DNA of 64,000 bases from an uncultured candidatus Porisulfidus sp. (GTDB taxonomy: Bacteria; Pseudomonadota; Gammaproteobacteria; Poriferisulfidales; Poriferisulfidaceae). The notes beneath the pieces were generated by a model. The model saw nothing but the letters and a program-made list of their open reading frames with translations. It was not told the DNA's origin and ran no database searches. The translations under genes and the position numbers were made by a program. Below, piece by piece: positions 1 through 64,000 of the stretch (its first letter is position 1; the number at the start of each line of letters is the position of its first letter). The DNA is taken from positions 1,040,586 to 1,104,585 of the forward strand of contig OZ241993.1 of NCBI GenBank assembly GCA_965204575.1. Reading direction: 5' to 3'.

Positions 1-1347
1 GAAGAGATGGACCGCCTGGACCGGCGCATGATTCAGCTCAAGATCGAACGCCAGGCCCTGCGCAAGGAGGACGATCCGGCCTCCCGCGAGCGGCTGAAGG
101 TGCTGGAGGAAGAACTGGCGCGCCTGGAGAAGGAGTATGCCGACCTGGAGGAGGTCTGGAAGGCCGAGAAGTCGGCGGTCAGCGATACCGCCCGGCTCAA
201 GAAGGAACTGGACCAGGCGCGGCTCGAAATGGACCGGGCGCGGCGTGAGAACGACCTGGAGCGTGCCGCGGAACTGCAGCACGGGATCATCCCGGACCTT
301 CAGCGCCAGCTGGAGCAGGCACATGACTCGGAGAAGCCGCAGGCGACCCTGTTCCAGGACATCGTCACCGAAGAGGAAATCGCCGAGGTGGTGGCGCGTG
401 CGACCGGCATCCCGGTGTCCCGGATGCTGGAGGGAGAGAAAGAGCGGCTGCTGCGCATGGAGGAGGCGCTGCACCGGCGGGTGGTCGGCCAGGACGAGGC
501 CGTGACCGCGGTCTGCCACGCAATCCGGCGCTCCCGCTCCGGGCTGACCGACCCGGGCCGCCCGATCGGGTCTTTCCTGTTCCTGGGGCCGACCGGTGTG
601 GGCAAGACCGAACTATGCAAGGCGCTGGCGGAATTCCTGTTCGACCAGGAGTCGGCGATGGTGCGCGTGGACATGTCGGAGTTCATGGAAAAGCATTCCG
701 TGGCGCGGTTGATTGGCGCGCCGCCTGGGTACGTGGGCTACGAGGAAGGCGGCCGGTTGACCGAAGCGGTGCGCCGCCGCCCGTTCACGGTGGTCTTGCT
801 CGACGAGATCGAGAAGGCGCACCCGGACGTGTTCAACGTGCTGTTGCAACTGCTCGACGACGGCCGCCTGACGGACGGCCACGGCCGGACCGTAAGTTTT
901 GCCAATGCGGTGGTGGCGATGACCTCCAACCTGGGCAGCGACACGGTGCAGAAGATGGCGCGCGAGTCGCACGAGGACCTGAAGCTTGCCCTGCAGGAGC
1001 GGTTGACGGAGCACTTCCGCCCGGAATTCATCAACCGGATTGACGAGACGCTGGTGTTCCGGGCATTGCAGCGCGAACAGATCCACGAGATCGTCCGCAT
1101 CCAGGTCGAGCGGCTCAAGGAGCGCTTAGCCGAGCGCAACCTGGCGCTGGAGTTGTCGGACGAAGCCGTCGAATTCATCGGCAATGCCGGCTACGACCCG
1201 GACTACGGCGCGCGACCCCTGCGCCGGGTGTTGCGCAACGACCTGGAGAACCCGTTGGCTCAGGCGCTTCTGGAGGGGAAATTCCTGCCCGGCCAGACGG
1301 TGCAGGTGGATTGCGGGAAAGAGGGCCTCCGCCTTATCGCGGCGTAA
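1..1347 (+). CDS. clpB: ClpB disaggregase, C-terminal part (5' end outside window)
   Basis: The frame is open from nt 1. A middle coiled-coil region is followed by NBD2 with Walker A GPTGVGKT, Walker [12 protein letters not shown] and GARPLRR. Stop at 1345-1347. Confidence 0.95.
1275..1347 (+). repeat. Direct repeat copy 1: the functional 3' end of clpB, duplicated at 2596-2668
   Basis: ggggaaattcctgcccggccagacggtgcaggtggattgcggg... recurs with a few mismatches at 2596. Confidence 0.8.
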
Positions 1348-1520
1348 CTTTCGCCAGCAGGAATTCCATCAGGACATCCACGAAATGGACGACCTTGTTC
1401 CGCGCAATGGTCGGTAAGACCATCACCTGCAAGGAACCTACGTCACAAATCCGGGCTGAATTTAGGGGGAAGACGCACGAAAATTTGACAGGAATCATTA
1501 GTGGTGCTAGGTTTTGACCC

Positions 1521-1739
1521 ATGCCGGAGCATAAAATTCAAAGGGCTAAATCTTTCCGTTCGGGTTTTCTCGACGGAGTGATCTTTTTGTTAAGAATTAA
1601 TGAAATGGATTCTTTGGAGGAGAGAAGCCGCCGGAGGATTCAAGATTACGATCCCAGTTATTTAAGGGAATCTGGAGATCTCGAACGGATTGGACGCGAT
1701 ATGAGGGAAGCGTTTTCAAATGTAGTAGATGTCCCGTAA
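1521..1739 (+). CDS. Hypothetical protein (72 aa) in a low-GC insert
   Basis: ORF only. No recognisable motifs. Composition differs from the flanking genes. Confidence 0.3.
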   Translation: MPEHKIQRAKSFRSGFLDGVIFLLRINEMDSLEERSRRRIQDYDPSYLRESGDLERIGRDMREAFSNVVDVP

Positions 1740-1790
1740 AAAGACCAGACGGGAACGAGCAAGTCGTTCGAACTTGTCTCCACAAAAAGA

Positions 1791-2177
1791 GTGCCCCGGC
1801 AAACAAATCCAGCAGAACCCGCCGAACAAGAAAATCAAGCCCTGATTCAGACAGAGAGCAGTTTTTCCGGTCCTTTGCCACATCCGGAACTTTTTGCTCA
1901 ATACGATAAGGTTTTGCCTGGCACGGCTGAACGGATATTAAAAATGACCGAGTCTGAACAGGGGCATCGGCATTCTTTAGTTAGAGCTGTTCTCAAAGGA
2001 GATCAGCGCTATCGACTTTTCGGGATGACATTTGCTTTTCTTATCTGGATGGGAGCCATTGGTGGAGCTATATATCTGATCTCCATTGACAAAGATTGGA
2101 TGGGCGGTTTCATTTTCTTTATTGCCCTGGCAGGAATCGTCCGACAATTTATTCAAGGGAAAAGCCAGAACAAGTGA
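1791..2177 (+). CDS. DUF2335-like membrane protein
   Basis: GPLPHPELFAQYDKVLPGTAERILKMTESEQGHRH matches the DUF2335 signature as I recall it. Two C-terminal hydrophobic helices. GTG start. Confidence 0.6.
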   Translation: MPRQTNPAEPAEQENQALIQTESSFSGPLPHPELFAQYDKVLPGTAERILKMTESEQGHRHSLVRAVLKGDQRYRLFGMTFAFLIWMGAIGGAIYLISIDKDWMGGFIFFIALAGIVRQFIQGKSQNK

Positions 2178-2595
2178 AGAAAAGCAAGGCAGGCATTCCG
2201 ATACCTTCATTTGTCAACTACTCGCTATGATTCCCCTTGTTTTTCAGAAGGTGTGGCTTCCATGTGTGCTAGTTGCCGGGGCAGCCGGATAAGGGAATTT
2301 TTTGATAGGAAATGGAGTTTGGCTGAATAACAAGAGCCAAAGAAATGATGAGAGCCAAATCCCGTCAACCCCGCTCGGGCCCTCTACCTTGGTACCTGCA
2401 TCGGAGGTTGGCATGGTAGGATTTATTCCCGGCAATGAATCCATGGAGTAACCCATGGTTAGAAGACTTAATCCGCCGCCACCGCCACCGCCGTATCCTT
2501 CCAGGCAGAGTTAGTTGCTAATCGGGCTTGACAGCCTTCAATTCCGGAAAAATCGGATCGCTGGGCAAGAAGTGTCTTTTGCCGGACGCTGTCTA

Positions 2596-2668
2596 GGGGA
2601 AATTCCTGCCTGGCCAGACGGTCCAGGTGGATTGCGGAGAAGGGGGCCTGCGCTTCAGTTCGGCGTGA
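2596..2668 (+). pseudogene. Orphan duplicate of the clpB 3' end (direct repeat copy 2)
   Basis: In the clpB frame it would encode [23 protein letters not shown]-stop, against [23 protein letters not shown]-stop in the intact gene. Its stop (2666-2668) overlaps the convergent proS stop by 14 nt. Confidence 0.75.
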
Positions 2669-4373
2669 TTCTCGCCTGCAGGAACTCCAGCAGTCCGTCT
2701 GCCGTCACATCTTCCGCCTCGTCGAGGTTGCGACGATGCCGGTATTCCAGCCGGCCTTCTTCGAGCGTGCGCGGACTGATGACCACCCGGTGAGGGATGC
2801 CGACCAGGTCGGCTTCGGCAAACATGACCCCCGGGCGCAGGTTGCGGTCGTCGAGCAGGACCTCAATGCCAAGTTCCCTGCATTGCCCATATAGCGTTTC
2901 GGCGGTATCGCGAACCGTATCGTCGCGATCGGCACCGATCGGGCACAGCAGGACGGAAAAGGGTGCCATCGCATCCGGCCAGATGATGCCATGCTCATCG
3001 TGGTTTTGTTCGATGGCGGCGGCCACGATCCGGGTAATGCCGATGCCGTAGCAGCCCATCGTGACGACCTGAGCCTTGCCGTCGGGATCCAGTACGGTGC
3101 AGTCCATGGCCTGACTGTATTTGTTGCCGAGCTGGAAGATGTGGCCGACTTCAATGCCGCGCGCACTGCGTACGGGACCGCTCCCGTCCGGACTCGTTTC
3201 CCCGTCCTCAAGGTTGCGGATATCGCAGATCTGGTCCGGAGTCGCGTCGCGCTCCCAGTTGACGCCGGTGTAGTGCACGCCCTCGCGGTTGGCGCCGCAC
3301 ACGAAATCCGAAAGCACGGCTGCGCTGGCATCGACGTAGAGGGGCAGTTCAAGCCCGGCAGGCCCCAGCGAACCAACCGGGCAACCGAGCTTCTTCTGGA
3401 CTTCCTCTTCATCTGCAAAGCACAACGGGCTTCGGACGCCTTCGATCTTGGCAGCCTTCACCGCATTCAGGCGATGATCGCCGCGCAGGATCAGCGCGAC
3501 CAGCGAGCCTTCCTCCTCACCCTGGACGATCAGGGTCTTGACCGACTGTTCCGGCGGCGTGCCGAGGAACTCCGAGACCTCCTCGATGGTGTGCTGGCCG
3601 GGGGTGTCGACCTCTTTCATTTCCTGGGTCGGCTCGGGACGCGGGGACTCCGGGGCCGGGGCGGGCGCCTGCTCCACGTTGGCCGCGTAATCCGACTGCT
3701 CCGAATACACGATCTCGTCTTCGCCGGAATCCGCCAGTACGTGGAATTCGTGCGACAGGGCACCGCCGATCGCACCCGAATCGGCCCGCACGTATCGATA
3801 TTCGAGCCCCAGGCGGTCGAAGATCCGGCAGTAGGCGAGGCGCATCTCCTCGTAGGTCTCATCCAGGCTGGCCGGGTCGAGATGGAACGAATAGGCGTCC
3901 TTCATCACGAATTCCCGGGCCCGCATCACGCCGAAACGGGGGCGGATCTCGTCCCGGAACTTGGTCTGGATCTGGTAGTAGTTCACCGGCAGCTGGCGGT
4001 AGCTCTTGAGTTCGCGCCGCGCGATGTCGGTGATGACTTCCTCGTGGGTCGGGCCGAAGCAGAATTCCCGTTCGTGGCGGTCGGCGAAGCGCAGCAGTTC
4101 CGGCCCGTACTGCTCCCAGCGCCCGGATTCGTGCCACAATTCCGCCGGTTGCACGGCCGGCATCAGCAATTCCACGGCACCGCTGCGGTCCATTTCCTCG
4201 CGCACGATGGTTTCGACCTTGCGCGCAACCTTCAGGCCGAAGGGCATCCAGCTGTACAGCCCGGCGGCCAGCATCCGGATGAGGCCGGCGCGCAGCATCA
4301 ACTGGTGGCTCACGATCTCGGCATCGGCCGGGGTCTCCTTGAGCGTGGTCAGAGGCAGTCGGGACAGGCGCAT
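2655..4373 (-). CDS. proS: Prolyl-tRNA synthetase
   Basis: 572 aa bacterial-type ProRS. N-terminus [33 protein letters not shown], with an editing-domain insertion and a C-terminal anticodon-binding domain. Confidence 0.97.
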
Positions 4374-4480
4374 GGTCGACGGTCAGGCGCGCCCATCATA
4401 CAGAAACAAAGGCGCCGGGCGGGCAGCGCCACGAATGTCCTGTCGGCTTTCGCTTCGGTGCGGGCTCGCTGAAAATCCGG

Positions 4481-4795
4481 TCACGCAAATGCTTCTCGAT
4501 GCTGTGGCTCTTGCGCCGCATGTTGCCGGCGCGCCTGGGCCAGTTCATAACTCGCCTGCATGCGCATCCAGTGATCGGCAGTTCCCCAGCCGATGTTTTC
4601 CAGTGCGAGTGCCATGTTGGCGGATAATCCCGCCTTGCCGTTCAGCAGGCGCGACAAGGTCCCCCGCTCGCAATGCAGGTGGGCAGCCGTCTCGGTGACA
4701 TTCCAGCCGACTGCTTCAATGTTTTCACGAATCAGTTCGCCCAGATGCGGTGGATTCAGCATCGGGCGGGCGCGTTTGCTGTCGTTTCTGTTCAT
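4481..4795 (-). CDS. higA: HigA-family XRE helix-turn-helix antitoxin, no HigB partner recognisable
   Basis: 104 aa: LNPPHLGELIRENIEAVGWNVTETAAHLHCERGTLSRLLNGKAGLSANMALALE. ATG at 4795. The rest of tracked ORF 4481..5551 is antisense to the LysR gene. Confidence 0.8.
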   Translation of the reverse strand: MNRNDSKRARPMLNPPHLGELIRENIEAVGWNVTETAAHLHCERGTLSRLLNGKAGLSANMALALENIGWGTADHWMRMQASYELAQARRQHAAQEPQHREAFA

Positions 4796-4984
4796 GGATT
4801 CTGCCCCTTCCCGTTTTGTGGCGTCGATCTGGTCATTCCCGGTCGTCACGGAGGTATTGTGGCGTGTCGTGCCATGTGCTGCAACCCGCGGGCACTTTCG
4901 AGGGTGGGACATGGCGGAGATCGGATACGCCCGCGCAACATCCGCGGTGTATACTTGCAGGAATCCCATGAGCGCGTACCCGCG

Positions 4985-5896
4985 ATGTCCGACCGCCGCC
5001 TGAAAGCCTTCTACACGGTGGCCCGGCTGCTGAGTTTTACCAAGGCGGCCAAAGTCCTGCACCTGACCCAGCCGGCGGTGACGTTCCAGATCCGGCAGTT
5101 GGAGGATTACTACAAGACGCGTCTGTTCGACCGGACGCACAATCGCATCACGCTGACCGAATCCGGCGCCAAGGTGTACGAGTACGCGCGCCAGATCTTC
5201 GAGTTGTACAACGAACTGGAAACCGAGATGAACCGCATCGCCGGCGACCTGACCGGGCCGGTCACGGTCGGCGCCAGCAACACCATCGCGGTGTACATGC
5301 TGCCGCGGATGCTGCGCGAGTTCCGCACCCACCACCCGGAAATGGTATTGCGCCTGAAGGTCTCGAACACCGAAGGGGTGGCGACGATGGTGGAGAGCGG
5401 CACGGCCGACCTCGGCATCGTGGAAGGGCCGGTGAGCGACAAGGCCTTGCTGGTGGAGATGTGCAAGATGGACGAACTGGTGGCGATCGCGCCGCCCAGG
5501 CACCCGCTCCTGCACAGCGCGCCGGTGCGCATCAGCCAGGTGCTGCAGCACCCGTTCGTCATGCGCGAGGAAGGGTCCGGGACCCGCAAGGTCATCATGA
5601 ACTACCTGGAAAACCAGCGCATCGGCGTCGACCGCATCGACATCGTGATGGAACTCGGCGGCCTGGAGGCGATCAAGGCCGCGGTGGAGTCCGGCATGGG
5701 CGTGTCAATCCTCTCGCGCGAGACCATCCACAAGGAGTTGCAGCTGCGCACCCTGAGTTGCGCGTCCCTGACCCCGGCGCTGACCCGCCAGCTGTCCCTG
5801 GTCAGCCTGCGCCAGCCGCACCGCCCCCCGACCGTGGAAGCCCTGCGGGACTTCGCCATGGATTTCTACGCCGCCGTGCCGGAGGCAGCCGCGTGA
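4985..5896 (+). CDS. LysR-family transcriptional regulator
   Basis: N-terminal wHTH RLKAFYTVARLLSFTKAAKVLHLTQPAVTFQIRQLE followed by a substrate-binding domain. ATG at 4985. Confidence 0.9.
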   Translation: MSDRRLKAFYTVARLLSFTKAAKVLHLTQPAVTFQIRQLEDYYKTRLFDRTHNRITLTESGAKVYEYARQIFELYNELETEMNRIAGDLTGPVTVGASNTIAVYMLPRMLREFRTHHPEMVLRLKVSNTEGVATMVESGTADLGIVEGPVSDKALLVEMCKMDELVAIAPPRHPLLHSAPVRISQVLQHPFVMREEGSGTRKVIMNYLENQRIGVDRIDIVMELGGLEAIKAAVESGMGVSILSRETIHKELQLRTLSCASLTPALTRQLSLVSLRQPHRPPTVEALRDFAMDFYAAVPEAAA

Positions 5897-6948
5897 TCAA
5901 GGTGTTCCGCGAATGGTACGGGCGGCATTTCACGGACCCGCAGCAGGTCACCCTGCTGTTGCTGATCGGCCTGGGGCTGGCCCTGGCCCTGTTCATCGGC
6001 GACATCCTGGCGCCGCTTCTGGTCAGCGTCCTTCTGGCCTACATCCTCGAAGGGCTGATCCGCACGCTGGAGGAGGCCCGGATCCCGCGGTTGTTCTCCT
6101 TCCTCCTGGTCTACGTCCTGTTCGTGGCGGTCCTGTTGCTGTTGCTGCTGCGCCTGGTGCCGGTGCTGTCGGAACAGATCGTGGATCTCGCGGCGCGGCT
6201 GCCGAGCATGGTCGCGGCGGGGCAGCGTTGGGTCGAGTCGCTCCCGGACCTTTACCCGGAACTGGTCAGCCCGACCCAGGTGGAACAGATCCTGACGGCG
6301 GTGCGGGTGGAAGTGCTGGCGTTCGCGGACGAGATCATCCGCTTTTCCCTGGACACGGTGGTGGACGTGCTGTCGATCGTGGTGTACACGGTCGTCGTGC
6401 CGATCCTGGTGTTCTTCCTGCTCAAGGACAAGCGGCGGATCCTGGACTGGGCCAAGACCTACCTGCCGGCACCGCAGTCGCTCAGTTCCCGGGTCTGGGG
6501 CGAAATGGACCTGAAGGTGTCGCAGTACCTCCGCGGCAAGCTGATCGAGATCGGGGTGGTCTGGGTCGCGACGTTCTTCGCGTTCGCGCTGTTCGGCCTG
6601 CAGTATGCGCTGCTGCTGTCGTTCCTGGTCGGACTGTCGGTCATCATCCCGTACGTGGGCGCGGTGGTGGTGACGGTCCCGGTGATGCTGGTTGCCGCCT
6701 TCCAGTGGGGCCTGAGCCCGGAGTTCGCCTACCTGATGCTGGCCTACCTCGTGATCCAGTTCCTGGACGGAAACCTTCTGGTGCCGCTGCTGTTCTCGGA
6801 GGCGGTCGACCTCCATCCGGCCGCCATCCTGACCGCGATCCTGGTGTTCGGCGGGTTCTGGGGCGTATGGGGCGTGCTGTTCGCCATCCCCTTGGCTTCG
6901 CTGATCGACGTGGTGCTGCGCAGTTGGCCGCGCGCCGCGCCGGACTAG
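5893..6948 (+). CDS. AI-2E family (PerM/UPF0118) transporter
   Basis: About 351 aa polytopic membrane protein. The GTG start overlaps the LysR stop (GTGA). Multiple hydrophobic helices and the C-terminal GVLFAIPLA motif region. Confidence 0.85.
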   Translation: MIKVFREWYGRHFTDPQQVTLLLLIGLGLALALFIGDILAPLLVSVLLAYILEGLIRTLEEARIPRLFSFLLVYVLFVAVLLLLLLRLVPVLSEQIVDLAARLPSMVAAGQRWVESLPDLYPELVSPTQVEQILTAVRVEVLAFADEIIRFSLDTVVDVLSIVVYTVVVPILVFFLLKDKRRILDWAKTYLPAPQSLSSRVWGEMDLKVSQYLRGKLIEIGVVWVATFFAFALFGLQYALLLSFLVGLSVIIPYVGAVVVTVPVMLVAAFQWGLSPEFAYLMLAYLVIQFLDGNLLVPLLFSEAVDLHPAAILTAILVFGGFWGVWGVLFAIPLASLIDVVLRSWPRAAPD

Positions 6949-6955
6949 GGAAGAA

Positions 6956-7438
6956 TCAGGCTTTCGACAGGTCGGCGACTGCCGCCAGCACTTCCGCCGC
7001 GTGTTCGGGCACCCGGACCTTGCGCCAGACGCGGCGCACGACGCCCTCCGGGTCGATCAGGAAGGTGCTGCGCTCGATGCCGCGGACTTTCCGCCCGTAC
7101 ATGTTCTTCATCTTGATGACGTCGTAGCGCTTGCAGGCGACCTCGTCCGGGTCGGAGAGGAGCTGGAACGGGAACTTGTGCTTGGACTTGAAGTTCTCAT
7201 GCATCTTGAGCGTGTCGCGGGAGATGCCGAAGACGACGGTCCGGCGCCGGCGGAAGCGCGGGTACAGGTCGCGGAAATCCTGGCCCTCGGCGGTGCAGCC
7301 GGGCGTGTTGTCCTTGGGATAGAAGTACACCACCACGGGGCGGCCACGGAGTTCGGACAGACGCACGGGCTTGCCGCCCGTCGCCACCAGTTCGAAGTCT
7401 GGAGCCTTGTTGCCTTCCGCAACCGGTTTCCGCGCCAT
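6956..7438 (-). CDS. bcp: Thiol peroxidase Bcp (peroxiredoxin)
   Basis: YFYPKDNTPGCTAEGQDF active-site motif. 160 aa. Confidence 0.93.
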   Translation of the reverse strand: MARKPVAEGNKAPDFELVATGGKPVRLSELRGRPVVVYFYPKDNTPGCTAEGQDFRDLYPRFRRRRTVVFGISRDTLKMHENFKSKHKFPFQLLSDPDEVACKRYDVIKMKNMYGRKVRGIERSTFLIDPEGVVRRVWRKVRVPEHAAEVLAAVADLSKA

Positions 7439-7554
7439 TTTCTACGAATGACTTCAGAATTAAGGAGATTTCAGCATAGCATATTCGGGAGTGCGCCCCG
7501 AAGGGGGGTGAGGCAGCGATTTCGAGGGCTGCCGCCTCCAAGTCACCCTGTCGC

Positions 7555-7887
7555 CTACTCCAGGATCGCGGCAAGACGGGCGAGCACGTCGTTCATGATG
7601 GATTCAGGAACGGTGTCGACACATCTTCCTTTCCGGGCACCGAGGTCAAGTGCGCGAGGCTGGTCGCAGCGGATTACCCCGGTTGTCCGGGTATCCGCGC
7701 CCTCCAGGGAAACCGCGAAGCCGCGCCTGCGCGCAAATCCTCCACCCGTGGCGATGGGCAGAACGACGGGGATCCCGGTGAGATGGTTGAAAGGGGCGGG
7801 AGAGACGATCAGGACGGGTCGGGTTCCCTGCTGTTCATGGCCCGCGGTGGGATCAAGGCTGACGAGCCAGATGTCGCCTCGCTCCAC
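7555..7887 (-). CDS. mazF: MazF/PemK-family endoribonuclease toxin
   Basis: RGDIWLVSLDPTAGHEQQGTRPVLIVSPAPFN...VIRCDQPRALD. 110 aa. GTG start abutting the upstream antitoxin stop. Confidence 0.9.
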   Translation of the reverse strand: MERGDIWLVSLDPTAGHEQQGTRPVLIVSPAPFNHLTGIPVVLPIATGGGFARRRGFAVSLEGADTRTTGVIRCDQPRALDLGARKGRCVDTVPESIMNDVLARLAAILE

Positions 7888-8156
7888 TACAGCAACTCGC
7901 GGCCGACCGGCTTCGCCTCAACCCAGGCGCGGTCTTTGGCAGAAGTGGGAGCGGTCTCGTCGCATTGCCCCAGGAGGTCATCAAGCGAATAACGGGGGCG
8001 TGCCTCGGGCTCAATCACCAGACGGCCATCCTGGACGTCGATCTCCACCTTGGCTCCGGCTCCAAGTTTCAGGAGGTCGAGAATGGCGGGAGGGACTGCG
8101 AGCATGATGGAACCGCCGACCTTCCGCAGGTTTGTCGAGTGCATGAATGCCTCCAT
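7887..8156 (-). CDS. mazE: MazE/PemI-type AbrB/SpoVT-fold antitoxin
   Basis: NLRKVGGSIMLAVPPAILDLLKLGAGAKVEIDVQDGRLVIEP swapped-hairpin motif. Lies immediately upstream of the toxin. Confidence 0.85.
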   Translation of the reverse strand: MEAFMHSTNLRKVGGSIMLAVPPAILDLLKLGAGAKVEIDVQDGRLVIEPEARPRYSLDDLLGQCDETAPTSAKDRAWVEAKPVGRELL

Positions 8157-8293
8157 TAGTTATATATAAATATAACAAATGCAGGATCGAAACACCAGCC
8201 GCAGACCTTGTGTCTAGAAAGCATATCGGCGGGTTCGACGGGATTATTGGCGGGGTTAAGTTAAACTGTAAAGGCGTATCCACCGGCTCTCGC

Positions 8294-9178
8294 ATGACGA
8301 CTTTTCAAGGCAGCATGGTTGCCATGGCAACCCCCATGAGTGCATCAGGGGAGGTGGACTATGCGGCACTGTCCGCGCTGGTGGACTTCCATCTGGAGCA
8401 GGGCAGCGATGCGCTGGTTCCGGTCGGCACGACGGGAGAATCGGCGACCTTGAGCGTGGAAGAGCACCACGAGGTGATCCGCCGCGTGGTGAAGCAGGTG
8501 AATGGGCGGATTCCGGTCATCGCGGGCACCGGCGCCAACGCCACCACCGAGGCCATCGAACTGACCCGCTACGCCCACGAGGCTGGAGCCGATGCCTGCC
8601 TGCTGGTGACCCCGTACTACAACAAGCCGACCCAAGAGGGTCTGTACCGGCATTACCGGGCCATTGCCGGGGCCGTGCCGATTCCGCAGATCCTGTATAA
8701 CGTCCCGGGCCGGACGGCCTGCGACATGCTGCCGGAGACGGTGGCACGACTGTCCGAGCTGGGGTCGATCATCGGCATCAAGGAGGCGACCGGCGACCTG
8801 GAGCGAATCCGGCGTTTGCGCGAGTTGTGCGACGATGCGTTCATAATCATTAGCGGAGACGACGAGACATCCATGGAAACGCTGTTCAACGGAGGCCGGG
8901 GAGTGATCACGGTGACAGGGAATGTGGCGCCCAGACTGATGCACGAGATGTGCCAGGCGGCGCTGGACGGAGACGAAGAAACGGCGCGGGCCTGCAACGG
9001 CAAGCTGGAGCGCCTCCATCGGGACCTGTTCGTCGAATCCAACCCGATCCCGGTCAAGTGGTGCCTGAACCGGATGGGGTTGATTCCGGAGGGCATCCGG
9101 TTGCCGCTGACCCCGCTTTCGGAAGCGCACCACGAGACCCTGTGTGCCGCCATGCGTGCGGCGGAGGTGCTGGAATGA
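8294..9178 (+). CDS. dapA: 4-hydroxy-tetrahydrodipicolinate synthase
   Basis: MTTFQGSMVAMATPM...VPVGTTGESATLSVEEH...YNVPGRT. ATG at 8294. Confidence 0.95.
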   Translation: MTTFQGSMVAMATPMSASGEVDYAALSALVDFHLEQGSDALVPVGTTGESATLSVEEHHEVIRRVVKQVNGRIPVIAGTGANATTEAIELTRYAHEAGADACLLVTPYYNKPTQEGLYRHYRAIAGAVPIPQILYNVPGRTACDMLPETVARLSELGSIIGIKEATGDLERIRRLRELCDDAFIIISGDDETSMETLFNGGRGVITVTGNVAPRLMHEMCQAALDGDEETARACNGKLERLHRDLFVESNPIPVKWCLNRMGLIPEGIRLPLTPLSEAHHETLCAAMRAAEVLE

Positions 9179-10266
9179 AGCGCTGGCTGTGGGCGGGTTG
9201 CCTGGCGGGCATGCTCGCGGGTTGCGGGGACGAGCCTTTGACCGTCGAGGAACTGGTCGGCGAGGCGGCGGACGTGTTCGAATCCGACTGGTTCGGGGGC
9301 GAGGAAGAGTATGGCGCCAGCCAGTCGACGGAAGCGCTCAGGGTGCCGCCGCAGTTGTCCCTGCCGGATACCAGCAAGCAGTTGATCATCCCGGAGTTCG
9401 GCGGGGTCAGCGCCAAGAAGACCGACCGGGGCCAGGCCGCGGTGTTGCCGAGCTTCCTGGAAATGAAGGTGCGCCGGGAGGGCAATGTGCGCTGGCTGGA
9501 AGTGGGTTCGGACCCGGTCACCTTGTGGCCGCACCTGCGCGCGTTCTGGGAAGACCAGGGGTTCGAGCTGGCCCAGGAGGCGCCGCTGGTCGGTTTGCTG
9601 GAGACGCGGTGGCGCGAGAAGGCGGATGACGTCCGGGCCTTGGAAGCGGAGGGCGGCAGCCCTTATTACGCGGCATCCCGCGAGAAGTTTCGGCTGCGGA
9701 TGGAGCGCGAGCCGAATGCCTACGCCAACGTGTTCATCACGCGTCAGAAGTTGGAAGTGGCGGGCGTGGGTGACAACAATTCGGTGGTCTGGAAGCCCGG
9801 GCGGCCGGATCCGGAACGGGAAGCCGAGATGCTGATTCGCCTGATGGAATACCTGGGCGCGTCGCGGATGGAGGGCGTCGCCACCTTGGAGGAAGAGGAG
9901 GTGGAGGAGACCGTCGGTCTTGATCTGCAGTATGTCGGCGGCATTCCGGTGCTGATGGTGGAGGACGAATACAGCAGCGTATGGCGCCAGGTCGGCGTGG
10001 CTCTGGAACGCTCGGGGCTGTACGTGGTCGACTCTGATCGCGGCCAAGGCACCTACGTGTTCCGCTACCGGAGCGGGGATTCCGCCGACGGAAAAGACGT
10101 CCTGCTGGAAGTGCACCTCTTGGCGCGCGAGGAAAACCTGACGCTGCTGACGGTGCACCGGCACAAATCGAAGCAACCCGTCCGCAAGGAACTGACCCGC
10201 AGCGTGTTGCGCTCGATCCTGGCCGCATACGCGCTGGTGCCCCGCGCCACGGCCGACGCGAAATAA
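9175..10266 (+). CDS. bamC: Outer-membrane assembly lipoprotein BamC (NlpB)
   Basis: Lipobox MLAGC. The ATGA overlap with dapA matches the conserved dapA-bamC synteny. LRVPPQLSLPD motif. Confidence 0.8.
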   Translation: MKRWLWAGCLAGMLAGCGDEPLTVEELVGEAADVFESDWFGGEEEYGASQSTEALRVPPQLSLPDTSKQLIIPEFGGVSAKKTDRGQAAVLPSFLEMKVRREGNVRWLEVGSDPVTLWPHLRAFWEDQGFELAQEAPLVGLLETRWREKADDVRALEAEGGSPYYAASREKFRLRMEREPNAYANVFITRQKLEVAGVGDNNSVVWKPGRPDPEREAEMLIRLMEYLGASRMEGVATLEEEEVEETVGLDLQYVGGIPVLMVEDEYSSVWRQVGVALERSGLYVVDSDRGQGTYVFRYRSGDSADGKDVLLEVHLLAREENLTLLTVHRHKSKQPVRKELTRSVLRSILAAYALVPRATADAK

Positions 10267-10308
10267 TCCAGTTTTAGGATCGCGGTCCGGCCGGAAGCCG
10301 GGCCGCGG

Positions 10309-11205
10309 TCAGTCGTCCTTGTCTTGCGGAGTGATGCCGGACTGCATCCGGGACATGGCGAGGTAGGTGATGTTGTCGCGCCGCGAGATGACGTCCCGGG
10401 ACTTGTCCTTTTCGATGCAGGCGTAAGCCGAGTGGTTGTGGATGGACTCGAAGTTCTCCGATTCCACCTTGTAGGCCCGGACCCGGTCGTCCTCGTTGAG
10501 CCGCAGGGCGAGGTCGCGGACCATGTCTTCCACGAATTTGGGGTTGTCGTAGGCACGCTCGGTGACGTACTTCTCGTCCGGGCGCTTGAGCAGCCCGTAC
10601 AGTTCGCAGGATGCCTCGCTCTCGGCCATCTCGATCAGGTCTTCGATCCAGACCGGCTTCGTCAGGGTCACGCTGAGCGTGATGCGGGAGCGTTGGTTGT
10701 GCGCGCCGTAGTCCGAGATGCTCTTGGAGCAGGGGCACAGGCTGGTGACCGGGATCGCGATGGAGGCGGTCAGGCGCGTGTCGCCGCGGTTGAAGCGCCC
10801 GCTCAGGCGGATCTGGTAGTCCAGGTAACTGCGCACGCCGGACACCGGGGCGGCCTTGTTTATGAAGAACGGGAAGGCCATTTCGATGAAGCCTTCCTCC
10901 GCGTCGAGCCGGATCGCCATGTCGCGCAGCAGCCCGTTGAAGTTTTCCAGCGAGACCGCTTTCTTGTGATCCTGCAGGACATGTACGAAGCGGGACATGT
11001 GCGTGCCCTTGACCTCCGGCGGCAGGTTGACCGTCATGGTCAGCCGTGCGACCGTGGATTGGGGCTTGCCGCTGCGGTCGACGAACTCGATCGGGTGCAG
11101 AATGTCCTTGATGCCGACCTGGTTGATCGGGATCGCCCGCGTGTCCGCCGAGCTTTGCTCGTCGTGTAGATGATCGCCGTGCTGGAGAGGATCGGAGTAA
11201 GCCAT
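10309..11205 (-). CDS. folE2: GTP cyclohydrolase FolE2 (type IB)
   Basis: [17 protein letters not shown] and [17 protein letters not shown] motifs typical of FolE2. 298 aa. Confidence 0.9.
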
Positions 11206-11356
11206 CCGAATCTACGCTTCCTGTTTATCCGGTTAGCCCATATTACTCTGGAATAGGCGGTGGGGCAAATGACGGGATTCCCGACCCCCAAAGCCCTGCG
11301 GGCGGGATTCGGTGGGCGATAATAGGGGTTAACTTGGAATCTGATTCGTCGGTCTC

Positions 11357-14022
<2,666 letters not shown>

Positions 14023-14026
<4 letters not shown>

Positions 14027-15294
14027 GCCAGGAAGTCCGGGTCCCCGACATGGGGGATGTCGAGGAAGCGGAGGTGATCGAGGTCTTCGTACAGGCCGGG
14101 CAGTCGATTTCCGTAGACGAGCCGCTGATTACCCTGGAATCGGACAAGGCCGCGATGGACCTGCCGTCGCCATTCGACGGTGTGGTGGAGGCCGTACACG
14201 TCAAAGTCGGGGATATGTTGGCGGTGGATGCACTGGTCGTGACCCTGACCGACCGTCCGGATGACTCCGAACCGGAGCCGGAAGCACCCGAGGCCGAATC
14301 CGCACCGTCTTCGAAGCCGGTTGCCACGAAGCCAGCTGAACCCGTTGCCAGTCCGGCCCCGCCGCCGATTGCCCCGGAGCCTCGCCGCCTTGGCACCTTG
14401 CCCCACGCCGGGCCTGCCGTACGCCGTTTCGCGCGTGAACTCGGCGTGGATCTGGAGCAGGTCTCTGGCAGCGGCCGCAAAGGCCGGGTTACGCACGAGG
14501 ATGTCCAGCTCTACGTCAAGGCGATCCTGACGCGGCAACAAGAGCCGACGGCAGCCGTCCGTCCGTCCGGGCCGCCGGTGGACGCCGAACGATTCGGCCC
14601 GACCCGGACCGAGCCGCTGACCCGTATCCAACGGCGTTCTGGTGCCAACCTTCAGCGCAATTGGCAACTGGCCCCCCACGTGGCCCAGCACCACAAGGCG
14701 GACATCACGGAACTGGATAAACGGCGGAAGGAATTGCGCGGGCAGAAAGGGTTCGAGTCCCTGACGCTGACCGCCTGCGTGCTTCAGGCTTGCGCCCAGG
14801 TGCTGAAGCAGTTTCCCCGCGTCAATGCCTCGCTGAGCGAAGACGGGCGAGACCTGATCGTCCGCGAGTACGTTCACATCGGGTTCGCGGCGAACACCGA
14901 CGAGGGTTTGGTTGTCCCGGTGATTCGCGATGCCGACCAGAAATCGATTTCCGTCCTCTCTGGAGAGGTTGCGGCCTTGGCCGAACGCGCCCGGGACCAG
15001 CAGCTGACCGCCGAGGACATGCAGGGCGGCGGCTTCACCTTGTCCAACCTCGGCGGCATCGGGGGTGGGCATTTCACCCCTGTCATCAACCTGCCCCAGG
15101 TGGCGGTGCTGGGCATCTCGCGCGCGGTGCGCGAGCCCGCCTGTATTGAAGACAAGGTCGGGTCCCGGCTGATGATGCCGCTGTCGCTGTCCTACGACCA
15201 CCGCGTCATCGACGGCGTAGAAGGAGCCCGGTTCGTGATGGCTCTGGCCGCATTGCTGGAGAATCCCGACGAGTTGGACTGGGGAGAGGGGTAA
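14023..15294 (+). CDS. aceF: Dihydrolipoamide acetyltransferase E2 (single lipoyl domain)
   Basis: ATGA overlap with aceE. Lipoyl motif LESDKAAMD, an Ala/Pro linker, a subunit-binding domain and the catalytic DHRVIDG. Confidence 0.95.
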
Positions 15295-15297
15295 TCC

Positions 15298-16707
15298 GTG
15301 AAGACGATTGACCTAGTGGTGATTGGCGGTGGCCCCGGTGGCTACAGCGCCGCGTTCCGCGCGGCGGACCTGGGCATGAAGGTGATGCTGGTGGAACGTT
15401 TCCCGCGGCTCGGTGGCGTATGCCTGAACGTCGGTTGCATCCCGTCCAAGACTTTGCTGCACGCGGCCGGCCTGATCGAGGATGCGGCCGAATGGCGGGA
15501 CCGGGGGGTGGTGTTCGACCCGCCGCGGATCGACCTGGATGCGTTGCGTGCCTGGAAGGAGAAGGGCGTATCGCAACTGGCCGACGGCCTCGGTGCGCTT
15601 GCCAAGCGGCGCGAGGTCGAGGTGGTGACTGGCCGAGGGAAGTTCATTTCCGCGCATACGTTGGCGGTCGAGACTGACGAAGGAACCGAAGAAGCCCGCT
15701 TTTCGCAAGCGATCATCGCCACGGGATCACGGCCGATCAAGCTTGGGTTGTTTCCAGATGATCCCCGGGTCTTGGACTCCACGTCCGCATTGGACTTGAC
15801 GGAGATCCCGGAGCGGCTGCTGGTGGTGGGGGGCGGTGTCCTGGGTCTGGAACTTGCCACGGTGTTCCGCGCCCTGGGGTCGCAGGTGACCGTGGTGGAA
15901 GCGCTGGAACAGATAATGGGCGAGGCCGACAAGGACGTGGTGCGGGCGTATCTCAAGCGCAACAAGGAACGGTTTGCTGCGCTGCATACGGGGACCCAGG
16001 TGGAGAAAGCCGAAGCAAAGGATGATGGTATTTCGGTACAACTCAAGAATGCGGACCGCCAGTGGGAAGAGTCGTTCAATGCGGTGCTGGTCGCGGTGGG
16101 ACGAGCGGCGAACAGCGAAGACTTGGGTCTGGAGAGCGCCGGGGTCGCGGTTGGGGAATCCGGCACGATTCCGGTCAACCACCAGCAGCGGACCAACATC
16201 CCCCACATCTTCGCCATCGGCGACGTGACGGGCGCGCCGATGCTGGCGCATCGGGCCTCCTACCAGGGCCGGTTGGCGGCGGAAGTCGCGGCCGGCATGA
16301 AATCCGCCTACGAGGCGAGGGTGGTTCCCTCGGTGGCCTACACCGACCCGGAAGTCGCCTGGGTGGGACTGACCGAACGCGAGGCCAAGGCTCAGGGCAT
16401 TGCTTATGAGCGCGGCATCTTCCCGTGGGCGGCAAGCGGACGGGCAGTCGGAACTTCGCGCGTCGAGGGCATGACCAAGCTGCTATTCGATTCGGAGACG
16501 AAACGCCTCATCGGGGCGGCCGTGGTGGGCGTGCATGCCGGGGAGTTGATCGCGGAGGCGGCCCTGGCGATCGAGACCGGTTGCGAAGCGGGAGACATTG
16601 CCGGGACGATCCATCCGCATCCGACATTCTCGGAGACTCTGGCCCAGGCCAGCGAGGTGGCCGAAGGGACGGTAACGGAGTTATTTCTGGGGCGTGGCAG
16701 GAATTGA
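15298..16707 (+). CDS. lpdA: Dihydrolipoyl dehydrogenase E3
   Basis: GGGPGGY FAD motif, redox-active GGVCLNVGCIPSK and C-terminal HPHPTFSE. GTG start. Confidence 0.95.
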   Translation: MKTIDLVVIGGGPGGYSAAFRAADLGMKVMLVERFPRLGGVCLNVGCIPSKTLLHAAGLIEDAAEWRDRGVVFDPPRIDLDALRAWKEKGVSQLADGLGALAKRREVEVVTGRGKFISAHTLAVETDEGTEEARFSQAIIATGSRPIKLGLFPDDPRVLDSTSALDLTEIPERLLVVGGGVLGLELATVFRALGSQVTVVEALEQIMGEADKDVVRAYLKRNKERFAALHTGTQVEKAEAKDDGISVQLKNADRQWEESFNAVLVAVGRAANSEDLGLESAGVAVGESGTIPVNHQQRTNIPHIFAIGDVTGAPMLAHRASYQGRLAAEVAAGMKSAYEARVVPSVAYTDPEVAWVGLTEREAKAQGIAYERGIFPWAASGRAVGTSRVEGMTKLLFDSETKRLIGAAVVGVHAGELIAEAALAIETGCEAGDIAGTIHPHPTFSETLAQASEVAEGTVTELFLGRGRN

Positions 16708-16718
16708 GTCCATCATAA

Positions 16719-16743
16719 GTTGAGGCAAGGGAGGTGCCTCAAC
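16719..16743 (+). terminator. Hairpin downstream of lpdA (possible terminator)
   Basis: 9-bp stem gttgaggca/tgcctcaac with a 7-nt loop, 12 nt after the lpdA stop. There is no clean U tract. Confidence 0.35.
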
Positions 16744-16817
16744 AGCCAAAATTTTAAGCTTGATTGTGTTCTCGGATTCTTGTGTAAAGGACGCTAGATG
16801 TAACGCGCAAGTCGTTT

Positions 16818-19721
16818 ATGAATAATCCAAAAGTTGAATCTTGCCCTACATATAAGCGAACCGGGTTTGCTTCATTCCTGTTTGCGGTCATTTGCCCAAA
16901 AGATGCCAAAGCCGCTCTTTTGAGCCCGAACGTCTTGAGGTTGGCGTTCACGGTACGACTCAAGGAAATCCCCATCGGGAAAATCGAAGCGAGTGAAGTA
17001 AAAACCTTGTGGCGATGGGGAAGCGTTCGGATTCGACATGCTTCCGGGAAAGCGGCTGTTTCGGGATTGTCGCGACACAATGCCGAGGAACTAGCAAAAA
17101 CACTAGAAGCTTCCAGAGTCGATTGGTGGCATAAGCTTTTCGCGACGCAGATCGAATCTCTGCGCTCCGTTCACGACCATTTGGCGCACTTCAGCAACCC
17201 GCCAAGGTATATCTCTCATGGTGCCGGCTGTAACCTTGAGCGCGATGCGGAGGCAGTGGCTGGCCGATTTGCTTCCCGGTGGCCGGATGCGTTGTCCAGC
17301 AGCCCGGAAATTAAGATGCTGAAAATGGTCCGGGAGTATTTGAAGGATCCTGATGGTTGCCGCATAAAGGCAAACAAAATCTATATTGCAAATCAACTGA
17401 ATGGTTCGCGCGAATTTTTCGATCAAGTGGAGGCGCGGCCGCTAACCGATGAACAACGTAGAGCGGTTGTCATCGACGAAAACCGCAATCTGGTTGTCGC
17501 TGCGGCAGGAAGTGGAAAGACCTCGGTGATTGTGGGCAAGGCCGGCTGGCTTGTCTGGAGGGACTATCGGCGCCCGTCTGAATTGTTGCTGCTGGCTTTT
17601 GCGAGAGATGCGCGGAAAGAGATGGAAGAGCGGATCCAAAAGCGGCTTGGCGATAAAACAGCGCAAAGTCTTACAGTTCGAACCTTTCATAGTTTGGGTA
17701 TGTCGATTATTGGTCAAGCAGAAGGCCAACTCCCAACGTTGGCCAAAGTGGCTGAAGACAGCAGGGCGTTGTCCGATCTGCTGAAATCCATCATTGATAA
17801 CTTGCTCACGGAACACGCATTCACAAAAATTTTGCTGAAATGGTTCCAAACTTACTTCGCACCCTACAAAAGCGAACATGAATGCCAAAGTATGGGCGAG
17901 TATTGGGACTATGTCCGCAAGCATGACATCCGGTCACTGAAAGGTGAGAAGGTCAAGAGTTACCAAGAATGCGAGATTGCGAATTTTCTCTACCTCAATG
18001 GTGTTTCCTACGAGTACGAAGCAATTTATGAACACAAGACCGCGACACTGGACAGGCGGCAATATCAACCCGATTTTTATCTCCCGGAAGCAGGAGTCTA
18101 CATTGAGCATTTCGGGCTCAATGCATCGGGAGATCCTGCTCCGTTCGTCGATAAGACAGAATACCTCCGGTCCATGAAGTGGAAGCGGCAATGTCACGAC
18201 AGATTCGGCACTATTCTCGTTGAGACATTCAGCCACGAGCATGATGCGGGGAAATTAACCGAGAACTTGGCTGAGAAATTAGCGGCTCACGGCGTGACCT
18301 TTTCTCCAATTCCTTCTGCAGACATCTTCTCTATTTTGAATGAACAGGGTCGGGTTGATCCGTTCACACATTTTGTGGCGACTTTTCTACAACACTACAA
18401 AGGGGCTCGATTGTCATTTCAGGAGGTAGCTCGACGGGCTACGGGTGTCAGGGACAGGCTGAGGGCAGAAGCGTTTCTAGCCGTTTTCAAGCCGATTTTC
18501 CAGCGCTACCAAGATACCCTTTCCCAGCAAGGACAGATAGATTTTCATGACATGATCAATCAAGCAACGGAGCATGTAGAGACGGGACGCTACCGTAGCC
18601 CTTTCGGCTATATCCTCGTCGATGAGTTTCAAGACATCTCCCCTGGGAGAGCTAGATTGCTGAAGGCATTGCTCGATCAGTCTCCGACGACCCAGTTGTT
18701 TGCCGTTGGCGATGACTGGCAATCAATATACCGGTTCGGTGGATCAGACATTGCCGTTATGCGCGAGTTCGAAGATCATTTCGGGCACAGTGAGCGTATT
18801 GATTTGGAAACAACTTTTCGCTGTGCCGATCGAATCTCTAAAGTTGCGACTGACTTCATTCTTCGCAATCCTGCACAGATACACAAGGAGACCCATTCAG
18901 TACTCCAAGCAGCCGGGACCAGTGTGTATATCGGCCTTCCTGAGAAAGAGCGCTCTCTGCTCAGAGAAACGCTTGATGAGATTGCCGCTGACGCGGCTCG
19001 TCATGACGGAGGATCGACTGTTCTGTTGTTGGGTCGCTACCGGCATATGCAGCCGGAAAATATGTCTGAGTTAGGCGGACAATACTCTGGGTTGCAACTC
19101 TCCTACATGACCGTGCATCGTTCAAAAGGACTGGAGGCCGACTATGTCGTGGTGCTCGGTCTGTGTTCCGGAAAATACGGGTTTCCGTCCGAGATCAGTG
19201 ATGACCCACTTCTCGACTTAGTTCTTGCTGAGCCGGAAAAGCACCCGAATGCTGAGGAGCGCCGCTTATTCTATGTCGCTGTCACACGTGCCAGACGACG
19301 TGTCTATCTGCTCGCAGATGATGGTCCGCCTTCTTCCTTTGTCCAAGAGTTGATTGATGGGGAATACGATGTTGCCGTTTTCGGACGAGCACCAGAAAAT
19401 GACGTTTCTTGCCCGAGGTGCACCGAGGGGCGCTTGGAACGACGCGAAAATGCTCGGAATGGAAAAATTTTTTACGGCTGCTCGAATTGGCCTTATTGCA
19501 AGTATCGACAGCCCGTTTGTCCCAAGTGCAAAACAGGGTTGTTGGTCAAAAAAGACACTGCTTTTCGCTGCGAGGACTGTGGCCAAGATGTAGAGGGCTG
19601 TCCCAGATGTGATGGCTGGCTGATAAAAAGAGTCAGCCAGTATGGCCCTTTCTTTGGCTGTTCGAATTGGCCTTTCTGTGATTACACCCGAAACATTAAG
19701 CAACGACAGTCACGGCACTAG
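16818..19721 (+). CDS. UvrD/Rep/HelD-type SF1 helicase with three C-terminal topoisomerase-type Zn ribbons
   Basis: Walker A AAAGSGKTS, ILVDEFQDISPGR, FAVGDDWQSIYRFGG, TVHRSKGLEADYV and YVAVTRARRRVYL. C-terminal CPRC...GCSNWPYC, CPKC...CEDC and CPRC...GCSNWPFC. An inserted segment YQPDFYLPEAGVYIEHFG may be nuclease-like. Confidence 0.85.
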   Translation: MNNPKVESCPTYKRTGFASFLFAVICPKDAKAALLSPNVLRLAFTVRLKEIPIGKIEASEVKTLWRWGSVRIRHASGKAAVSGLSRHNAEELAKTLEASRVDWWHKLFATQIESLRSVHDHLAHFSNPPRYISHGAGCNLERDAEAVAGRFASRWPDALSSSPEIKMLKMVREYLKDPDGCRIKANKIYIANQLNGSREFFDQVEARPLTDEQRRAVVIDENRNLVVAAAGSGKTSVIVGKAGWLVWRDYRRPSELLLLAFARDARKEMEERIQKRLGDKTAQSLTVRTFHSLGMSIIGQAEGQLPTLAKVAEDSRALSDLLKSIIDNLLTEHAFTKILLKWFQTYFAPYKSEHECQSMGEYWDYVRKHDIRSLKGEKVKSYQECEIANFLYLNGVSYEYEAIYEHKTATLDRRQYQPDFYLPEAGVYIEHFGLNASGDPAPFVDKTEYLRSMKWKRQCHDRFGTILVETFSHEHDAGKLTENLAEKLAAHGVTFSPIPSADIFSILNEQGRVDPFTHFVATFLQHYKGARLSFQEVARRATGVRDRLRAEAFLAVFKPIFQRYQDTLSQQGQIDFHDMINQATEHVETGRYRSPFGYILVDEFQDISPGRARLLKALLDQSPTTQLFAVGDDWQSIYRFGGSDIAVMREFEDHFGHSERIDLETTFRCADRISKVATDFILRNPAQIHKETHSVLQAAGTSVYIGLPEKERSLLRETLDEIAADAARHDGGSTVLLLGRYRHMQPENMSELGGQYSGLQLSYMTVHRSKGLEADYVVVLGLCSGKYGFPSEISDDPLLDLVLAEPEKHPNAEERRLFYVAVTRARRRVYLLADDGPPSSFVQELIDGEYDVAVFGRAPENDVSCPRCTEGRLERRENARNGKIFYGCSNWPYCKYRQPVCPKCKTGLLVKKDTAFRCEDCGQDVEGCPRCDGWLIKRVSQYGPFFGCSNWPFCDYTRNIKQRQSRH

Positions 19722-19732
19722 GCCGCCGCAGC

Positions 19733-20170
19733 TTAAAGGTTGTTCGATAGCGAAGACCACGGATTGACGAGCGCCACATCCATCCCTCTAAAATCTTTAG
19801 TGTTGCGCGTGACGAGAGTTAATCCGTGTCGCTTTGCTACAGCGGCAATCTGCGCGTCAGCCATTGGCTTTTGGCGGCCTGTGTTGTCTCCATCTCCCAT
19901 GATTCTTCCCCAGAGGATTGCGGCATCTTGGTCGAAAGGAAGAATTCGGTCTTGAAATTGAGAGACCAAGTCATCTTCAACCCAGCGCATGAGGAGGTCT
20001 CTTTTTGCTGGCTCTTTCACACGGCTTGCGCCTCGCGCCAACTCACCAAGACTGATTGAGGAGAGGAATAGGTTTTCGGGATTCTGTTCTGCAAACCAAG
20101 CTGTCACTTTAGGCTCAGGCCGAGGCTTGAGCGTTTCGCTGAGCACATTGGTGTCGATCAGGTAGGGCAT
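19733..20170 (-). CDS. vapC: PIN-domain toxin VapC/FitB
   Basis: MPYLIDTNVLSE...VTRNTKDF. 145 aa. Confidence 0.9.
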   Translation of the reverse strand: MPYLIDTNVLSETLKPRPEPKVTAWFAEQNPENLFLSSISLGELARGASRVKEPAKRDLLMRWVEDDLVSQFQDRILPFDQDAAILWGRIMGDGDNTGRQKPMADAQIAAVAKRHGLTLVTRNTKDFRGMDVALVNPWSSLSNNL

Positions 20171-20490
20171 TATTCGAGATCAATCTGGCGGCCTGTGGAA
20201 CGGTCACGCTCAATCACGATGTCTTCGCCCACAAATGGGGATGAGCGAAAGAAATCGACCAATTCCACACCAGTTCGTGCCGATCTTACGGGTGTCATAG
20301 ACGTGATGGCCTTACGTACTTTTTTGGCGTTTTTCCCTCCCTCCCGGAGGATGCTGGCAACAGCCTTGATGGCCCATGCGTCGCGCGTAGGTACGGTGAC
20401 TTCAATGCGTCGCGCCCCTTGGGCGGTTGCTTTGGCGCGATGTCGGGCGACCCGCACCTTCGATTTTGTACTTGTCGATCGCTTGGGCAT
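20170..20490 (-). CDS. VapB/FitA-like antitoxin
   Basis: Abuts vapC. The C-terminal ELVDFFRSSPFVGEDIVIERDRSTGRQIDL resembles the toxin-binding tail of FitA/VapB antitoxins. Basic N-terminus. Confidence 0.7.
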   Translation of the reverse strand: MPKRSTSTKSKVRVARHRAKATAQGARRIEVTVPTRDAWAIKAVASILREGGKNAKKVRKAITSMTPVRSARTGVELVDFFRSSPFVGEDIVIERDRSTGRQIDLE

Positions 20491-20491
20491 G

Positions 20492-20523
20492 TATATAATC
20501 CGGTAACGTTACCGGATTATATA
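20492..20523. promoter_or_regulatory. Perfect 32-bp palindrome, likely an operator of the vapBC promoter
   Basis: tatataatccggtaac|gttaccggattatata starts 2 nt upstream of the antitoxin start codon. Confidence 0.6.
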
Positions 20524-20596
20524 CTATAATAACCTGGATGCGAATAGAACGCTGTCATCTCGGATTTTCATAAATGATAAATGAGGTTCATTCGAT

Positions 20597-20947
20597 ATGA
20601 ATATTCAAGACTACGTTGAAGAGGGAATCTTCTCTCCGAAATTGATTTCGGATGTGCTTTTCACGACCCAGTCCGATATTGCAAACACCTTGGGTCTCAC
20701 TCGGAGTGCTTTTTCCCACGCCGAGAGGCGACGGGCAGAGAAAACACAAACCCGATTGCAGGAAATGCTGGAGATTCTCGATCGCGTCGAGCAGTTCACT
20801 GGCTCACCGCTTGCATCTTACGCATGGTTTCGTTCGGAACCAATCACCGGGTTCGGGGGGCATACCGCCAGCAGGCTGGTACGCGAAGGACACGCTGATT
20901 ACGTGCATGAGTATCTTGACCGCAAACAGGCTGGCAGAGATGCCTGA
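20597..20947 (+). CDS. Xre/ParS/MbcA-type antitoxin (DUF2384 C-terminal domain), RES toxin missing
   Basis: LASYAWFRSEPITGFGGHTASRLVREGHADYVHEYL is the DUF2384 toxin-binding signature. Only a 16-codon ORF follows where the RES toxin is expected. Confidence 0.75.
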   Translation: MNIQDYVEEGIFSPKLISDVLFTTQSDIANTLGLTRSAFSHAERRRAEKTQTRLQEMLEILDRVEQFTGSPLASYAWFRSEPITGFGGHTASRLVREGHADYVHEYLDRKQAGRDA

Positions 20948-21005
20948 TCAAGTTGTTTGCCCATACGCTATACTTTTCGCGCCTTTTTAGCTACGCAATT
21001 GTTCA

Positions 21006-21074
21006 GTGCCTGCCGTCACCCTTTCTGACGGCTCGACCCGCGAGTTTGCACAGCCGGTCACGGTGATGCAGAGG
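21006..21074 (+). pseudogene. Orphan duplicate of the thrS 5' end
   Basis: Would encode VPAVTLSDGSTREFAQPVTVMQR, against [23 protein letters not shown] at the real thrS start (29588). I counted 59 of 68 nt identical over 21004-21071 versus 29586-29653. Confidence 0.75.
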
Positions 21075-21137
21075 TTGGGAAGGCAATCTCGACAAATTCC
21101 GGCAAGGCCGCCCGGCGTGATCTAATTGATTGGGGGC

Positions 21138-22361
21138 CTATGCTGGGCATTCAAACGCTGTCGCATAGGCCGCGAGATCTGCCGCACTCATGTCGAGTTG
21201 TCGTGCGATTTCTTTCCAGCCGGCAACCGCAGTGGCAACTTCGTCGATGATGGCTTCGGCTCGGTGCGCGCTCAATGCGAAGTAGGGTGCAGCGGTGCGG
21301 GCGAGATCCAGATTAGCCTCTGGGCCTTCTTCCGAGATCCAGGTCGTCAATTCTCGCGCTTTCTCGGCCAGGGGCACCGGGTTCAGGTCATAGGCCGGTG
21401 AAAGACGCCATTGGTTGTCATGGTCGTACAGGAACCCGTGATTGCGGAGGTGGTCGTCCAGGTTGCCTGCCATCACATTGAATACGACCCGTCGCCACAG
21501 TTCGTGCAGGTCTTCCGTCGGGGCGCTTGAGTGCATCCTGATGGCTTCCGCGATATCCGTGTACGCCGCTTCGTCGCCATCCTCGAGCCCCAGGAGGGTC
21601 ATCGCCGAGATGAACGGGATCCGCCGCTCGCCATCCCGGTCGAATCGTGTCATCAGGGATACCGGTCGGCCCGCCACGTCCAACAGTGTGGCTTCTGCAG
21701 TGTTGATGCCGGCGGCGGCGGCCAATGTCATGGCCAGCACCTCGCCATGGGGAATACTTCGGTCGTCATCCTGTGTCGGAAACTTGGCGATGGCGAGGCG
21801 GCCGTCATCATCTATGACGGCGGATTTTGGCCGGGCGCCGCCGAGAGGGGAACCTTCGTTCAGAAGGATCTTCAGGTCTTCGGCAGTTTCGGTGCCTGAT
21901 CCTACGGCATCGGCAGCATTGATCAGTTCCGGCAGCCGAATCAAGGGAGGCACGCGGCGGGGGCGGGTGCCGGGTTCGAGACCTTCTTCGCCTTTTCGGC
22001 GGAACTGGAGTGCGCCGATTCTCGTTCGGTCGTCAATGGAGAGAAGGTAATCCACCTCGGACAAGGTGCGCTTTTCGCCGGTTTTGCGAAAAGCCCGCCT
22101 GGCCAGTTGCCGACCCCATCGGTCCGGTGCGGCATCGCGCAATGCACCGGGCAGTGCTGACTTGCTCGACGAGGTATAAAACGGTTGCTGTCCGAGCGGC
22201 AGGTTCGCGGGGTCGAGCGCAAAGGCCTGAGGACGATTGAGCCATTCATGGGCGTATTCGAAAACCGAGCTTGGGCCACGCCGCTTGGCAAGGTAATGGA
22301 ACCGTCCGACAAGACAGGCCACTCCATTGTCGTCGATGAAGACTTCAAGGGTGTCGGTCAT
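21138..22361 (-). CDS. hipA: HipA-family Ser/Thr kinase toxin
   Basis: 407 aa. N-terminal coupling domain, LPGALRDAAPDRWG, and the kinase core DDHLRNHGFL (catalytic D.H.RN). Confidence 0.9.
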   Translation of the reverse strand: MTDTLEVFIDDNGVACLVGRFHYLAKRRGPSSVFEYAHEWLNRPQAFALDPANLPLGQQPFYTSSSKSALPGALRDAAPDRWGRQLARRAFRKTGEKRTLSEVDYLLSIDDRTRIGALQFRRKGEEGLEPGTRPRRVPPLIRLPELINAADAVGSGTETAEDLKILLNEGSPLGGARPKSAVIDDDGRLAIAKFPTQDDDRSIPHGEVLAMTLAAAAGINTAEATLLDVAGRPVSLMTRFDRDGERRIPFISAMTLLGLEDGDEAAYTDIAEAIRMHSSAPTEDLHELWRRVVFNVMAGNLDDHLRNHGFLYDHDNQWRLSPAYDLNPVPLAEKARELTTWISEEGPEANLDLARTAAPYFALSAHRAEAIIDEVATAVAGWKEIARQLDMSAADLAAYATAFECPA

Positions 22362-22693
22362 GATGGTGCCCGGGTTTGCTTGCGGGGCCGTATTTTCTTG
22401 GGCAGCCGGTGTTCTTCAAGGTCCAGTCCGAGGGAATCGTCGCGTCGGTCAGCCACTTGGCCGAGACCTTCGGCAAGCCCGAGGATCGCCAACACGGTCG
22501 CATAGGCCCCCATCGAGACCGAAGGGTCGCCGCGCTCCACCTTGTGGAGGGTGGCACGGCTAATGAATGCCCGTTCCGCCATCGAGACCGTGGAGATGCG
22601 GCGCTTCTTCCGCGCCACCACGATGTCCTCGCCGAGCTTGGCGAGGGCACGCTTCGCCGCACCAGGCAGTGCACGTGTCGCTAAGGTCTTCAT
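22358..22693 (-). CDS. XRE HTH antitoxin (HipB-like)
   Basis: 4-nt overlap with hipA. RRISTVSMAERAFISRATLHKVERGDPSVSMGAYATVLAILGL. Confidence 0.8.
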   Translation of the reverse strand: MKTLATRALPGAAKRALAKLGEDIVVARKKRRISTVSMAERAFISRATLHKVERGDPSVSMGAYATVLAILGLAEGLGQVADRRDDSLGLDLEEHRLPKKIRPRKQTRAPS

Positions 22694-23405
22694 ATTGTCT
22701 TATATTATAATCAAAAAACAATTGAATGTTTATTTAATTATACAATATGATACATGCCTTCCTGTTGTGAAGTGCTTCAGGTTACGCCCATTGCGGGCAG
22801 CTTTCCAGAAGGATAGAGACTCTCCGCATGAAGAACGAGCCTGTCCTGCTTCATTCGGACCGGGGCTTTGACCCAATCAGGAGCACCCTGGCCTGAGGGT
22901 CCTGAAGTCGCCGTCGGGAGGTCTCGGCCTGCCTTTTGCCGATGGGAAAGGATCCGTATTCCGTGCCTTGGCTTGTTGATTCTTCGACAGATGGAATCTC
23001 TTCATAATCATTTCAAAAATAGTGAAATGATATATTGATAAATTGAATAATCCGTTGTATATCATTCATATAATAATTTCAAATATCCTAATTATTGTTT
23101 CATGCCAATCACCGACTCGGCCGTGAGTTTCACGGACTGCATGAGGGCAACGTGATACGCTACCGGTTGAGGCTTGAGGATCTTGCCGGGCTCGGAGAGG
23201 ATTCATGATGAAACGTCTACGGACTCTTGCGAAGAAGATTTTCGGCATCGTGGACATTCGACGCTTCGGAGAGTTTGCGAGAAGCGGCCGCGCCTGCTCA
23301 GGCCGTTAGCACTCCCGGTCGTTCGGGTCCGGATCAGTAAGAGACTGCCTTTTACTCAGACAACTCGCGGGTCGAGGGGCGATCGTGCAACTAAGGGATG
23401 AGACT

Positions 23406-23436
23406 GATGTGTATAATATCTGTAATTATACACATC
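23406..23436. promoter_or_regulatory. Inverted repeat upstream of vapB (candidate operator)
   Basis: 12-bp arms gatgtgtataat / attatacacatc with a 7-nt spacer, ending 10 nt before the vapB ATG. Confidence 0.4.
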
Positions 23437-23446
23437 TGGAGTTGTC

Positions 23447-23641
23447 ATGCGCACCAATATCGAGATCAATGATAGTTTGATGGCAGAGGCCATGAAGGCG
23501 GGAGGATTCGAGACCAAGAAAGCTACTGTGGAGGAAGGATTGCGCCTGCTTGTGCAAACCCGATTACAGGGACGAATCCGGAAATTGCGCGGGAAGTTGC
23601 GCTGGGAGGATTCGCTTGACGAAATGCGGCGTGACCGGTGA
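23447..23641 (+). CDS. vapB: VapB antitoxin (DUF2191-type ribbon-helix-helix)
   Basis: MRTNIEINDSLMAEAMK N-terminus typical of this family. 64 aa. Confidence 0.85.
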   Translation: MRTNIEINDSLMAEAMKAGGFETKKATVEEGLRLLVQTRLQGRIRKLRGKLRWEDSLDEMRRDR

Positions 23642-24027
23642 TTGTCGTCGACTCCTCCGTCTGGATTGATTACTTCAACGGCACCGAGACCCGAGAAACC
23701 GCGCTGCTTGACGGAATCCTCGGCCTGGAACCGGTTATGGTGGGCGACCTTATTCTGGCGGAGGTTCTGCAAGGTTTCCACGCTGACCGCGACGTTCGCA
23801 GGGCGCGTATGGTGCTGGATACCCTATTGTTTGAGCCTATGCTGGGCCGCGGTATTGCTTTGGCCAGTGCTGCTAATTACCGGACACTTCGTGGCAAAGG
23901 TATTACCGTACGGAAAACCATTGACGTGCTAATCGCGACCTTTTGTATAGAAAATGGCCATGTCTTGCTTCACTCTGACCGGGACTTTGTCCCGATTGAA
24001 GAACACCTCGGACTAAAAGCCCTTTAG
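23638..24027 (+). CDS. vapC: PIN-domain toxin VapC
   Basis: IVVDSSVWIDYF...LLHSDRDF. 4-nt overlap with vapB. Confidence 0.9.
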   Translation: MIVVDSSVWIDYFNGTETRETALLDGILGLEPVMVGDLILAEVLQGFHADRDVRRARMVLDTLLFEPMLGRGIALASAANYRTLRGKGITVRKTIDVLIATFCIENGHVLLHSDRDFVPIEEHLGLKAL

Positions 24028-24195
24028 CCATTGAATAGCCCTACAAGTTTTTCAGGGTGAGCATTTCGTTTGGTGGACAGGCCGGGATTGTTTTGGGGTG
24101 CGGTCGAGGATGGCTAGACTGTCATGGGTGGCTCTCCAGAAGCAATAGATACTCTATTCCGTATACAATATGATTATACGCAATAGCGTGTTTTC

Positions 24196-24468
24196 ATGTC
24201 ATTGGAACCGGAGTTGACAATGAATCAAATCGCCCGAACTGCGAAACAGGTCGGCGTGGCGGTGCGTCGCCATCGTCGTGCCTTGGGGTGGAGTCAAAGC
24301 GACCTCGGATCAAAAGCGGGCCTGCGCCAGGCGACGATATCGACGCTGGAGAGCGGAGAACCCGGGACGCGCTTGCGTACGCTGGTCGACGTCATGGCCG
24401 CGCTCGATCTTGAGGTGGTGATCCGGGACCGCTCCAAGGCTCCCAAGAGCATCGAGGAACTGTTCTGA
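24196..24468 (+). CDS. hipB: HipB antitoxin (XRE HTH)
   Basis: VRRHRRALGWSQSDLGSKAGLRQATISTLESGEPGTRLRTLVDVMAALDLEV. The start may instead be the ATG at 24220. Confidence 0.85.
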   Translation: MSLEPELTMNQIARTAKQVGVAVRRHRRALGWSQSDLGSKAGLRQATISTLESGEPGTRLRTLVDVMAALDLEVVIRDRSKAPKSIEELF

Positions 24469-25769
24469 TGGCGCGTCGGCGAACCCATATTCCTCTCGAC
24501 GTCTACCTCAATGGCCGTCTTGTCGGCCGGTTGCATCGGTCGGCGGGTGGAGCAGTAGAGTTCCGGTATGACGAGAGTTGGCTGAGTTGGGAGGGCGCCT
24601 TGCCGGTTTCACTCTCGCTGCCGCTGCGCGAGGAGCGCTATTCGGGTGATGCCGTCATCACGGTTCTGGACAATCTGCTTCCGGATGATGAAGCAGTTCG
24701 CCGCCGGGTCGCGGAGCGGGTCAGGGCCGAGAGCCATAGCGTTTACGATCTCCTGTCGAAGATCGGAAGGGATTGCGTGGGGGCCTTGCAGTTCCTGCCT
24801 CAAGGGTATGCGCCCGACCCGGTGGATGCGGTGGAAGGGCGACAGATTCCTGATGGCGAGGTTGCCGAAAGAATCCGCAGCCTTGCCATGACTCCGCTGG
24901 GCATCGACGAGACGGAAGCCTTCCGGATCTCGATTGCAGGCATGCAGGAGAAAACCGCTTTCCTCCACTGGGGAGGGGAGTGGCACCTCCCGCACGGCAC
25001 GACCGCGACGACCCACATCATGAAACCGCAGATTGGCGTATTGCCGAACGGGATTGATCTCACCCAGAGCGTGGAAAACGAGCATCTGTGCCTGAAGCTA
25101 ACTTCCGCTTTCGGGTTGCCCACCGCGCGCACGGCAATCACGGACTTCGACGATATCCGCGTGCTGGTGATCGAGCGTTTTGATCGGCGCTGGGACCAGG
25201 AAGAGCGATTGTTGCGGTTGCCTCAGGAAGACTGTTGCCAGGCGCTTTCGGTGCCGTCGTCTCTGAAATACGATGCCGACGGCGGCCCCGGAATGTCCGA
25301 TCTTCTCAACTTGCTGCAAGGCAGCGACACGCCATCGGTGGACCGGCGGCTGTTCCTGAAGTCTCAGATCGTGTTCTGGCTACTCGGTGCGACTGACGGG
25401 CACGCCAAGAACTTCTCCGTTTTCTTGGGACCCGGATCCCGGTTCAGCCTAACTCCTTTTTATGACGTGATGTCGACGCAGCCCGCCGTGTATGCGGGAA
25501 AGATCAGAAAGAACCAGTACAAATTCGCACTCGCGGTCGGCGACAATCGGCACTACGTCATGGACACGATCCTGCCGCGCCATTTCGTGCAAACGGCAGA
25601 AAGCAGTGGCGTGAAAGGTACGGTCGTTGAAGAGGTCTGCGCTGAAGTAGCGGGATCAGCCGAACACGCAATCGGTGAAGCGCTGGGTTCCTTGCCAGAG
25701 GATTTTCCGGAGGCGCTGGCCGACTCGATTATCCAGGGAGTGCGGGCGCGTTTGAAGCGGCTTCAGTAG
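24468..25769 (+). CDS. hipA: HipA kinase toxin
   Basis: TGATG overlap with hipB. LDVYLNGRLVGRL, ISIAGMQEKTAF and TDGHAKNFS catalytic-loop motifs. Confidence 0.92.
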   Translation: MARRRTHIPLDVYLNGRLVGRLHRSAGGAVEFRYDESWLSWEGALPVSLSLPLREERYSGDAVITVLDNLLPDDEAVRRRVAERVRAESHSVYDLLSKIGRDCVGALQFLPQGYAPDPVDAVEGRQIPDGEVAERIRSLAMTPLGIDETEAFRISIAGMQEKTAFLHWGGEWHLPHGTTATTHIMKPQIGVLPNGIDLTQSVENEHLCLKLTSAFGLPTARTAITDFDDIRVLVIERFDRRWDQEERLLRLPQEDCCQALSVPSSLKYDADGGPGMSDLLNLLQGSDTPSVDRRLFLKSQIVFWLLGATDGHAKNFSVFLGPGSRFSLTPFYDVMSTQPAVYAGKIRKNQYKFALAVGDNRHYVMDTILPRHFVQTAESSGVKGTVVEEVCAEVAGSAEHAIGEALGSLPEDFPEALADSIIQGVRARLKRLQ

Positions 25770-25944
25770 ATGGCGGGTCGAGATCCGGGGATTTTTTCAG
25801 CAACTTGAACGCGAGATTGAACAGTAGTATCAGTCATTTCCATGTGTTTTCCCTGTAGCGGATATGCCCTGATCCTAACTCGATTCCCGTCGCGTCTGTC
25901 AAGTTTATCTATATAGTCCCCTTTTTAGGCATTGAATTCTTCTT

Positions 25945-27829
25945 CCCCGATCTCCGAGCTAGGGCGATTTTGGGGGATTTTTTCCGTTTGGGGTTGCCCA
26001 CCAAGAGATTTTCGAGCCGAAGAGGGTGATGTGGTCGGGTTTTGTGTCCAACCGCTGGGGGCTGAGGATGATTTTTGACGCTTCGGCGCCCTGTCGCGCA
26101 GGGCTCCGCTCGCCGCTCAGGCGGCCCGTGCCAGGGTCGCAGCCGAACCGGTCGTCACGAAGTGTCGTAGGCCAGGAACCCGGCCATTCGGTCCAGCGCC
26201 TGCCGGACCCGCTGCACATGAGCCGTCTGGAACACCAGCCGCCGGTTGCGGGCATGCCGCACCACCTTGGCCACCAGGTGGACCCAGCACAGGCGCACCT
26301 GCTTCATCCGGGTCCACAGCCAGTCGCGTCCGAACGCGGCATGCCGCAGCAGCGCGTTGACGTTGGCCGACAGCACCGCCAGCTGCCACCAGGCGGCGTT
26401 CGCCCCGAACTTCCCCGACGGCATCATGCCGCCGGCCAGGTCCTGCTTGAGCACGGCGTGCACCTCTTCGCCATGCCCGCAGCGCTCGTGCGCGAAGCGC
26501 ACCACCTCCGAGGCGGTCATCCCCAGGCCCGCCCCCTCCCCGGAGCGCCCCGGATACGGCAGGTTGGTCAGATAGACCCGGTAGCGGTACGCCGGACGCC
26601 CGGACCTCGCCGGCGTCTCGTCCGGGTTCACCCCCAACACGCCCGGCAAGACACGCCGGGTGCCGACATGGCGCAGCAGCTGCCCCCGGGACTGCCGCGC
26701 GCCCCACGGCGAGACATAATCCAGGTCGGCGCATTCCAGTTCCGGCTCCGAGGCCCGCACCGGCTCCCACCACTGCTCCGGCGTCGCCCCCACGGCCTCG
26801 CGTAGTTCTTCTCTCTGCGGCGCGCCGACCACGAAGCCGATCACGCCGAAGCGGCGCAATGCCGCCGGGCGCGAAGCCGGCACGTTGCAGAAGCGGATCA
26901 GCCGGTTCTGGCAACCCGCCCCGTCCGAACGCAGCCACACCCGCCGCACCTCCGGCGGCAGCCCCGACAGCACCCGCTGGAGCATCTCCAGGTTGCCCAC
27001 CGAGGCCGGCACGTTGCCGTCGCGGAACTGGCTCGCCAGCACCATGCCCAACTCCGGGCAGAACATCGACAGCGGCTGGTAGCCCCGCTCGCCCGGAACC
27101 TCGCCGGTCGAACTGCGGTAGGTCGGCTGCGCCTCGCGCTTGCCCGAGGCCAGCACCGTCGCATCCAGGTCCAGGGTCAACTCGTCCAGCCCCAGGCGCC
27201 GGATCAGGCCCCGCGCCAGCCGCCGGTTGACCGCCTCGACCAGTTGCAGGGCCGCCGCCGGCTCCGGCACCACCGCCGCGCCCTTCACGCGCGCCGCACC
27301 GGCCGCCGCATCATGGAAACGCCGCAGCCAGTCATGCACCGCATTGGCGGACGGGAAGGTGCGCCCGCGCCCCCCGCGGAAGCGCGCCGCCAGCCCCGCC
27401 GGCATCACCCCCAGAAGCTCCGGTTCGTAGTCGCGCACCAGTCGGCACAGGCTGCGGTCCGCCTCCAGCGCGTCCACGTCCGAGACCCGCTCGTGACCGA
27501 TCACGTTGAGCAGCAGCACGGTCAGCATCATCTGGCCGTCGCGCCAGCCCTGCGCCCCGGCCACCTGCACCGGAAGGGTCCGAAACGCCCCGCTGCGGCG
27601 CAGCAGCTCCAGCCACAGCACGGCCCCGCCACAGGCGCTGGTTCGGCTTAACTTGGGGTCGCCCCCAATGGCGACCAAAGGGGAAAAGTTCGACATATAA
27701 TGAGACTCCCGGTTGGTTGTTCCCGGTTCACCCAATGGGTGAAACTTTTGCACCACCGATTTTAACCGTTTCACTCGGTTAAATAAGCGCCAACCGGGAC
27801 CTCGCTCTCATTTAGCTCGGATATCGGGG
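25945..27829 (-). mobile_element. Complete IS element (IS1380-family-like), 1885 bp
   Basis: 17-bp terminal inverted repeats ccccgatctccgagcta (25945-25961) and tagctcggatatcgggg (27813-27829) with one mismatch. Flanked by the 5-bp direct repeat ttctt (25940-25944 and 27830-27834). One transposase ORF. Confidence 0.85.
26155..27774 (-). CDS. DDE transposase (IS1380-like)
   Basis: Single long ORF inside the IS. GYQPLSMFCPELGMVLASQFRDGNVPASVGN...WLRSDGAG resembles IS1380-group transposases from memory. The start may be the ATG at 27696. Confidence 0.8.
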   Translation of the reverse strand: MKRLKSVVQKFHPLGEPGTTNRESHYMSNFSPLVAIGGDPKLSRTSACGGAVLWLELLRRSGAFRTLPVQVAGAQGWRDGQMMLTVLLLNVIGHERVSDVDALEADRSLCRLVRDYEPELLGVMPAGLAARFRGGRGRTFPSANAVHDWLRRFHDAAAGAARVKGAAVVPEPAAALQLVEAVNRRLARGLIRRLGLDELTLDLDATVLASGKREAQPTYRSSTGEVPGERGYQPLSMFCPELGMVLASQFRDGNVPASVGNLEMLQRVLSGLPPEVRRVWLRSDGAGCQNRLIRFCNVPASRPAALRRFGVIGFVVGAPQREELREAVGATPEQWWEPVRASEPELECADLDYVSPWGARQSRGQLLRHVGTRRVLPGVLGVNPDETPARSGRPAYRYRVYLTNLPYPGRSGEGAGLGMTASEVVRFAHERCGHGEEVHAVLKQDLAGGMMPSGKFGANAAWWQLAVLSANVNALLRHAAFGRDWLWTRMKQVRLCWVHLVAKVVRHARNRRLVFQTAHVQRVRQALDRMAGFLAYDTS

Positions 27830-27871
27830 TTCTTTATTTCCTCCTATAATAAGTAAAGGAGGATTTTATAG

Positions 27872-28126
27872 ATGCCTTTAAACATCAAAAATATTGCTAC
27901 TCATGCGTTAGCAAAGAAAATCGCAACCTTAACTGGGGAGTCTATGACTAAGGTTGTCACAGAGGCTCTCCAGGAGAAATTGGTGCAAGTGGAAAAGGCA
28001 AAAGGCCGCGTTGGACTGGCGGAGGAACTTGATCGCATTGCCTTGCACTGTGCCAGTCTACCAAGGCGCGATGACAGAAGCCCCGACGAGATCATTGGTT
28101 ACGACGACCACGGGCTACCCCAGTGA
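27872..28126 (+). CDS. VapB-type antitoxin (PSK/Rv0623-like)
   Basis: MPLNIKNIATHALAKKIATLTGESMTKVVTEAL...IIGYDDHGLPQ. 4-nt overlap with the following PIN ORF. Confidence 0.75.
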   Translation: MPLNIKNIATHALAKKIATLTGESMTKVVTEALQEKLVQVEKAKGRVGLAEELDRIALHCASLPRRDDRSPDEIIGYDDHGLPQ

Positions 28127-28544
28127 TCGCCATTGATGCGTCTGCTCTCATCGCGATTCTGAGCGATGAACCGGAACGAAGTGGTTTCAACAAACTGATC
28201 GAGTCGGAAGAATTTGCGTACATTAGTGCTGCCAGCCTACTTGAGACCCGTATAGTTCTGTTTTCTCGCTTTGGTGACGATGGAGTCTTGGCTTTGGATT
28301 CGTTCCTTCTGAAAAGTGGCATCACTGTTGTCGAGGTCTCTCCCCGCATGGGCGCATTGCATTTGAGGCATACCAGCGTTTTGGCAAAGGGACAGGCCAT
28401 GGCGCATCTCTAAATTACGGAGACTGTTTTTCGTATGCTTTGGCAAAATATCTGGATGCTCCACTTCTCTTTAAGGGCGATGACTTTTCCAAAACAGACA
28501 TTTTCTCGACGTTGGTCGATACAGGAGAAACAGGTCAGCACTGA
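28123..28544 (+). pseudogene. vapC: PIN-domain VapC toxin, apparently frameshifted
   Basis: Frame 1 gives MIAIDASALIAIL...VVEVSP and stops at 28413. A second frame continues AFEAYQRFGKGTGHGASLNYGDCFSYALAKYLDAPLLFKGDDFSKTDI to the stop at 28542-28544. The shift is near 28355-28365. Confidence 0.7.
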
Positions 28545-28703
28545 GCAAGTGACTGAAGATCAAATGTCTGCATTGATCCTTGTCGCATGTGGATTGTAAA
28601 ACTGCAAAACTGATGTCCAAGACAAATCACTGGTGTTGTACCTCAGAGTTGAACCTGGGTCTTATAAAATATCCCGGTATCGGATTCATACAGGAACGGT
28701 AAC

Positions 28704-29579
28704 ATGGGAAATACCGAGGAATGCTATAAAGTTTGCCGTGAGAATATATCGGAGGCAGGACTATGGGTAGTGAAGTCAGAATATTGCGTGGTCCGTGCTT
28801 TGAGATCTCCACGGTGGTCAAAAACTTCTCAGCGTGACGAATCATCTAGGCCAGGTGTTTACATTCTTGCTGATGGAGCTAAAGAAAAGATTTACATTGG
28901 TCAAACCGATACTCTTCAGAAGAGAATACGTACTCATAAAAATAATAGATTCGATTGGTGGGAAGAAATGTTGTGGATTACCCCGGATGGAAGCTACCGG
29001 TTCGGGACAGACCGTAGACGCTACGTGGAATCCAAGCTGATAAGCCAAGCCCGGAAGCAAGAGATCGAATTGAAAAATGATCAGTTTCCAGAACCACCTC
29101 AGCTAGACCTAGATGAGCAAAAAGACCTAGATGAAAAGGTTCTAAATCCCATTCTCCAGATATTTATTCCTTTGATGATGGGCTTCAATTTTGTGTTGCC
29201 ATCGCCCCAGAGAGATACTGAACCAGGTTGTACTGAGTTTGAAATTATTCCGCAACAAGAGAGCATCAAGGCCTTTGCGAAGATAGTTGGCGGCAAATGG
29301 ATTGTGCAAAAAGGTTCTCAAGCCCGCAAAGATTGGATGGGAGGTGCGAGAACGAAAGAGCTCATTAAGGGGGCATACCACAATCTGTATCAGTCTTTAA
29401 AGAAACAGGATATTCTTCGCGAATACGAGGAATTCTGTGTTTTCACCGAAGACCATGAATTTGATAGTCCTAGTGCGGCCGCATCTGTCATCTACGGACG
29501 ACAGGCCGCGGGTCCTCGCAATTGGAATGTGAGAGGCGAAGACAAAACCTACCGGGAATGGGAAAAAGAGAACCTATAA
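28704..29579 (+). CDS. GIY-YIG nuclease-domain protein with DUF4357-like C-terminus
   Basis: [28 protein letters not shown] (GIY-YIG). C-terminal [22 protein letters not shown] resembles DUF4357. Confidence 0.7.
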
Positions 29580-29587
29580 ATCCTCCA

Positions 29588-31513
29588 GTGCCTGTCGTAA
29601 CCCTTCCTGACGGTTCCACCCGCGAGTTCAAGCAGCCGGTCACGGTGATGCAGATCGCCGAGGACATCGGTGCGGGCCTTGCCAAGGCGGCATTGGCCGG
29701 CCGGGTCAACGGGCGGTTGGTGGATGCCTGCGTCGAGGTGGACGAGGACGCCGAAGTTTCCATCATCACCAATCGCGACGAGGAAGGCATCGAGATCCTG
29801 CGCCATTCGCTGGCACACATGCTGGGGCAGGCGGTCAAGCAACTGTATCCAGACGCCCAGATGGCGGTCGGCCCGGTGATCAAGGACGGGTTCTACTACG
29901 ACATCGCCCACAAGGAATCCTTCACCGAGGAAGACCTTGAGAAGATCGAGGCCAAGGTGCAGGAGCTGATCGCACAGGACTATGACGTGCTGCGCGAAGT
30001 GGTGACCCGAGAGCGGGCCCGCGAAGAATTCGAGGGACGTGGCGAAACCTACAAGGTGCAGATCGTCGACGAGATCCCGGAAGGCGAGGAAATCGCGCTG
30101 TACCACCACCAGGAATACGTCGACATGTGTCGTGGCCCGCATGTCCCGAACACCCGCCACCTGCGGGCGTTCAAGTTGACCAAACTGGCGGGCGCCTACT
30201 GGCGGGGCGACTCCCGCAACGAGATGCTGCAGCGCATCTACGGCACCGTCTGGCCGGACGCCAAGCAGCTTCGGGCCTACCTCCACCGGCTGGAGGAAGC
30301 GCAGAAGCGCGACCACCGCAAGCTGGGGCGCGCGATGGACCTGTTCCATTTCCAGGAGGAAGCGCCGGGCATGGTGTTCTGGCACGCCAACGGCTGGATC
30401 CTGTATCGCCAGTTGGAAAGTTACATTCGCGAACGCCTGGACCAGACGGGCTACCAGGAGGTGCACACTCCGCAGATACTGGATCGCAGCCTTTGGGAGC
30501 GGTCCGGGCACTGGGACAAGTTCGGCGAGATGATCTTCACCACCGAGTCCGAGAACCGCGAGTACGCGGTCAAGCCGATGAACTGCCCGGGTCATGTCCA
30601 GTTGTTCAACCAGGGGCTCAAGAGTTACCGGGACCTGCCGTTGCGCATGGCCGAATTCGGCACCGTGCACCGCAACGAGCCGTCGGGCACCCTGCACGGG
30701 CTGATGCGGGCGCGCCGCTTCGTGCAGGACGACGCGCACATCTTCTGCACACCGGAACAGCTGCAGGACGAGATTGCCGAGTTGATCGAACTGACGCGTT
30801 CGACTTACCGGGACTTCGGATTCGAAGACATCATATTGGGCCTGTCGACCCGCCCGGAGCGGAGGATCGGCGAGGATGCCCTGTGGGACCGGGCCGAGAA
30901 GGCGTTGGACGAGGCGATGACCGCGACCGGCCTGGAATTCGCCGTGCATCCGGGCGAGGGCGCGTTCTACGGGCCGAAGATCGAGTTCACCTTGACCGAC
31001 TGCATCGGGCGCGAATGGCAGTGCGGCACGATCCAGCTGGATTTCTCCATGCCGGACCGCCTCGGTGCCCGGTACGTGGACGAGAACAGCGAGAAGGTGG
31101 TGCCGGTCATGATTCATCGTGCCATCTTCGGCTCGCTGGAACGGTTCATCGGCATCCTGATCGAACACTACGCCGGGGACCTGCCGCTGTGGCTGGCGCC
31201 CCGCCAGGCAGTGGTGCTGAACATCACCGATGCCCAGGCCGACTATGCCCGGGAGGCCATGGCACGGTTGCAGGCAGCCGGCGTGCGGGCGCAGAGCGAT
31301 CTTCGAAACGAGAAAATCTCCTTTAAAATACGCGAGCACACGCTCGCGCACGTCCCGTACCTGCTGGTAGTGGGCGATCGGGAACAGGAAAACCGGGCTG
31401 TCGCGGTGCGAGCGCGGGACGGCACGGACCTGGGGCCGGTGCCGCTGGATGAACTGGCGGAGCGGTTTGCTGTTACAATTCGCGCTCGCCGATCAAATCT
31501 GATGGAGGATTGA
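29588..31513 (+). CDS. thrS: Threonyl-tRNA synthetase
   Basis: [14 protein letters not shown] aligns to the E. coli ThrS N-terminus MPVITLPDGSQRHF. Full class II core. GTG start preferred. In-frame ATGs at 29558 and 29522 are alternatives. Confidence 0.95.
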
Positions 31514-32034
31514 GTATCAGCGCAGAGAAAGAGATTCGCCTCAACGAGGACATCAGCGTACCGCGCGTGCGGCTGATTGACGAGGGCGGCATCAACCGGG
31601 GCGTCATGGGCCTTCGCGAGGCCCGGCAACTGGCCACCGATGCCGACATGGATCTGGTTGAGATTTCCCCCAACACCGAGCCCCCCGTGTGCAAGGTCAT
31701 GGATTACGGGAAATTCTGTTTCGAGCGAAAGAAGAAGGCCCAGCAGGCCCGCAAGAAGCAGAAGCAGATCCAGATCAAGGAAGTCAAGTTCCGGCCCGGC
31801 ACCGAAGAGGGTGACTACCAGGTCAAGCTTCGCAACCTGAAACGGTTCCTGGGCGACGGGGACAAGACCAAGGTGACGATTCGCTTCCGCGGCCGGGAAC
31901 TGCACCACCGCGAACTGGGGGAGCAGAAGCTGAGCCGGATCGAGGACGATCTCCAGGAATACGGCGAAATCGAGCAACACCCGAAAATGGAAGGCCGCCA
32001 AATGGTCATGGTGGTCGCCCCTCGCCGCCGCTAA
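31510..32034 (+). CDS. infC: Translation initiation factor IF-3
   Basis: [18 protein letters not shown]...[22 protein letters not shown]. No ATG is available. Candidate starts are TTG at 31510 or ATT at 31534. Confidence 0.9.
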
Positions 32035-32059
32035 TCTGCCACAGACTCACCGAACGATC

Positions 32060-32257
32060 ATGCCCAAACTCAAGACCAACCGGGGTGCGGCCAAGCGGTT
32101 CCGCAAGACGGCCAGCGGCAGGTTCAAGTGCCGCCAGTCGCATCGCAACCACATCCTGACCAAGAAGAGCACCAAGCGCAAGCGCGCCCTGCGCTCTCCG
32201 GATCACCTCGAATCCTCGGATGCCGCCTTGGCACGGCGGCTGTTGCCCTACATCTGA
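32060..32257 (+). CDS. rpmI: 50S ribosomal protein L35
   Basis: [20 protein letters not shown]. 65 aa. Confidence 0.95.
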
Positions 32258-32263
32258 CCGGCC

Positions 32264-32629
32264 ATGCCCCGAGTCAAACGCGGCGTCACCACCCATGCTC
32301 GCCACCGCAAGGTGCGGCGGCAGGCGCGTGGCTACTATGGCGCGCGCAGCCGGACGTTCCGTTCCGCCAACCAGGCGGTGATCCGCGCAGGACAGTATGC
32401 GTACCGCGACCGCCGTACGCGCAAGCAGGACTTCCGCCGGCTGTGGATCGTGCGCATCAACGCGGCGGCCCGGATGTGCGGCCTGTCGTACAGCCGCCTG
32501 ATGCACGGCCTGGCCCAGGCGGAGATCGAGATCGACCGCAAGATGCTGGCGGACCTCGCGATGAACGAGTTCGACACGTTTGCGCAACTGGCGGATCAGG
32601 CCAAGGCCCGGTTGTCCGCGAGTTCTTGA
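32264..32629 (+). CDS. rplT: 50S ribosomal protein L20
   Basis: [17 protein letters not shown]...[22 protein letters not shown]. Confidence 0.95.
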
Positions 32630-35669
<3,040 letters not shown>

Positions 35670-35685
<16 letters not shown>

Positions 35686-35963
35686 CCAAAACCGACCTGG
35701 CAGCCCGTCTGGTCGATCAGATTGGCCTCAACCGGGCGGAGTCCCGCGAGTTGGTGGATGCCTTATTGAACGAGATCAGCGCAGCACTCTGCGCGGGCGA
35801 GGACGTCCGCTTGTGGGGCTTCGGCAATTTCATCCTGCGCGACAAGGCGGCGAGGCCCGGCCGCAACCCGCGCAACGGCGAAGAGACGGTCATCGTTCCT
35901 CGGCGGGTGGTGACTTTCCGCCCGGGGCAGAAATTGCGCAAGAAGATGGAAGGCCATGAATGA
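35670..35963 (+). CDS. ihfA: Integration host factor alpha subunit
   Basis: MGKTLTKTDLAARL...GFGNFILRDKAARPGRNPRNGEETVIVPRRVVTFRPGQKL. Confidence 0.9.
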
Positions 35964-36303
35964 GAATGGAAGAGAGGGTCAGGCCGTCCTGCCAAACAAG
36001 CGGTATTTCACGATAGGAGAAGTCAGCAATTTATGCCAGGTTAAGGATCATGTATTGCGGTACTGGGAAAAGGAGATTCCGGCACTGAGTCCGAAACGCC
36101 GGCGCGGGCGGCGGTACTATCAACGTGAAGACGTCTACCTGATTCGAGAGATTCAGGCCTTGATGCAGGAAGGATACACCCTGGAGGGGGCCCGGCAGAA
36201 ACTCCAGGGGCGGTCTCCGGTTCCGCAGGACACGGCGCAGACCCAGGCCATACGGCAGGCCGTGGCGGAGCTTGAGAAAGTCGCCGAGATGCTCAAGGAG
36301 TAG
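35956..36303 (+). CDS. MerR-family transcriptional regulator
   Basis: YFTIGEVSNLCQVKDHVLRYWEKEIP...RRYYQREDV HTH. Position after ihfA as in other gammaproteobacteria. Confidence 0.8.
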   Translation: MNENGREGQAVLPNKRYFTIGEVSNLCQVKDHVLRYWEKEIPALSPKRRRGRRYYQREDVYLIREIQALMQEGYTLEGARQKLQGRSPVPQDTAQTQAIRQAVAELEKVAEMLKE

Positions 36304-36356
36304 GGGTGACGAAAAGGTTGGGCGGGAGAAGGGTCCCGCGGCGTTCGGATACGGGA

Positions 36357-36433
<77 letters not shown>

Positions 36434-36466
36434 GTCCCGCCGTGGAAATCCGGGTTCGGCCCGACC

Positions 36467-37255
36467 ATGATCTGGGACCTGGAGTTGATCCTGGTGGTGG
36501 CGACTGCCGCCACGGGCCTGATCTACTACGGCCATTTCTTCTGGTACCGCCTGCGCCGCCAGGCCCCGCCGGTCCGCCGGCCCTGGTTCGCCGAGTGGTC
36601 GCACGCGCTGTTCCCGGTGCTGCTGCTGGTGCTGGTGTTGCGAACGTTCGCGATTGAACCGTTCCGAATTCCCTCTGGCTCCATGATCCCGACGCTGCTG
36701 GTCGGCGACCTGGTCCTGGTCAACAAGTACAGCTATGGTCTCAGGCTTCCGGTGCTGCACACCCGTATCCTGGAGGTGGGCAAACCCGAGCGGGGCGATG
36801 TGGTGGTATTCCGTTATCCGAAGAATCCGAACCAGGACTACATCAAGCGGGTGGTGGGGCTGCCGGGGGACGAAGTGGTCTATGTCGGGAAGCGCCTGAT
36901 GGTGAACGGGGAGGTCTATCCCCTGACGGACCCGCGCCCGTTCCTGGACGCGGTCACCGGCCTCCCGTACCCGTATCGCACGCAGTACACGGAAAGCATC
37001 GGCGGGCGTCGGCACGAGGTCCTGCACGACGCCCTGTCCGAGAGCGTCACCGACAACTTCACGGTGCTGCCGGGCCACTACCTGGTGATGGGCGACAACC
37101 GCGACAGCAGCCGCGACAGCCGGGACTGGGGGTACGTGCCGGAGGGCCACCTGGTGGGCCGGGCTTTCCTGATCTGGATGAATTACAGGCTCTTGCTGCC
37201 GTCGCTGACCAACCCGGAGGTTTCGCTGCTTTCCCGCCTCGGCAAGATCGAGTGA
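36467..37255 (+). CDS. lepB: Signal peptidase I
   Basis: IPSGSMIPTLLVGDLVLVNKYSYG (catalytic Ser), YIKRVVGLPGD (catalytic Lys) and GDNRDSSRDSR. Confidence 0.9.
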   Translation: MIWDLELILVVATAATGLIYYGHFFWYRLRRQAPPVRRPWFAEWSHALFPVLLLVLVLRTFAIEPFRIPSGSMIPTLLVGDLVLVNKYSYGLRLPVLHTRILEVGKPERGDVVVFRYPKNPNQDYIKRVVGLPGDEVVYVGKRLMVNGEVYPLTDPRPFLDAVTGLPYPYRTQYTESIGGRRHEVLHDALSESVTDNFTVLPGHYLVMGDNRDSSRDSRDWGYVPEGHLVGRAFLIWMNYRLLLPSLTNPEVSLLSRLGKIE

Positions 37256-37263
37256 ATCGCTGA

Positions 37264-37941
37264 ATGGCGCAGATCGAGAACTGGTTGCCGAAGGCGGTTC
37301 TGGACAGCCCCGAATACCGGACCGCCCGCACACACCGCAGCGCCGGTTCGCCGCACAACGAGCGGCAGGAATTCCTGGGCGACGCGCTGCTCGGCCTGGT
37401 GATTTCGGATCTCCTGTGCGAGCGCTTCCCGGACCTGCCGGAAGGAGACCTGAGCCGCCTGCGCGCGCACCTGGTCTGTGGCACCATGCTGGCGAAACTG
37501 GCGGAATCGGCCGAAATGGACCAGCTGCTGATCGCGGAGGCGTTGAGCGCGGCCCGGCCGCGCGCCCGCCGCGCCATGGCGGGAAATGCGCTGGAAGCGG
37601 TGATCGCGGCGGTCTACCAGGTGTGCGGGTTCGAGGAAGTGCGCACCTTCATCCTCCGCCTGTACGATCAGGCCCTGAAGGAGCTGCCGCCCCTGGAGTC
37701 CCTGCGCAGCGCCAAGACCGAGCTGCAGGAATTGCTGCAGGCGAGGGGCCGGGAGCGTGCCCGCTATACGTTGCTCGAAGAACGGCCGAAGCATTCGCCG
37801 CGCTTCGAGGTGCAATGCGAAGTGAAGGATCCGAAGGTGCGGACCCGGGGCACGGGCAACCGCATCCGCGAGGCGGAGCAGAATGCGGCGGCGGCCGCGG
37901 TCGCCGACATCCGGCGCAAGCGGCCCGGATGGACATCGTGA
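37264..37941 (+). CDS. rnc: Ribonuclease III
   Basis: NERQEFLGDALLGLVISDLL signature and a C-terminal dsRBD. Confidence 0.95.
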   Translation: MAQIENWLPKAVLDSPEYRTARTHRSAGSPHNERQEFLGDALLGLVISDLLCERFPDLPEGDLSRLRAHLVCGTMLAKLAESAEMDQLLIAEALSAARPRARRAMAGNALEAVIAAVYQVCGFEEVRTFILRLYDQALKELPPLESLRSAKTELQELLQARGRERARYTLLEERPKHSPRFEVQCEVKDPKVRTRGTGNRIREAEQNAAAAAVADIRRKRPGWTS

Positions 37942-38819
37942 CCCGCTGCGGGTTCGTGGCACTTTGCGGCAAGCCGAACGTCGGCAAGTCGACGCTGTTC
38001 AACCGCCTGCTGGGGAAGCCGCTGTCTGCCGCCACCGGCAAGCCGCAGACCACCCGGCACAACATCAAGGGCATCCTGACCGAGCAGGGCAACCAGTTCG
38101 TTTTCGTGGACACGCCCGGCATCCACTCCGGGCGGGTCCGGGCGCTTTCGCAATTGCTCAACGCCAACGCCAGCGAAGCCATGGGTCAGGTGGACGTGGC
38201 GGTGATGGTGGTGGAGGTCGGGGTGTGGAACGCACGCGACGAAAAGGTGCTGGGCGAATTGCGCGACGCGAAGATCCCGGTCATGCTGTGCGCCAACAAG
38301 ATCGACCGCATGCCCGACCAGGCATTGATCCTGCCGTATTTTGCCCAGTTGGCCGAGCACGAGTTCCTTGAATACATCCCGGTCAGCGCGCGAACCGGGG
38401 AAGGTTGCACGGTTCTCAAGGAGAACCTGGCGAAGCACGTCCCGGAGCGGGAGCACCTGTTCGAGGCGGACGCGCTGACGGACCGGCATGAACGTTTCTT
38501 CGCGGAGGAGTTGATTCGGGAGCAGTTGCTGATCCAGCTGGACAAGGAGCTGCCCTACGTCATGCACGTCCAGGTGACCGGCTTCCAGAACCAGGAAGAG
38601 CGCGTGCACATCTCTGCGCAGATCCTGGTGGAACGGGAATCGCAGCGCAAGATCCTGCTTGGCAAAAACGGCACACGCATTGGTTCCATCGGGCGCGCGG
38701 CACGGCTGCGCATGGCCGGGCTCCTGGATCAGCCGGTGATCCTGAAGTTGCACGTCAAGGTGCAGCCGAACTGGCAGCGGGACCCAAACATCCTGGCCAG
38801 CTATCGCGGAGGCGTGTGA
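37929..38819 (+). CDS. era: GTPase Era
   Basis: GKPNVGKSTLFN (G1), DTPG (G3), NKID (G4) and a KH domain. Overlaps the rnc end. Confidence 0.95.
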   Translation: MDIVTRCGFVALCGKPNVGKSTLFNRLLGKPLSAATGKPQTTRHNIKGILTEQGNQFVFVDTPGIHSGRVRALSQLLNANASEAMGQVDVAVMVVEVGVWNARDEKVLGELRDAKIPVMLCANKIDRMPDQALILPYFAQLAEHEFLEYIPVSARTGEGCTVLKENLAKHVPEREHLFEADALTDRHERFFAEELIREQLLIQLDKELPYVMHVQVTGFQNQEERVHISAQILVERESQRKILLGKNGTRIGSIGRAARLRMAGLLDQPVILKLHVKVQPNWQRDPNILASYRGGV

Positions 38820-39514
38820 TGCGGCAGGACGAACTGGTCGCGGCGTATGTGATTCAGGCACGCCCTTGGCGCGAGACCAGCCTGCTGTACAAGGTGGTCG
38901 CACAGGACCATGGTCGGGTCAGCCTGATCCATCGCGGGGCACGCAACAACCGTCGCGACCGGCCGCTGCCGACATTGACCCCGGTACGGGTATCCTGGGG
39001 CGGGCGTGGCAGCTTGTACACCCTGCGCCACGCCGAGGTCGCCGGCCCGATGACAGTGAAAGACCCGAAGCGGCAAGTCTACGCCCTGTACGTCAACGAG
39101 ATTGTCAGCTACCTGCTGCCGGACGATCGCTATTCGGACGAGATCTATCCGCTGTACCACGAGGCACTGGCTCATCTGGACACGGTCGCGGATCCTGAAT
39201 TCGTGCTTCGCGGAATCGAGATGGACTTGCTGCACTTGGCCGGCCATCCGCTGCAACTGGATCGCACCGAGCAGGGGAAGGTCGAGCCGGGCCGGCAATA
39301 TCGTTATCACCCGGGGGCCGGTCCCACGGAACTTCCGGGGGAAAGCGGGGCGGACGGGATCAGCGGCCAGACCCTGCTGACTCTTCAGGCGCGGCAGGAA
39401 ATGGACGAGCAAACGCGGCGCGAGGCGCGCCGCCTGATGCGGCAGGTATTGGACTACTACATTGCCCCGCAGACGATTCGGTCGCGAGGCATCATGCAAG
39501 CACTGACGGGCTGA
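38816..39514 (+). CDS. recO: DNA repair protein RecO
   Basis: AYVIQARPWRETSLLYKVVAQDHGRVSLIHRGAR. The start overlaps the era stop (GTG 38816 or ATG 38819). Confidence 0.9.
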   Translation: MMRQDELVAAYVIQARPWRETSLLYKVVAQDHGRVSLIHRGARNNRRDRPLPTLTPVRVSWGGRGSLYTLRHAEVAGPMTVKDPKRQVYALYVNEIVSYLLPDDRYSDEIYPLYHEALAHLDTVADPEFVLRGIEMDLLHLAGHPLQLDRTEQGKVEPGRQYRYHPGAGPTELPGESGADGISGQTLLTLQARQEMDEQTRREARRLMRQVLDYYIAPQTIRSRGIMQALTG

Positions 39515-39912
39515 TTCCCGCGACCTTAGGACAAACAGCACTGAAATTGAGTTTTCTAATAAATGGTAACGAGCGCAATAGGAATTGCGCTTCTAATGAG
39601 TTCGCCAATTGTGTTTTTTTGGGGACTGGCAGAACTTGTCAGTGTGCTCGAATCAATGAAGCAATCCCTTTCTTAGAAGGTCATGGAATTCGCTGATATT
39701 TTTTCTCACATTAGGATATTTTGTTATCTTCCACAGGAAAACACCAATAGAGAGTACCGCGACCCCAGCCACTACAACACTCATAGCGATGATGAAGTCA
39801 GGCATCTTGTGCTCCCTTTAATACCAAGATTCAGTATAACAAACCAACCCTCCAAGATTGATTGCATAGGTTCATAAACATTTGAGAACAGCCGGCGGGT
39901 CGCGGTGAGAGT

Positions 39913-40013
39913 CGCGCCGCCTGATGCGGCAGGTGTTGGACTACTACATTGCTCCGCAGACGATTCGGTCGCGGGGCATCATGCAGGCGCTGACGGGTTG
40001 ATTCCTGCGATCC
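39913..40013 (+). pseudogene. Orphan duplicate of the recO 3' end
   Basis: About 100 nt, roughly 93 percent identical to 39426-39526. Would encode RRLMRQVLDYYIAPQTIRSRGIMQALTG-stop, identical to the RecO C-terminus. Confidence 0.8.
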
Positions 40014-40052
40014 TCGATATGGCACCTGAGCCTCAGCGGCTCAAAGGAGGGG

Positions 40053-40925
40053 TCAAGGCAAGCAGTCTTCGGGTTCAGGCGGTTGCCCGCCGTCCCTACG
40101 CAAGATGCGCAACGCCGCCTCGATATCAGCCTCGGATGCACATGTAGCGAAGAACGAAGCCATTTTCATCGCGGATACCTTTTCGGCGACTGCCATGACG
40201 ACGAACTGGTTGATGCTCGTGCCTTCCTCTTTGCTGATCTCCGTGACCGCCGACTTTAGGGAAGCCGGTAGTCTCAGGGGATAGGTGCTGGCTGGCTTCT
40301 TCATGGCACGGTCGGGCTGTCGGTCGCGAGGTTCGAGTGGTTGGGGAATGCGTTGATTGTCGCGGCAGTACTGCCACAGGTAGGCATCGACTTGTTGCCG
40401 AGTGAGTCCATGCTCCCGGCTCAGAAACGTGACCATCTCTTCCACAGTTGCGGAACACGCGGCGGCGCATTGCTTCATCCAGGTGTCAGGCTTCTCCGTG
40501 TCTTCAAGGCCGATGGCCGTTGCCAAGTGTCGGTTCGTGGCAGGTCCCATATAGGGAAGTTCCGTAAGCACAACCCTGCCGTGCTTGCGCATCCGTTGCT
40601 TGAAAGCCTCCCATCCTTCCGCATGAATCAACTTGCATCCCTTGAGGAAAGCATCCGCCTTCCGCTGATGGCGGATCGGCAGCGTCTGGGCATCTATTGA
40701 CTCCATGGCCACGATCCTGCCCAGGTCGAGGTTGTGGAATTTCTTGACGATGGTGTCGAAGTGCTTCTCGACGACTGAGTTCCGAAAACCCGAGACATAG
40801 ATGACCCAGAGGTACACCTCAAGAAATCCCTTCAGGTCGAGATCGTCGAAAACCCTCGGCTCCCACGGGCTGCCAACATGTGCCTGTGCGGTTTCCAGCA
40901 TCCGTGTTGCCTTGTTCTTATCCAT
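40053..40925 (-). CDS. Hypothetical protein with a possible HhH-type N-terminal region and a C-terminal ribbon-helix-helix (HicB/Arc-like) tail
   Basis: LTELPYMGPATNRHLATAIGL is helix-hairpin-helix-like. The C-terminal YPLRLPASLKSAVTEISKEEGTSINQFVVMAVAEKV is RHH-like. Confidence 0.45.
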   Translation of the reverse strand: MDKNKATRMLETAQAHVGSPWEPRVFDDLDLKGFLEVYLWVIYVSGFRNSVVEKHFDTIVKKFHNLDLGRIVAMESIDAQTLPIRHQRKADAFLKGCKLIHAEGWEAFKQRMRKHGRVVLTELPYMGPATNRHLATAIGLEDTEKPDTWMKQCAAACSATVEEMVTFLSREHGLTRQQVDAYLWQYCRDNQRIPQPLEPRDRQPDRAMKKPASTYPLRLPASLKSAVTEISKEEGTSINQFVVMAVAEKVSAMKMASFFATCASEADIEAALRILRRDGGQPPEPEDCLP

Positions 40926-41025
40926 TTGTCATTGCCGTTTGCGGGCGGTCCCAACGTGAATTATAAAGAAAGGTTGATGATTTTATTGGCAATCTATAAG
41001 ATGGTTTAAAATAAAAGAGATTCGC

Positions 41026-41945
41026 ATGGCACACAGGCAACCCGGGAAATCGTATCGTCAGGGCATCGCTCTGGCCCACCTGTTCGACACGTTCCCGAAC
41101 GAGAAAGCGGCGCAGGAATGGTTCGAAAGCGTGGTATGGGCGAAGGGACGCTACTGCCCACGCTGTGGCTCTACGAGCACCCACGAGGCCAAGCATGCGA
41201 AATGCCCATACCGTTGCCGCGATTGCGGAAAGTACTTCAGCGTGAAGACGGGAACCGCCATGGCATCGTCCAAAGTTTCTCTTCGCAAGTGGGCCATCGC
41301 CATATACATTGACGCGACCAGCCCGAAAGGCGTGTCTTCGCTCCAGTTGCACCGAGATATCGGTGTGTCGCAGCCCACGGCCTGGTTCATGTTGCACCGC
41401 ATCCGCGAAGGATTCACGGACAAGCGCGCATCTATGGATGGCTTGGCCGAAATTGATGAGATGCACATCGGCGGCAAGCGTAAGAATATGCCCAAGAGTA
41501 AGCGAAAGGAACGGTCAGGGCGGAGTGCAACCGGCAGGACTGCGGTCGTTGGCGTGAAGGATCGCCAGACGAGGAAAGCTCGTGCAAAAGTGGTGGCGGA
41601 CCCGGGTTTGGACACTCTCCATGAGTTTCATTCGTGATCACGTCGCTGATGACGCAAAGGTCTGTACGGACGATGCCGTTCGACTCTGAACCCGTGAAAC
41701 ATGGCATGGGAGAGTACGTGCGGGGCATGGCCTACACGAACGGGGTCGAGTCGCTCGGGCTCATGCTTGAGCGGGGCGATATCGGTATTGATCATCAAAT
41801 GATTGCAAAGCATCTTCACTGGTACGTCAGCGGATTCGCCGGTCGTCACGGGGTGCGCGAGCGGAACACGCTGGAGCAACTGCGGGATGTTGCCGCTAGA
41901 ATGGCCGGCAAGAGGTTGCCGTATTGCGAACGGGTTCGTTTCTGA
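41026..41945 (+). pseudogene. IS1595-family (ISXO2-like) transposase, disrupted by two frameshifts
   Basis: N-terminal Zn ribbon CPRCGS...CRDCGKYFSVKTGT. The reading frame breaks near 41630 (..LHEF / IRDHVADDAKVCTDDA) and again near 41680 (..KHGMGEYVRGMAYTNGVES...HLHWYVSGFAGRH). Confidence 0.75.
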
Positions 41946-41956
41946 CAGGGGAGTGA

Positions 41957-42898
41957 TTGGAGAGCGTCATGGGAAACCCGATTTATGGAGGTGCAACGCC
42001 TGAGCAGGTGGCACTTGAGATGCTTCGGCCATCCAAGTTCATTGAACCGCTTTATGATCTCGTGTTTGGGGACGCCTTTGATTGGCTGGAATCGGCGGAG
42101 CATGAATCGATTCACGCGGTCGTGACCGACCCGCCTTACGGGTTGATCGAATACAAACCTGAACAACTCCAGAAGCGCCGAGATGGCAATGGCGGGGTAT
42201 GGCGTCTGCCGCCTTCGTTTGATGGAAGCAAACGTCAGCCAGTTCCGCGCTTTACGGTCTTGACTGACAGGGACAAAGATGAAATGAGGGCATTTTTTGC
42301 CCGTTTGGCTGAAAGTCTCTACCCGGTCCTCGTTCCAGGGGCCCATGTCTTCATTGCTACCAACCCCCTTCTAGCCCATTTGGTCTTCGAACCGTTCCTT
42401 GCTGCAGGATATGAGAAACGAGGAACGCTGATTCGTGAAGTGCATACGCTGCGCGGCGGTGACCGTCCCAAAAATGCCCATAAGGAATTCCCTGATGTCA
42501 CGGTCATGCCAAGATCATGCTTTGAGCCATGGGAAATTTTCCGGCGTCCGCTTCAAGGACGCGTTCAAGACAATCTGCGAAAGTGGGGAACCGGCGGTCT
42601 TCGGCGTCTCTCTGCGGAGCAACCGTTCAAGGATTTAGTCAAATCGTGTCCAGCGAAGAGGAAGGAGCGGGAAATTGCCCCCCATCCTTCATTGAAACCG
42701 CAAGCGTTTCTTCGGCCGTTGGTGAGGTCCAGCCTTCCTCTTGGTAAAGGTACCATACTCGATCCATTTGCAGGGTCAGGGTCCACCCTTGCAGCGGCGA
42801 TGGCTTGCGGCATAGAGAGTGTGGGCATTGAACGTGACCCGGAATACCATCAAATGGCATTGGACGCCATTCCGGCGTTGGCGCGTTTGGAAGTCTGA
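41957..42898 (+). CDS. N6/N4 DNA methyltransferase (beta class)
   Basis: VVTDPPYG catalytic motif precedes the AdoMet motif ILDPFAGSGSTLAAA. Confidence 0.9.
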   Translation: MESVMGNPIYGGATPEQVALEMLRPSKFIEPLYDLVFGDAFDWLESAEHESIHAVVTDPPYGLIEYKPEQLQKRRDGNGGVWRLPPSFDGSKRQPVPRFTVLTDRDKDEMRAFFARLAESLYPVLVPGAHVFIATNPLLAHLVFEPFLAAGYEKRGTLIREVHTLRGGDRPKNAHKEFPDVTVMPRSCFEPWEIFRRPLQGRVQDNLRKWGTGGLRRLSAEQPFKDLVKSCPAKRKEREIAPHPSLKPQAFLRPLVRSSLPLGKGTILDPFAGSGSTLAAAMACGIESVGIERDPEYHQMALDAIPALARLEV

Positions 42899-42900
42899 CC

Positions 42901-43500
42901 ATGTTCGACAATGATGTTCAATTGCCTCCCGGATTGGAGATTTCCGCGATCCAACGCTCTATCGAGTTTGTCGAAAAACAATTAAGTGAACGTGACTTCG
43001 TGGACCTCTATCTTGAACAGGCCAATATATTCAGCGCGTTAGTGGGCATGTTCGCAACCAAGGCGCTGGATCAAGTCAGCAACTATGAAAAGCATCGGCA
43101 TAGCCATACGGCTCAACAACGTTTTCCTGATTTGTGCCGCCGGGGAGCATCCTTCCCACTTAAACCCGAGGATTCACTGGAGAGCAAGGCCAGCAAACGG
43201 CCTTGGGCGATACAATCCCACTACGATCACGCCGGATGGTACATCATCTGGAGATATCTGGTCGACCTGACCAAGACCATCAAGGATGATGCGGCTTTGG
43301 TGATTTGGCGCGTTGATGTCGTCTATTTGACCAAAACCGATTGGAAGTACGAGGGTTCGTCGGCAGATATGAGTGGCGGAGGAAGAACGCATACTTTTGG
43401 TGTGCGAAAACCTGCCACGCGATTGCGGGGCTGTGCCGTCTACAAGCGCCCCGACATCGTCATTCGTGATGGCAAGCCTGTGCCCGTCAACCTTCCTTGA
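42901..43500 (+). CDS. Candidate restriction endonuclease partner of the methyltransferase
   Basis: Starts 3 nt after the methylase stop. FPDL...(x15)...ESKASK fits a PD-(D/E)XK spacing. No other recognisable family motifs. Confidence 0.4.
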   Translation: MFDNDVQLPPGLEISAIQRSIEFVEKQLSERDFVDLYLEQANIFSALVGMFATKALDQVSNYEKHRHSHTAQQRFPDLCRRGASFPLKPEDSLESKASKRPWAIQSHYDHAGWYIIWRYLVDLTKTIKDDAALVIWRVDVVYLTKTDWKYEGSSADMSGGGRTHTFGVRKPATRLRGCAVYKRPDIVIRDGKPVPVNLP

Positions 43501-43698
43501 TTCCCTATTCTTTAAGAACAGTCGTAAGCAGGCGCCAACTCCAGGCAGAGGAAAAGCAGCGAAAGCGAAGCTCTTGCTTCCGTATATCCCCTAGGAACCA
43601 AGTTCAAATATGCCTTGCAACTCTTGCGGAGTGTATGCAGGTATTCCCGGAAAGCCTTTAGTGGTAGAGTGTCCATAGCAAAAACTACTTTGTGTACC

Positions 43699-44421
43699 GT
43701 GAAGAATGTACGACTAGGCGTGAATATTGACCACATAGCGACCCTGCGCCAGCAGCGCCACACGGACTACCCGGACCTGGGCGAGGCGATCCGCCGAGTG
43801 GAAGCGGCCGGGGCGGACGGCATCACCCTGCACCTGCGCGAGGACCGGCGGCACATCCAGCTGGAGGACGTGGAACAGGCGCGCCGGGAAGTGAGTGGAA
43901 CCCTGAACCTGGAGATGGCCGCAACCGAGGAGATGCTGGACATTGCGGAACGCATCCGTCCGGATTACTGCTGCCTGGTGCCTGAGCGGCGCGAGGAACT
44001 CACCACTGAAGGCGGTCTGGACGTCGTGGCGGGCGAAGATCGGATCCGGGAGGCGTGCACCCGGCTGAAAGCGGCGGGCATTCAGGTTTCGCTGTTTGTC
44101 GAGCCGACGCACGAAGCGATGGATGCCGCGGTCGAACTGGGTGCGTCGATCGTGGAGTTGCACACCGGTCCCTACGCCAACGCGACGGAGCCGGAAGCCC
44201 ACGAGGCGGAGCTGGAACGGCTGGTTTCCACCACGCAGTATGCGCGGGAACGGCTGACGGTCAACGCCGGACACGGCTTGCATCGCGACAACGTGGGCCC
44301 GGTGGCTTCGATCCCGGGAATGAACGAACTTAATATCGGTCACGCCATCGTCTGCCGGGCGGTGATGGTGGGATTGGAAGGAGCCGTGCGCGAAGTGCGC
44401 GAAGCCATGGAGGCGTCATGA
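43699..44421 (+). CDS. pdxJ: Pyridoxine 5'-phosphate synthase
   Basis: [22 protein letters not shown]...HLREDRRHI...[11 protein letters not shown] start. Confidence 0.92.
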
Positions 44422-45311
44422 GGGAGTATCCGACCATTGAATCCAGCATCGGCAACACGTCGCTGGTTCGCCTGCAGCGCATGGCGCCGGAAGGGGTGAT
44501 GGTGCTGGCCAAGCTGGAAGGAGACAATCCGGCCGGTTCGGTCAAGGACCGTCCGGCCATCCACATGATCGAGGCCGCCGAGGAACGCGGAGACATCCGT
44601 CCGGGCGACACGCTGGTCGAGGCGACCAGCGGCAACACCGGGATCGCGCTGGCGCTGGCGGCGGCGATCCGCGGCTACCGGATGATCCTGATCATGCCGG
44701 AGAACATGAGCCTGGAACGGCGCCAGACCATGGCGGCGTACGGGGCCGAACTGATCCTGGTGACCGAGGCCGAGGGCATGGAGGAGGCACGCGACCGGGC
44801 GCTGGCGATGAACCGTGCGGGCGAAGCGTTCATCCTGAACCAGTTCGACAACCCGGACAACTCGGACTCGCACTACCGGGGCACCGGGCCGGAGTTGTGG
44901 CGGGACACCGGGGGCGAGCTGACGCATTTCGTGTCTTCCATGGGCACGACCGGAACCGTCAGCGGGGCCGGGCGCTACCTGAAGGAGCAGAACCCCGACA
45001 TCGAGGTGATCGGCGTGGAGCCGGCGGACGGTTCCGCCATTCCGGGCATCCGCCGCTGGGCAGAGGGGTACGTCCCGAAGATCCTGGAGCGGGACGTGGT
45101 CGACCGGACAATCGATGTCACGCGGGGGGATGCGGAGAACACCATGCGCGAACTGGCGAAGCGGGAAGGGATCTTCGCCGGGATCTCGTCGGGCGGCTGC
45201 ATGCACGTGGCCCTGCAGGTGGCGGCGGAGGCCGCGCCGGGGTCGGTGATTGCCGCCATCGTGTGCGACCGCGGAGACCGCTACCTGTCCTCGGGGGTCT
45301 ATCCGTCATGA
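44418..45311 (+). CDS. cysM: Cysteine synthase B
   Basis: [16 protein letters not shown] and [12 protein letters not shown] closely follow E. coli CysM rather than CysK. Confidence 0.85.
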
Positions 45312-46111
45312 TCGGGGACGTGCTGGCCTTCGACATCGAGACCATTCCGGATGCGAAGCTGGGCCGGCGTCTTTACAACCTCTCAGACGACCTCCCCGAC
45401 GAGGACGTGGTGCGCGCCATGGAGCAGTTGCGCATGCAGAAGACCGGCGGACACCTGTTCCAGCCGCTGTACCTGCAGAAAGTGGTCTGCATTTCGGTGG
45501 TGTACCACACGGAATCGGTGCTGGTCGCGAAGTCCTTGGAGGACATCGACGCGGATGAATGCACGATCATCCGCAACTTCTTCGACGGCATCGAACGGGC
45601 CGCCCCGCGGCTGGTGACCTGGAACGGCAACGGGTTCGACCTCGCGGTGCTGAACTACCGTGCCATGCATCACGGGATCTGCGCTCCGCGCTTCTGGGAG
45701 ACGGGCGACAACGAGCGGGACTTCCGCTACAACAACTACATCAGCCGCTACCACGAGCGGCACCTGGACCTGATGGACGTGCTGTCGCGCTACAACCCGC
45801 GCGCCTCGGCCGGGCTCGACGACTTCGCCACCATGCTGGGCTTCCCCGGGAAGCCGGAGGGGATGTCCGGCGGCGAGGTGTGGCCGGCCTACCGGGAGGG
45901 GCGGCTGGCCGAGATCCGCGAGTACTGCGAAACCGACGCGATCAGCACCTACCTGGTGTTCCTGCGCTTCGAATTCCTGCGCGGCAACCTGCTGCGGGAG
46001 GAGTACGTCGAACTGTGCGACCAGTTGCAGTCCTACCTGGAAGAGGAGGACAAGGAGCACTTCCGCGATTTCCTGGCGCGGTGGGACCGCGCGGGCGACC
46101 CGGTCGGCTAG
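45308..46111 (+). CDS. Predicted 3'-5' exonuclease (PolB-exonuclease-like family)
   Basis: ATGA overlap with cysM. LAFDIETIPD (ExoI), VTWNGNGFDL (ExoII) and YCETDAISTY (ExoIII). Confidence 0.7.
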   Translation: MIGDVLAFDIETIPDAKLGRRLYNLSDDLPDEDVVRAMEQLRMQKTGGHLFQPLYLQKVVCISVVYHTESVLVAKSLEDIDADECTIIRNFFDGIERAAPRLVTWNGNGFDLAVLNYRAMHHGICAPRFWETGDNERDFRYNNYISRYHERHLDLMDVLSRYNPRASAGLDDFATMLGFPGKPEGMSGGEVWPAYREGRLAEIREYCETDAISTYLVFLRFEFLRGNLLREEYVELCDQLQSYLEEEDKEHFRDFLARWDRAGDPVG

Positions 46112-46115
46112 GCCG

Positions 46116-47243
46116 TCAGTCCAGCAGTTTCCCGATGATGGCGCGGTAGACTTCGGCCAGCCGGTCGAGGTCCTCGACGGCGACGTGCTCGTCGATCTTG
46201 TGGATGCTGCGGTTGATCGGGCCGAATTCGACCACTTCGGCGCCGGTCGGCCGGATGAACCGTCCGTCCGAGGTGCCGCCTTCGGTGCTGAGCTCCGCTT
46301 CCGACCCCAGCACTTCCGATACGGCGTCCTGGCAGGTCCGGGTCAGGGTGCCGGGCGGCGTGCGGTAAGGCAGGCTCGCCTCCGCCCATTCGATCTGGTG
46401 CTCAAACCCGGCTTGCCCGAGAATCCCGGCGATCCGCTCTTTCAGTTCTTCGGCGGTGACTTCCGTCGAGTAGCGCAGGTTGAAGTCCGCGGTCAGTTCG
46501 CCCGGGACCACGTTGGCGGCGCCGCATCCGCTGTTGAGGTTGGAAACCTGGAACCGGGTCGGCTGGAAGTCCTCGTTGCCCTCGTCCCAGATGGTTTCGG
46601 TCAGTTCCACCAGGGCCGGCGCGAACCGGTGAATCGGGTTGTCGCACAGGGCCGGGTAGGCGATGTGGCCCTGGATGCCGCGAACCGTCAACCGCCCGGA
46701 CAACGAACCGCGGCGGCCGTTCTTGATGACGTCGCCAAGCCGTTCGCGGCAACTGGGTTCGGCGACGACGCACCAGGCAGGGATCTCCCGGCGCGCCTGA
46801 AGTCGCTCGACCGCGGCCCGGGTGCCGTGCACGGCCGGGCCTTCCTCGTCGCTGGTCAGCAGCAGGCCGATGGCGCCGGGGTGATCGGGCCGTTGCGCGG
46901 CGTACCGGGCGCAGGCGACCACCATTGCGGCGACGCCGCCCTTCATGTCGGCCGCGCCGCGGCCGTACAGGAGCCCGTCGCGGATCGCCGGGCTGAAGGG
47001 GTCGCTGCTCCACTGCTCGAGCGGGCCGGTCGGCACGACATCGGTGTGCCCGGCAAACATCAGCAACGGTTCGCTTTCGCCGTGGCGCAGCCACAGGTTC
47101 TGAACCTCGGCGAACGGCATGGGCTCGGCGACGAACCCATGGGGCGCGAGGTATTCGGCGATCAGGTCTTGGCAGCCCGCGTCTTCCGGCGTGACCGACG
47201 GCCGCTCGATCAGCGCGCAGGCGAGGTCCAGGACTTCCGGCAT
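46116..47243 (-). CDS. dapE: Succinyl-diaminopimelate desuccinylase
   Basis: FAGHTDVVP, RGAADMKGG and LLTSDEEG M20 metallopeptidase motifs. 375 aa. Confidence 0.95.
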   Translation of the reverse strand: MPEVLDLACALIERPSVTPEDAGCQDLIAEYLAPHGFVAEPMPFAEVQNLWLRHGESEPLLMFAGHTDVVPTGPLEQWSSDPFSPAIRDGLLYGRGAADMKGGVAAMVVACARYAAQRPDHPGAIGLLLTSDEEGPAVHGTRAAVERLQARREIPAWCVVAEPSCRERLGDVIKNGRRGSLSGRLTVRGIQGHIAYPALCDNPIHRFAPALVELTETIWDEGNEDFQPTRFQVSNLNSGCGAANVVPGELTADFNLRYSTEVTAEELKERIAGILGQAGFEHQIEWAEASLPYRTPPGTLTRTCQDAVSEVLGSEAELSTEGGTSDGRFIRPTGAEVVEFGPINRSIHKIDEHVAVEDLDRLAEVYRAIIGKLLD

Positions 47244-47244
47244 G

Positions 47245-54737: not shown

Positions 54738-55031
54738 ATGAAGAAAACCATACCCGCGCTGATCCTGATGCTGGCCTTGTCCCCGGCATACGGATTGGCA
54801 CCTAAACCCCGACCCCTTGTGGACATCTGCAAGGATCACTTCGAAAGAAGTTCCGCCTACCAGAGTTGCACCGATATTCAATATGCGGATGTCGGCGGCG
54901 GCTACTGCAAGGTCATGGCGTGGTGCCGCTCGGTAAATGAAACGCTATCTTCCACGTCCAAGAGGACAAAGCCGTCGGAGGCCGACGAACTGTACAACTG
55001 TCAGGGCCAGTTGACGATCAAGGTTTGCTGA
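54738..55031 (+). CDS. Small secreted cysteine-rich protein of unknown function
   Basis: Signal peptide MKKTIPALILMLALSPAYG|L. Six Cys in about 78 mature residues. Confidence 0.5.
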   Translation: MKKTIPALILMLALSPAYGLAPKPRPLVDICKDHFERSSAYQSCTDIQYADVGGGYCKVMAWCRSVNETLSSTSKRTKPSEADELYNCQGQLTIKVC

Positions 55032-55083
55032 TGGCCGGAGCAACGAGGCTAATCGTGAGCGGCGTGTTCGCCTGACCTGGGCC

Positions 55084-56055
55084 ATGCCTTCCGGGGAACC
55101 CGTGCTGGTCACCGGCGGGGCTGGCTACGTGGGCAGCCATGTGGCGCTGGCGCTTCGCGAGGCGGGCTACCCTGCCGTGGTCCTCGACGACCTCTCCACG
55201 GGGCGGCGCGAGGCGGTGCCCGACGGGGTTGGATTCATCGAGGGCGATGTCGGCGACCGGGTCGCCGTCGGCCGCATCCTCGGGGAATCCCGCATCGCCG
55301 CCGTCGTGCATTGCGCCGCCAGCGTCAGCGTCCCCGAATCCGTGCGCGACCCGCTACGCTACTACCGCAACAACAACAGTGCGGGCACGGGCTTGGTCCG
55401 CGCCTGCGTCGAGGCCGGGGTGGGACGCTTCGTCTTCTCGTCGACCGCCTCGGTGTACGGCGTGCCGCGCACGGTGCCGATCCCCGAGGATGCCCTGACC
55501 CTCCCCATCAATCCCTACGGATGCTCCAAGCTGGCCTCCGAATGGATGCTGCGCGATGTCGCGGCGGCCCACGACTTCCGCTGCATCACGCTGCGCTGCT
55601 TCAATGCGGCCGGGGCCGACCCCCGGGGCCGGGCCGGGTCGGATGGCCCGGATTCCGGACACCTGATCGAGGTCGCCTGTGCGGCCCTCGCCGGCCGCCG
55701 CGACCGCGTCACCGTGTACGGCACGGACTACGGGACGGCGGACGGCACCTGCGTGCGGGATTACGTCCACGTGTCGGATCTCGCCGCAGCCCATGTCGCC
55801 GCGCTGCGCGAGCTCGAGGACGGGGGGGAAGGCGGCGTGTTCAACTGCGGCTACGGACGCGGCTTCTCGGTCCGCGAGGTGTTGGAGACGGTGCAGGCCG
55901 AGGCGCGCGTGCGCCTCGACATCCGCGACGGGCCGCGTCGCGCCGGCGACCCCCCGGTGCTGATCGCCGAGGCGTCGAGAATTCGACGGACGCTGCGCTG
56001 GTCGCCGCGCTTCGACGACCTCGCCGTGATCGTCCGCACCGCACTCGCCCGCTGA
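55084..56055 (+). CDS. galE: UDP-glucose 4-epimerase
   Basis: VLVTGGAGYVGSH NAD motif, YGCSKLASE (YxxxK), DYVHVSDLA. 323 aa. Confidence 0.9.
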   Translation: MPSGEPVLVTGGAGYVGSHVALALREAGYPAVVLDDLSTGRREAVPDGVGFIEGDVGDRVAVGRILGESRIAAVVHCAASVSVPESVRDPLRYYRNNNSAGTGLVRACVEAGVGRFVFSSTASVYGVPRTVPIPEDALTLPINPYGCSKLASEWMLRDVAAAHDFRCITLRCFNAAGADPRGRAGSDGPDSGHLIEVACAALAGRRDRVTVYGTDYGTADGTCVRDYVHVSDLAAAHVAALRELEDGGEGGVFNCGYGRGFSVREVLETVQAEARVRLDIRDGPRRAGDPPVLIAEASRIRRTLRWSPRFDDLAVIVRTALAR

Positions 56056-56207
56056 AACCGGCTTCCCGTCGCCGGGACCAGGCGAAGGCCGCGCCCGTGT
56101 GACCGGGGTCCGTATCCGGGCAGGGCCACGTCTTCGGGCGTGTAATGGCGCAGGAACGGCTTGCCGGGCGTGCCGCGGCGGTTGTCGAGCCTGCCGCTCT
56201 CGCGGCA

Positions 56208-56450
56208 TCATGCGAGCAGCCGGGTCAACTGCGCCCGCGACAGCCCGGTGGCCTTGCCCAGGTATGCCTTGAACGCCCCCTTGTCGGCCTTGCCCAGGTG
56301 CGGGCAGTCAAACTGCCGGCAGGTGGCTTCGGTGAAGCGGCAGGCGTCGCAGCGGGAGACCGGCTCCAGGTCGAACGAGTCGTTGCCGGCGGTGAAGTCG
56401 CGCAGGTCCTGCAGGGTCCGGATGCGTCGGGTGTTTAGCTTCAAGATCAT
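56208..56450 (-). pseudogene. N-terminal fragment (80 aa) of an integrase/transposase-type gene
   Basis: MILKLNTRRIRTLQDLRDFTAGNDSFDLEP...LGKADKGAFKAYLGKATGLSRAQLTRLLA-stop resembles, from memory, the HTH N-terminus of DDE integrase-core transposases. No catalytic domain follows. Confidence 0.5.
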
Positions 56451-56543
56451 CCTTCGGATGATCCCGCAGCCCTTCAGGCTCCTGTCTCGTTGGAAATGGT
56501 ATGAAGGCCGCCTTGGTTTTGGCGGGCGGATCATCAGGAGAGA

Positions 56544-56634
56544 GAGGCGAACCCTCCAGCCTGGTTGCTGGAAACCGATATTGTCCACCTGGGGCACTTT
56601 AGATGCCGTACCGGACTGCTGGAGGGTTCGCCTC
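56544..56634. repeat. 17-bp perfect inverted repeat with a 57-nt spacer
   Basis: gaggcgaaccctccagc (56544-56560) and gctggagggttcgcctc (56618-56634), upstream of the transposase fragment. Confidence 0.7.
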
Positions 56635-56722
56635 CTCATCCGATCAGATCCAGGCCGGGCGGCCTTTATAATGGCAATCCACAAATGACGGGCTTCGGAA
56701 GCATCGGAGCATCGGCCAAACA

Positions 56723-57349
56723 ATGGAAGGACCCGACATCGTCTGCGTTCACCAGACCAACTTCCTGGAAAAGGAGGAAGCGCTCCGCCTGCGCGACCAG
56801 ATGGCCCAGGCCATCTCCCTGCACGGAAGCCAGGGGACCGTGGGCAGCAGAGACGGGAATTTCAGCGTCGACAAAACCTACCGGAACTCCAAGATCTACT
56901 TCCTCGACCCGTGGAACCCGCCCGACTGCATGGACGGCGACCTGGTGCGGGCGGTGTTCTACAAGATCGCCGGGTTTGCGGAAATCGCCTGCCGCACCAC
57001 CCTCAAGCACCTTGACATCCGCCTGAACGATCTCGCCGGCACCCCGCTTCAACTCGGCCGCTACCGGGTGGGCGAGCGGTACGAGGAGCATTCCGACAAC
57101 AGCGAGAGTTCGCATAAGGGGCGGCTGCTCTCGATCTCCGTGACCGTCTCGAGCGCCCGCGAGGGCGGCCACCTCTTGCTCAGGCGGCTTCCTCCGAGCA
57201 GTCCGGCGGTCGAGGAAATCCGGCAGGACCGGGCCATCGTCGCCTTTCCGAGCTGGGAACGGCACAGCGTGAGCGCCGTCGAGCAAGGGGAACGCTATTC
57301 GATCGTGACGTGGTTCGAAGGCACGCGCGGAAGCCCGGGGCAGCGGTGA
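56723..57349 (+). CDS. P4H-like 2OG-Fe(II) oxygenase (2OG-FeII_Oxy_3 type), candidate prolyl hydroxylase
   Basis: YRVGERYEEHSD (HxD), GRLLSISVTVSSAREGGHL and VAFPSWERHSVSAVEQGERYSIVTWF (distal His and Arg). Confidence 0.75.
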   Translation: MEGPDIVCVHQTNFLEKEEALRLRDQMAQAISLHGSQGTVGSRDGNFSVDKTYRNSKIYFLDPWNPPDCMDGDLVRAVFYKIAGFAEIACRTTLKHLDIRLNDLAGTPLQLGRYRVGERYEEHSDNSESSHKGRLLSISVTVSSAREGGHLLLRRLPPSSPAVEEIRQDRAIVAFPSWERHSVSAVEQGERYSIVTWFEGTRGSPGQR

Positions 57350-57887
57350 CCGAGGCCCTGGGCCCGGACGCGGAAGGCGGGGCCGCCAGGCAGGCGGAAA
57401 CGGAAGAGGGCGTCGGCAGCGCCCTGCCCGAGGCGAGCAACTCACAAGTGCGGTGAATCAAGCGGCAGGCCTGCGGCTACCGCAGCCGCGAACGCGCCCG
57501 CCAAGCCATCTGCTTCCACCTCGGCGGGCCCGGCCTTTGTCCGGGACCTCCGTTCCAATTCCGTGAAGCCCCCCGCACATAGTCGGTCTCCATAGCGTAT
57601 ATAAGGATAAATGCACACAGGCAATGAGGGCAATGAGGGTGCGCGTGGGTTAGGCAATAATGGTAAGATAATCCTGCACCTGAAATGGATACGGTGCCTT
57701 GTATGGATGATTTGTACGGGAGAAGAAAATGGAAGCATTTGATTGGGTTCTCGGCTCCGTACAGATTGTAATTTTAGGATTTTTGTGGACACTGCATAAG
57801 GACATGTCTCGTCTTGGTGAACGAGTAGCTAAGCTTGAAGGATTGTTTGAAGGATTTATTCGTACAGATAGAGAAAGCACCGCATAA

Positions 57888-58112
57888 TCACGAAGTCAAT
57901 TCCTTGCAGGTGATGGTCTTGCCGGCCATCGCCCGGAACAGATCGTCCAGTCGGTCCTGAGTGTGCCGCTCGCAGTTGCCTGCGTTCAGGCGAAAGGTGG
58001 GCTCGTGACAGAGGGCAGATGGATGAACGAAGACAGCCGTGACGCCTGCGTGGGCCTTCAGTGGGCCTTCAGTCACGGTGTCGCGCTTGGCCCACAGGGT
58101 CCAGAGAGACAC
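57888..58112 (-). other. Gene fragment of unknown identity; its last ~16 codons recur at ~1387-1436 on the opposite strand
   Basis: ...DRLDDLFRAMAGKTITCKELTS-stop, against ...TTLFRAMVGKTITCKEPTS in the clpB-proximal insert. 21 nt (aagaccatcacctgcaaggaa) are identical. Confidence 0.3.
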
Positions 58113-58219
58113 CGGAACGCTTTGGTGTAAATAGGATAAATGAAAATCTAAATTTCAAGTATCCTAAAACTACAGATCATTTTTCTGCTTTTCCCCGGAA
58201 CCGGCCATGAGGGGATACC

Positions 58220-60862
58220 CTATTCGCGCAGGGAGTCCCCGAGTTCCTTGATGTGCTGGCGCAGGGTATCGGAGATCTGCGTCTGCATCTTGGGGTCCCG
58301 GATCGGGCGGGACTTGGCGTCGGTCACGGTGAACACGTCCTGCACCTGCGCGCCCAGGGTCGTGATCCGCGCCTGGGTGATCCGGACCTGGCACGAGTCG
58401 AGGGCCCGGCTGACGGTCCACAGCAGGCCCGGGTGGTCGGAAGTCGAGAGGTTGATCCGGGTCTCGGGCGGGGTCTCGCGCTGCACGAATTCGATTTCGG
58501 TCGGGAGGTCGAAGTGCCGGGTCCGCCGTTTCGGTCGACGCAGCACCGGGCGGTCGAAGTCCCCCGGCGCCTGCGCCACGTTCTGCAGGGTGGTGCGCAT
58601 TTCCTCCAGCGCATAGCGTTCGCTGATCGGATGACCGTCGACGTCGGTCACCAGGAAGGTCTGCAGGATGTGGTGGTCGCGGGTCTTGGTGATGCGCGCG
58701 TACAGCACGTTCGCGCCGAGCCGGGCGAGCGCCGCCGTGAGCGGGACGAACAGGCGGGCATGGCTTTCATCGTAGACCAGCACTTCCGTGCAGTGATGCA
58801 CGCCCTGGTGGCGCACGAACACCTGGGTCGGGATTCCGGGGTTGCGGCCGACAATGCACTCGGTCTGCCAGGCCAGTTCGTCGTCGGTGTAGTGCAGGAG
58901 GTCGCCGTCGGACAGGGAGTCCCAGAACCGGTGGCAGGCGGCCGGTTCGCCTTGGGAGACTTTCGCGAGTGCCGAAGTCTTGAGGTCGTCGATCTGCCGT
59001 GCCGCGTCGAACGGCCGGTCCAGGCCGCGCTGCAACTGCTGGTCGGTCGCGACGTACAGCTGGTACAACAGTGCTTCGCGCCAGGGCGTCCACAGCGCCG
59101 GGTTGGTGCCGCGCAGGTCGGCGACCGTCAGCAGGAAGAGGCCGCGCAGGCGAACCCCGTTTCCGACCAGCCCCGCGAACTGGCTCACCACGTCCGGGTC
59201 GCTGATATCGCGCTTCTGCGACGTCATCGACATCTGCAGGTGATGCTCGACCAGCCAGTGAACCATGCCGGCGTCGTAGGCGCTCAGATGGTGATTCAGG
59301 CAAAACTCCCGGGCGAGCCTGCTGCCGATGCTGGAATGGTCGCCGTCGCGCCCCTTGCCGATGTCGTGGAACAGGGCCGCGAGGTACAGCAGTTCGGGCT
59401 TGGGGAATTGCAGGAACAGCTCGCGGTAGAGGGGGTTTTCGCCTTTCCGGACCGTCTTGGTGATATGCCGCAACTCGGTCAGCACCCGCAGGGTGTGCTC
59501 GTCCACCGGGTGGATGTGGAACAGGTCGTACTGCATCATGCCGACCACCTTCGCGAAGTCCGGCCAGTACCGGCGCAGGACGCCGTAACGGTTCATGCGG
59601 CGCAGTTCGCGGGCGACGTGCTGGGGCTGGCGCAGGATCTCCATGAACAGGCTCTTGGAGGCCAGCCGGGCGCGGAAGGCGTCGTCGATCCGATGCAGGC
59701 TGGCGCGGACCGACCGGATGGTGCGCGCCCGCACGCCCTCGATTTCGGGGTTTTGCTGCAGCAGCAGGAACAGTTCCAGAAGCCCTTGGGGGTGGCGCTC
59801 GAAGACCTGCTCGTTGCGGGTCTCCAGGTAGCCGTCCAGGGCCTGGAAATAGGCGTTCAGGGGCCTCGGGGCATTGCGGCTGGGCGGTTGCAGGCTCTCG
59901 CGGTACTGCTGGCCGAGCACTTCGGCGAGACGATCGATCTCGCTGGTCGTGCGGTAAAAGTCCTGCATGAACGACTCGACGGTATGGTTGACGGTGTCGC
60001 CCTGGTAGCCGAGCCGCTCGGCGATCGGGCGCTGGTAGTTGAACAGCAGGCGCTCTTCGGCCTGGCCGCTGGCCTCGTGCAGGGCGAAACGCACCCGCCA
60101 CAGGAACCGCTCTCCCTCGTGCAGCAGTTCCAGTTCCTCCGGCTCGCAGAAGTCCGACGGGCTCTCGATGTCTTCGTGCCGCTTCAGGATCCAGTGCAGG
60201 GTCTGGATGTCGCGCAGTCCGCCGGGCCCCTCCTTGATGTTGGGCTCCAGCCGGTAGTTGCTGCCGCCGAACTGCCGGTGGCGGAATTCCTGCTCCGTGA
60301 CCTTGCCTTGAAAGAATTGCCCGTGGGTCCACAGGGGCGCCCGGAACAGCCCGATCCGGGGCACCAGGTTGCCTTCCAGGTCGCGGGCCAGCTTGGAACT
60401 CCCGCACAGGTGCCTCATCTCGAGCCAACTGGTCATCAGGGTGATATCGTCGCGGGCGTCCTGGCGGCACTGGTGAACGGTGCGCACGCTCTGCGACAAC
60501 TTCAGCCCGCCGTCCCACAGGGCCTGGAAGAACGGGCCCAGTTCCTCCGGGGCGCGCCGCCCCCGGTACAGGGCCAGGATGTCGATATCGGAATAGGGGT
60601 GAAGTTCGCCCCGGCCGTAGCCGCCAACCGCGAGCAAAGCGAGATCCTCGACCTCATTCAACCGGTACTCGCGCCACAACACCTGCAGCATCCGGTCGAT
60701 GAGTTCGGCCCGTGCGTGGATCAGTTCGGCAATGTCATGGTCCGGGAAGCGTTCCGACAGGAACTGCTGGATCGCCTCGGTCCACCGCTTCCAGCTTGCG
60801 GGGCCGGCATCCTGCGGCGAGGGATGCGCGTTGAGGCAGGCCTGGGCCAGGTCGGTTCTCAC
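58220..60862 (-). CDS. glnD: Bifunctional uridylyltransferase/uridylyl-removing enzyme GlnD
   Basis: GGYGRGELHPYSDIDIL nucleotidyltransferase motif, HD domain (LFHDIGKG) and two C-terminal ACT domains. The GTG start overlaps the map stop (GTGA). 881 aa. Confidence 0.93.
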   Translation of the reverse strand: MRTDLAQACLNAHPSPQDAGPASWKRWTEAIQQFLSERFPDHDIAELIHARAELIDRMLQVLWREYRLNEVEDLALLAVGGYGRGELHPYSDIDILALYRGRRAPEELGPFFQALWDGGLKLSQSVRTVHQCRQDARDDITLMTSWLEMRHLCGSSKLARDLEGNLVPRIGLFRAPLWTHGQFFQGKVTEQEFRHRQFGGSNYRLEPNIKEGPGGLRDIQTLHWILKRHEDIESPSDFCEPEELELLHEGERFLWRVRFALHEASGQAEERLLFNYQRPIAERLGYQGDTVNHTVESFMQDFYRTTSEIDRLAEVLGQQYRESLQPPSRNAPRPLNAYFQALDGYLETRNEQVFERHPQGLLELFLLLQQNPEIEGVRARTIRSVRASLHRIDDAFRARLASKSLFMEILRQPQHVARELRRMNRYGVLRRYWPDFAKVVGMMQYDLFHIHPVDEHTLRVLTELRHITKTVRKGENPLYRELFLQFPKPELLYLAALFHDIGKGRDGDHSSIGSRLAREFCLNHHLSAYDAGMVHWLVEHHLQMSMTSQKRDISDPDVVSQFAGLVGNGVRLRGLFLLTVADLRGTNPALWTPWREALLYQLYVATDQQLQRGLDRPFDAARQIDDLKTSALAKVSQGEPAACHRFWDSLSDGDLLHYTDDELAWQTECIVGRNPGIPTQVFVRHQGVHHCTEVLVYDESHARLFVPLTAALARLGANVLYARITKTRDHHILQTFLVTDVDGHPISERYALEEMRTTLQNVAQAPGDFDRPVLRRPKRRTRHFDLPTEIEFVQRETPPETRINLSTSDHPGLLWTVSRALDSCQVRITQARITTLGAQVQDVFTVTDAKSRPIRDPKMQTQISDTLRQHIKELGDSLRE

Positions 60863-61629
60863 GGGAACCGTTCGTCGGGCCGGGCGGTCAGCACCTCGAA
60901 GCCGTCCCCGGTGACCAGGATGGTGTGCTCCCACTGGGCCGACAGGCTGTGGTCGCACGTGACCACGGTCCACTGGTCCGGCAACAGCCGCACCTGCGGC
61001 ATCCCGGCGTTGATCATCGGTTCGACCGTGAAGGTCATCCCGGGCTTCAGCGCCATCCCGGTGCCGGCCTTGCCGTAGTGCAGGACTTGCGGGTCCTCGT
61101 GGAATTCGCGCCCGATGCCATGGCCGCAGTATTCGCGCACCACGGACAGGTTGCGGGCCTCCGCGAAGCTCTGGATGGCATGGCCGAGGTCGCCGAGCTG
61201 GAGGCCCGGGCGCACCAGGCAGATGGCCCGGTGCATCGCCTCGTAGGTCAGGTCGACCAGCCGGCGGGCCTGCACCGACGGCTTGCCGAGCAAAAACATG
61301 CGGCTGGTGTCGCCGTGGTAGCCGTCCTTGATGACGGTGACGTCGATGTTGAGGATATCGCCGCGCTTGAGCTTGCGGTCGGAGGGGATGCCGTGGCAGA
61401 CCTGGTGGTTGAGCGTGGTGCAGACGGATTTCGGGAAGCCGAGGTAGTTCAGCGGGGCCGGGACGGCGTCCTGCTTCTCCGTGATGTGACGGTGGCACAG
61501 GTCGTTGAGGTAATCCGTGGTGACCCCGACCTTGACGTGCTCGGCGATCATTTCCAGCACTTCCGCGGCGAGGCGCCCGGCGGTACGCATCTTCTCCACT
61601 TCGTCGGAGGTTTTGATGGTGACGGGCAT
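60859..61629 (-). CDS. map: Methionine aminopeptidase type I
   Basis: FPKSVCTTLNHQVCHGIP, DVTVIKDGYHGDTS, CGHGIG and EPMIN metal-ligand motifs. Confidence 0.95.
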   Translation of the reverse strand: MPVTIKTSDEVEKMRTAGRLAAEVLEMIAEHVKVGVTTDYLNDLCHRHITEKQDAVPAPLNYLGFPKSVCTTLNHQVCHGIPSDRKLKRGDILNIDVTVIKDGYHGDTSRMFLLGKPSVQARRLVDLTYEAMHRAICLVRPGLQLGDLGHAIQSFAEARNLSVVREYCGHGIGREFHEDPQVLHYGKAGTGMALKPGMTFTVEPMINAGMPQVRLLPDQWTVVTCDHSLSAQWEHTILVTGDGFEVLTARPDERFP

Positions 61630-61783
61630 GGCGGCGTGTGCGTCGGGAATCGTTTGGCGGCGGGGTTCCTATTATGGGCTATCGGGTCGTCAGGCGTGCG
61701 GCTGAGAGCTGCCTGTGTGGGAGGACAAGCGTGCAATTATGTTAGAATTATAGATATATTTCTGACATTTTTCCAGGAAAGCC

Positions 61784-62380
61784 ATGAAGAGCCTTCCGAA
61801 ACGCATCATGGAGCATGCGCAATCCCTGCCGGAAGCGGCGCCGCTGTGCGCGGGCGCCCTGCTGCACCTGGGCAACCGGGCCGCGGTCGACCAGTCGCTG
61901 TCGCGCCTGGCGAAGTCCGGGAAACTCTTGCGGGTCTGTCAGGGAGTCTATGTGCGACCCATTGAAACGCGCTTCGGCCTGCGCAACCCCTCTACCAGGC
62001 AGGCTGTCCGGGCGCTTTCGGAATTGTGGGGAGAAACTGTGGTCCCATGTGGCGGGGGAGCCGCCAGTGCCCTCGGCTTGACGACCCAGAATCCCGTCCA
62101 GTCGGTTTACCTGACTTCGGGGGCTGACCGCGAGCTACGGTTCGGGGCCCTGTCCGTGCTGTGGCGCCACGCTCCGCGCTGGCAACTGGTCGCGCCGAAC
62201 CGGCTGGCCGGCGCCGTCGTTCGGGCGCTGTCCTGGCTGCATCGCGAAGAGGCGGAAGAGGCGCTCAGGCAAGTCCTGCCCAATCTTTCCGAAGAGGACA
62301 AGGCCGAATTGCTCGAGGTTCGGGCGGTTATTCCGACTTGGATGGCGCAGGCCGTCAGCGAGGTGGTGGCCGGTGGCTGA
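61784..62380 (+). CDS. AbiEi-family (type IV TA) antitoxin-like protein
   Basis: AVDQSLSRLAKSGKLLRVCQGVYVRP wHTH typical of AbiEi/DUF6088 proteins. Followed by an AbiEii-like N-terminal stub. Confidence 0.65.
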   Translation: MKSLPKRIMEHAQSLPEAAPLCAGALLHLGNRAAVDQSLSRLAKSGKLLRVCQGVYVRPIETRFGLRNPSTRQAVRALSELWGETVVPCGGGAASALGLTTQNPVQSVYLTSGADRELRFGALSVLWRHAPRWQLVAPNRLAGAVVRALSWLHREEAEEALRQVLPNLSEEDKAELLEVRAVIPTWMAQAVSEVVAGG

Positions 62381-62477
62381 AACTTTTCTCCGTCTCTTGT
62401 CGGACGATGATCGGCGAGACCTTCTGGACCTTGTTGCAGGAATGCACGCGCGGTCTGACCATGTAGCACCTTTTTAG
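62373..62477 (+). pseudogene. Truncated AbiEii-type nucleotidyltransferase toxin (34 codons only)
   Basis: VAETFLRLLSDDDRRDLLDLVAGMHARSDHVAPF-stop resembles the N-terminus of AbiEii/DUF1814 proteins. Overlaps the AbiEi stop. Confidence 0.45.
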
Positions 62478-62525
62478 ACATCACTTGATGTATAATTTAT
62501 GCATCATTCCCGGATGGAGGCCGGC

Positions 62526-62729
62526 ATGCGAACGACCCTGAACATCGACGAGACCCTGCTGGCGCAGGCGCGGCTGCTCACCGACATCGAGTCGAAATCG
62601 AAGTTGGTGCGCGAGGCGCTGAGGGCGCTGGTGGAGCGGGAGAGTGCCCGCCGGCTCGCGAAACTGGGTGGCAGCCAGCCTGAACTTCTGGACGTTCCGC
62701 GCCGCCGTCTCGCCGATGATCCTGGTTGA
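62526..62729 (+). CDS. vapB: VapB antitoxin (DUF2191-type)
   Basis: MRTTLNIDETLLAQARLLTDIESKSKLVREALRALVE. Confidence 0.85.
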   Translation: MRTTLNIDETLLAQARLLTDIESKSKLVREALRALVERESARRLAKLGGSQPELLDVPRRRLADDPG

Positions 62730-63087
62730 CACCTCGGTCTGGGTCGAGCATTTCCGCGTCGGCAACGAGGCGCTGGTCCGCCTGCTCGATGAACATCAGG
62801 TGTGGGTCCATCCGTTCGTAATCGGCGAGGTCGCCTGCGGCAACCTCGAGGATCGCAAGGAAATTCTGTCGGGGCTCACGCATCTTCCCGCGGTGCCGGT
62901 GGCGACGCATTCCGAGGTGCTGTTCTTCTTGGAGCGGAACCGGTTGGCAGGGCTCGGCATCGGCTACATCGACCTGCACTTGCTGGCGTCGGCATCGCTG
63001 GCGCCGCCGATGCGGCTGTGGACGCGGGACCGGCGTCTCGGGACGGTGGCGGACGGCATGGATTGCGCTTATGGACGCCACCACTAG
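62716..63087 (+). CDS. vapC: PIN-domain toxin VapC
   Basis: MILVDTSVWVEHFR...IGYIDLHLLASA. Overlaps the vapB end. Confidence 0.85.
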   Translation: MILVDTSVWVEHFRVGNEALVRLLDEHQVWVHPFVIGEVACGNLEDRKEILSGLTHLPAVPVATHSEVLFFLERNRLAGLGIGYIDLHLLASASLAPPMRLWTRDRRLGTVADGMDCAYGRHH

Positions 63088-63167
63088 GGCAAAGGATTTG
63101 ACATGCATGTTCTACAATATGCTCCGTACAGTTACATAGACCCGTCAACCGTGCTGGAATAGGGCAG

Positions 63168-64000: not shown

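Follow-up and report, generated by a model that had tools for sequence, protein, structure and literature searches.

Most bacteria are unable to make hydroxyproline and prokaryotic collagen-like proteins are stabilised by other means (PMC8968730), and the literature searched contained no demonstration of hydroxyproline in any native bacterial collagen-like protein. The sole bacterial prolyl 4-hydroxylase (P4H) discussed in PMC8968730, BaP4H of Bacillus anthracis (PDB 3ITQ/5HV0), is a small PF13640 enzyme that has neither a peptide-substrate-binding (PSB) domain nor a PDI partner; it has been tested on synthetic peptides in vitro only, where collagen-like (PPG)n peptides were hydroxylated, and B. 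anthracis also makes collagen-like surface proteins. The animal collagen P4H (C-P4H) is an alpha2beta2 enzyme that carries out the X-Pro-Gly reaction and requires an unfolded chain. CrP4H of Chlamydomonas (2JIG/3GZE) and vCPH of PBCV-1 (5C5T) have (hydroxy)proline-rich cell-wall or viral proteins as substrates, while Pseudomonas PPHD and the animal and protist PHDs (4IW3, 6F0W, 6T8M, PHD2) are oxygen sensors that act on EF-Tu, HIF-alpha and Skp1. A combination of collagen-like proteins with a lysyl hydroxylase (LH), glycosyltransferases and a P4H occurs in mimivirus (L230 lysyl hydroxylase-glucosyltransferase, R699 glucosyltransferase and L593 P4H), whose collagen-modification system appears in PMC9546862 and PMC5802723; this is a eukaryote-infecting giant virus, and we found no report of its genes lying together in a compact cluster.

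A comparable assortment of genes was found in the 64,000-nucleotide stretch of DNA analysed here (the window), in this case in a bacterium and with outer-membrane autotransporter collagens (Table 1). Our analysis of sequence, modelled fold and gene neighbourhood indicates that the target gene next to this cluster probably encodes a cytoplasmic protein prolyl 4-hydroxylase of the Fe(II)/2OG type, small and with a single domain, whose substrates would be Y-position prolines in the collagen-like stalks of the clustered adhesins. Like BaP4H, the target is a small bacterial PF13640 protein with no PDI partner and lacks the PSB domain of the animal C-P4H type. With animal C-P4H it has in common the HxD...H triad and the catalytic-loop Tyr, and the reaction proposed for it likewise concerns X-Pro-Gly in an unfolded chain. 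It differs from CrP4H and vCPH in lacking their long insertion between HxD and Arg161, and in having Arg191 where these enzymes use a Lys (CrP4H Lys237) to bind the 2OG C5 carboxylate. In structure and in profile alike, the target matched best to PPHD and the PHDs, which share with it an Arg-type RxS 2OG binder, similar size and cytoplasmic location, but are only ~17-20% identical to it and have substrates that would not account for its conserved place beside a collagen-modification cluster. The target is PHD-like and presumably not L593-like.

Table 1. Genes of the collagen cluster, and predicted functional residues of the target, in the window.
Feature	Position	Strand	Details
SecB export chaperone	48845..49285	+	Pfam SecB 1.2e-34
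Collagen-like trimeric autotransporter 1	49297..50727	+	Pfam Collagen 2.5e-22, YadA_anchor 5.9e-8; G-X-Y domain ~49618-50127; YadA anchor C-terminal
Collagen-like trimeric autotransporter 2, tandem paralogue	50756..52189	+	Pfam Collagen 1.1e-23, YadA_anchor 3.2e-7; G-X-Y domain ~51077-51586
PLOD-type lysyl hydroxylase	52200..52832	+	PDB sequence matches: human LH3 LH domain 6e-14, mimivirus L230 1e-12
Two-domain glycosyltransferase	52816..54267	+	N-terminal GT25 (COLGALT-like), Glyco_transf_25 2e-17; C-terminal GT_PLOD 1.7e-57
galE-like NAD-dependent epimerase, presumed UDP-Gal supply	55084..56055	+	Pfam Epimerase 6.4e-57
Window-specific insert, rearrangement junction	56056..56678	.	no counterpart in orthologous loci
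Target gene, candidate collagen prolyl 4-hydroxylase	56723..57349	+	208-aa Fe(II)/2OG oxygenase, predicted cytoplasmic
R54, substrate lid loop	56882..56884	+	equivalent to CrP4H Arg93 / PHD2 Arg252
Y120, 3 residues before HxD	57080..57082	+	equivalent to CrP4H Tyr140 / PHD2 Tyr310
H123-S-D125, HxD Fe(II) ligands	57089..57097	+	aligned to CrP4H His143/Asp145
R134	57122..57124	+	equivalent to CrP4H Arg161 / PHD2 Arg322
H181, distal Fe(II) ligand	57263..57265	+	aligned to CrP4H His227
R191-Y-S193, RxS, binds 2OG C5 carboxylate	57293..57301	+	aligned to CrP4H Lys237, PPHD Arg
W197, fourth residue round substrate proline	57311..57313	+	equivalent to CrP4H Trp243 / PHD2 Trp389

The target ORF runs from an ATG to a stop codon within its interval and is regarded as full-length rather than truncated because its product aligns end to end with four database homologues. 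The match to Pfam PF13640 (2OG-FeII_Oxy_3; 46.5 bits, E=7.3e-12, residues 110-198) lies above the gathering threshold of 27 bits and the HxD...H...R motif can be read from the sequence, in agreement with the initial annotation, which had placed the product in this P4H-like group; the motif is general to PF13640. The HxD...H triad, a basic residue positioned to bind the C5 carboxylate of 2OG and a jelly-roll core were all found, as in the Fe(II)/2OG oxygenase superfamily. The score against the PKHD-type YbiX/PiuC family (NCBIfam PRK05467) was 37.4 bits, well short of the equivalog cut-off of 143, and in neither sequence nor fold was the target nearest to PLOD-type LH domains (LH3, mimivirus L230). 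An AF2 model built on a 30-sequence alignment reached a pLDDT of 93.1 (five close sequences alone gave an unusable model with a pLDDT of 32.5), and fold comparison placed the target nearer to protein prolyl hydroxylases than to lysyl hydroxylase, with protein hydroxylases ranked ahead of small-molecule enzymes. Values of dN/dS for the target ranged from 0.12 to 0.28, indicating purifying selection, and the value of 0.52 for the pair formed by the window and locus L001 comes from very few substitutions. Recent horizontal acquisition was ruled out, as the GC3 of 0.856 matches that of backbone genes, and so was an origin as a recent paralogue of the cluster LH, since the two are 30% identical over the C-terminal core alone and have different PDB neighbours. 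The promoter and terminator scan at the target gave nothing above chance, and no sigma-70-like promoter was detected.

The residues predicted to serve catalysis and substrate binding (H123, D125, H181, R191, S193, R54, Y120, R134 and W197) are invariant in the 30-sequence family alignment. The substrate proline is enclosed in CrP4H by Arg93, Tyr140, Arg161 and Trp243 and in PHD2 by Arg252, Tyr310, Arg322 and Trp389 (PMC2847220), and R54, Y120, R134 and W197 occupy the equivalent positions; the chain numbering offset for the alignment of R54 and W197 to CrP4H is 29, and the C-terminal stretch with Trp243 aligned with a weak score (-2.6 bits), yet at consistent positions. The Tyr before HxD, found in the target as Y120-E-E-H123, is common to all structurally characterised 4-hydroxylases and is replaced by Leu in the ribosomal 3-hydroxylases OGFOD1 and Tpa1 (PMC4396695), and the equivalent catalytic-loop residue in C-P4H-II is Tyr427 (PMC9676403). 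At the active-site opening, the Arg that corresponds to R134 (PHD2 Arg322 / CrP4H Arg161) forms a hydrogen bond with the main-chain carbonyl of the substrate proline (PMC4396695). By R134, Y120, and R54 with W197, the target carries the sequence features of a protein prolyl 4-hydroxylase.

Assignment within the prolyl hydroxylases was less clearly on the collagen side. C-P4H-II binds the 2OG C5 carboxylate with Lys511 (PMC9676403), and ten residues past the distal His, where collagen-type P4Hs have Lys, the target has Arg191 as part of an RxS motif whose role in binding 2OG has been described (PMC4396695); its nearest relatives in sequence and structure also lie outside the collagen-type subfamily. 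The family profile matched PPHD (3.7e-14), CrP4H (3e-10), PBCV-1 (4e-10), BaP4H (1e-7), the P3H1 catalytic core (2e-7) and C-P4H-II (1e-5) in the PDB, and its matches were restricted to prolyl hydroxylases and PKHD-type enzymes with no PLOD among them. In both profile and fold the target ranked marginally nearer to PHD/PPHD-type enzymes than to collagen-type P4Hs. By Arg191 the target appears PHD/PPHD-like and we do not file it as a collagen-type P4H, though it may act like one.

The candidate substrates have an unusual proline distribution. Counts restricted to stretches of four or more consecutive G-X-Y triplets gave 14 Pro in Y and 3 in X for collagen 1 (binomial p = 0.013) and 15 in Y and 3 in X for collagen 2 (binomial p = 0.0075), or 29 versus 6 when both were pooled, which bears out the earlier observation that proline sits almost exclusively in Y; of the counts first reported, the 15 in Y for collagen 1 needs an extra GAP triplet at an interruption, and the 4 in X for collagen 2 is 3 in the present count. 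Y-Pro accounts for 26-27% of triplets in the window collagens, X-Pro for 5-6% and Y-Thr for 5-6%. This excess runs opposite to the usual pattern in bacteria, where X is most often occupied by Pro (19% across all bacteria) and Y mainly by Thr (31.6%) (PMC8968730). Orthologous collagens showed the same bias (Y/X of 19/10 and 25/8), and lysine in the window collagens was confined to Y (14/0 in collagen 1 and 11/0 in collagen 2).

Comparison of loci showed that the target lies beside the cluster of collagen adhesin, PLOD-type LH, GT25+GT_PLOD and galE genes in 8/8 orthologue loci (71-91% identity), in three gene orders. In L001 and L002 the target and the collagen gene diverge; in L003, L004, L005, L010 and L011 the target faces galE, separated from it in L004 by a 184-aa called gene without a Pfam match; and in the window it is co-directional with galE and downstream of it. 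It is important to note that the loci all belong to uncultured Gammaproteobacteria that are close relatives of one another, so that the synteny is partly plain shared descent. The galE-like gene was present in every orthologue locus, secB adjoins the cluster in the window as well as in all five related loci with DNA extending that far, and a metagenome scan with the glycosyltransferase recovered two more loci, both with the target. Synonymous divergence (dS) of the target was 0.09 between the window and L001 and 1.1 to L005, while dS of the LH and glycosyltransferase genes between L001 and L005 was 0.16-0.25; this discordance shows that the target and the LH-glycosyltransferase block have independent histories and have kept their adjacency nonetheless.

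The initial annotation had considered the link of the target to the collagens weaker than that of the lysine pathway, on account of a transposase fragment separating it from galE. In related loci, L004 apart, the target lies directly by galE or the collagen gene with nothing between, and the linkage is stronger than was then thought because all of the orthologue loci keep the adjacency in three orders. Nor did any orthologue in these eight loci occur apart from collagen-like genes, the situation that had been named as evidence against a role on collagen. The separating sequence is specific to the window: nothing homologous to it is present in L001, L003, L004 or L005, the match to L001 sets in again 44 nt before the target ATG, and the native upstream region of the target has been replaced. 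Its labelling as a transposase fragment was not confirmed, as its 80-aa minus-strand ORF had no Pfam or NCBIfam match, tblastn against a plasmid collection gave no match, self-BLAST revealed no second copy in the window, and a search of 5.8 billion proteins returned only hypothetical proteins of 62-140 aa with no transposase domain.

Word-indexed searches, even with a profile, recovered only four close orthologue clusters, and exhaustive HMMER searching reached further, to a family of about 1700 members. Among 1.84 billion representative proteins, a single cluster outside the clade was found at E<=1e-30, and the next best matches with genomic context were phage proteins. Phage homologues with 27-34% identity to the target adjoin very large collagen genes: one begins 2 nt downstream of a collagen gene of 1151 aa (Pfam Collagen 8e-126) and another 6 nt downstream of one of 949 aa (4e-76), and proline in these phage collagens is abundant in both X and Y. 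A third distant homologue lies beside two GT25 genes, with a partial collagen-repeat protein of at least 1573 aa ~3.3 kb upstream. G-X-Y runs occurred within 10 kb of 5/8 distant homologues having context, two of them immediately adjacent, a proportion for which no formal background rate was derived, and chance runs of at least six triplets were absent from the bacterial flanking DNA examined. The nearest non-orthologous relative (P0005, 33% identity) is encoded on a bacterial chromosome, where its neighbour is a 1106-aa GT2/GT1 glycosyltransferase; a collagen gene is absent for 10 kb around it, and none was found in the flanking DNA examined for homologues L017 and L018. Single-protein scans of viral contigs yielded three marginal loci or none, tblastn against cultured phages returned only cyanophage-type oxygenases of 24-35% identity with generic annotations, and a BFVD fold search likewise gave only generic viral annotations. 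Neighbourhood, fold, active site and phage homologues lend in silico support to the proposal that the target is a candidate prolyl hydroxylase for the same collagens. A broader suggestion, which we advance tentatively and rate at somewhat under an even chance, is that a hitherto unrecognised subfamily of small PHD-like prolyl 4-hydroxylases, common to phages and bacteria, is dedicated to prokaryotic collagens (phage fibres and adhesin stalks), and that in these Gammaproteobacteria it completes an animal-like maturation in the cytoplasm before Sec export. Hydroxyproline-stabilised and glycosylated collagen would in that case not be confined to eukaryotes and giant viruses.

By homology with known enzymes, Fe(II) would be held by H123, D125 and H181, and R191/S193 and Y114 would anchor 2OG. 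In the manner of CrP4H and PHD2, R54, Y120, R134 and W197 would hold the proline to be modified in the unfolded chain, and oxidative decarboxylation of 2OG would lead to hydroxylation at proline C4. The predicted site is the Y-position proline of Gly-X-Pro in the co-clustered adhesin stalks. By eye, no obvious signal-peptide-like hydrophobic N-terminal stretch was seen in the target, the PLOD-type LH or the GT25/GT_PLOD protein, and we infer for this reason that the three enzymes act on the pre-protein in the cytoplasm, ahead of SecB/Sec export. Once the adhesin trimerises at the surface, its triple helix would be stabilised by hydroxyproline. The pathway in full would convert Pro to Hyp and Lys to Hyl, followed by Gal-Hyl and Glc-Gal-Hyl, and with the PLOD-type LH as the other oxygenase of the cluster, separate roles for the two enzymes are plausible.

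Alternatively, the target could be a regulatory prolyl hydroxylase of PHD/PPHD type that acts on a non-collagen protein (EF-Tu, the substrate of Pseudomonas PPHD, or another translation or signalling factor) and neighbours the cluster by chance. The marginally closer ranking to PHD/PPHD enzymes and the Arg rather than Lys as 2OG binder fit such an enzyme, which we nevertheless consider unlikely: PPHD and the target share only 19% structure-based identity and a PDB sequence search with the target alone does not recover PPHD, a single outside cluster followed by phage proteins is not what a housekeeping PPHD orthologue would show, the place beside the collagen cluster outlasts three rearrangements, and collagen genes abut phage homologues. 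A further alternative is an enzyme that works on the clustered collagens with other chemistry or at another site, such as prolyl 3-hydroxylation, X-Pro hydroxylation or modification of another residue, for example a second Lys hydroxylation. The support for 4-hydroxylation comes from the fold and the four contact residues, regiochemistry aside, in (PPG)n peptides BaP4H acts on Pro in X as well as in Y (PMC8968730), and both the P3H1 match and the abundance of X-Pro in the phage collagens point the same way. Set against this are Y120 as a 4-hydroxylase marker where the ribosomal 3-hydroxylases have Leu (PMC4396695), the scarcity of X-Pro in the window collagens (3 per gene) and the PLOD-type lysyl hydroxylase already in the cluster, and we judge such an activity to be improbable.

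The target may also not be a protein hydroxylase serving the cluster at all, and could represent an oxygenase of small molecules or nucleic acids, a remnant without activity, or a phage gene that was domesticated and has an unrelated function. PF13640/PHROG_61 proteins of cultured phages are annotated generically without known function, and the replaced upstream region and undetected promoter in the window would fit this reading. The catalytic and proline-contact residues are, however, all intact and invariant, the gene is under purifying selection with native codon GC3 in a conserved neighbourhood, and by fold its product ranks nearer to protein hydroxylases than to small-molecule enzymes, which makes this reading highly improbable.

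In summary, prolyl 4-hydroxylation of the clustered stalks remains our preferred reading of the target, which is genetically tied to its likely substrates as well as to an LH, a two-domain Hyl glycosyltransferase and GalE, and thereby offers a testable case for native bacterial collagen hydroxylation. Hydroxylated, glycosylated recombinant collagen made in E. coli is an unmet need stated in the biomaterials literature, for which these enzymes, if the reading is true and they prove soluble and active, would provide a compact PDI-free set. If it is true, autotransporter adhesins would also gain a type of post-translational modification new to them, and the finding would bear on the origin of the animal collagen modification toolkit and on its transfer between hosts by phages.

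The candidate collagen prolyl 4-hydroxylase gene begins with ATG, comprises 208 codons and aligned end to end with all four of its database homologues, and was therefore considered intact. Its product matched PF13640 (2OG-FeII_Oxy_3) at 46.5 bits in comparison to a Pfam threshold of 27, which on sequence places it in this oxygenase family, and the HxD...H...R motif claimed for it in the initial annotation was recovered from the translation as H123-S-D125, H181 and R191-Y-S193. The GC3 of the gene was the same as that of backbone genes, and dN/dS values of 0.12-0.28 for deep pairs indicated purifying selection.

The C-terminal YadA anchors of both collagen-like proteins in the neighbouring cluster identified them as collagen-stalked trimeric autotransporter adhesins. 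Proline in their G-X-Y runs was found mainly at position Y (14 Y and 3 X in gene 1; 15 and 3 in gene 2); this bias had initially been counted as 15/3 and 15/4 and it stands, the counts differing solely in the handling of triplets at interruptions. Lysine occurred at Y only (14 and 11 residues, respectively). In bacterial collagens proline is commonly the most frequent X residue and threonine dominates Y (review, PMC8968730), and the proline distribution in the window is the reverse of this norm. The adhesin gene is duplicated in tandem (49297-52189), with C-terminal regions 73% identical and divergence mainly in the G-X-Y region; a single copy is present in L001, L005 and L010, three loci with an oxygenase orthologue, and the remaining loci end within or before the collagen gene.

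Identity between the oxygenase and the lysyl hydroxylase (LH) of the cluster was 30% and confined to the C-terminal jelly-roll core, and judged from their sequences they are distinct enzymes and no recent duplicates of each other. The two small ORFs between the glycosyltransferase (GT) and galE have signal-peptide-like N-termini and low GC, gave no Pfam match and had no counterpart in any related locus; they represent a window-specific insertion inside the cluster. A low-GC island between the oxygenase gene and glnD occupies the position of SecB in L001, and domain and tRNA searches of it gave no match. SecB adjoins the cluster in the window as well as in all five related loci whose DNA extends that far, on varying sides and strands, and may be a housekeeping copy or else a dedicated chaperone for modified adhesins.

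Coordinates of the cluster in the window and of features in related loci (L numbers)
Feature	Position	Remark
SecB	window 48845-49285	directly upstream of collagen-like genes
SecB	L001 10856-11278
SecB	L004 3839-4294
SecB	L005 about 13635-14024
Collagen-like gene 1	window 49297-50727	C-terminal YadA anchor (Pfam)
Collagen-like gene 2	window 50756-52189	C-terminal YadA anchor (Pfam)
LH	window 52200-52832	210-aa oxygenase; matches LH domain of human LH3 (6e-14) and mimivirus L230 (1e-12)
GT	window 52816-54267	483 aa; GT25 and PLOD-GT domains
Small ORF	window 54287-54709	140 aa; GC 0.62
Small ORF	window 54738-55031	97 aa; GC 0.55
galE-like epimerase	window 55084-56055	domain match
Insert	window 56056-56678	window-specific; between galE and oxygenase
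ORF in insert	window 56208-56450(-)	80 aa
Candidate prolyl hydroxylase	window 56723-57349(+)	PF13640 oxygenase
Low-GC island	window 57507-58100	GC 0.53; GC3 0.50
PF13759 gene	L004 3034-3717(-)
PF13759 homologue	L007 13548-14177(+)
PF13759 homologue	L008 9501-10550(+)
Collagen ORF	L007 4544-7999	1151 aa
Collagen gene and SET-oxygenase fusion	L016 3-3823	phage
GT25 pair	L009 8916-10789(-)	phage
P0005 and glycosyltransferase	L006 5982-10606	bacterial chromosome

A PDB search with the oxygenase alone returned a single, weak match type, a PKHD-type structure, and 1709 relatives emerged from an exhaustive search with HMMER across 1.84 billion representatives, with only one cluster outside the oxygenase's own clade reaching 1e-30. 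The AF2 model, built from an alignment of 30 family sequences that included full-length relatives, was confident, with a pLDDT of 93.1 and a pTM of 0.90. Structure comparison scored Pseudomonas PPHD highest (18.4), followed by Trichoplax PHD (17.9), Dictyostelium PhyA (16.9), PBCV-1 collagen P4H (16.7), PHD2 (15.8), Chlamydomonas CrP4H (15.6), OGFOD1 (15.1), the animal collagen enzyme C-P4H-II (13.7), Bacillus anthracis P4H (13.4), and mimivirus lysyl hydroxylase and P3H1 (both 11.8). The alignment profile gave the same picture against PDB sequences, with no PLOD among its matches.

The substrate proline is contacted by Arg93, Tyr140, Arg161 and Trp243 in CrP4H and by Arg252, Tyr310, Arg322 and Trp389 in PHD2 (PMC2847220). 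The active-site-opening Arg is common to all prolyl hydroxylases, and the Tyr of the proline pocket is specific to 4-hydroxylases, being Leu in the 3-hydroxylases OGFOD1 and Tpa1 (PMC4396695). These four positions mapped to R54, Y120, R134 and W197 of the oxygenase (CrP4H chain numbering being offset by 29 in the profile-PDB alignment) and were invariant in the family alignment; by this mapping the residues that define protein prolyl 4-hydroxylases are present in the protein. At the position that binds the 2OG C5 carboxylate, the oxygenase shares with PHDs and PPHD an Arg within an RxS motif (Arg191), whereas collagen-type P4Hs have Lys (CrP4H Lys237; C-P4H-II Lys511). Because the oxygenase has neither this Lys nor collagen-type P4Hs as nearest neighbours, we call it PHD-like and not collagen-type, although it probably works like a collagen P4H.

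Among 5.8 billion proteins, orthologues (71-91% identity) fell into no more than four clusters at 90% identity; all come from uncultured Gammaproteobacteria, and the family's one recorded name is '2OG-Fe(II) oxygenase'. The gene adjoins the same cluster in every locus fetched, all from close relatives (L001/L002, L003, L004, L005, L010, L011 and the window). A metagenome scan with the GT found no cluster without the oxygenase and added two loci, both with it. In L001 the gene and the collagen gene are oriented divergently; in L003, L005, L010, L011 and L004 it faces galE, with a called gene of 184 aa that lacks a Pfam match between the two in L004; in the window it is downstream of galE on the same strand, with the insert between. 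Homology of the window to L001 restarts 44 nt upstream of the oxygenase ATG, which marks the insert as a rearrangement junction. Its earlier description as a transposase fragment was not confirmed, as it gave no domain match and its only homologues were short hypothetical proteins. The 80-aa ORF in the insert recurs as hypothetical proteins of 62-140 aa in MAGs of related Gammaproteobacteria (63-100% identity, full length, never within a longer protein). This ORF is possibly a small gene, mobile or regulatory, and not a remnant.

Between the window and L001, dS was 0.09 for the oxygenase and 0.39-0.42 for LH/GT; between L001 and L005 it was 1.15 and 0.16-0.25, respectively, and the window-L005 value of the oxygenase was 1.11. 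These disagreeing histories indicated that the oxygenase and the LH-GT block recombine independently yet stay neighbours, so their linkage is more than one inherited block, and the initial view that the oxygenase is tied to collagen more weakly than the lysine pathway did not hold. The backbone genes DapD and GlnD gave window-L001 dS values of 0.27-0.28, and it appears that recombination between lineages has affected the collagen/LH/GT/galE block separately from its flanking regions (window, L001 and L005). A PF13759 (2OG-FeII_Oxy_5) gene adjoins SecB and the oxygenase in L004, and homologues 35-40% identical to it are found no more than a few kb from the oxygenase's phage relatives in L007 and L008; none was present in the window or the remaining orthologue loci. 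This gene possibly adds a third oxygenase to the module.

Eight non-orthologous homologues with genomic context (27-34% identity) comprised seven from phage, a small sample without controls, and one from a bacterial chromosome. Two phage homologues start directly after a collagen gene, 2 nt after one of 1151 aa in L007 (P0006; Pfam Collagen 8e-126) and 6 nt after one of 949 aa in L016 (P0019; 4e-76). In L009 (P0012) the end of a collagen-repeat protein, read in part over at least 1573 aa, lies about 3.3 kb upstream. Short G-X-Y runs were found about 3.3 kb upstream in L008 (P0008; 7 triplets) and about 1.2 kb upstream in L015 (P0017; 10 triplets); in the bacterial flanking DNA examined, no run of 6 or more triplets had arisen by chance outside real collagen genes. 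No collagen-like neighbour was seen in L017 (P0016), within the only 0.9 kb of upstream DNA in L018 (P0018), or within 10 kb in the bacterial L006 (P0005). The phage collagens were rich in Y-Pro, up to 41% of triplets.

Several of these loci showed further features. In L016 the homologue carries an N-terminal SET (lysine methyltransferase) domain as a fusion, and its 949-aa collagen neighbour matches a Hint (intein-like) segment weakly, at a score below threshold. Directly downstream of the L009 homologue is a tandem GT25 pair, with a DsrC-like gene and the collagen-repeat protein upstream, an arrangement that resembles a phage version of the module for collagen glycosylation. Public gene calls break the L007 collagen ORF into several short wrong-frame genes, although the frame that places Gly at every third residue contains no stop, and annotation of metagenomes may systematically overlook collagen genes beside oxygenases of this type. 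P0005, the nearest non-orthologous bacterial relative (33% identity), is adjacent to and divergent from a 1106-aa GT2/GT1 glycosyltransferase and lies within a few kb of the PALP and DNA_pol_B_exo pair that also flanks the window cluster; it may occupy the equivalent position but act on another substrate.

Taken together, we favour, with moderate confidence, a cytoplasmic peptidyl-prolyl 4-hydroxylase acting on the clustered collagen adhesins, with Hyp stabilising their stalk. The top structural match and the shared Arg 2OG binder would also suit an enzyme that resembles PPHD and acts on something other than collagen, but this is unlikely, as identity to PPHD is only ~19%, members of the family are rare and phage-associated, and linkage to collagen is seen repeatedly. 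Collagen modification by another chemistry or at another site is quite unlikely in view of the Tyr marker of 4-hydroxylases and the scarcity of X-Pro, and the conservation of the oxygenase renders a protein that is inactive or of unrelated function very unlikely.

Fold, active-site residues, gene linkage, purifying selection and the substrate-like proline bias of the collagens are what the analysis shows, and from these the substrate, regiochemistry and cellular order of the favoured adhesin hydroxylation are proposed as follows. Fe(II) would be bound by H123, D125 and H181, 2OG would be held by R191/S193, probably together with Y114, and R54, Y120, R134 and W197 would grip the proline in a G-X-P-G stretch of unfolded chain. 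The N-termini of the oxygenase, LH and GT, judged by eye from translations, have no obvious signal-peptide-like hydrophobic stretch, from which we infer that all three would act on the pre-adhesin ahead of its SecB/Sec export, with Hyp then stabilising the trimeric stalk.

The closest system-level analogue of the cluster is that of the mimivirus collagens with L230, R699 and L593, and no description of a bacterial cluster of this kind was found in the literature searched. If it is true that bacteria and phages hydroxylate their own collagens, a standard statement of the field would be overturned, and the cluster would provide a compact toolkit for recombinant collagen.
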